Of a DNA stretch of 64,000 nt, positions 1 to 64,000 are shown one piece after another. The position numbers and the translations under genes are program-made. The stretch is from Escherichia coli (GTDB taxonomy: Bacteria; Pseudomonadota; Gammaproteobacteria; Enterobacterales; Enterobacteriaceae), in the NCBI RefSeq assembly GCF_041886205.1, contig NZ_CP169029.1. One strand, given 5' to 3'. How positions within the stretch are numbered: position 1 is the first letter of the stretch; every line of letters starts with the position of its first letter. The notes beneath the pieces are model-generated. The model made no database searches. It was given only the letters and a program-made list of their open reading frames with translations, and had not been told where the DNA came from.

Positions 1-34419: not shown

Positions 34420-34814
34420 GAGGCACGCTCCTGCTGCGGTTCGACAAGCCCGCGCATCAGGTTTATCAGTTCCGCCCACGGGTGAATACCATTCAGCACA
34501 CCGCGATAGTTTCCGCCGGTAAACACTAATGTGGCGGGAAAACGAAAGACGCCAAAGCGATCGCCGATGGCTTCGCTCTGCTCAAGGTCAGCAATCGCCA
34601 CCTGCCATGTATAGTCGGGAAACTCGCGCAGTAATTCGCCAATCATTACCGGATTATCGCTGACCTCTGGCGTGCGTTTCGGGTCACTGCTTAATAACAC
34701 CACGCCGTCTGGCGCTTGCGTAAGCCAGTCGTCAAGACGGGATTCACTGACCGGCGTCCAGCCGCGCGCCAGCATTCGTTGCCACAACGCATCAAATGGC
34801 GTGTCGTTGCTCAT
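34416..34814 (-). CDS. hyaE: HyaE, hydrogenase-1 chaperone
   Basis: 132 aa; operon position. Confidence 0.9.
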
Positions 34815-35398
34815 CCCTGCTCCTCCTGTGTCATCCGGTACTGGCGCAAGCGAACGCCTTCGTAATTTTCCATCGACAGACAGTCATAATTGAGACAACG
34901 CGATTCATTAGCCGGTTGCGGCACAATTCCCCATGCAGCCAGCTGCGCCAGCGCCGCCTGTTCCGCTGCGGGCAGTTGCTCCCGTGCCAGTTCGCTCAGG
35001 CTGCCGCCGTAGTCGTCGAGCATTGCGGGTTGCAGACCGACGAGGGCAATATGTGCTGGCAGATGTCCGCGGATATCTGCCAGCGCCAGCACTTCGGAGA
35101 AACTGTTCTGGTGCAGGCTCATTTTCTTCGCGCTGAGATAAGCCGGAATGCGTTCTCCGGCATAGGTTCGCAGCGTTCCAGGTTCCAGCCCGTAGTCAAT
35201 GGCATCGAGAATCAACAGATGGCTGGCGCTTTCGACATAGCCCAGCAAGTTCAGCCCCTGAGTGCCGCCATCAACAATCTCGACTTCATCGGGCCAGTGG
35301 TAATGGGCATACAGCCGTTCCGCCACCCGCACGCCGAAGCCTTCATCGGCCCACAGCAGGTTGCCCAGCCCCATGACCACCACGCGTTGCTCGCTCAT
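34811..35398 (-). CDS. hyaD: HyaD, hydrogenase-1 large-subunit maturation endopeptidase
   Basis: 195 aa; operon position. Confidence 0.9.
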
Positions 35399-36102
35399 GA
35401 ACGCTCCTTGTTACTTATTTTGCCAAATTTGTGGCTACGGTAGCCGTTGACCATGGTGGAGATCACCGTGTCGTCGGACATGATGTCTTCACGCAGCGCC
35501 ATATAGACATGACCGATCACAAACGCGCCAATCAGCCACATCCCCAGCCGATGCCAGCTGTGAATGTCCATTGAGTTGCCTCCCGTCCAGTAGAAAAATT
35601 CCACCACATAACGGAACGGCGCAAAAATAGCGTACTGGCTGTGTTCGCTGTACAGCGCAAAGCCGGAGATGATCATAAAGACCGACATCAGGAAATAGCC
35701 GAACATCGCCGCCTGGGCGATGGGATTATGGCCTATATCGGCACTCGGACGTTTTGCCAGAAACAGATACCAGCGGATTTCATACCACACGCCCTGCCAC
35801 CAGCTTTTACGCCATACCGGCACGATAAACAGCTCGCGGGAGTAACGATTGCCAACAAAAGCCCAGTAGATCCGCATCAGCAAGACCACGGTAAAAACCA
35901 TCCCGGCGCTGAAGTGAATTAACCTGATGTAGCCCATATAAAACAGATACGTCGCCTCGCCGCTGACGGAAGGTAGCGGCTTGCCGATAAAGTAACCGGT
36001 GACCATCAACACCGCCATGCATAACACCGTCAGCCAGTGCCAGATGCGGACTGGCGCTTCAAAGACATAGTGGCTGACAACGTTGTCGCTTTTCTGTTGC
36101 AT
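35395..36102 (-). CDS. hyaC: HyaC, hydrogenase-1 cytochrome b subunit
   Basis: 235 aa membrane protein. Confidence 0.9.
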
Positions 36103-36120
36103 GATGATTCTCCTTCGCTG

Positions 36121-37914
36121 TTAACGCACCTGCACGGAGATCAGCTCGCTACCGTCGTCGCCCAGCACGTGTGTTGAACAGGCGAGGCACGGGTCAAAGC
36201 TGTGCAGAGTACGCAGGATCTCCAGCGGTTGCTCGGGGATCGCCATTTTGGTGTTCATCAGCGCCGCTTCATAAGCGCCAATCTGCCCTTTGGGATCGCG
36301 CGGGCTGGCGTTCCAGGTGGTCGGCACCACGCACTGGTAGAGATCAATCTTGCCATCGCGAATGGCGGCCCAGTGGCCTAACGCCCCGCGCGGCGCTTCG
36401 GTAAAACCGACACCACGGCACTCTGTCGGCCAGGTTGTGGGTTCCCATTTTTCCGTGGAGGCGGTGGCAAGATTGCCGTTTTTCAGGTTAGTCATCAGCT
36501 TGTCGAAGAAATACTGTAACTTACCTGCGGCCCACTGCGCTTCGTGCGCGCGGCACAAAATGCGGCCTAACGTTGACTGGATACCGGAAAGCGGCAGGTT
36601 CAACGCCGACATCATGCGATCGACCGACTCAACGGTCGCAGCATCGCCTTTGTGATAAGCGATTAACGTGCGTGCCAGCGGCCCCACTTCCATCGCGTTA
36701 CCGCGCCAGCGCGGCGCTTTGATCCACGAGTAGCGTTCCTGTTCATTCAGCTGCTGAATGTTGGTATCGCTGCCTTTGACATCGCCGGGGTTGTACCACG
36801 GGTCGGTAATGCCATCGAATGGATGACGCCCGACCTGATCGTTGGGATAACGATACCAGGCGTGATCGACAAACTCCTGCACCTGCTGCGGATCAACCAA
36901 ATCCACTGGCAGCACATTGTTGAAGTCGCCGTTAATCACCGCGCCGCCAGGCATCAGCAGACTTTTCTCTCCAAAGTCGTTGGCAATATCCGGGAATGCG
37001 CCGTAGCTGAGAACGCATTTATCAGAAAGACCAGTGCCGATTTCGCTCCACGGTTTGTTGAACTGACCGATGGCTAAGGCGTCGGGGATCATCACGTTGT
37101 TAATGAAATCCGCCGTGCGGGTAATGATCGACTGCACCAGGTTCAGGCGTTCCATATTGACCGCCCCGACCGCGCCGCTTTCGTCAATGTTAATGGCGCA
37201 AGGCATCCCGCCGACAATCCAGTTTGGATGTGGGTTTTTACCGCCAAAGACCGCGTGGATTTTCACAATTTCACGCTGGAAATCGAGAGCTTCGAGGTAG
37301 TGGGCAAAGCCCATCAGGTTGGCTTCTGGCGGCAACTTGTACTGCGGGTGCCCCCAGTAGCCATTGCGGAAGATCCCCAACTGCCCGCCTTCAACGAATT
37401 TCTTCAGGCGATTTTGTACGTCGAAGAAATAGCCAGGGGATGATTTCGGCCAAGAGGAGAGACTTTGCGCCAGTTCGGAGGTTTTTCGCGGGTCGGCTTT
37501 CAGCGCATCTAACACATCGATCCAGTCCATCCCGGCGAGCTGATAGAAGTGCACCAGGTGATCGTGGCACCAGAGCGTTGCCAGCATAATGTTGCGGATG
37601 ATATTGGCGTTGTCCGGCACTTTAATACCGATGGCATCTTCGATGGCGTAAACCGAAGCCAGGGCGTGTACGCCAGTACAGACGCCGCAGATACGTTCAA
37701 CGAACGCCCACGCATCGCGCGGGTCGCGCCCTTGCAGGATGATCTCCAGCCCGCGAAACATGGTGCCGCAGGAGACGGCATTGGTGATCACATTCTGATC
37801 GTTAATATTCACTTCGCAGCGCATGTGGCCTTCGATGCGCGTAATCGGGTCAACCACCAGGCGGCGTCCGGCATTATTGATGGTGTATCCCTGAGTTTCG
37901 TACTGAGTGCTCAT
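36121..37914 (-). CDS. hyaB: HyaB, [NiFe] hydrogenase-1 large subunit
   Basis: 597 aa; N-terminal [10 protein letters not shown] and C-terminal DPCLACSTH Ni-binding motifs. Confidence 0.95.
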
Positions 37915-39029
37915 GCCTGTTTATCCTCATTGCCTGGCTGATGTTCGGTTTCTGTAGGTTGCTGGTTATGACGTCTGCGCTGGTCAACGGCGCTGGCGAC
38001 TGCGTGCACACCAACAGCCGCTGCCACCACGCCAAGCGCGGTTAAACCGACGGTGTCGGCGGTGGAATGAGTACCCATTTGCGGAATATCGACCACGCGG
38101 CTGTAGAACGAACCGCGATCCCAGAAACCATTTTCCGCACAACCCAGGCAGCCGTGACCAGACTGGATTGGGAAAGAAACGCCATCATTCCAGCGTGTGG
38201 AGGAACAGGCGTTATAGGTGGTAGGCCCTTTGCAGCCCATTTTGTACAGGCAGTAACCTTTGCGGGCAGCGTCATCATCCCAACTCTGGACGAACTCTCC
38301 GGCGTCGAAGTGGGCGCGGCGATAGCATTTATCGTGGATTCGCTGACCATAGAACATCAATGGACGGCCCATTCTGTCGACATCTGGCAAGCGATCAAAG
38401 GTCACCATGTAAGTAATGATGGCGCTCATCACATCCGGGATCGGCGGGCAGCCAGGTACTTTGATAATGGGTTTGTCGGTGATGACTTTGTCGATAGGCG
38501 TTGCCTGCGTCGGATTAGGTCGCGCGGCCTGCACGCAGCCCCAGGACGCGCAGGTTCCCCAGGCGATAATCGCGCTGGCTCCGGCAGCGGCACGTTTGAG
38601 TTTCTCAATAAACGGTCGACCGCTGCTGATACAGAACATCCCCTGCTCGCCCAGCGGCGGATTACCTTCTACTGCGAGGATATATTTGCCATTGTATTGC
38701 GCGATGATGTCTTCAAAGACTTCTTCCGCCTGGGTTCCGGCGGCAGCCATCAAAGTATCGTCGTAATCGAGGGAAATCAGGGAAAGGATGACGTCCTTTG
38801 CCAGTGGGTGAGCGGAGCGGATAAAAGATTCGGTACAGCAGGTGCATTCCAGACCGTGGATCCATACCACCGGAATGCGCGGTTTGTTCTCCAGCGCCCA
38901 GGCAATCTTTGGTGCCATTCCCGCGCCTAATCCCAGCGACGTGGCAGCCAGACTGCAATATTTGAGAAAGCTGCGTCGGGTAACGCCCTGACGCCGCATG
39001 GCCTGGTAAAATGTTTCCTCGTTATTCAT
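37911..39029 (-). CDS. hyaA: HyaA, [NiFe] hydrogenase-1 small subunit
   Basis: ORF 37911..39056; start at [10 protein letters not shown]; Tat signal RRSFLK. Confidence 0.9.
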
Positions 39030-39455
39030 ATCGCACGTCTCTTCTCCTTGCGACACCGGCAGGACACCGGGCGCTTATGGTCGGCAAGCGACGTCCCTGT
39101 AGCAAGGCAAACCATCGCTTCACGTGAGATGCTGAAAACGAAAGCTCATCCTTCTGCACTGGCGCACGTCGCCAGAAAGTGTTGTTAATAAAGAGTAGTG
39201 AAACTTTTGCACAAAACAATACAAACTGTGTGGATTTATCTTTTAGCGATAAAAATGGACCTATTTTTCTTTTTGCCGGGCGGTGGGGATGTTTAGCCAG
39301 TTGCTAAACGAGTAAAAGAGAAGGAATTCATGGTGATGAAATGATCAATCTGCTGTTATTTCACGCTATCAATGCACTTTTGGCTGTTTTTCAGGCAAAC
39401 AAACAAATTAGGGGTTTACACGCCGCATCGGGATGTTTATAGTGCGCGTCATTCC

Positions 39456-39543
39456 GGAAGTGTGGCCGAGCGGTTGAAGGCACCGGTCTTGAAAACCGGC
39501 GACCCGAAAGGGTTCCAGAGTTCGAATCTCTGCGCTTCCGCCA
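39456..39543 (+). tRNA. serT: tRNA-Ser (anticodon UGA)
   Basis: GGAAGTGTGGCCGAGCGGTTGAAGGCACCGGTCTTGAAAACCGG...GCGCTTCCGCCA; long variable arm, encoded CCA. Confidence 0.95.
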
Positions 39544-39551
39544 AATAAGAT

Positions 39552-39588
39552 AAGGGGTTAGCTAAATGCTAACCCCTTTTTCTTTTGC
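39552..39588 (+). terminator. Rho-independent terminator after serT
   Basis: Hairpin AAGGGGTTAGC-TAAA-TGCTAACCCCTT followed by T-run. Confidence 0.8.
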
Positions 39589-39749
39589 CTGTCGAAATTC
39601 TCAGGGCGTTATATTTGCTTAATGACCTGATAATCCGCTGTTAAACCTGTTCCAGATCAAATGCGTAAAGATGGGTAAAACTTCTGGGTGCCCTTACGCA
39701 TTATCATTATGCTGCTTAATTAATTACATCTGTCATAGAGAGTGACTCA

Positions 39750-40409
39750 ATGGATCGTATTGTTAGTTCTTCACATGACCGTACATCACTGCTTAGCACC
39801 CATAAGGTGCTGCGTAATACCTATTTTCTGCTGAGCCTGACGCTGGCCTTTTCGGCGATTACCGCAACTGCCAGTACGGTGCTGATGCTGCCATCTCCGG
39901 GTCTGATTCTGACGCTGGTGGGTATGTATGGTTTGATGTTCCTGACCTATAAAACGGCGAATAAGCCGACCGGGATTATCTCCGCATTCGCCTTTACCGG
40001 TTTTCTGGGTTATATCCTCGGACCAATTCTGAACACCTATCTGTCTGCCGGAATGGGTGACGTAATCGCTATGGCACTGGGCGGAACGGCGTTAGTGTTC
40101 TTCTGCTGCTCTGCATATGTGCTGACCACCCGCAAAGATATGTCGTTCCTCGGCGGTATGCTGATGGCGGGTATTGTGGTGGTGCTGATTGGTATGGTTG
40201 CTAATATCTTCCTGCAACTGCCTGCTCTGCATCTGGCGATCAGCGCGGTCTTCATTCTGATCTCCTCTGGCGCTATTTTGTTTGAAACCAGCAACATAAT
40301 TCATGGCGGTGAAACGAACTATATTCGTGCCACGGTTAGCCTGTATGTTTCGCTGTACAACATCTTCGTCAGCCTGCTGAGCATTCTGGGCTTCGCCAGC
40401 CGCGATTAA
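39750..40409 (+). CDS. yccA: YccA, BAX-inhibitor-1 family membrane protein (FtsH modulator)
   Basis: 219 aa, seven predicted TM helices. Confidence 0.9.
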
Positions 40410-40499
40410 TCTCACCCGCTAACACTTTCATAGCCTCGCTTTATGCGGGGCTTTGTTTTTTGTTACACTGCCGCCAGTCTGATTAAGGTAGTAATAATT

Positions 40500-40829
40500 A
40501 TGCTGATCTTCGAAGGTAAAGAGATAGAAACGGATACCGAAGGCTATCTCAAAGAAAGCAGCCAGTGGAGTGAACCGCTGGCAGTGGTGATTGCAAAGAA
40601 CGAAGGGATTTCGCTGTCGCCAGAACACTGGGAAGTGGTGCGTTTTGTGCGTGATTTCTATCTGGAATTTAATACGTCTCCGGCGATTCGTATGCTGGTA
40701 AAAGCGATGGCGAATAAATTTGGTGAAGAAAAAGGTAACAGCCGCTATTTATACCGACTGTTCCCGAAAGGCCCGGCAAAGCAAGCCACCAAAATTGCTG
40801 GCCTGCCAAAACCGGTAAAATGTATTTAA
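40500..40829 (+). CDS. tusE: TusE, sulfurtransferase for tRNA 2-thiouridine synthesis
   Basis: ORF 40443..40829; start at [11 protein letters not shown]-terminal PKPVKCI. Confidence 0.85.
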
Positions 40830-41104
40830 CGGATACGAAAATCGGTTAATTCACCCGAGGGATGATGCGGCTCGCTGAGCACCCGTTCTACACGCGCAGA
40901 ACGCGGGCCGCCACTCTTTAACCACTGCATTAATTTTTCTACCTGCCCTTCTTCACCGCAAGCAACCACTTCCACGCTGCCATCGTCAAGATTTTTGGCG
41001 TACCCGGTTAAACCCAGTCTTTTCGCTTCGTACTGTGTGGTGTAGCGAAATCCTACGCCCTGAACTCGCCCGTAAACCCAGGCAATTATGCAGACTTTCG
41101 ACAT
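40826..41104 (-). CDS. yccX: YccX, acylphosphatase
   Basis: ORF 40826..41317; start at MSKVCIIAW; VxGxVQGVxFR motif. Confidence 0.85.
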
Positions 41105-41198
41105 TGCTGCTCTCCTTATCCTTAATGGACGCGTTGCAAATCCATGGAAAACTCCGGACAATGACGCCCATTTCTTTGCATCGACAGAAAAGTAAATT

Positions 41199-42389
41199 AT
41201 GAGTGTACGTTTAGTGTTAGCCAAAGGGCGCGAAAAATCATTACTTCGTCGCCATCCGTGGGTCTTTTCCGGGGCCGTTGCCCGCATGGAAGGTAAAGCC
41301 AGCCTCGGTGAAACCATCGATATTGTTGATCATCAGGGAAAATGGTTAGCACGCGGCGCTTATTCGCCAGCTTCGCAAATCCGGGCGCGCGTCTGGACGT
41401 TTGACCCGTCTGAGTCTATCGACATTGCTTTTTTTTCCCGCCGTTTGCAACAGGCACAAAAATGGCGTGACTGGCTGGCGCAAAAAGATGGCCTCGACAG
41501 CTATCGTTTAATCGCCGGAGAATCTGATGGCCTGCCGGGTATTACTATCGATCGTTTCGGTAATTTTCTGGTGCTGCAACTGCTGAGTGCTGGCGCAGAG
41601 TATCAGCGCGCGGCATTAATTAGCGCCCTGCAAACGCTTTACCCGGAATGTGCGATTTACGATCGCAGCGATGTTGCGGTACGTAAAAAAGAAGGGATGG
41701 AGCTGACCCAGGGCCTCGTCACCGGCGAGTTGCCACCTGCCCTGCTGCCGATTGAAGAACACGGCATGAAGCTGCTGGTGGATATTCAGCACGGACACAA
41801 AACGGGCTACTACCTGGACCAGCGAGACAGCCGCCTGGCTACCCGCCGCTACGTTGAAAATAAACGTGTGCTGAACTGTTTCTCCTATACCGGTGGTTTC
41901 TCCGTATCGGCACTGATGGGCGGTTGCAGCCAGGTTGTCAGCGTTGATACCTCCCAGGAAGCGCTGGATATTGCACGGCAGAACGTTGAGCTGAACAAAC
42001 TGGATCTGAGCAAGGCTGAGTTTGTCCGTGATGATGTCTTTAAATTGCTGCGTACTTATCGCGATCGCGGTGAAAAATTTGACGTTATCGTGATGGACCC
42101 GCCGAAGTTTGTTGAGAATAAAAGCCAGTTGATGGGCGCGTGTCGTGGCTATAAAGACATCAACATGCTGGCGATTCAGCTGCTGAATGAAGGCGGTATT
42201 CTCCTGACTTTCTCCTGTTCCGGTCTGATGACCAGCGATTTATTTCAGAAAATCATCGCGGATGCCGCAATTGATGCCGGTCGTGATGTACAATTTATAG
42301 AGCAGTTCCGTCAGGCAGCCGATCATCCGGTGATCGCTACCTACCCGGAAGGGCTATATCTGAAAGGGTTTGCCTGTCGCGTCATGTAA
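41199..42389 (+). CDS. rlmI: RlmI, 23S rRNA m5C1962 methyltransferase
   Basis: 396 aa; PUA plus SAM-dependent methyltransferase. Confidence 0.9.
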
Positions 42390-42764
<375 letters not shown>

Positions 42765-42773
42765 TCCCTGAAC

Positions 42774-42811
42774 AAATCCCCGGAAGGTTTTTGCCTTCCG
42801 GGGATTTTTTA
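42774..42811. terminator. Bidirectional terminator between hspQ and yccU
   Basis: Hairpin AAATCCCCGGAAGG-TTTTTG-CCTTCCGGGGATTTTTT. Confidence 0.8.
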
Positions 42812-43222
42812 TTTAGCCAGGCCCAGGCGAGGGATCTCAATAGCTGGGCAGCGATCCATCACCACATTCAACCCGGCATCCCGTGCCAGTACTGCCGCTT
42901 GCTCATTAATCACCCCCAGTTGCATCCAGAGGGTTTTCGCGCCAATGGCAATAGCTTCCTGTGCCACGCCCCACGCCGCTTCTGAATTACGGAAAACATC
43001 GACCATATCGACTTTTTCCGGAACGTCTGCCAGCGTGCCATACCCCTTCTGGCCCAGCAGCGTTTTGCCGGCAACTTTTGGCGAAACCGGAATGACGTGA
43101 TACCCCTGGTCGAGTAGATATTTCATCACGCGATAGCTGGGACGATCGGGTTTGTCGCTTGCCCCCACCAGCGCAATGGTGTGAGTGGACGTTAAAATGC
43201 CTGCAATATCGGTTTCTTTCAT
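42809..43222 (-). CDS. yccU: YccU, CoA-binding domain protein
   Basis: ORF 42809..43303; start at [10 protein letters not shown]. Confidence 0.8.
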
Positions 43223-43394
43223 TATTTCCTCCAGACTGTTTAACAAAGTGTACGACAAAGCCGACATGCCAACCATGCAGCTAATACGAATGAATGAGAG
43301 CAAAAGCGGGAAATATGTCTATATGTTAGTAAGTATGATTAAAGAAAAATTTTGACACATTATTATTCGGGCGGTCTTTTGACAGGAGCTACCT

Positions 43395-44057
43395 ATGAAA
43401 ACCGGCATCGTGACCACCTTGATTGCATTATGTTTGCCGGTATCCGTTTTTGCCACCACGCTGCGGCTTTCAACCGATGTCGATCTTCTGGTACTCGACG
43501 GCAAGAAGGTTTCCAGCTCTCTGCTGCGCGGTGCGGACAGCATTGAACTGGATAATGGACCACATCAGTTAGTGTTTCGCGTTGAGAAGACGATTCATCT
43601 TTCCAATAGTGAAGAGCGGCTGTATATCTCCCCACCGCTGGTGGTCAGTTTTAATACCCAGCTCATCAACCAGGTCAATTTTCGCCTGCCTCGCCTGGAG
43701 AATGAGCGGGAAGCTAACCATTTTGATGCCGCGCCGCGCCTTGAATTGTTGGATGGCGATGCGACGCCGATTCCGGTAAAGCTGGATATTCTCGCCATTA
43801 CCTCAACGGCAAAAACGATTGATTATGAGGTCGAGGTTGAACGCTATAACAAATCCGCGAAACGCGCTTCACTACCGCAATTTGCCACGATGATGGCAGA
43901 TGACAGTACGCTGCTTTCGGGTGTTTCCGAGCTGGATGCTATTCCACCGCAGTCTCAGGTGCTCACAGAACAACGGCTGAAGTATTGGTTTAAACTGGCT
44001 GACCCACAAACGCGCAATACTTTCCTGCAGTGGGCGGAAAAACAACCATCTTCCTGA
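43395..44057 (+). CDS. yccT: YccT, periplasmic DUF2057 protein
   Basis: 220 aa with signal peptide. Confidence 0.85.
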
Positions 44058-44152
44058 GATTTTTGTGCCTGTGCGCAGGCTTTTTCGGTCTTTATCTTGC
44101 AGCGATAAGTGCTTACAGTAATCTGTAGGAAAGTTAACTACGGATGTACATT

Positions 44153-44611
44153 ATGGAACTGACGACTCGCACTTTACCTGCGCGGAAACATATTGCGCTG
44201 GTGGCACACGATCACTGCAAACAAATGCTGATGAGCTGGGTGGAACGGCATCAACCGTTACTGGAACAACACGTACTGTATGCAACAGGCACTACCGGTA
44301 ACTTGATTTCCCGTGCAACCGGCATGAACGTCAACGCGATGTTGAGTGGCCCAATGGGGGGTGACCAGCAGGTTGGCGCATTGATCTCAGAAGGGAAAAT
44401 TGATGTATTGATTTTCTTCTGGGACCCACTAAATGCCGTGCCGCACGATCCTGACGTGAAAGCCTTGCTGCGTCTGGCGACGGTATGGAACATTCCGGTC
44501 GCCACCAACGTGGCAACGGCAGACTTCATTATCCAGTCGCCGCATTTCAACGACGCGGTCGATATTCTGATCCCCGATTATCAGCGTTATCTCGCGGACC
44601 GTCTGAAGTAA
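44153..44611 (+). CDS. mgsA: MgsA, methylglyoxal synthase
   Basis: ORF 44144..44611; start at [10 protein letters not shown]. Confidence 0.9.
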
Positions 44612-44642
44612 TATTGCACAGGTGGCAAACGCCACCTGTTTC

Positions 44643-46697
44643 TTACGGTTTTCTCGCCACCGGTACATCCAGATTTTTCAGTATTGCCACAAAGGGAGAG
44701 GGATTCTCTTTGTTAAACAGTGCCCATACCCGATGACGTGCCCGGGTCAGCGCCACGTACATTAACCGCCGTTCTTCAGCGTCCGGGAAATCCTCAACCG
44801 GTGGCAGTAGCGCCTCTTCCATAATCGACTCCCGCGCCGCAGCCGGAAAACCATCACTTCCCTCCTGCAAGCCAACGATGATGACGTAATCCGCCTGTTG
44901 CCCTTTGCTGGCATGAATGGTCATAAAGTCGATTTGCAACTTCGGCCAGCGTGTTGCCGCTTTTTCCAGGCTGGCAGGCCTCATGTGATGGTAACGCGCC
45001 AGGATCAGAATGCGCTCTTCCGGTTTGGCATAACCAGAGAGCTTATCCAGCAAAGCGTCAAGTTGACTCTCATCCAATAACGTGACGGCTTTTTTGTCTC
45101 CATTGGTTAAGCTGTTTAGCGGCTTTTTCAGCTGGCCTGGGTTCTGCTGAATAAACCGGTTTGCCACCTCACCGATACGACTGTTAAAACGGTAAGTCGT
45201 GTCTAAATCACAACGTTCGCCTTCACCAAAGTTTTCATGGAAAGCGGTGGTGAGCGACATTTGCGCACCGCTGAATCGGTAAATCGCCTGCCAGTCATCA
45301 CCAACGGCGAACAACGTCGTCTGACTGTTTTGCTTGCGTAATGCCGCTAACAACGCTGCCCGCTGCGGCGAGATATCCTGAAATTCATCAACCAGAATAT
45401 GCTTCCACGGGCTGATAAAGCGACCTTTCTCCAGAATCACAATCGCCTGATGAATAAGGCCCGAAAAATCGACAGCCTTTTCTGCCTTCAGCGCACCTTT
45501 CCAGGCTTTTAATAACGGGGCCATCAACTTGATACGTTTACTGAACAGATCGCGAATCTCTTCGGGTGCACTGGCAATCATTTCTGCCTGTGCACCACCG
45601 TGCATCCGCATCAGACTTACCCAGCGATCGAGGCGAGAGGCAAGGCGACGCTGTAATTTTTCATCATCCCAGAAGTTACCTTCTGGCACTGACCACTGCA
45701 TTTCTTCCGTCAGCCATTGCCGCCAGCCCTTCTCCTGCGCTTTCTTTTCGCTGCATTGCTTGCGCCACTCAGCAATAAAGAGTTCATGACGGGCAGCGGT
45801 ATCATTTTCCAGTTTGCTGACTATCGGAACTTTTTTGCTGCCCTGCTGAATAATATGCAGCGCCAGCGCATGAAACGTGCGTGCGGTAATGTCTTCGGTA
45901 TGTAGCCGTTCGCGAATACGCTCGTCCATCTCTTCAGCGGCTTTGCGACCAAACGCCAGCAATAAAATTTGCTCAGGAGACGCTTCACCACGCGCCAGCA
46001 ACCAGCCTGCACGGGCCACCAGCACCGACGTTTTTCCGCTTCCTGCACCTGCCAGCACTAACAGAGAATGCTCGCCATTAACGACTGCCCGGGCCTGCGC
46101 CGGATTCAGCGGTGAAGACTCGACCTGGCGGAAAAAATCCGCATACTCGGTAAGCATGGCTTCGGTATACGCCTGGTTATGCTGCAACCGAGCGCTTTCA
46201 ATATCTTTCAACCAGGCCTGACATTTACGCCACGCCTCACGGCAGTTATCGAATTCTTCCAGTCGGTTAACCGGCAACGGCAACGCCGACAAAGCCTGGC
46301 GGATTTGTTGCTGAACGCCAGAGGTTTGCTCACGCGTCAGCCATTTATTTTCTCCAGTGCGCGTGGCAATCAAATCCAGTTGCTGTCGTAAAACACCAGA
46401 CGCAATTTCGCTCATCTCGCCACTCCACCGCCGCCAGTGAGCATCAAGATGATGGTAAAAACGCTGCGTCTCGCCCCATTCGGTGCCGTGCAGACGCACC
46501 ACTTTTTCGTCCGGCAGTACAAATTCCAGCTCGCCCCATACCAGACCGCGCTTACAGTGAATCGCCAGTAATTGATTGAAAGGAATAAGGTATTCGTGGC
46601 GATCGCCGGAGACTTTAATCCCGGCATTGAGGATCACCGCCCGATCGTAAGGGTGCTGTGCCAGACGTTTTCCAAGCGTTGTCGCTTTCAGTTCCAT
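44643..46697 (-). CDS. helD: HelD, DNA helicase IV (UvrD-like)
   Basis: ORF 44643..46790; start at MELKATTLGK; Walker A GAGSGKTS. Confidence 0.9.
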   Translation of the reverse strand: MELKATTLGKRLAQHPYDRAVILNAGIKVSGDRHEYLIPFNQLLAIHCKRGLVWGELEFVLPDEKVVRLHGTEWGETQRFYHHLDAHWRRWSGEMSEIASGVLRQQLDLIATRTGENKWLTREQTSGVQQQIRQALSALPLPVNRLEEFDNCREAWRKCQAWLKDIESARLQHNQAYTEAMLTEYADFFRQVESSPLNPAQARAVVNGEHSLLVLAGAGSGKTSVLVARAGWLLARGEASPEQILLLAFGRKAAEEMDERIRERLHTEDITARTFHALALHIIQQGSKKVPIVSKLENDTAARHELFIAEWRKQCSEKKAQEKGWRQWLTEEMQWSVPEGNFWDDEKLQRRLASRLDRWVSLMRMHGGAQAEMIASAPEEIRDLFSKRIKLMAPLLKAWKGALKAEKAVDFSGLIHQAIVILEKGRFISPWKHILVDEFQDISPQRAALLAALRKQNSQTTLFAVGDDWQAIYRFSGAQMSLTTAFHENFGEGERCDLDTTYRFNSRIGEVANRFIQQNPGQLKKPLNSLTNGDKKAVTLLDESQLDALLDKLSGYAKPEERILILARYHHMRPASLEKAATRWPKLQIDFMTIHASKGQQADYVIIVGLQEGSDGFPAAARESIMEEALLPPVEDFPDAEERRLMYVALTRARHRVWALFNKENPSPFVAILKNLDVPVARKP

Positions 46698-46819
46698 GAC
46701 TCTGTAGATCCACACGAAATTATTTCTTATCAGTGTAACCGTCAGAGAAAACGTGCTCCAGCCCAAAAAAACGTTACAATTGCCGCCCATTACTGAAAAC
46801 CACAGTAAAGCGAGGTTTT

Positions 46820-47266
46820 ATGCGTACCGTTTTGAACATTCTGAACTTTGTGCTTGGCGGATTTGCCACCACTCTGGGCTGGCTGTTGGCGACTCTGGTC
46901 AGTATTGTGCTGATTTTTACCTTACCGCTGACACGATCCTGCTGGGAGATCACTAAACTGTCTCTGGTACCTTATGGCAATGAAGCTATTCATGTCGATG
47001 AACTGAACCCGGCTGGCAAAAATGTACTGCTGAATACTGGCGGTACGGTATTGAATATTTTCTGGCTGATTTTCTTTGGCTGGTGGTTATGCCTGATGCA
47101 CATTGCAACGGGCATCGCACAATGTATTTCCATCATTGGCATTCCTGTCGGTATTGCGAACTTTAAAATTGCAGCTATTGCACTATGGCCGGTCGGTCGT
47201 CGCGTGGTATCGGTAGAAACAGCGCAAGCTGCGCGTGAAGCCAATGCACGTCGTCGTTTTGAATAA
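46820..47266 (+). CDS. yccF: YccF, DUF307 inner-membrane protein
   Basis: 148 aa, hydrophobic. Confidence 0.85.
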   Translation: MRTVLNILNFVLGGFATTLGWLLATLVSIVLIFTLPLTRSCWEITKLSLVPYGNEAIHVDELNPAGKNVLLNTGGTVLNIFWLIFFGWWLCLMHIATGIAQCISIIGIPVGIANFKIAAIALWPVGRRVVSVETAQAAREANARRRFE

Positions 47267-47275
47267 TCCACTAAT

Positions 47276-49438
47276 ATGGCCTTTATGCTAAGTCCTTTGC
47301 TCAAACGCTATACCTGGAACAGCGCCTGGCTGTATTACGCGCGTATTTTTATTGCGCTTTGTGGAACCACAGCGTTTCCGTGGTGGCTGGGTGATGTAAA
47401 ACTGACGATTCCGCTAACGCTGGGGATGGTGGCAGCGGCGCTGACCGATCTCGATGACCGACTGGCGGGACGTTTGCGTAACCTCATCATTACGCTGTTC
47501 TGCTTTTTTATCGCCTCGGCCTCAGTAGAATTGCTGTTTCCCTGGCCCTGGCTATTTGCGATTGGCTTAACGCTCTCTACCAGCGGCTTCATTTTGCTCG
47601 GCGGTCTGGGTCAACGCTATGCAACAATTGCCTTCGGTGCATTGCTGATCGCCATTTACACTATGTTGGGAACATCACTTTATGAGCACTGGTATCAGCA
47701 GCCGATGTATCTGCTGGCCGGTGCCGTCTGGTACAACGTCCTGACACTTATTGGTCATCTGCTGTTCCCGGTCCGCCCGCTGCAGGACAACCTGGCGCGT
47801 TGCTATGAACAACTGGCGCGTTATCTTGAGCTCAAGTCGCGCATGTTTGATCCTGATATTGAAGATGAAAGCCAGGCACCGCTGTACGATTTGGCTCTCG
47901 CCAACGGACAGCTGATGGCGACATTGAATCAGACGAAACTCTCGCTGCTGACCCGCTTACGTGGCGATCGTGGTCAACGGGGAACGCGTCGCACGCTGCA
48001 TTATTACTTTGTCGCGCAGGATATTCACGAGCGTGCCAGCTCTTCTCATATTCAGTATCAAACATTGCGTGAACATTTTCGCCACAGCGACGTGCTGTTC
48101 CGTTTTCAGCGGCTGATGTCGATGCAGGGCCAGGCGTGCCAGCAACTGTCACGCTGTATTTTGCTGCGTCAGCCTTATCAACATGATCCGCATTTTGAGC
48201 GCGCTTTTACGCATATTGATGCTGCCCTGGAGCGGATGCGCGATAACGGCGCGCCTGCCGATTTACTCAAAACACTAGGATTTTTGCTGAACAATTTACG
48301 CGCCATTGATGCCCAACTGGCAACAATTGAATCAGAACAGGCCCAGGCACTACCCCATAATAATGACGAAAATGAGCTCGCTGATGACAGCCCGCACGGA
48401 TTGAGTGATATCTGGCTGCGTCTTAGCCGTCACTTCACGCCGGAGTCCGCCCTCTTCCGTCATGCGGTTAGAATGTCGCTGGTGTTGTGTTTCGGCTACG
48501 CCATCATTCAGATAACCGGAATGCATCACGGGTATTGGATCTTGCTGACAAGTTTGTTTGTCTGCCAGCCAAACTATAACGCCACGCGCCACCGCCTGAA
48601 GTTAAGGATTATTGGTACGCTGGTAGGTATCGCCATTGGCATTCCTGTGCTGTGGTTTGTACCGTCACTGGAAGGGCAGCTGGTGCTACTGGTTATTACC
48701 GGCGTGCTCTTTTTTGCCTTCCGTAACGTGCAATATGCCCATGCAACGATGTTCATCACACTTTTGGTGCTACTGTGTTTTAACTTGCTGGGTGAAGGTT
48801 TTGAAGTAGCGTTACCTCGCGTAATCGATACGCTGATTGGTTGTGCCATTGCGTGGGCGGCAGTGAGCTACATCTGGCCTGACTGGCGGTTTCGCAATCT
48901 GCCGCGCATGCTCGAACGCGCCACCGAGGCCAACTGTCGGTATCTCGATGCCATACTGGAGCAATACCATCAGGGGCGTGATAACCGTCTGGCGTATCGT
49001 ATTGCCCGCCGCGATGCACACAACCGTGATGCTGAGCTGGCGTCGGTGGTATCAAACATGTCCAGCGAACCGAACGTTACCCCGCAAATTCGAGAGGCCG
49101 CGTTTCGGTTACTGTGCCTTAACCATACGTTTACCAGCTATATCTCAGCCCTCGGTGCTCACCGGGAGCAGTTAACTAATCCTGAAATTCTGGCGTTTCT
49201 TGATGACGCAGTTTGCTATGTTGATGACGCGTTACATCATCAACCTGCTGATGAAAAACGCGTCAATCAGGCATTAGCTGGCCTGAAACAGCGGATGCAG
49301 CAACTTGAACCACGGGCAGACAGCAAAGAACCTCTGGTCGTACAACAAGTTGGGTTATTGATTGCATTACTGCCTGAGATTGGTCGTCTGCAACGCCAGA
49401 TTACTCAAGTTCCGCAGGAAACTCCTGTTTCGGCGTAA
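47276..49438 (+). CDS. yccS: YccS, FUSC-family inner-membrane protein
   Basis: 720 aa ORF; true start may be the Met three codons downstream. Confidence 0.85.
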   Translation: MAFMLSPLLKRYTWNSAWLYYARIFIALCGTTAFPWWLGDVKLTIPLTLGMVAAALTDLDDRLAGRLRNLIITLFCFFIASASVELLFPWPWLFAIGLTLSTSGFILLGGLGQRYATIAFGALLIAIYTMLGTSLYEHWYQQPMYLLAGAVWYNVLTLIGHLLFPVRPLQDNLARCYEQLARYLELKSRMFDPDIEDESQAPLYDLALANGQLMATLNQTKLSLLTRLRGDRGQRGTRRTLHYYFVAQDIHERASSSHIQYQTLREHFRHSDVLFRFQRLMSMQGQACQQLSRCILLRQPYQHDPHFERAFTHIDAALERMRDNGAPADLLKTLGFLLNNLRAIDAQLATIESEQAQALPHNNDENELADDSPHGLSDIWLRLSRHFTPESALFRHAVRMSLVLCFGYAIIQITGMHHGYWILLTSLFVCQPNYNATRHRLKLRIIGTLVGIAIGIPVLWFVPSLEGQLVLLVITGVLFFAFRNVQYAHATMFITLLVLLCFNLLGEGFEVALPRVIDTLIGCAIAWAAVSYIWPDWRFRNLPRMLERATEANCRYLDAILEQYHQGRDNRLAYRIARRDAHNRDAELASVVSNMSSEPNVTPQIREAAFRLLCLNHTFTSYISALGAHREQLTNPEILAFLDDAVCYVDDALHHQPADEKRVNQALAGLKQRMQQLEPRADSKEPLVVQQVGLLIALLPEIGRLQRQITQVPQETPVSA

Positions 49439-50030
49439 GAGAGTCAGCCCATTCTGCTAGCTCCTGGCGGCGTGCCACCGGGAGCGCAGCTTCATGAATC
49501 CCGATAATGGCACCTTCAAGCATAAACAGAATCTTTTCTGTCACCAGACTGTTTTGCTGCCGCAGTCGCAACCAACACATTTTTGCCCCAAGTATACGTA
49601 ACGCCCGTACATCCTTAATCCCCACCTCCCCGAGAATCGCTTCCAGATGAAAAGACATATTGGGCAAATCTTTCAGTCTTTCCCGGGTATTGCGCGTGCT
49701 TTTCTCTTTCAGCGCTGCATCGAGAGAATATTTCGACAGACGCACCAGCTTCAGTTGATTTCGCCATAGACTTTCATCAACCCGATAGTAATTGAGGGTA
49801 ACGGATCGGCCACACTTTTTATATGTCAGCCAGACAGGCGGATGTTTTACACAGTACTGTGCACTTTGCTCACAAGCCCGAAGATACAACTCACCATCAG
49901 AAACCATCGCAAACACCGTGTCGTCAACGGTCAGGCTGTAACTACCAAACAATGATCGGTATTCAATTGTGCCCAACGTTGCCAGGTATTCTTGTGATTT
50001 ATAGATCCGCTTATAGGAGAGGTTTTTCAT
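49401..50030 (-). CDS. sxy: Sxy (TfoX), competence regulator
   Basis: 209 aa; 3' end overlaps yccS 3' end by 38 nt. Confidence 0.9.
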   Translation of the reverse strand: MKNLSYKRIYKSQEYLATLGTIEYRSLFGSYSLTVDDTVFAMVSDGELYLRACEQSAQYCVKHPPVWLTYKKCGRSVTLNYYRVDESLWRNQLKLVRLSKYSLDAALKEKSTRNTRERLKDLPNMSFHLEAILGEVGIKDVRALRILGAKMCWLRLRQQNSLVTEKILFMLEGAIIGIHEAALPVARRQELAEWADSLTPKQEFPAELE

Positions 50031-50206
50031 AAAATTCCTTTTAAAATCATAATATAAAAGAATGATTCACATTAACGGATCCGTTAAATACGAAAATAGG
50101 CAACTTCTTCTTTAGGGGCAAGATTAATTTATGTTTTCCCGTCACCAACGACAAAATTTGCGAGGCTCTTTCCGAAAATAGGGTTGATCTTTGTCGTCAC
50201 TGGATG

Positions 50207-50226
50207 TACTGTACATCCATACAGTA
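50207..50226. promoter_or_regulatory. LexA operator (SOS box) of sulA
   Basis: TACTGTACATCCATACAGTA, perfect CTGT-N8-ACAG, 23 nt upstream of sulA start. Confidence 0.9.
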
Positions 50227-50248
50227 ACTCACAGGGGCTGGATTGATT

Positions 50249-50758
50249 ATGTACACTTCAGGCTATGCACATCGTTCTTCGTCGTTCTCATCCGCAGCAA
50301 GTAAAATTGCGCGTGTCTCTACGGAAAACACTACAGCCGGGCTTATCAGTGAAGTTGTCTATCGCGAAGATCAGCCCATGATGACGCAACTTCTACTGTT
50401 GCCATTGTTACAGCAACTCGGTCAGCAATCGCGCTGGCAACTCTGGTTAACACCGCAACAAAAACTGAGTCGGGAATGGGTTCAGGCATCTGGGCTACCC
50501 TTAACGAAAGTAATGCAGATTAGCCAGCTCTCCCCTTGCCACACCGTGGAGTCAATGGTTCGCGCTTTACGCACGGGCAATTACAGTGTGGTGATCGGTT
50601 GGTTGGCAGATGATTTGACTGAAGAAGAGCATGCTGAACTTGTTGATGCGGCAAATGAAGGTAACGCTATGGGGTTTATTATGCGTCCGGTAAGCGCATC
50701 CTCTCACGCCACGAGACAACTTTCCGGGCTAAAAATTCACTCTAATTTGTATCATTAA
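50249..50758 (+). CDS. sulA: SulA, SOS cell-division inhibitor
   Basis: ORF 50243..50758; start at [10 protein letters not shown]. Confidence 0.95.
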
Positions 50759-51114
50759 GTAAATTTAGGATTAATCCTGGAACTTTTTTTGTCGCCCAGC
50801 CAATGCTTTCAGTCGTGACTAATTTTCCTTGCGGAGGCTTGTCTGAAGCGGTTTCCGCGATTTTCTTCTGTAAATTGTCGCTGACAAAAAAGATTAAACA
50901 TACCTTATACAAGACTTTTTTTTCATATGCCTGACGGAGTTCACACTTGTAAGTTTTCAACTACGTTGTAGACTTTACATCGCCAGGGGTGCTCGGCATA
51001 AGCCGAAGATATCGGTAGAGTTAATATTGAGCAGATCCCCCGGTGAAGGATTTAACCGTGTTATCTCGTTGGAGATATTCATGGCGTATTTTGGATGATA
51101 ACGAGGCGCAAAAA

Positions 51115-52167
51115 ATGAAAAAGACAGCTATCGCGATTGCAGTGGCACTGGCTGGTTTCGCTACCGTAGCGCAGGCCGCTCCGAAAGATAACACCTGGTA
51201 CACTGGTGCTAAACTGGGCTGGTCCCAGTACCATGACACTGGTTTTATTCCTAACAATGGTCCGACCCACGAAAACCAACTGGGTGCAGGTGCTTTTGGT
51301 GGTTACCAGGTTAACCCGTATGTTGGTTTTGAAATGGGTTACGACTGGTTAGGTCGTATGCCGTACAAAGGCGACAACATCAACGGTGCATACAAAGCTC
51401 AGGGCGTTCAACTGACCGCTAAACTGGGTTACCCAATCACTGACGATCTGGACGTATACACTCGTCTGGGTGGTATGGTATGGCGTGCAGACACCAAGGC
51501 TAACGTACCTGGTGGCGCATCCTTTAAAGACCACGACACTGGCGTTTCTCCGGTTTTCGCAGGTGGTGTTGAGTACGCGATCACTCCTGAAATCGCTACC
51601 CGTCTGGAATACCAGTGGACCAACAACATCGGTGACGCAAACACCATCGGTACTCGTCCGGACAACGGTCTGCTGAGCCTGGGTGTTTCCTACCGTTTCG
51701 GTCAGGGCGAAGCAGCTCCGGTAGTTGCTCCGGCTCCAGCTCCGGCACCGGAAGTACAGACCAAGCACTTCACTCTGAAGTCTGACGTTCTGTTCAACTT
51801 CAACAAAGCAACCCTGAAACCGGAAGGTCAGGCTGCTCTGGATCAGCTGTACAGCCAGCTGAGCAACCTGGATCCGAAAGACGGTTCCGTAGTTGTTCTG
51901 GGTTACACTGACCGCATCGGTTCTGACGCTTACAACCAGGGTCTGTCCGAGCGCCGTGCTCAGTCTGTTGTTGATTACCTGATCTCCAAAGGTATCCCGG
52001 CAGACAAGATCTCCGCACGTGGTATGGGCGAATCCAACCCGGTTACTGGCAACACCTGTGACAACGTGAAACAGCGTGCTGCACTGATAGACTGCCTGGC
52101 TCCGGATCGTCGCGTAGAGATCGAAGTTAAAGGCATCAAAGACGTTGTAACTCAGCCGCAGGCTTAA
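51115..52167 (+). CDS. ompA: OmpA, outer membrane protein A
   Basis: ORF 51043..52167; start at [31 protein letters not shown] linker. Confidence 0.95.
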
Positions 52168-52183
52168 GTTCTCGTCTGGTAGA

Positions 52184-52210
52184 AAAACCCCGCAGCTGCG
52201 GGGTTTTTTT
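52184..52210. terminator. Bidirectional terminator between ompA and matP
   Basis: AAAAACCCCGCAGCTGCGGGGTTTTTTTT. Confidence 0.9.
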
Positions 52211-52242
52211 TCGCCTTTAGTAAATTGAACTGACTTCGTCAG

Positions 52243-52695
52243 TTATTCCTTACCCAGCAATGCCTGCAGATCATGCTTCAAAGAAGACATTTTATTCGCG
52301 TATTTCTCTTTGTTTTCCGCATCTTCAATCAGCTGAACAATCGTTTCAGAAAGCGTTTTACCGCGACGCTGCGCAAGACCAGCCAGACGTTGCCAGACAA
52401 TAAATTCCAGATCGATCGATTTTTTGCGCGTATGCTGGTGTTCCGCATTAAAATGGCGCTTCCGTCTGGCCCGAATGGTTTGCTTCATGCGATTGACCAG
52501 TTCCGGATTCATATGCTTGTCAATCCAGCCATTTACCAGCACGGGTTCATTTTCCAGCGAGAGCAACACATCGACGGCTTCCTGGGCGGCACTGGCTTCT
52601 ATGTAACGGGTGATTAACTCCCCTTCGCGATGCTTCTTCACCAGATACTTCCATTTCCAACCGCTTTCAAGATTTTCAAGTTGTTGATATTTCAT
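52243..52695 (-). CDS. matP: MatP, Ter macrodomain organiser
   Basis: 150 aa; synteny next to ompA. Confidence 0.9.
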
Positions 52696-52880
52696 AGCGA
52701 TCTCAATGTTACCGTGTAACTCTTTACAGAATATCAGCTTTTTAGGCCAGTGAAGAAAAGAATCTCCATCCTGTGAGCTTTAACGCCCATGCCAGGAGTA
52801 TTGTCGGTGCTTTCTACGTGTGCTGTAGTGCCGGTTACGGTATAATCGCGGCTTTGACAACAGACTAAAAAACATCAACT

Positions 52881-54641
52881 TTGACCATTACGAAACTTGC
52901 ATGGCGTGACCTGGTTCCTGATACCGATAGCTATCAGGAAATATTTGCTCAGCCACATTTGATTGACGAAAACGATCCTTTATTCAGTGATACTCAACCG
53001 CGGCTGCAATTCGCACTGGAGCAGTTGCTGCATACGCGAGCATCCTCCTCTTTTATGCTGGCGAAGGCCCCGGAAGAGTCTGAGTATCTGAATCTTATTG
53101 CCGATGCCGCGCGTACGCTACAAAGCGATGCAGGCCAACTCGTGGGCGGTCACTATGAGGTTTCCGGCCACTCCATCCGCTTACGTCACGCAGTGAGTGC
53201 AGATGATAATTTTGCGACTTTAACGCAAGTTGTCGCTGCCGACTGGGTAGAAGCGGAGCAACTCTTTGGCTGCCTGCGCCAGTTTAATGGCGACATTACC
53301 CTGCAGCCTGGTCTGGTGCATCAGGCAAATGGCGGTATTCTCATCATCTCTTTGCGTACACTGCTGGCGCAACCTCTGCTGTGGATGCGGCTGAAAAATA
53401 TCGTTAACCGCGAGCGTTTTGACTGGGTTGCGTTTGATGAGTCGCGCCCTCTCCCCGTCTCTGTGCCTTCGATGCCATTGAAGCTGAAAGTCATTCTGGT
53501 AGGCGAACGCGAATCATTGGCTGATTTCCAGGAGATGGAGCCAGAGCTTTCAGAGCAGGCTATTTATAGCGAATTTGAAGATACTCTGCAGATTGTCGAT
53601 GCGGAGTCAGTAAGCCAGTGGTGTCGCTGGGTGACATTTACCGCCAGACATAATCACTTACCTGCACCGGGAGCGGATGCCTGGCCGGTACTTATCCGCG
53701 AAGCAGTACGCTACACCGGTGAACAAGAAACACTTCCGCTTAGCCCGCAGTGGATCCTCCGCCAGTGTAAAGAGGTCGCCTCCCTGTGTGATGGCGACAC
53801 CTTCTCCGGCGAGCAGCTAAACTTAATGCTGCAGCAGCGTGAATGGCGCGAAGGTTTCCTCGCTGAACGTATGCAGGATGAGATCCTTCAGGAGCAAATC
53901 CTGATTGAAACCGAAGGCGAACGCATCGGGCAAATTAACGCCCTTTCGGTCATTGAATTTCCGGGTCATCCACGCGCTTTTGGCGAACCTTCTCGCATTA
54001 GCTGCGTTGTGCATATTGGCGATGGTGAATTCACCGACATCGAACGCAAAGCGGAGCTTGGCGGCAATATCCATGCGAAAGGGATGATGATCATGCAGGC
54101 GTTCCTGATGTCGGAACTACAGCTTGAGCAACAGATCCCCTTCTCAGCATCGCTGACATTTGAGCAGTCATACAGTGAAGTGGATGGCGATAGTGCCTCG
54201 ATGGCTGAACTCTGCGCCCTGATAAGCGCCCTCGCCGATGTGCCGGTGAATCAGAGTATCGCTATCACAGGTTCAGTCGATCAGTTCGGTCGTGCCCAGC
54301 CGGTCGGTGGTTTAAATGAGAAAATCGAAGGCTTCTTTGCTATTTGCCAGCAACGTGAGTTAACCGGGAAACAAGGTGTCATTATCCCCACTGCTAACGT
54401 TCGCCATTTAAGTCTTCACAGTGAACTGGTGAAAGCGGTAGAAGAAGGCAAATTCACCATCTGGGCAGTAGACGATGTGACTGACGCACTGCCGTTATTA
54501 TTAAATCTGGTGTGGGATGGCGAAGGCCAAACGACGCTGATGCAAACCATCCAGGAACGTATCGCGCAAGCATCGCAACAGGAAGGACGTCACCGTTTTC
54601 CATGGCCATTACGTTGGCTGAACTGGTTTATTCCGAACTGA
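52881..54641 (+). CDS. ycbZ: YcbZ (LonH), Lon protease homologue
   Basis: 586 aa; Lon-like protease domain. Confidence 0.85.
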
Positions 54642-54671
54642 TCGGACTTGTTCAGCGTACACGTGTTAGCT
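54636..54671 (+). promoter_or_regulatory. fabA promoter FadR site and FabR palindrome
   Basis: AACTGATCGGACTTGTT (54636-54652) and AGCGTACACGTGTTAGCT (54654-54671). Confidence 0.75.
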
Positions 54672-54709
54672 ATCCTGCGTGCTTCAATAAAATAAGGCTT
54701 ACAGAGAAC

Positions 54710-55228
54710 ATGGTAGATAAACGCGAATCCTATACAAAAGAAGACCTTCTTGCCTCTGGTCGCGGTGAACTGTTTGGCGCTAAAGGCCCGCAATTGCCAG
54801 CACCGAATATGCTGATGATGGACCGTGTGGTCAAAATGACCGAAACGGGTGGTAACTTCGACAAAGGGTATGTTGAAGCAGAACTGGATATCAATCCGGA
54901 TCTGTGGTTCTTCGGATGCCACTTCATTGGCGATCCGGTTATGCCGGGATGCCTGGGCCTGGACGCAATGTGGCAGCTGGTAGGGTTCTACCTCGGCTGG
55001 CTGGGCGGCGAAGGTAAAGGCCGCGCGCTGGGCGTTGGCGAAGTGAAATTCACTGGTCAGGTACTGCCGACAGCGAAAAAAGTGACCTACCGTATTCACT
55101 TTAAACGCATTGTTAATCGTCGTCTGATTATGGGTCTGGCAGATGGCGAAGTGCTGGTTGATGGTCGTCTGATCTATACCGCCAGCGACCTGAAAGTCGG
55201 TCTGTTCCAGGATACGTCTGCCTTCTGA
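54710..55228 (+). CDS. fabA: FabA, beta-hydroxydecanoyl-ACP dehydratase/isomerase
   Basis: ORF 54512..55228; start at [10 protein letters not shown]. Confidence 0.95.
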
Positions 55229-55256
55229 TTATAATCAGACAGAGTATCAAAAGGCG

Positions 55257-55285
55257 AAACCTCCGCAATGCGGAGGTTTCTTTTT
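55257..55285. terminator. Bidirectional terminator between fabA and rmf
   Basis: AAACCTCCGCAATGCGGAGGTTTCTTTTT. Confidence 0.85.
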
Positions 55286-55297
55286 AAAGAGACAGAA

Positions 55298-55465
55298 TCA
55301 GGCCATTACTACCCTGTCCGCCATGGCTTCTCGCCAGCCTCCCAGCCATTGTGACCTTTGATTCAGCGTCTGATAGGGACACATTTCTTTTGAGCGTCCG
55401 GCGATGCCGGCCTGATAACCACGTTGATGTGCCCGTTCCAGGCGATCTCGTTTTTGTCTCTTCAT
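55298..55465 (-). CDS. rmf: Rmf, ribosome modulation factor (55 aa)
   Basis: Hand-translated from reverse strand: MKRQKRDRLERAHQRGYQAG...ADRVVMA; not in ORF track. Confidence 0.85.
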   Translation of the reverse strand: MKRQKRDRLERAHQRGYQAGIAGRSKEMCPYQTLNQRSQWLGGWREAMADRVVMA

Positions 55466-55720
55466 GCCTCGTTTCCCTCATACTGGTTTCTGGTGGAAAA
55501 GAAAACAGTGATTACTAAATGTGCAATCACAGTTAAGCAATACCCCGAATCATAACTGCCGTCAATGCGCAAAATTCACGCCACTGTCATATTTGTGAGC
55601 TACACGGGCATGTCAGTTGTACAAAAAATGTGAAGAGGAACAACTTTTTCCGCACGTTAGAAACAAAAAAACCGCCTCAGGCAACATACCGGAGACGGTT
55701 ATATTTACAAATCTTTATAA

Positions 55721-56284
55721 TTAAGGTAGACGCTTTATCTCTTGTGCAATGGAAGCGGCTTCCTGACTCCAGACACTGGCCAGCACTTTGACCATCTCAT
55801 CGTAACCATCCTGCGTTTGCACCCCTTCCAGACGGAACGGACGTTTGATCAGTTGTCCCTGGTGGTTCAACAGCCACTCCCCACTGACAATGACCTTGCC
55901 ATCATAGCGACCGTTAAACTCCGTTACGGTAACATTGAGCGTGTCCTGGGCGCTTCCCAGAGGCTGGGAGGCAACCACCCAGCCGGGCAGTTGCGTGCTC
56001 AGGTTGGCAACCAGGGTGTTGCGCAACTGTTGATCCAATGGGCTGGCCCACAAGTTGTTGTTGGCAATCACATACTTCACATCACTGGTTTGATAAACCA
56101 CACCATTCCCCGCCAGATAGTCAGGAACAGTGACCTGCTCTACCCATAACAGGCGATTACCCTGGCTGGCGGTACTTTGTGTACCGCTCTGCACCACAGG
56201 TAACTGGTAATAGTTTTTATTAATTTCGCCGGAGCTGCATCCGGCCAGCCACAGTGCTGCAATCGTCACTAGCCACTTTTTCAT
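55721..56284 (-). CDS. pqiC: PqiC (YmbA), lipoprotein of the Pqi system
   Basis: 187 aa; lipobox LAGC. Confidence 0.9.
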   Translation of the reverse strand: MKKWLVTIAALWLAGCSSGEINKNYYQLPVVQSGTQSTASQGNRLLWVEQVTVPDYLAGNGVVYQTSDVKYVIANNNLWASPLDQQLRNTLVANLSTQLPGWVVASQPLGSAQDTLNVTVTEFNGRYDGKVIVSGEWLLNHQGQLIKRPFRLEGVQTQDGYDEMVKVLASVWSQEAASIAQEIKRLP

Positions 56285-57921
56285 TGTTTCGCCCTCTTCG
56301 GCTCTGGATCTTTTTTGTCCTTCGCTTCAAATACCAGCGCGTTACTCTTCTCATTGAGCGTTTTAAGCACCGGTTGCAGTTCTCGCAACACCTGATCAAG
56401 GCGCTGCATATCCGCCACCATCTTGTTGTAGGCTGCGGAGCCAGGCTGGAAGCCCTGCATGCTGCGATTCAATTCACGCAACGTTGACTGCATATCCGTC
56501 GGCAACTGCTGCATCGACTGGCTGGCGAGGATCTTGTTCATGCTATCCAGCGTCGTTTGCAGGTTTTTCATTGTGCGCTGACTTTCAGAAAGCGTACTGG
56601 TTGCCTGTTCAATCATCGGATTCAATGGCAGTTTGTTGATCTTATCCAACGCTTCCATCAGTCGTTGCTGGATTTGCGCCAGGCCGCCGCTCACGGTCGG
56701 GATAATCTGATAACCATTAAATTCACGAATACCGGTTATTGCAGGCGTATTTGGATAGAAATCGAGATCAACATACAGTGCGCCAGTGACCAGGTTTCCG
56801 GTTTTCAGCGATCCGCGTAAACCACGTTTCAACAATTCGCCAAGGTGCTCAACAACATCCGCATTTTCGCCAAGCTGCATTTTCAGCCGCTCTGGCTCGA
56901 TACGAATCAGTACCGGAATACGGTAATCATCGTTAAATGTCTGACGCATATTCGGCGCAAAGAATGGCACTTTGCTTACGGTACCCAGGCGAATACCCCG
57001 GAATTCTACCGGAGCTCCCGGTTGCAGACCGCGTACGGAATCTTTAAAGAACATCAGATAATCAATGTGATCGGTGTACAACGAATCCTGAATGCTCTTC
57101 TGATCATCATACAAAACGAAAGCTGTTTTCGGTGCCACTGGCTGCCCTAAATCCAGACCTTCCGGCACATCAAAGCTGACACCGCCACTCAGCAGCGTTG
57201 TCAATGAGCCCATCTCCACACGCATTCCCGCTGACGTCAGATCAACCGCAATGCCACTATCTTTCCAGAAGCGAACATTGCTGGTCACCAGTCGGTCATA
57301 AGGTGCATTGATGAACAGTTGATAACTGATATTGCGTTTTTGCGTATCGAAGGTGCTGGTTTCAACCGAACCTACCCGATAGCCACGGAACAGCACCGGA
57401 TCTCCTGGCGAGAGCTGCCCGGCTTTTTTGCTATCGAGAATCACACGGATACCTTTCGCATCAGGCGGGGCCAACGGTGGCGAGTCCAGCAAATCGTATT
57501 TATCCATTTTGCTGCCTTTCGCGCCTGGCTGCAGTTCGATATAAACCCCAGACAGCAGGGTTCCCAGACCGCTAATCCCTTCTCGACCAATCTGCGGTTT
57601 CACCACCCAAAAGACGGTATCTTTATGCAGCAATTTTTCCATACCGGAATTCAGCCGCGCTTTGATTTCAACGTGTGTCAAATCATCAGCCAGTGTGGCG
57701 CTTTCAACCACGCCGACGTCAACGCTACGGCTTTTAATGGTGGTTTTGCCACCTTCAATTCCTTCCGCATTCGCGGTGATCAGGGTCACTTCCGGTCCCT
57801 GATGGCTGTAATGATAAAAAAGAACCCAGGCCCCAATGAGCGCCGTGACGATAGGAAATATCCACACGGGAGACCAGTTCTTCACTTTCTGGATTTTGGC
57901 TTCCCCATTATTAGATTCCAT
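56281..57921 (-). CDS. pqiB: PqiB, MCE-domain periplasmic protein
   Basis: ORF 56281..57981; start at MESNNGEAKI. Confidence 0.85.
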   Translation of the reverse strand: MESNNGEAKIQKVKNWSPVWIFPIVTALIGAWVLFYHYSHQGPEVTLITANAEGIEGGKTTIKSRSVDVGVVESATLADDLTHVEIKARLNSGMEKLLHKDTVFWVVKPQIGREGISGLGTLLSGVYIELQPGAKGSKMDKYDLLDSPPLAPPDAKGIRVILDSKKAGQLSPGDPVLFRGYRVGSVETSTFDTQKRNISYQLFINAPYDRLVTSNVRFWKDSGIAVDLTSAGMRVEMGSLTTLLSGGVSFDVPEGLDLGQPVAPKTAFVLYDDQKSIQDSLYTDHIDYLMFFKDSVRGLQPGAPVEFRGIRLGTVSKVPFFAPNMRQTFNDDYRIPVLIRIEPERLKMQLGENADVVEHLGELLKRGLRGSLKTGNLVTGALYVDLDFYPNTPAITGIREFNGYQIIPTVSGGLAQIQQRLMEALDKINKLPLNPMIEQATSTLSESQRTMKNLQTTLDSMNKILASQSMQQLPTDMQSTLRELNRSMQGFQPGSAAYNKMVADMQRLDQVLRELQPVLKTLNEKSNALVFEAKDKKDPEPKRAKQ

Positions 57922-57925
57922 ACTG

Positions 57926-64000: not shown

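Follow-up and report, generated by a model that had tools for sequence, protein, structure and literature searches.

The 38 bp shared by the convergent genes sxy and yccS of Escherichia coli are the passive outcome of two genes packed tail to tail with no spacer, and such an overlap is not above chance expectation; a GC-rich stem-loop that lies a short way beyond it, within the coding sequence of sxy, is under selection with a strand bias towards the yccS sense. We regard it as probable, at roughly 0.6, that this element (49460-49485) protects the 3′ end of a yccF-yccS (yccFS) mRNA terminated by Rho and has been displaced into the neighbouring gene, a reading in which we infer the Rho dependence, the trimming and the 3′ end itself.

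The window analysed here is the whole 64,000-nucleotide stretch of E. coli DNA. In it, yccF (46820..47266, plus strand; open reading frame and RefSeq annotation) heads the operon named yccF-yccS in PMC4161252 and is followed on the same strand by yccS (47276..49438), which encodes a FUSC-like putative transporter of 720 residues. The gene sxy (tfoX; 49401..50030, minus strand) encodes a protein of 209 residues, both coding sequences being supported by open reading frame, RefSeq annotation and domain content. The yccS sequence closes with TAA at 49436-49438 and the TAA of sxy is the reverse complement of 49401-49403, placing both stop codons within the shared 38 bp and making this a true convergent overlap of coding sequences. 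Both genes are genuine, as a domain search identifies TfoX_N and TfoX_C in Sxy and FUSC-like domains in YccS; homologues were found in 80 species and RefSeq annotates both genes. The RefSeq/PGAP annotation places the gene ends identically in a strain with 100% identity across the 1201 bases queried (48900-50100), as it does in a strain of 91% identity, and in K-12 MG1655 the coordinates of sxy (b0959; 1021138-1021767) and yccS (b0960; 1021730-1023883) again give an overlap of 38 bp. Of 5,426 complete E. coli genomes, 5,425 carry the locus. The overlap at 49401-49438 reported in a preliminary description of this DNA is therefore exact in reading frames, sequence and RefSeq annotation alike; the reference annotation already contains it, and two transcriptome catalogues name the pair.

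Alignment of the two protein families accounts for the overlap without recourse to a selected device. YccS is conserved as far as approximately …LLPEIGRLQRQI709, its final 11 residues (TQVPQETPVSA) forming a variable tail whose sequence differs from genus to genus. The TfoX_C domain of Sxy ends at W194, no column is conserved beyond L198 and residues 199-209 form a second variable tail, the length of the protein ranging from 201 to 209 residues. The last conserved codons, those of I709 in YccS and L198 in Sxy, are only 34 nt apart, and the shared DNA, which codes on its two strands for the unconserved C-terminal tails, encodes two dispensable extensions because each frame runs on through this gap to the first stop codon that it meets. 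In a chance model in which these 34 nt were exchanged for random sequence, the reading frames overlapped in about 90% of trials and did so by at least 38 bp in about 70%. In 76 of the 80 Enterobacteriaceae species the coding sequences share between 4 and 80 bp, with no conservation of the tail sequence, and of the 12 junctions between convergent genes in the 64-kb window, 3 have coding ends that overlap. Conservation or structure of the 38 bp as such was considered and rejected, as both the tails and the length of the overlap vary between and within genera. The pair thus provides a clean example of convergent coding overlap as the default of tight spacing.

The stem-loop GCUCCUGGCGGCGUGCCACCGGGAGC (49460..49485, plus strand) falls within the sxy codons for A182-L191 and spans 22-47 nt past the yccS stop codon. 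Short-window folding of the yccS-sense strand gives a stem of 10-11 bp with a 4-nt loop at −22 kcal/mol. In a sliding profile the element is the unique local outlier, its mean being −19.7 kcal/mol where the gene as a whole averages −4.8 ± 2.35, and it is visible in a short window only, folds of the whole region being uninformative (z-scores of −1.6 and −0.6). An exact-seed search for inverted repeats returned no match at this site because a U.G position interrupts the seed, and Rfam 15 gave no covariance-model match in 49200-49800 at E ≤ 1, nor did any family reach the gathering score in this section of the window. Scanning 47000-50400 for consensus promoters and terminators revealed no promoter-like site near the sxy/yccS overlap and no terminator-like site 3′ of either stop codon.

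In all 80 species the 100 nt that follow the yccS stop codon contain a hairpin at least as strong as −14 kcal/mol, with a median of −22.0 as compared with −10.8 for control segments. Natural variation in gene spacing is informative here. In two species the genes are separated by intergenic spacers of 249 bp and 2286 bp; in both the embedded hairpin has been lost, L183 is now encoded by CTG and a new strong hairpin has appeared just 3′ of the yccS stop codon. Chimaeribacter retains the peptide motif ALP..R.EL but encodes it by other codons that form no hairpin, and a hairpin is located instead in the 44-bp gap between the genes. At two more distant Enterobacterales loci (L083 and L090) no strong hairpin follows yccS. 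On the opposite strand, the sequence past the sxy stop codon has a hairpin strength equal to that of controls across the 80 species. The best candidate there for a 3′ hairpin of sxy, at yccS codons 645-657 (mean −10.6 kcal/mol), was rejected, its fold being explained by Asp-Asp/His-His codons and its synonymous variation being normal.

The codons that build the arms of the stem-loop are frozen. L183 is encoded by CTC in 74 of 80 sequences, P184 by CCG in 79 of 80 and R188 by CGC in 73 of 81; at residue 189 glutamine is almost always CAG (48/49) and arginine invariably CGG (31/31), and E190 is GAG in 71 of 78. Synonymous variation reaches saturation at the neighbouring codons L191, G177 and A181. 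Counting related species as independent, as do all of the statistics given for the stem-loop, the arm codons make up five of the nine columns with the least synonymous entropy out of 86 that are conserved (Mann-Whitney p = 6e-6). Changes across the stem are also correlated: the choice of CTN or TTR at L191 covaries with that of GCG or GCA at A182, both synonymous (Fisher p = 2e-4), and CGT at R188 is found together with ANN at residue 185 (p = 2e-5). The stem is paired in 90.9% of cells, compared with 38-52% when the partners are slid, and double changes occur at five pairs; on shuffling, the observed value was reached in none of 500 trials for four of the five measures of covariation.

These data bear directly on whether the inverted repeat might simply follow from the conserved peptide AALPxxRRQEL together with codon bias, or be a DNA palindrome bound by a protein, in either case lacking a function as RNA. 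In favour of such an origin, the arms do coincide with conserved residues and are highly conserved in themselves. However, the arm codons are fixed on non-preferred choices (CTC for leucine, CGG for arginine) beside saturated neighbours, synonymous positions covary with each other, the stem admits G.U pairs, and does so with a strand bias, Chimaeribacter encodes the same motif with no hairpin, and the structure decays wherever a spacer exists. We consider this explanation most improbable.

The strand in which the structure is maintained is suggested by its wobble pairs. G.U-type cells number 81 on the yccS-sense strand and 24 on the sxy-sense strand, and in 71 of 81 sequences it is the yccS sense that folds more stably, a bias across species that hangs largely on one position, the choice between glutamine and arginine at residue 189. 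E. coli itself departs slightly from this, with −23.0 kcal/mol for the sxy-sense fold and −22.0 kcal/mol for the yccS-sense fold. The sxy-sense fold is indeed very stable in general (mean −17.3 kcal/mol across species), with 83.7% of cells still paired, and past its stop codon sxy lacks a hairpin belonging to it; the stem-loop might therefore act in the sxy mRNA, alone or besides its role for yccFS, by slowing ribosomes as they approach the stop codon or as a trimming point that yields non-stop messages. Against this stand the strand bias in wobble pairs and stability and the position of the structure in a translated region, where ribosomes would unfold it. Moreover, it has decayed in the sxy genes of the two species whose yccS has a spacer hairpin of its own, so that sxy does not appear to need it. 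A function in the sxy message is accordingly judged unlikely.

A GC-rich stem of 10-11 bp with a 4-nt loop near the yccS stop codon resembles an intrinsic, Rho-independent terminator, possibly a bidirectional one common to yccS and sxy, and overlapping terminators are predicted for 146 of the 165 convergent excludons of the ExcludonFinder catalogue (PMC12288877). The U-rich tract of 7-8 nt expected directly after the stem is nevertheless absent, the next eight bases being GCAGCUUC as dictated by sxy codons 179-182, and the consensus terminator scan is blank at the stem-loop. On the sxy strand the element precedes the stop codon and so cannot serve as the sxy terminator. Intrinsic termination at this site is thus very unlikely in either direction. 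A predictor that depends on a U-tail, such as TransTermHP, would probably miss the yccS stem-loop.

The stable stem-loop soon after the stop codon and the missing U-rich tail recall the transcript ends described by Dar & Sorek 2018 (PMC6061677), which also show an excess of C over G downstream. A candidate counterpart of that excess is a C-rich, G-poor stretch 3′ of the stem-loop at 49520..49680 in the yccS sense, a candidate Rho loading (rut) region. Its GC skew in E. coli is −0.28 to −0.49 in windows across 49520-49679; the excess is mild outside E. coli, with a mean C over G of +0.19 to +0.27 for sxy codon windows 133-181 over 81 sequences, and a second C-rich tract occurs at codons 25-61. 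The yccFS stem-loop differs from the protective stem-loops of PMC6061677 in being located in the coding sequence of a convergent gene, whose codons it constrains family-wide, and in that its 3′ end, Rho dependence and trimming are deduced from sequence and fold.

On the preferred reading of a protective yccFS 3′ stem-loop, the lack of intergenic room would have pushed the 3′-end signal of the yccF-yccS mRNA into sxy. RNA polymerase would continue past yccS into sxy in the antisense direction, Rho would end transcription diffusely downstream of the stem-loop, and 3′-5′ exonucleases would then trim the RNA back as far as the stem-loop, which would shield the mature message. The mature yccFS mRNA would in this way be complementary to about the last 85 nt or more of the sxy mRNA, and the structure of an RNA from one gene would constrain the codon choice of another, together with the choice between glutamine and arginine at residue 189. 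Since sxy has no comparable hairpin past its own stop codon, its transcript presumably reads on into yccS, until Rho would halt it. Among published 3′-end data, the supplements of PMC7815308 and PMC6131387 contain no mention of yccS, sxy or tfoX. The stem-loop would illustrate how the 3′-end structure of a neighbour's RNA can freeze synonymous codons, and bias the choice at residue 189, throughout a bacterial family. It would also be of practical concern when the 3′ ends of sxy or yccS are recoded, deleted or tagged, as the yccFS mRNA may be destabilized by 'silent' mutations within sxy codons 182-191 or by a clean deletion of sxy.

The preliminary description had proposed that read-through from yccS would be antisense to the sxy 3′ region and could feed into a known tight post-transcriptional control of Sxy. 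The geometry of this proposal stands, and the complementarity is obligatory: with the yccS stop codon inside sxy, any full-length yccS mRNA must carry sequence complementary to the 3′ end of sxy, and a translatable yccS mRNA cannot end upstream of the overlap, an outcome that had been thought to count against the proposal. The emphasis on the 38 bp does not survive the variation of the overlap between 4 and 80 bp, and given the conserved yccS-sense stem-loop the antisense stretch looks like a normal yccFS 3′ UTR of about 85 nt or more rather than accidental read-through. The reference to tight control applies only loosely, as the controls of Sxy described for E. coli are CRP-dependent autoregulation and proteolysis (Jaskolska & Gerdes 2015, as cited in PMC11951105), and control by mRNA structure is known for the 5′ region of sxy in H. 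influenzae (PMC2248739). A search on both names found no literature linking yccS with tfoX; 'yccS' alone returned unrelated acronyms.

Transcriptome studies do place the two units against each other. Strand-specific RNA-seq shows the yccF-yccS and sxy operons to converge (PMC4161252, legend to Fig. 2), and Table 1 of PMC12288877 lists sxy-yccS among 165 convergent excludons, each detected by ExcludonFinder in 50% or more of 58 data sets from MG1655. The overlap could be a regulatory device, a functional 'excludon' in which yccS transcription or mRNA antisense to the sxy 3′ end helps to keep Sxy low through polymerase collision or cleavage of the duplex by RNase III. The obligatory complementarity, the retention of the tail-to-tail order in Enterobacteriaceae, Erwiniaceae and Yersiniaceae, and an embedded stem-loop that would guarantee about 85 nt of antisense in a stable yccFS mRNA are all consistent with this. 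Yet the shared bases are unconstrained and expected by chance at such spacing, two species tolerate a spacer of 249 bp or 2.3 kb, overlapping coding sequences satisfy trivially the overlap of transcript boundaries by which an excludon is recognized, and the E. coli controls cited above are of other kinds; a regulatory function for the overlap is therefore doubtful. More doubtful still is an extended form, in which the yccFS mRNA would be a permanent partner of some 85 nt for the sxy 3′ end and sxy would be trimmed to the same stem-loop, with duplex cleavage or non-stop mRNAs acting as a family-conserved, cis-encoded brake. Were such a brake to exist, it would help to explain why Sxy is so hard to induce in E. 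coli, and any antisense effect on Sxy would be relevant to a long-standing question, namely why this organism does not induce its competence regulon.

The arrangement may be compared with other overlapping pairs. It shares with convergent excludons (PMC12288877; the concept is reviewed in PMC7154746) the overlap of neighbouring convergent transcription units; the hallmark of a functional excludon is mutually exclusive expression together with RNase III processing, and the likeness of sxy/yccS to these is one of transcript overlap. In contrast to excludons with overlapping terminators, the yccS signal is found within the coding sequence of the neighbour rather than in a 3′ UTR, and has no U-tail. 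The dnaQ-rnh and ilvA-ilvY pairs, to judge from the titles of references 19 and 20 in PMC4161252, are classic convergent E. coli genes with overlapping transcripts that terminate within the neighbour. Within the window itself, torR/torT and tusE/yccX are likewise encoded on opposite strands, share from a few to a few dozen 3′ coding bases and have no intergenic terminator, and both appear with sxy/yccS in the published excludon list of PMC12288877. No essential difference separates these two pairs from sxy/yccS, whose 38 bp lie at the longer end for the window.

The convergent genes yccS (47276-49438, + strand) and sxy (50030 down to 49401, - strand) both end in a TAA stop read from the sequence and have exactly 38 bp of coding sequence in common (49401-49438). 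The preliminary description had claimed a convergent overlap of this length, and it is borne out by the open reading frames, by both stops and by the RefSeq ends, which are identical in the annotation of E. coli XJ5.2 and of a 91%-identical strain and the same in K-12 MG1655 (sxy b0959, 1021138-1021767; yccS b0960, 1021730-1023883). The window is chromosomal E. coli DNA; its region 48900-50100 is 100% identical to XJ5.2 and is matched in 5,425 of 5,426 complete E. coli genomes. Both genes are genuine, since Sxy carries TfoX_N and TfoX_C domains and YccS carries FUSC-like domains, and the pair belongs to the class of convergent overlapping coding sequences. The overlap is already known, ordinary and catalogued: a figure of Conway et al. 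(2014; PMC4161252) draws the sxy/yccS region itself, in a study reporting 3'-end overlap in 276 of 370 convergent operons (mean 286 nt), and ExcludonFinder (PMC12288877) names sxy-yccS as one of 165 convergent 'excludons', all of which were detected in 50% or more of 58 MG1655 RNA-seq data sets. This listing rests on transcript overlap, which is trivially satisfied when coding sequences overlap, and the functional hallmarks of excludons go beyond it; neither publication describes an effect on Sxy.

Comparison of 80 Enterobacteriaceae species representatives showed a yccS/sxy coding overlap in 76, with lengths of 38 bp in E. coli, 41 in E. albertii, 14-23 in Salmonella, 11-47 in Citrobacter, 44 in Enterobacter, 80 in Trabulsiella, 7 in Kosakonia and 4 in Buttiauxella. 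In the other four the genes abut (one), are separated by an 11-bp gap (one) or lie 249 bp and 2286 bp apart across longer spacers (two). The gene order helD-yccF-yccS-sxy-sulA-ompA-matP reaches Tatumella and Rosenbergiella (26-bp overlap) and Chimaeribacter (44-bp gap). The 2286-bp insertion, in Superficieibacter electus (comparison locus L047, 4173-6081), holds two open reading frames on the yccS strand, one for a 425-aa membrane permease-like protein and one of 200 aa; a tail-to-tail junction of this kind can therefore be interrupted. Among 14 aligned Sxy proteins (201-209 aa) no column is conserved beyond L198, the Pfam TfoX_C domain ending at W194, and YccS conservation stops at ...RLQRQ(I/V)709, after which the sequences differ; the shared 38 bp thus encode two unconserved protein tails. 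The conserved cores of the two genes lie 34 nt apart, and random spacers of local base composition gave overlapping frames in 90% of trials and an overlap as long as 38 bp or longer in 70% (92% and 75% when the real spacer was shuffled). Three of the 12 convergent junctions in the window have overlapping ends, namely yccS/sxy (38 bp), torR/torT (28 bp, 13541-13568) and tusE/yccX (4 bp, 40826-40829). The yccS/sxy overlap is thus no greater than chance; tight packing suffices and selection is superfluous as its cause. The published excludon list likewise includes torR/torT and tusE/yccX, and in the XJ5.2 annotation torT is a pseudogene, interrupted by an internal stop.

Alignment of the junction revealed an inverted repeat starting 22 nt past the yccS stop, which in E. 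coli is the stem-loop GCUCCUGGCGGCGUGCCACCGGGAGC at 49460-49485, within sxy codons A182-L191 (AALPVARRQEL), with folding energies of -22.0 kcal/mol (+ strand) and -23.0 kcal/mol (- strand). Across 81 sxy sequences synonymous sites are frozen in the hairpin arms (L183 CTC 74/80; P184 CCG 79/80; R188 CGC 73/81; Q189 CAG 48/49, or CGG 31/31 where the residue is R189; E190 GAG 71/78), while in the codons adjoining the arms synonymous variation is saturated, as at L191 (CTT 30, CTG 28, CTA 9, TTG 6, TTA 5, CTC 3). Counting related species as independent, so that the p-values are indicative only, the arm codons supply five of the nine lowest synonymous entropies among 86 conserved columns (Mann-Whitney p = 6e-6), L191 CTN/TTR covaries with A182 GCG/GCA in several genera, both changes being synonymous (Fisher p = 2e-4), and R188 CGT is associated with ANN codons at position 185 (p = 2e-5). 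Stem cells in the alignment are paired in 90.9% of cases vs 38-52% with partners slid, double changes occur at five stem pairs, and none of 500 shuffles matched the observed covariation score, percentage paired, double-change cells or further pair types. On these alignments the stem changes are compensatory and the stem-loop is under selection.

Several observations bear on which transcript the structure serves. The yccS-sense strand has 81 G.U-type cells and the sxy-sense strand 24, and the yccS-sense fold is the stabler in 71 of 81 sequences (means -19.6 vs -17.3 kcal/mol). A sliding fold profile gives a mean of -19.7 kcal/mol for the hairpin windows and -4.8 +/- 2.35 for the remainder of sxy, and the last 260 yccS codons hold no comparable structure. 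On the yccS-sense strand, all 80 species have a hairpin of -14 kcal/mol or lower in the 100 nt past the yccS stop (median -22.0 kcal/mol vs -10.8 for control segments, which reach -14 in 10 of 80), while past the sxy stop the sxy-sense strand shows no excess over control (-12.8 vs -13.7). In the two spacer species the embedded hairpin has decayed to -9.5 and -5.9 kcal/mol, with L183 now CTG in both and Q189 CAA in one, and a different strong hairpin stands 5-13 nt past the yccS stop, in one of them separated from sxy by 2.2 kb and two genes; substitutes are also present in two more species whose canonical hairpin has decayed. Chimaeribacter encodes ALP..R.EL by other codons without a hairpin, so the peptide motif does not force the structure, and places a -24 kcal/mol hairpin in its 44-bp gap. 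Taken together, the strand bias, the uniqueness of the hairpin, its presence in 80/80 species, the spacer species and Chimaeribacter point to a structure required by the yccFS transcript rather than by sxy. In Tatumella sp. UBA2305 (comparison locus L084, ~3978-4011) a different, perfect 13-bp hairpin of -26.4 kcal/mol lies within the sxy coding sequence, ~7 codons before the Enterobacteriaceae position as sxy is read, which suggests that an embedded stem-loop evolved independently in Erwiniaceae.

The stem-loop does not qualify as an intrinsic terminator, because the bases past the stem, GCAGCUUC, are set by sxy codons and form no U-tract, and a terminator scan returned no site at the stem-loop; no Rfam family matches it. 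The + strand past the stem is C-rich and G-poor (GC skew -0.28 to -0.49 in windows over 49520-49679), and corresponding windows across species have a mean C-over-G of +0.19 to +0.27. Dar and Sorek (PMC6061677) described Rho-dependent E. coli transcripts with precise steady-state 3' ends right past stable stem-loops that have no U-rich tail, a C-over-G bias downstream, diffuse termination further on, and trimming by PNPase/RNase II to the protective stem. The yccFS locus resembles this architecture, its stem-loop matching two features of that class as read from sequence, stability and the missing U-tract; the C-over-G bias is strong in E. coli, mild across species and not unique within sxy. On this resemblance we propose that 49460-49485 protects the 3' end of yccFS mRNA as a stem-loop, and infer with it the 3' end, the Rho dependence and the trimming. 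As no hairpin follows the sxy stop, sxy transcripts presumably run on, antisense to yccS, until stopped by Rho. Both the embedded stem-loop and the codon footprint it leaves on sxy are, as far as our literature search shows, undescribed, and add one more case to two kinds already known, overlapping terminators and Rho-type 3' stem-loops.

It had also been suggested that read-through from yccS would be antisense to the sxy 3' region and could affect Sxy control. The geometry and the antisense relationship stand; the read-through does not if the proposed 3' UTR holds, in which case a stable yccFS mRNA would be complementary to the last ~85 nt of sxy mRNA (49401-49485) as its normal 3' UTR. Interference could run either way, since sxy transcripts presumably enter yccS antisense. 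A regulatory role for the overlap is hypothetical. Its bases show no constraint, and spacers are tolerated in two species. Controls of E. coli Sxy named in the title of Jaskolska and Gerdes (2015; via PMC11951105) are CRP-dependent autoregulation and proteolysis, and control by mRNA structure is described for the 5' region of H. influenzae sxy (PMC2248739, PMC3739930). Whether obligatory antisense pairing affects Sxy is a testable lead, and 'silent' changes or deletions made in the 3' part of sxy may damage the yccFS mRNA end.

At the other end of sxy, codons 5-14 (49989-50018) have nearly frozen synonymous sites across 81 Enterobacteriaceae sequences (E14 GAA 73/73, Y10 TAT 99%, Y6 TAT 89%), which suggests a nucleotide-level constraint at the mRNA start that could reflect translation initiation, or RNA structure as in H. 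influenzae sxy. A second frozen cluster, at yccS codons ~528-544 (48857-48905; D535 GAC 99%, I532 ATC 96%), coincides with a 7-bp inverted repeat, GCGGCAG...CTGCCGC, with 35 nt spacing; on the sxy-sense strand the cluster lies ~500 nt past the sxy stop. Elsewhere in the window, Rfam has only two matches, a cspA-type thermoregulator over cspG and its 5' UTR (19103-19525, - strand, 159 bits) and a tRNA (39456-39540, + strand), annotated as tRNA-Ser in XJ5.2. Between cspH and gfcA lies a 1256-bp insertion (20328-21583) that is not in XJ5.2, so the window stems from a different strain for all their 100% identity around sxy; the insertion holds an IS3-family transposase open reading frame (20356-21222, - strand).

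Follow-up and report, generated by a model that had tools for sequence, protein, structure and literature searches.

The 20-bp site at positions 50207-50226 of the window, the whole 64-kb stretch of Escherichia coli DNA analyzed here, is almost certainly the single LexA operator of the sulA (sfiA) promoter. The site, TACTGTACATCCATACAGTA, is 20 bases long with no strand assigned, and both its sequence and its coordinates were exactly those given in the earlier note on this DNA. Its identification there as the LexA (SOS) box of sulA was borne out by the Pfam and RefSeq assignments of the gene, the identity with K-12, the listing in the literature (PMC3009722), the weight matrix score and the invariance of the arms. 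In the present work, we computed the sequence features, the LexA-box statistics, the position, the conservation and the gene identity; LexA binding and induction were taken from the literature. Among LexA operators the sulA SOS box is a textbook case, and PsulA serves as a standard reporter of the SOS response. Overall, this operator is already known, and is real, conserved and ordinary. The result has little weight as a discovery and its value here is that of an annotation check, in which the box identifies the E. coli sxy-sulA-ompA locus and places the sulA promoter.

The window belongs to the E. coli chromosome, with the local order yccS (plus strand), sxy/tfoX (minus strand, 49401-50030), sulA (plus strand, 50249-50758), ompA (plus strand) and matP (minus strand). 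The sulA coding sequence encodes 169 aa followed by the stop codon, as supported by the open reading frame, the RefSeq start, Pfam and an ATG invariant in nine genera. Its product matched the Pfam SulA family (PF03846) with an E-value of 6.3e-51 and 171 bits, compared to a cut-off of 23.1, and was 99-100% identical to database proteins named SulA. The RefSeq annotation, SOS-induced cell division inhibitor SulA, places the start at the ATG at 50249. Upstream of sulA, the divergent open reading frame possesses both TfoX domains and the intergenic region between sxy and sulA measures 218 bp; the enterobacterial order sxy(tfoX) <- -> sulA -> ompA was present in the window as in K-12. Moreover, the 770 bases from 50031 to 50800 matched 5425 of the 5426 complete E. 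coli genomes, with the underlying feature annotated as sulA. A single one of these genomes was without the sulA region, and four of the 5430 places matched in the complete assemblies were on records labelled as plasmids.

Some minor observations were made on the genes next to sulA. The convergent genes yccS (ending at 49438) and sxy (ending at 49401) share 38 bases at their 3' ends, and the same overlap exists in the K-12 annotation. In the strain LHM10-1 (NZ_CP037903.1), a 100% match at the sulA region, the annotation gives sxy as a pseudogene of 652 bases with a frameshift, and in the window sxy is an intact open reading frame of 630 bases (209 aa). The 22-base coordinate offset therefore indicates an insertion inside sxy of LHM10-1. 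The record of this strain also flags rlmI with an internal stop.

We then considered the box itself. An inverted-repeat search returned two arms of 7 nt each, TACTGTA and TACAGTA, perfectly complementary and with 6 nt between them. The six central bases, CATCCA, are asymmetric. The site had been called canonical, which is fair for the arms but less so for the centre. Compared to the gammaproteobacterial consensus TACTG(TA)5CAGTA (written out, TACTGTATATATATACAGTA), both arms are perfect, and the CTG-N10-CAG core is intact within the 20-bp inverted repeat (CTGTACATCCATACAG, 50209-50224); in contrast, the non-palindromic centre holds all three mismatches of the box, with a C at positions 8, 11 and 12 where the consensus has T, A and T. 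Between the box and the sulA ATG at 50249 we counted 22 intervening bases, the A of the ATG being the 23rd base after the box, in agreement with the 23 nt reported previously for this DNA. The 20 bp were identical to the sulA (sfiA) box of E. coli K-12 MG1655, which lies at the same distance from the ATG and in the same sxy-sulA-ompA context. The identity to MG1655 extends from the box through the ATG, whereas the 218-bp intergenic region differs at five bases: one, C/T at 50195, is located in the 17-nt promoter spacer and the four others are further upstream.

The check proposed in the earlier note, a match to the LexA weight matrix, was run with a matrix trained on 17 E. coli boxes of PMC3009722 (Table 4), the sulA box itself being left out, and both strands were scanned. 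With this leave-one-out matrix, the sulA box obtained 20.7 bits, the best score in the 64-kb window and a value inside the span of the training boxes, the other LexA boxes of E. coli (16.6-30.5 bits). Its leave-one-out heterology index was 6.05, compared to 0.27-9.18 for the training sites, and the published index is 5.4, which is mid-range and not the best (PMC11228462). We observed that 7 of 1000 shuffles of the window reached 20.7 bits anywhere in the 64 kb on either strand. A search for the 20-mer consensus with at most three mismatches returned one match in the window, the sulA box, and none in 100 shuffles.

Such scores bear on the possibility that the palindrome matches the LexA consensus only by chance and has no regulatory role. 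The bare CTGT-N8-ACAG core does occur at chance frequency, with two matches in the window against 0.91 expected and at least two matches in 24 of 100 shuffles; its second copy, at 10256, is located in torA according to the mapped LHM10-1 annotation. The bare core alone is weak evidence and is not significant, and it was dropped as a test in favor of the full-length matrix because it is uninformative in 64 kb. The full 20-mer is strong evidence: besides being so rarely reached in the shuffles, its score stands approximately 7 bits above that of the next site in the window. The remaining points against a chance match, which come from the position, the conservation and the literature, are given below.

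Two other sites were considered as LexA sites and rejected. The runner-up in the 64-kb window, at 910-929, obtained 13.8 bits, has CAC replacing the CAG of the core and is located inside rutD by LHM10-1 mapping; a further site at 54882-54901 obtained 10.8 bits. Neither was better than shuffled sequence, for which the mean of the maxima in the matrix scan was 12.7 bits.

To analyze conservation, we built a footprint from the query E. coli and the loci of eight SulA homologues, whose proteins shared 75-88% identity with the query. The source names assign these loci to eight other genera: Citrobacter, Salmonella (S. enterica), Raoultella, Leclercia, Intestinirhabdus, Trabulsiella, Kosakonia and Enterobacter. 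The ompA gene was found downstream of sulA in all eight, and a called tfoX gene upstream in seven, none being called in the fetched Citrobacter stretch. Across the nine genera, all 14 positions of the box arms were invariant, as were the six positions of the -35 hexamer TTGATC and the three positions of the sulA ATG. In the surrounding sequence, invariance was limited to one of the six positions of the box centre, three of the 17 positions of the promoter spacer, the length of which was always exactly 17 nt, and four of the 22 positions of the stretch from the box to the ATG. The gap between box and ATG ranged from 20 to 22 nt; the value aligned for Salmonella, 21 nt, agrees with the 21 bp published for its sulA box (PMC8072944). 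This pattern is the one that would be expected of a dimeric repressor site with half-sites read by the protein and a fixed position in the promoter.

The sulA boxes of the other Enterobacteriaceae thus have the same arms, the same 17-nt spacing from TTGATC and the same 20-22 nt to the ATG, and differ from the E. coli box in their centres, which read TGAATA, CATGCA, TATCCA, TATTCA or TGTTTA in place of CATCCA. Most of them are nearer to the consensus, with 26-28 bits compared to 20.7 bits for E. coli. The Citrobacter box is identical to that of E. coli.

Regarding the promoter, we infer the exact -35 and -10 assignment, the transcription start and the steric occlusion described below. The probable -35 hexamer is TTGATC at 50184-50189 on the plus strand, which matches TTGACA at four of six positions. 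The box starts 17 nt after this conserved hexamer and its bases 1-6, TACTGT (50207-50212, plus strand), supply the probable -10 hexamer, which matches TATAAT at three of six positions and has the optimal 17-nt spacing. From sigma-70 geometry, the transcription start would be expected 6-8 nt downstream of the -10 hexamer, at 50219-50221 on the plus strand, and so inside the box. A strict consensus scan for promoters and terminators over 49950-51150 returned no terminator and missed the sulA promoter, because the hexamers of this promoter match at only 7 of 12 positions. A permissive count of hexamers returned TTGATC/TACTGT together with two other pairs matching at 7 of 12 positions, GTCACT-18-TACAGT and TCGTCA-18-CATACA. 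Since these two pairs reach the same score, the -35/-10 assignment leans on conservation and spacing: TTGATC/TACTGT is the probable promoter, favored by its optimal spacing and by the invariance of TTGATC in the nine genera. The two other pairs are less favored, their -35 hexamers being in sequence that is not conserved in these genera. In addition, a 67-bp sulA fragment (-1 to -67) carrying the box has served as the promoter of an SOS-GFP reporter (PMC529313). As this fragment works as a reporter promoter, promoter and operator lie within 50182-50248; its 67 bp reach from the ATG to three bases ahead of TTGATC. In searches of open-access papers, we found no mapped sulA transcription start.

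In the SOS pathway, RecA filaments stimulate the self-cleavage of LexA, and SulA blocks FtsZ-dependent cell division. At the site described here, a LexA dimer would bind the two arms, TACTGTA and TACAGTA. Both the probable -10 hexamer and the expected transcription start fall within the box, so LexA on its operator should exclude RNA polymerase from the promoter and keep sulA silent. After DNA damage, RecA filaments formed on single-stranded DNA would stimulate LexA self-cleavage, so that the operator would be vacated and sulA would be transcribed from TTGATC-17 nt-TACTGT. The SulA produced would then block division until repair is complete.

Published data obtained with the identical sequence agree with this scheme. 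Upstream of UV-induced genes, among which sulA is one of the most strongly induced, this 20-mer emerged as the shared LexA motif, and it is listed as the sulA box (PMC3009722, Table 4); the oligonucleotide of the PsulA reporter (PMC529313) and this sulA entry have the same 20-bp sequence as the window. The sulA gene is among the classical SOS genes, with a 20-fold induction by AZT and a 15-fold dependence on LexA cleavage (PMC11228462). The kinetics of LexA dissociation have been measured on a sulA operator probe, sulA has been described as a late SOS promoter with a high UV threshold, and sulA+ strains without lexA are inviable, their division being constitutively blocked (PMC5999292). All the hallmarks of a LexA box that lend themselves to a test in silico were found at this site, and LexA binding and LexA-dependent induction are covered by these published data. 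Returning to the possibility of a chance match, the box coincides precisely with the promoter of an established SOS gene, the nine genera share every base of its arms but vary in the neighboring bases, and binding and induction have been published for this very sequence. The conservation pattern and the published data effectively refute a match without regulatory role, and we give it practically no credit.

A second perfect palindrome, TGGATGTAC-T-GTACATCCA, was found at 50201-50219, with arms of 9 nt that are 100% complementary and separated by 1 nt; it runs across the left half of the box. It could be argued that the functional element is, or includes, this palindrome, as the site of another regulator or as a cruciform, which would explain the centre CATCCA. 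Three of its nine pairs follow automatically from the LexA half-site TAC-T-GTA, and the other six pair CATCCA with the upstream TGGATG (50201-50206), an extension with a chance of approximately 1 in 4096. However, just one to four of these six extra pairs were kept in the eight other genera, including Citrobacter with its identical box, and E. coli strain 789 has two changes that break two different pairs with no compensation. The palindrome would also lie upstream of the expected transcription start and so outside the sulA mRNA. It was therefore rejected as a conserved second regulatory element, not being kept in the eight genera and being broken in strain 789, and we regard a functional role in place of, or together with, the LexA operator as very improbable. 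On these alignments, we take the palindrome to be specific to E. coli, either fortuitous or lineage-specific.

The divergent arrangement of sulA and sxy raises another possibility, that the LexA operator also acts on sxy (tfoX) as a shared operator of the 218-bp intergenic region. For the CRP-S site of sxy, the published half-sites are TGCGA and TTCCG (PMC6728893), and we located this site, TGCGA-N6-TTCCG, at 50159-50174, conserved in eight of the nine genera. Both the divergent transcription of sxy from the same intergenic region and the proximity of this site, which ends 9 nt from the sulA -35 hexamer, would favor a shared operator. Yet, seen from sxy, the box is located beyond the CRP-S site and thus well upstream of the core of the sxy promoter, where it cannot occlude the polymerase. 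Furthermore, sxy is absent from the table of classical SOS genes (PMC11228462). A literature search linking sxy, CRP-S and sulA returned nothing relevant, and no support for a shared operator was found there. We consider an action of the box on sxy to be unlikely, with only a slight chance of being correct. Among all these analyses, no evidence contradicting the reading of the site as the LexA operator of sulA was found.

In the same intergenic region, a perfect 16-bp palindrome, TTAACGGATCCGTTAA, was observed at 50072-50087, 42-57 nt upstream of the sxy start codon. Its core ACGGATCCG and the adjacent GAAAATAGGCAAC were nearly invariant in eight of the nine genera. This palindrome may be part of the sxy leader or a regulatory site.

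The box had also been said to confirm the sulA call and its start site. For SOS regulation and the placement of the promoter this holds, and the start that had been proposed is the right one; the choice of this start needs further evidence, namely an in-frame stop codon and an invariant ATG. The sulA frame is closed upstream by an in-frame TAA at 50225-50227 (plus strand), which overlaps the right end of the box. Because of this stop codon, the sole candidate starts are the TTG at 50243 and the ATG at 50249. The ORF finder opens the sulA open reading frame at the TTG, the first start codon after the stop. Across the nine genera, the ATG was invariant in all nine and the TTG was lost in four, being absent in Raoultella, Trabulsiella and Enterobacter and changed in Intestinirhabdus. 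Judged from these sequences, the box alone selects no start codon, and it is the TAA inside the box and the invariant ATG that fix the start. Taken together, the box and the in-frame TAA exclude any start codon upstream of 50243.

Database entries for SulA include some of 187-227 aa, compared to the usual 169 aa, and one cluster of 187 aa comprises 903 sequences. Should the additional residues be N-terminal, these long models would start upstream of the operator and promoter and would probably be start-codon miscalls. In the E. coli sulA frame, an N-terminal extension is barred by the in-frame TAA at 50225-50227.

We further analyzed the alleles of the operator within E. coli, by counting the 40-mer 50197-50236 among the 5426 complete E. 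coli genomes. The 40-mer was found with a 28-base exact word in 3879 of these genomes, and the counts that follow are approximate, being word-match estimates. The allele of the window and K-12 was found exact in 3463 genomes. The change of C to T at box position 11 (C11T) was exact in 834 genomes, the change of C to T at position 8 (C8T) was present in approximately 496, and T1C, at box position 1 and so at the first base of the probable -10 hexamer, was exact in 33; approximately 200 of the 5426 genomes were unaccounted for by this tally. In an alignment of six E. coli sequences, variation was observed at box positions 1, 8 and 11 only, and all six kept the CTGT and ACAG cores unchanged. The weight matrix scores of the E. 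coli alleles ranged from 19.1 to 26.7 bits, with C8T raising the score from 20.7 to 26.7 bits. According to published work, the off-rate of LexA can vary by more than three logs with the internal bases of the operator (PMC5999292). It is conceivable, if on balance doubtful, that the natural non-core alleles set different LexA off-rates and, through them, a different threshold or timing of SulA-mediated filamentation. This tally is the sole mildly new material here, and it could serve in a search for differences in filamentation threshold between lineages.

Finally, a likeness was observed between the boxes of two cell-division genes. The LexA box of ftsK (TCCTGTTAATCCATACAGCA; PMC3009722, Table 4) and that of sulA (TACTGTACATCCATACAGTA) have in common the 10-mer ATCCATACAG, at 50215-50224 of the window, which includes the non-consensus ATCC. 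The presence of this 10-mer in the boxes of both sulA and ftsK is probably a coincidence.

What the first reader, a model, noticed from the sequence alone, without database searches (positions are those of the whole stretch)
54636..54671. Adjacent FadR and FabR operators in the fabA promoter overlap the end of ycbZ
AACTGATCGGACTTGTT (FadR-type) sits next to the near-palindrome AGCGTACACGTGTTAGCT (FabR-type). The ycbZ stop codon at 54639-54641 falls inside the FadR site, so ycbZ read-through transcription or translation could interfere with fabA regulation.
Basis: partly seen in the sequence, partly recalled or inferred. Interest (0 to 1): 0.25.

Follow-up and report, generated by a model that had tools for sequence, protein, structure and literature searches.

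The report
fabA promoter operators overlapping ycbZ end
These are the textbook FadR activator and FabR repressor binding sites of the E. coli fabA (unsaturated fatty acid) promoter; the FadR site does contain the last codon and stop codon of the upstream gene ycbZ, an old and conserved arrangement, but nothing shows that ycbZ expression disturbs fabA control.

Summary
Observation confirmed exactly. AACTGATCGGACTTGTT is at 54636-54652, AGCGTACACGTGTTAGCT at 54654-54671, and the ycbZ TGA at 54639-54641. Both sites are already known: a published EMSA probe for E. coli fabA equals window 54627-54682 with the same two boxes marked. Only the FadR site overlaps ycbZ, by 6 nt (AAC TGA).

The TGA belongs to the operator, because fabB carries the same CTGATCGGACTTGTT core. 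The layout is ancestral. A YcbZ homolog precedes fabA in 78 of 79 loci from Enterobacterales, Pasteurellaceae and Vibrio. The stop is TGA at the same offset in 44 of 54 loci that keep both operators.

No terminator or mapped 3' end separates ycbZ from fabA, and RNA-seq work describes a ycbZ-fabA operon. Upstream transcripts, including those from a CpxR-dependent start inside ycbZ, raise fabA mRNA even without FadR and FabR. They therefore bypass the operators rather than interfere.

One link is not trivial. A cryo-EM-validated ribosome stall sits at YcbZ Pro585/Asn586, on the first operator bases. The stall residues are poorly conserved (13 of 78 loci) and no conserved RNA structure links the stall to the fabA ribosome-binding site. 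Verdict: already known, low interest.

The parts
52881..54641 (+). ycbZ coding sequence (586 aa, Lon-like putative protease), including the TGA stop
   Evidence: ORF list. Pfam AAA_32 and Lon_C. Annotated as ycbZ in 5425 E. coli genomes and in K-12 as b0955.
54423..54455 (+). Published CpxR footprint (-287 to -255 from the fabA ATG) containing the CpxR box GTAGAagaagGCAAA at 54438-54452, inside ycbZ
   Evidence: Xu et al. 2020, PMC7083825. Coordinates and sequence verified in the window.
54496..54507 (+). Acid/CpxR-dependent fabA promoter S3: -10-like TATTAT at 54496-54501 and published start 203 nt upstream of the ATG (54507), inside ycbZ
   Evidence: PMC7083825. Hexamer and position verified. 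Assigning this hexamer as the -10 is my inference.
54633..54638 (+). ycbZ codons Pro585 (CCG, P site) and Asn586 (AAC, A site) of the published ribosome stall; AAC is bases 1-3 of the FadR 17-mer
   Evidence: Fujita et al. 2022, PMC8848927. Codons read from the window.
54639..54641 (+). ycbZ stop codon TGA, bases 4-6 of the FadR 17-mer
   Evidence: Same offset and codon in 44 of 54 loci that keep both operators.
54636..54652 (.). FadR operator (activator site) of fabA, AACTGATCGGACTTGTT
   Evidence: Exact match. Marked as the FadR site in the published probe fabA_ec-BD-F. Two mismatches to the consensus aaCTGGTCnGACC(T/A)Gtt. Core invariant at 12 of 13 positions in 38 species.
54648..54653 (+). 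-35-like hexamer TTGTTC of the FadR-dependent promoter, inside the right half of the FadR site
   Evidence: Lies 17 bp upstream of the conserved -10. T54648, T54649 and G54650 are invariant. The assignment is my inference.
54654..54671 (.). FabR operator (repressor palindrome), AGCGTACACGTGTTAGCT
   Evidence: Exact match. Palindrome confirmed. Marked as the FabR palindrome in the published probe. Contains the core ACAnnTGTnnnnT. Mean identity 0.94 in 38 species.
54671..54676 (+). -10 hexamer TATCCT (TAnnnT) of the FadR-dependent promoter; its first base is the last base of the FabR palindrome
   Evidence: T54671, A54672 and T54676 are invariant while the three middle bases vary. Inference: the start site would lie near 54683-54686, which puts the FadR centre (54644) at about -40.
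54693..54697 (+). fabA Shine-Dalgarno sequence (TAAGG)
   Evidence: Mean identity 0.97.
54710..55228 (+). fabA coding sequence (172 aa, 3-hydroxydecanoyl-ACP dehydratase/isomerase)
   Evidence: Pfam FabA, E = 4.8e-53.
55256..55285 (.). Bidirectional intrinsic terminator shared by fabA (+) and convergent rmf (-)
   Evidence: 11-bp stem with T-runs on both strands. Term-seq 3' ends at K-12 1015897(-), which is window 55283, and at 1015926/7(+), which is window 55253/4.

Best explanation
Window 54636-54671 is the known control region of the E. coli fabA promoter. A FadR dimer (GntR family) that is free of long-chain acyl-CoA binds the 17-bp site centred about 40 bp upstream of the FadR-dependent start and helps RNA polymerase use a weak promoter (TTGTTC, 17 bp, TATCCT). 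Acyl-CoA releases FadR and activation is lost. One base further on, the 18-bp FabR (TetR family) palindrome fills the -35/-10 spacer and touches the -10, so FabR bound to it represses. This promoter is built into the 3' end of ycbZ: the first six bases of the FadR site are the last sense codon and stop of ycbZ (AAC TGA). The TGA is an intrinsic part of the operator, since fabB has the same CTGATCGGACTTGTT core, and ycbZ simply terminates on it. The layout is ancestral to Enterobacterales and is also seen in Vibrio and some Pasteurellaceae. No terminator separates the genes, so transcripts from the ycbZ promoter and from the CpxR-dependent S3 promoter inside ycbZ run across both operators into fabA. 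They add fabA mRNA that does not depend on FadR or FabR (a bypass) rather than perturbing regulation. Shown: site identity, overlap, conservation, absence of a terminator. Taken from the literature: binding, activation and repression, the ycbZ-fabA operon, S3 and CpxR. Inferred: exact promoter geometry, the bypass reading, and the view that the ribosome stall at Pro585/Asn586 is a by-product of codons that the operator imposes on YcbZ.
For: The published E. coli fabA EMSA probe equals window 54627-54682 with the same FadR and FabR boxes. FadR activates and FabR represses fabA and fabB. fabA starts S1 (FadR) and S2 (FabR), plus S3 at -203 with a CpxR footprint at -287 to -255, all map to the window. 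[quoted passage not shown] The fabB probe has the same core and is found in 5425 genomes. On the footprint, the FadR core is 12 of 13 invariant, FabR identity is 0.94, the -10 T-A-n-n-n-T is invariant, and ycbZ third codon positions average 0.61. YcbZ lies upstream in 78 of 79 loci, and TGA is at +3 in 44 of 54 loci with both operators. No terminator is present and no curated 3' end lies at the junction. A ycbZ-fabA operon is described.
Against: No experiment that separates ycbZ transcription from fabA regulation was found, so 'bypass, not interference' is an inference from the CpxR/S3 data and from ectopic fusions. The exact S1 and S2 coordinates are in papers that are not held, so the -35/-10 assignment rests on conservation and on my memory of the '-40 region'. 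The level of ycbZ read-through relative to S1 is unknown to me. A match to the FadR consensus alone is not above chance in this window. Alignment A1 was chosen from loci that keep the layout, so TGA invariance there is by construction.
Confidence: 0.85

Rival explanations
1. Transcriptional interference. RNA polymerases reading through from ycbZ sweep FadR and FabR off their sites or occlude the fabA promoter, so ycbZ expression modulates fabA regulation.
For: There is no terminator or hairpin with a U-tract between the genes and no Term-seq 3' end at the junction. A ycbZ-fabA operon with promoters upstream of and inside ycbZ is described. The operators lie directly in the path of those polymerases.
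Against: Turning on the upstream S3 promoter through CpxR increases fabA mRNA and protein, and still does so without FadR and FabR. A fabA promoter fragment moved to the lambda attachment site keeps FadR activation and FabR repression (this is the Shewanella fragment, and the E. coli equivalent is only from my memory of Feng & Cronan 2009). No paper in the library links fabA with transcriptional interference.
Confidence: 0.08
2. Regulatory ribosome arrest. The strong stall at YcbZ Pro585/Asn586 acts like SecM, TnaC or MifM and controls fabA on the ycbZ-fabA read-through mRNA, through mRNA remodelling, protection or cleavage at collided ribosomes.
For: The stall is validated by monosome and disome profiling, iNP, a reporter assay, cryo-EM (PDB 7CPJ) and tRNA-seq, and is stronger than SecM Pro166. 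It lies 74 nt upstream of the fabA ATG on a co-transcript. ycbZ-fabA synteny is conserved. YcbZ protein and fabA mRNA both rise in a queuosine-less tgt mutant, which lacks a modification of tRNA-Asn; this is weak and indirect.
Against: The residues essential for the stall, Pro-Asn-stop, occur in only 13 of 78 loci. No conserved RNA structure connects the stall site to the fabA SD or AUG: consensus energy -9.4 kcal/mol, covariation term -0.06, no compensatory pairs. The single-sequence fold has z = -1.7. The main fabA transcripts start downstream of the stall site and never contain it. The 68-nt spacer is short for Rho action. The stall paper reports that the ycbZ 3' UTR is not needed and never mentions fabA.
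Confidence: 0.06
3. Chance resemblance. The two motifs are not functional operators at this position.
For: The FadR core consensus at 2 or fewer mismatches is as frequent as chance in the window.
Against: The sequence is identical to the published binding probe. The two boxes sit next to each other in the same 1-bp-gap arrangement as at fabB and at Shewanella fabA. They are near-invariant across 38 species while neighbouring coding positions drift.
Confidence: 0.01

Closest known systems
E. coli fabA promoter as published (FadR site: Henry & Cronan 1991/1992; FabR palindrome: McCue 2001, Zhang 2002, Feng & Cronan 2009/2011; CpxR/S3: Xu et al. 2020)
   Same: It is this locus. The probe fabA_ec-BD-F equals window 54627-54682 with both boxes. 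The CpxR box and S3 map to 54438-54452 and 54507.
   Different: Nothing differs in sequence. The accessible papers do not comment that the FadR box contains the ycbZ stop codon and the stalled Asn586 codon.
E. coli fabB promoter (FadR site followed by a FabR palindrome)
   Same: It has the same 15-nt FadR core CTGATCGGACTTGTT and the same order of FadR site then FabR palindrome (GGCTGATCGGACTTGTT C GGCGTACAAGTGTACGCT).
   Different: The fabB site lies in DNA with no annotated feature, so its TGA is not used as a stop codon. Its first three bases are GGC rather than AAC.
Shewanella oneidensis fabA promoter (Protein Cell 2015, PMC4537474)
   Same: It has a FadR box, one base, then a FabR palindrome (AGCTGATCGGAGTTGTT T AGCTTACACGTGTTCGCT), and it is activated by FadR and repressed by FabR in E. 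coli.
   Different: A TAG sits immediately before the box (AAT TAG CTGATC...). Whether that is the stop of a ycbZ homolog was not tested here.
Arrest-peptide control of a downstream gene (SecM-secA, TnaC-tnaA, MifM-yidC2)
   Same: A nascent-chain-dependent ribosome stall occurs at the very end of an upstream ORF that is co-transcribed with a downstream gene.
   Different: No conserved stall residues and no RBS-sequestering or conserved RNA structure. The downstream gene has its own main promoter downstream of the stall site. No effect on fabA has been shown.
Promoter occlusion or transcriptional interference between tandem promoters
   Same: Co-directional upstream promoters send polymerases across a regulated downstream promoter with no intervening terminator.
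   Different: The available data show added, not reduced, fabA expression when the upstream promoter is on.

Membership tests
FadR operator (E. coli FadR regulon) | 17-bp site matching the consensus aaCTGGTCnGACC(T/A)Gtt | tested here: met
   AACTGATCGGACTTGTT differs at 2 of the 16 specified positions (consensus). The core match alone is not above chance in 64 kb.
FadR operator (E. coli FadR regulon) | Demonstrated FadR binding to this sequence | tested here: met
   The test here is by identity only. The published FadR/FabR gel-shift probe fabA_ec-BD-F equals window 54627-54682. The binding itself is a literature result and was not re-measured.
FadR operator (E. coli FadR regulon) | Position suited to activation (at or upstream of the -35, not over the start site) | tested here: met
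   The site centre (54644) lies about 40 bp upstream of the start inferred from the invariant -10 at 54671-54676. The review states that activating FadR sites lie upstream of the -35 region.
FadR operator (E. coli FadR regulon) | Conservation beyond the neutral level in related genomes | tested here: met
   The core is invariant at 12 of 13 positions in 38 species, against 0.61 identity at adjacent ycbZ third codon positions. The site is recognisable in 54 of 79 loci.
FabR operator | 18-bp imperfect palindrome with the core ACAnnTGTnnnnT | tested here: met
   AGCGTACACGTGTTAGCT has 7 of 9 symmetric pairs. The core is as defined in PMC4804515. A core at 2 or fewer mismatches is present in 74 of 79 loci.
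FabR operator | Lies immediately downstream of the FadR site, over the promoter spacer and -10, as at fabB | tested here: met
   There is a 1-bp gap to the FadR site. The last base of the palindrome is the first base of the invariant -10. fabB and Shewanella fabA have the same order.
FabR operator | FabR occupancy in vivo and ligand-dependent repression | not testable with these tools
   Literature only: ChIP-qPCR in Salmonella and derepression in fabR mutants.
   No + strand terminator-like site lies between 52940 and 55256. The fold of 54590-54715 has z = -1.7 and no U-tract. Term-seq supplement 1 has no ycbZ entry. Low ycbZ expression could hide a weak end.
Regulatory arrest peptide (SecM/TnaC/MifM type) | Validated, sequence-specific ribosome stall near the ORF end | tested here: met
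   Literature result: Pro585/Asn586, cryo-EM structure 7CPJ. Codons located at 54633-54638.
Regulatory arrest peptide (SecM/TnaC/MifM type) | Stall-critical residues conserved among orthologs | tested here: not met
   Pro-Asn-stop occurs in 13 of 78 loci. Asn is last in 34 of 78. An RW[LIMFV] motif (includes E. coli W579-L580) is present in the 12-residue tail of 58 of 78 loci.
Regulatory arrest peptide (SecM/TnaC/MifM type) | mRNA element (RBS-sequestering helix or rut site) whose state depends on the stalled ribosome | tested here: not met
   RNAalifold on 38 species gives -9.4 kcal/mol, a covariation term of -0.06 and no compensatory pairs, with no pair touching the SD or AUG.
Regulatory arrest peptide (SecM/TnaC/MifM type) | Downstream gene expression depends on the stall | not tested
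   No data were found. The stall paper never mentions fabA.
Transcriptional interference between tandem promoters | Activity of the upstream promoter lowers output or regulation of the downstream promoter | not testable with these tools
   The only relevant data point the other way: CpxR/S3 activation raises fabA mRNA.

The most novel reading that the evidence does not exclude
The exceptionally strong ribosome arrest at the end of YcbZ (Pro585/Asn586) sits on the RNA copy of the first bases of the FadR operator, and it may be functionally tied to fabA. Stalled or collided ribosomes on ycbZ-fabA read-through mRNA could alter the stability, processing or translation of the fabA part, giving unsaturated fatty acid synthesis an input from translation status or tRNA-Asn. 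A weaker form of this reading is that the FadR operator's sequence requirement (AAC TGA) is what creates the arrest, a case where a DNA operator dictates a translational pause in the overlapping gene.
Probability: 0.1. Interest if true: 0.6.

Novelty: already known. Interest (0 to 1): 0.22.

Why it matters
As a discovery it matters little, because these are textbook operators. Three practical points follow.

1. The last ~290 bp of ycbZ carry fabA control elements: the CpxR box, the S3 promoter and part of the FadR site. ycbZ deletions, IS insertions and polar alleles may therefore change fabA expression in cis. ycbZ loss-of-function is a recurrent route to erythromycin and multidrug resistance, and ycbZ mutants are reported to affect stop-codon read-through. 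Those phenotypes should be checked for a fabA or membrane-lipid contribution.

2. The final sense codon (AAC in Enterobacteriaceae) and the stop codon of YcbZ are positions 1-6 of the FadR operator. This gives a simple reason why the stall-critical Asn586-UGA context exists in Escherichia and close relatives.

3. The ycbZ-fabA pairing and the operator/stop overlap are conserved from Vibrio to Escherichia. This offers a genomic-context clue for the uncharacterised YcbZ protein.

Tried and rejected
- I looked for a terminator or stable RNA structure at the junction and found none.
- I tested a SecM-like conserved RNA switch between the stall site and the fabA RBS on 38 species. There was no covariation and no pairs at the SD or AUG, so I rejected it.
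- I tested conservation of the stall residues. They are poorly conserved, which argues against an ancient regulatory arrest.
- I tested whether the FadR consensus alone singles out the site. It does not, so the call rests on identity with the published probe and on conservation.
- I tested whether a second palindrome (CTGGTTnAACCAG) in the YcbZ tail replaces the canonical FadR site where that site has decayed. Fisher p = 0.19, so this is not supported.
- I tried to read the primary papers for exact S1/S2 coordinates and footprints: Feng & Cronan 2009 and 2011, Zhu 2009, McCue 2001, Campbell & Cronan 2001. None is held. No supplement is held for Conway 2014.
- A search for fabA plus 'transcriptional interference' returned nothing relevant.
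- My first script mis-called the ycbZ stop in Photorhabdus and Pectobacterium betavasculorum, because tblastn aligned through a stop codon. This was corrected.
Full report
WHAT IS THERE. The window around the finding is the E. coli chromosomal segment matP - ycbZ - fabA - rmf. The stretch 54200-55300 matches 5425 of 5426 complete E. coli genomes and is annotated there as ycbZ, fabA and rmf. In K-12 these genes are b0955, b0954 and b0953. ycbZ is the ORF at 52881-54641, 586 aa, with Pfam LonB-like AAA and Lon_C domains. fabA is at 54710-55228, with Pfam FabA at E = 4.8e-53.

AACTGATCGGACTTGTT is at 54636-54652 and AGCGTACACGTGTTAGCT at 54654-54671, separated by C54653. ycbZ ends ...ATT CCG AAC TGA, with TGA at 54639-54641. 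Only the FadR site overlaps ycbZ, by six bases. The FabR palindrome starts 13 nt after the stop.

IS IT MORE THAN CHANCE. Each string is unique in the 64 kb even at 3 or fewer mismatches, with chance expectations of 0.13 and 0.02. The second string is a true overlapping palindrome. A match to the published FadR core consensus alone is not distinctive: CTGGTCnGACCWG at 2 or fewer mismatches gives 6 hits against 6.4 expected (consensus from PMC9329746).

The identification therefore rests on three other things. First, the sequence is identical to material used in experiments. The gel-shift probe fabA_ec-BD-F of PMC4537474 equals window 54627-54682, with the same FadR and FabR boxes marked. Second, the position relative to fabA fits. 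Third, conservation is strong. The 80 nt at 54615-54694 are at least 99% identical in 5371 of 5425 E. coli genomes. In an alignment of 38 Enterobacterales species, the FadR core 54638-54650 is invariant at 12 of 13 positions and the FabR 18-mer averages 0.94 identity. The ycbZ codons just upstream average 0.75, and 0.61 at third positions. That alignment was drawn from loci that keep the layout, so the invariance of TGA itself is by construction. The invariance of the rest of the core is not.

HOW THE PROMOTER IS BUILT. The alignment shows an invariant T-A-n-n-n-T at 54671-54676 (TATCCT) and an invariant TTG at 54648-54650 (TTGTTC), 17 bp apart. This is a weak sigma-70 promoter, below the threshold of the consensus scan, as expected for one that needs an activator.

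On this reading, which is my inference, the start lies near 54683-54686 and the FadR site is centred at about -40. Its right half overlaps the -35. The FabR palindrome fills the spacer and touches the -10. That agrees with what I recall of Henry & Cronan 1992 ('-40 region') and Feng & Cronan 2009, but those papers are not held. The accessible literature states that FadR activates and FabR represses fabA and fabB. It also states that fabA has start S1 (FadR-activated) and start S2 (FabR-repressed).

THE fabA CONTROL REGION REACHES DEEP INTO ycbZ. Xu et al. 2020 (PMC7083825) mapped a third start, S3, 203 nt upstream of the ATG. They also footprinted CpxR at -287 to -255, with the box GTAGAagaagGCAAA at -272 to -258. 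In the window these are 54507 (preceded by TATTAT at 54496-54501), 54423-54455 and 54438-54452, all inside ycbZ. The overlap of fabA regulatory DNA with ycbZ coding sequence is therefore already in the literature, though not commented on as such.

THE STOP CODON BELONGS TO THE OPERATOR. The fabB promoter carries the same 15-nt core CTGATCGGACTTGTT followed by its FabR palindrome, in DNA with no annotated feature. The TGA is thus a feature of this activator-type FadR site and not something shaped by ycbZ. In the ycbZ reading frame the operator supplies the only stop. If that stop were read through, the protein would gain 17 residues before a TAA at 54693-54695.

THE LAYOUT IS OLD. I anchored on FabA protein, so the sample is not biased towards loci that keep the operators, and fetched 80 species-representative loci. 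A YcbZ homolog (36-96% identity) lies directly upstream on the same strand in 78 of 79 analysable loci. These span Enterobacteriaceae, Erwiniaceae, Pectobacteriaceae, Yersiniaceae, Hafniaceae, Budviciaceae, Morganellaceae, Pasteurellaceae and Vibrio. A FabR-type palindrome is recognisable in 74 of 79 loci. Both operators with the 1-bp gap are recognisable in 54 of 79. Among those 54, the ycbZ stop is TGA at offset +3 of the FadR 17-mer in 44, as in the window. That set includes Vibrio penaeicida.

Other lineages differ. In the other two Vibrio loci the stop is a TAG three bases before the site. In Photorhabdus, Providencia and Morganella it lies 11-23 nt upstream. In Erwinia, Pantoea, Tatumella and Rosenbergiella the FadR site has decayed but the stop stays at the same offset as TAA. 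The last sense codon is AAC throughout the Enterobacteriaceae and GGC or AGC elsewhere. These are positions 1-3 of the 17-mer, and fabB has GGC there.

READ-THROUGH TRANSCRIPTION: REAL, BUT IT ADDS RATHER THAN INTERFERES. No + strand terminator-like site lies between 52940 and 55256. The RNA fold of 54590-54715 is unremarkable, with z = -1.7 and no U-tract. Curated Term-seq 3' ends (Adams et al. 2021) include the fabA/rmf bidirectional terminator (window 55283 and 55253/4) but no end at the junction. Low ycbZ expression could hide a weak one.

Conway et al. [quoted passage not shown] So polymerases do cross the operators. The only functional data I found point to bypass. [quoted passage not shown] A fabA promoter fragment (Shewanella's) moved to the lambda attachment site keeps FadR activation, FabR repression and the oleate response. 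No paper in the library connects fabA with transcriptional interference. Interference is therefore possible in principle but unsupported. I give it about 0.08.

TRANSLATION: AN UNEXPECTED COINCIDENCE. Ribosomes cannot touch DNA-bound regulators. However, Fujita et al. 2022 (PMC8848927) found one of the strongest ribosome pauses in E. coli, with Pro585 in the P site and Asn586 in the A site of ycbZ, 'just before the stop codon'. It is stronger than SecM Pro166 and was validated by nascent-chain profiling, reporters, cryo-EM (7CPJ) and tRNA-seq. P585 and N586 are essential, W579/L580 contribute, and the 3' UTR is dispensable. Those codons are at 54633-54638, and AAC is the first triplet of the FadR 17-mer. 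That paper never mentions fabA.

On read-through mRNA the stalled ribosome would sit 74 nt upstream of the fabA ATG. I tested two predictions of a SecM- or TnaC-like regulatory role. The first was conservation of the stall residues: Pro-Asn-stop occurs in only 13 of 78 loci. The second was a conserved RNA structure linking the stall site to the fabA ribosome-binding site: there is none, with consensus energy -9.4 kcal/mol, covariation term -0.06, no compensatory pairs and no pair at the SD or AUG. In addition, the main fabA transcripts start downstream of the stall site. I therefore rate a regulatory arrest at about 0.06. I prefer the reading that the operator fixes the final YcbZ codon and its stop (AAC TGA in Enterobacteriaceae), and that the stall, which also needs the variable Pro585, is a lineage-specific by-product. 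This is inference.

COMPARISON WITH WHAT IS KNOWN, AND NOVELTY. The feature is the published fabA promoter, so its category is 'already known'. Its closest relatives are the fabB promoter and the Shewanella fabA promoter, which have the same order of boxes. I could not find three things stated in the accessible literature: that the FadR box contains the ycbZ stop and the stalled Asn586 codon; how deeply conserved that overlap and the ycbZ-fabA pairing are; and the resulting caution for ycbZ genetics. ycbZ loss-of-function alleles (SNVs, indels, structural variants) recur under erythromycin selection and give multidrug cross-resistance. ycbZ mutants are also reported to increase stop-codon read-through. 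Because the last ~290 bp of ycbZ carry fabA control elements, cis effects on fabA should be excluded for such alleles.

VERDICT. The feature is already known, and I score interest at 0.22. The most novel reading that remains open is a functional tie between the YcbZ terminal ribosome arrest and fabA or its operator, with probability about 0.1.

Noticed in passing
L029, L031, L034, L040, L042, L044, L046, L054, L056, L062 and others, 12-13 nt upstream of the fabA FadR 17-mer; window 54623-54635 (degenerate): A perfect palindrome CTGGTTnAACCAG, two symmetric changes from the FadR core, lies about 14-15 bp upstream of the canonical site in 25 of 78 loci at 1 or fewer mismatches. Usually it encodes the YcbZ tail N-W-F-N-Q/H. 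In Pectobacterium and Brenneria ycbZ stops earlier and the palindrome persists in non-coding DNA, which suggests selection at the DNA level. In Pasteurella bettyae (L059) the same motif directly abuts the FabR palindrome. There is no significant anticorrelation with decay of the canonical site (Fisher p = 0.19). E. coli has 3 mismatches.
   Followed up: partly
window 54624 (- strand); K-12 1016556 (+): Adams et al. 2021 list a Rho-dependent termination region antisense to ycbZ at this position (score 3.4, p = 6e-5). [quoted passage not shown] Convergent transcription may matter more for interference at fabA than ycbZ read-through does.
   Followed up: partly
window 54633-54638 (ycbZ Pro585/Asn586): In a queuosine-deficient tgt mutant, YcbZ is among the most increased proteins (log2 1.06) and fabA mRNA is up 0.69 (PMC9508795). 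Queuosine modifies tRNA-Asn(GUU), and the accommodation of that tRNA is proposed to limit the ycbZ stall. The coincidence was not examined further.
   Followed up: no
window 52881-54641 (ycbZ), especially 54423-54641: ycbZ loss-of-function mutations recur under erythromycin selection and confer multidrug cross-resistance (PMC7686311, PMC4079197). The 3' ~290 bp of ycbZ contain the fabA CpxR box, the S3 promoter and part of the FadR site, so deletions, IS insertions or cassette read-through could change fabA expression in cis. The positions of the reported mutations were not checked.
   Followed up: no
L033, L039, L041, L054, L056, L058, L066 (Erwiniaceae); L029, L031, L032, L034, L048 (Pectobacteriaceae): These lineages keep the FabR palindrome upstream of fabA but have lost a recognisable canonical FadR site (5 or more mismatches in most). 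In Erwiniaceae the ycbZ stop remains at the same offset but as TAA (CTGATC has become TTAATC or TTAACC). This suggests that FadR activation of fabA was lost or moved in these families.
   Followed up: partly
window 55256-55285: A bidirectional intrinsic terminator is shared by the convergent genes fabA and rmf: an 11-bp stem with 7 G-C pairs and T-runs on both strands. Term-seq 3' ends fall at window 55283 (+) and 55253/4 (-).
   Followed up: yes
L074 and L080 (Haemophilus haemolyticus, H. seminalis), about 130-175 nt upstream of fabA: Two FabR-like palindromes are present upstream of fabA: AGCGAACATTTGTTCGCT next to the ycbZ-homolog stop, and a second one about 45 nt downstream preceded by a FadR-like site (GACTGCTCCGACAAGTT or CACTGATCCGACTAGTT).
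   Followed up: no
E. coli genome collection: Four matches to the ycbZ-fabA junction lie on records typed as plasmids, and one of 5426 complete genomes has no match although fabA is considered essential. These are probably assembly or replicon-typing quirks and were not examined.
   Followed up: no
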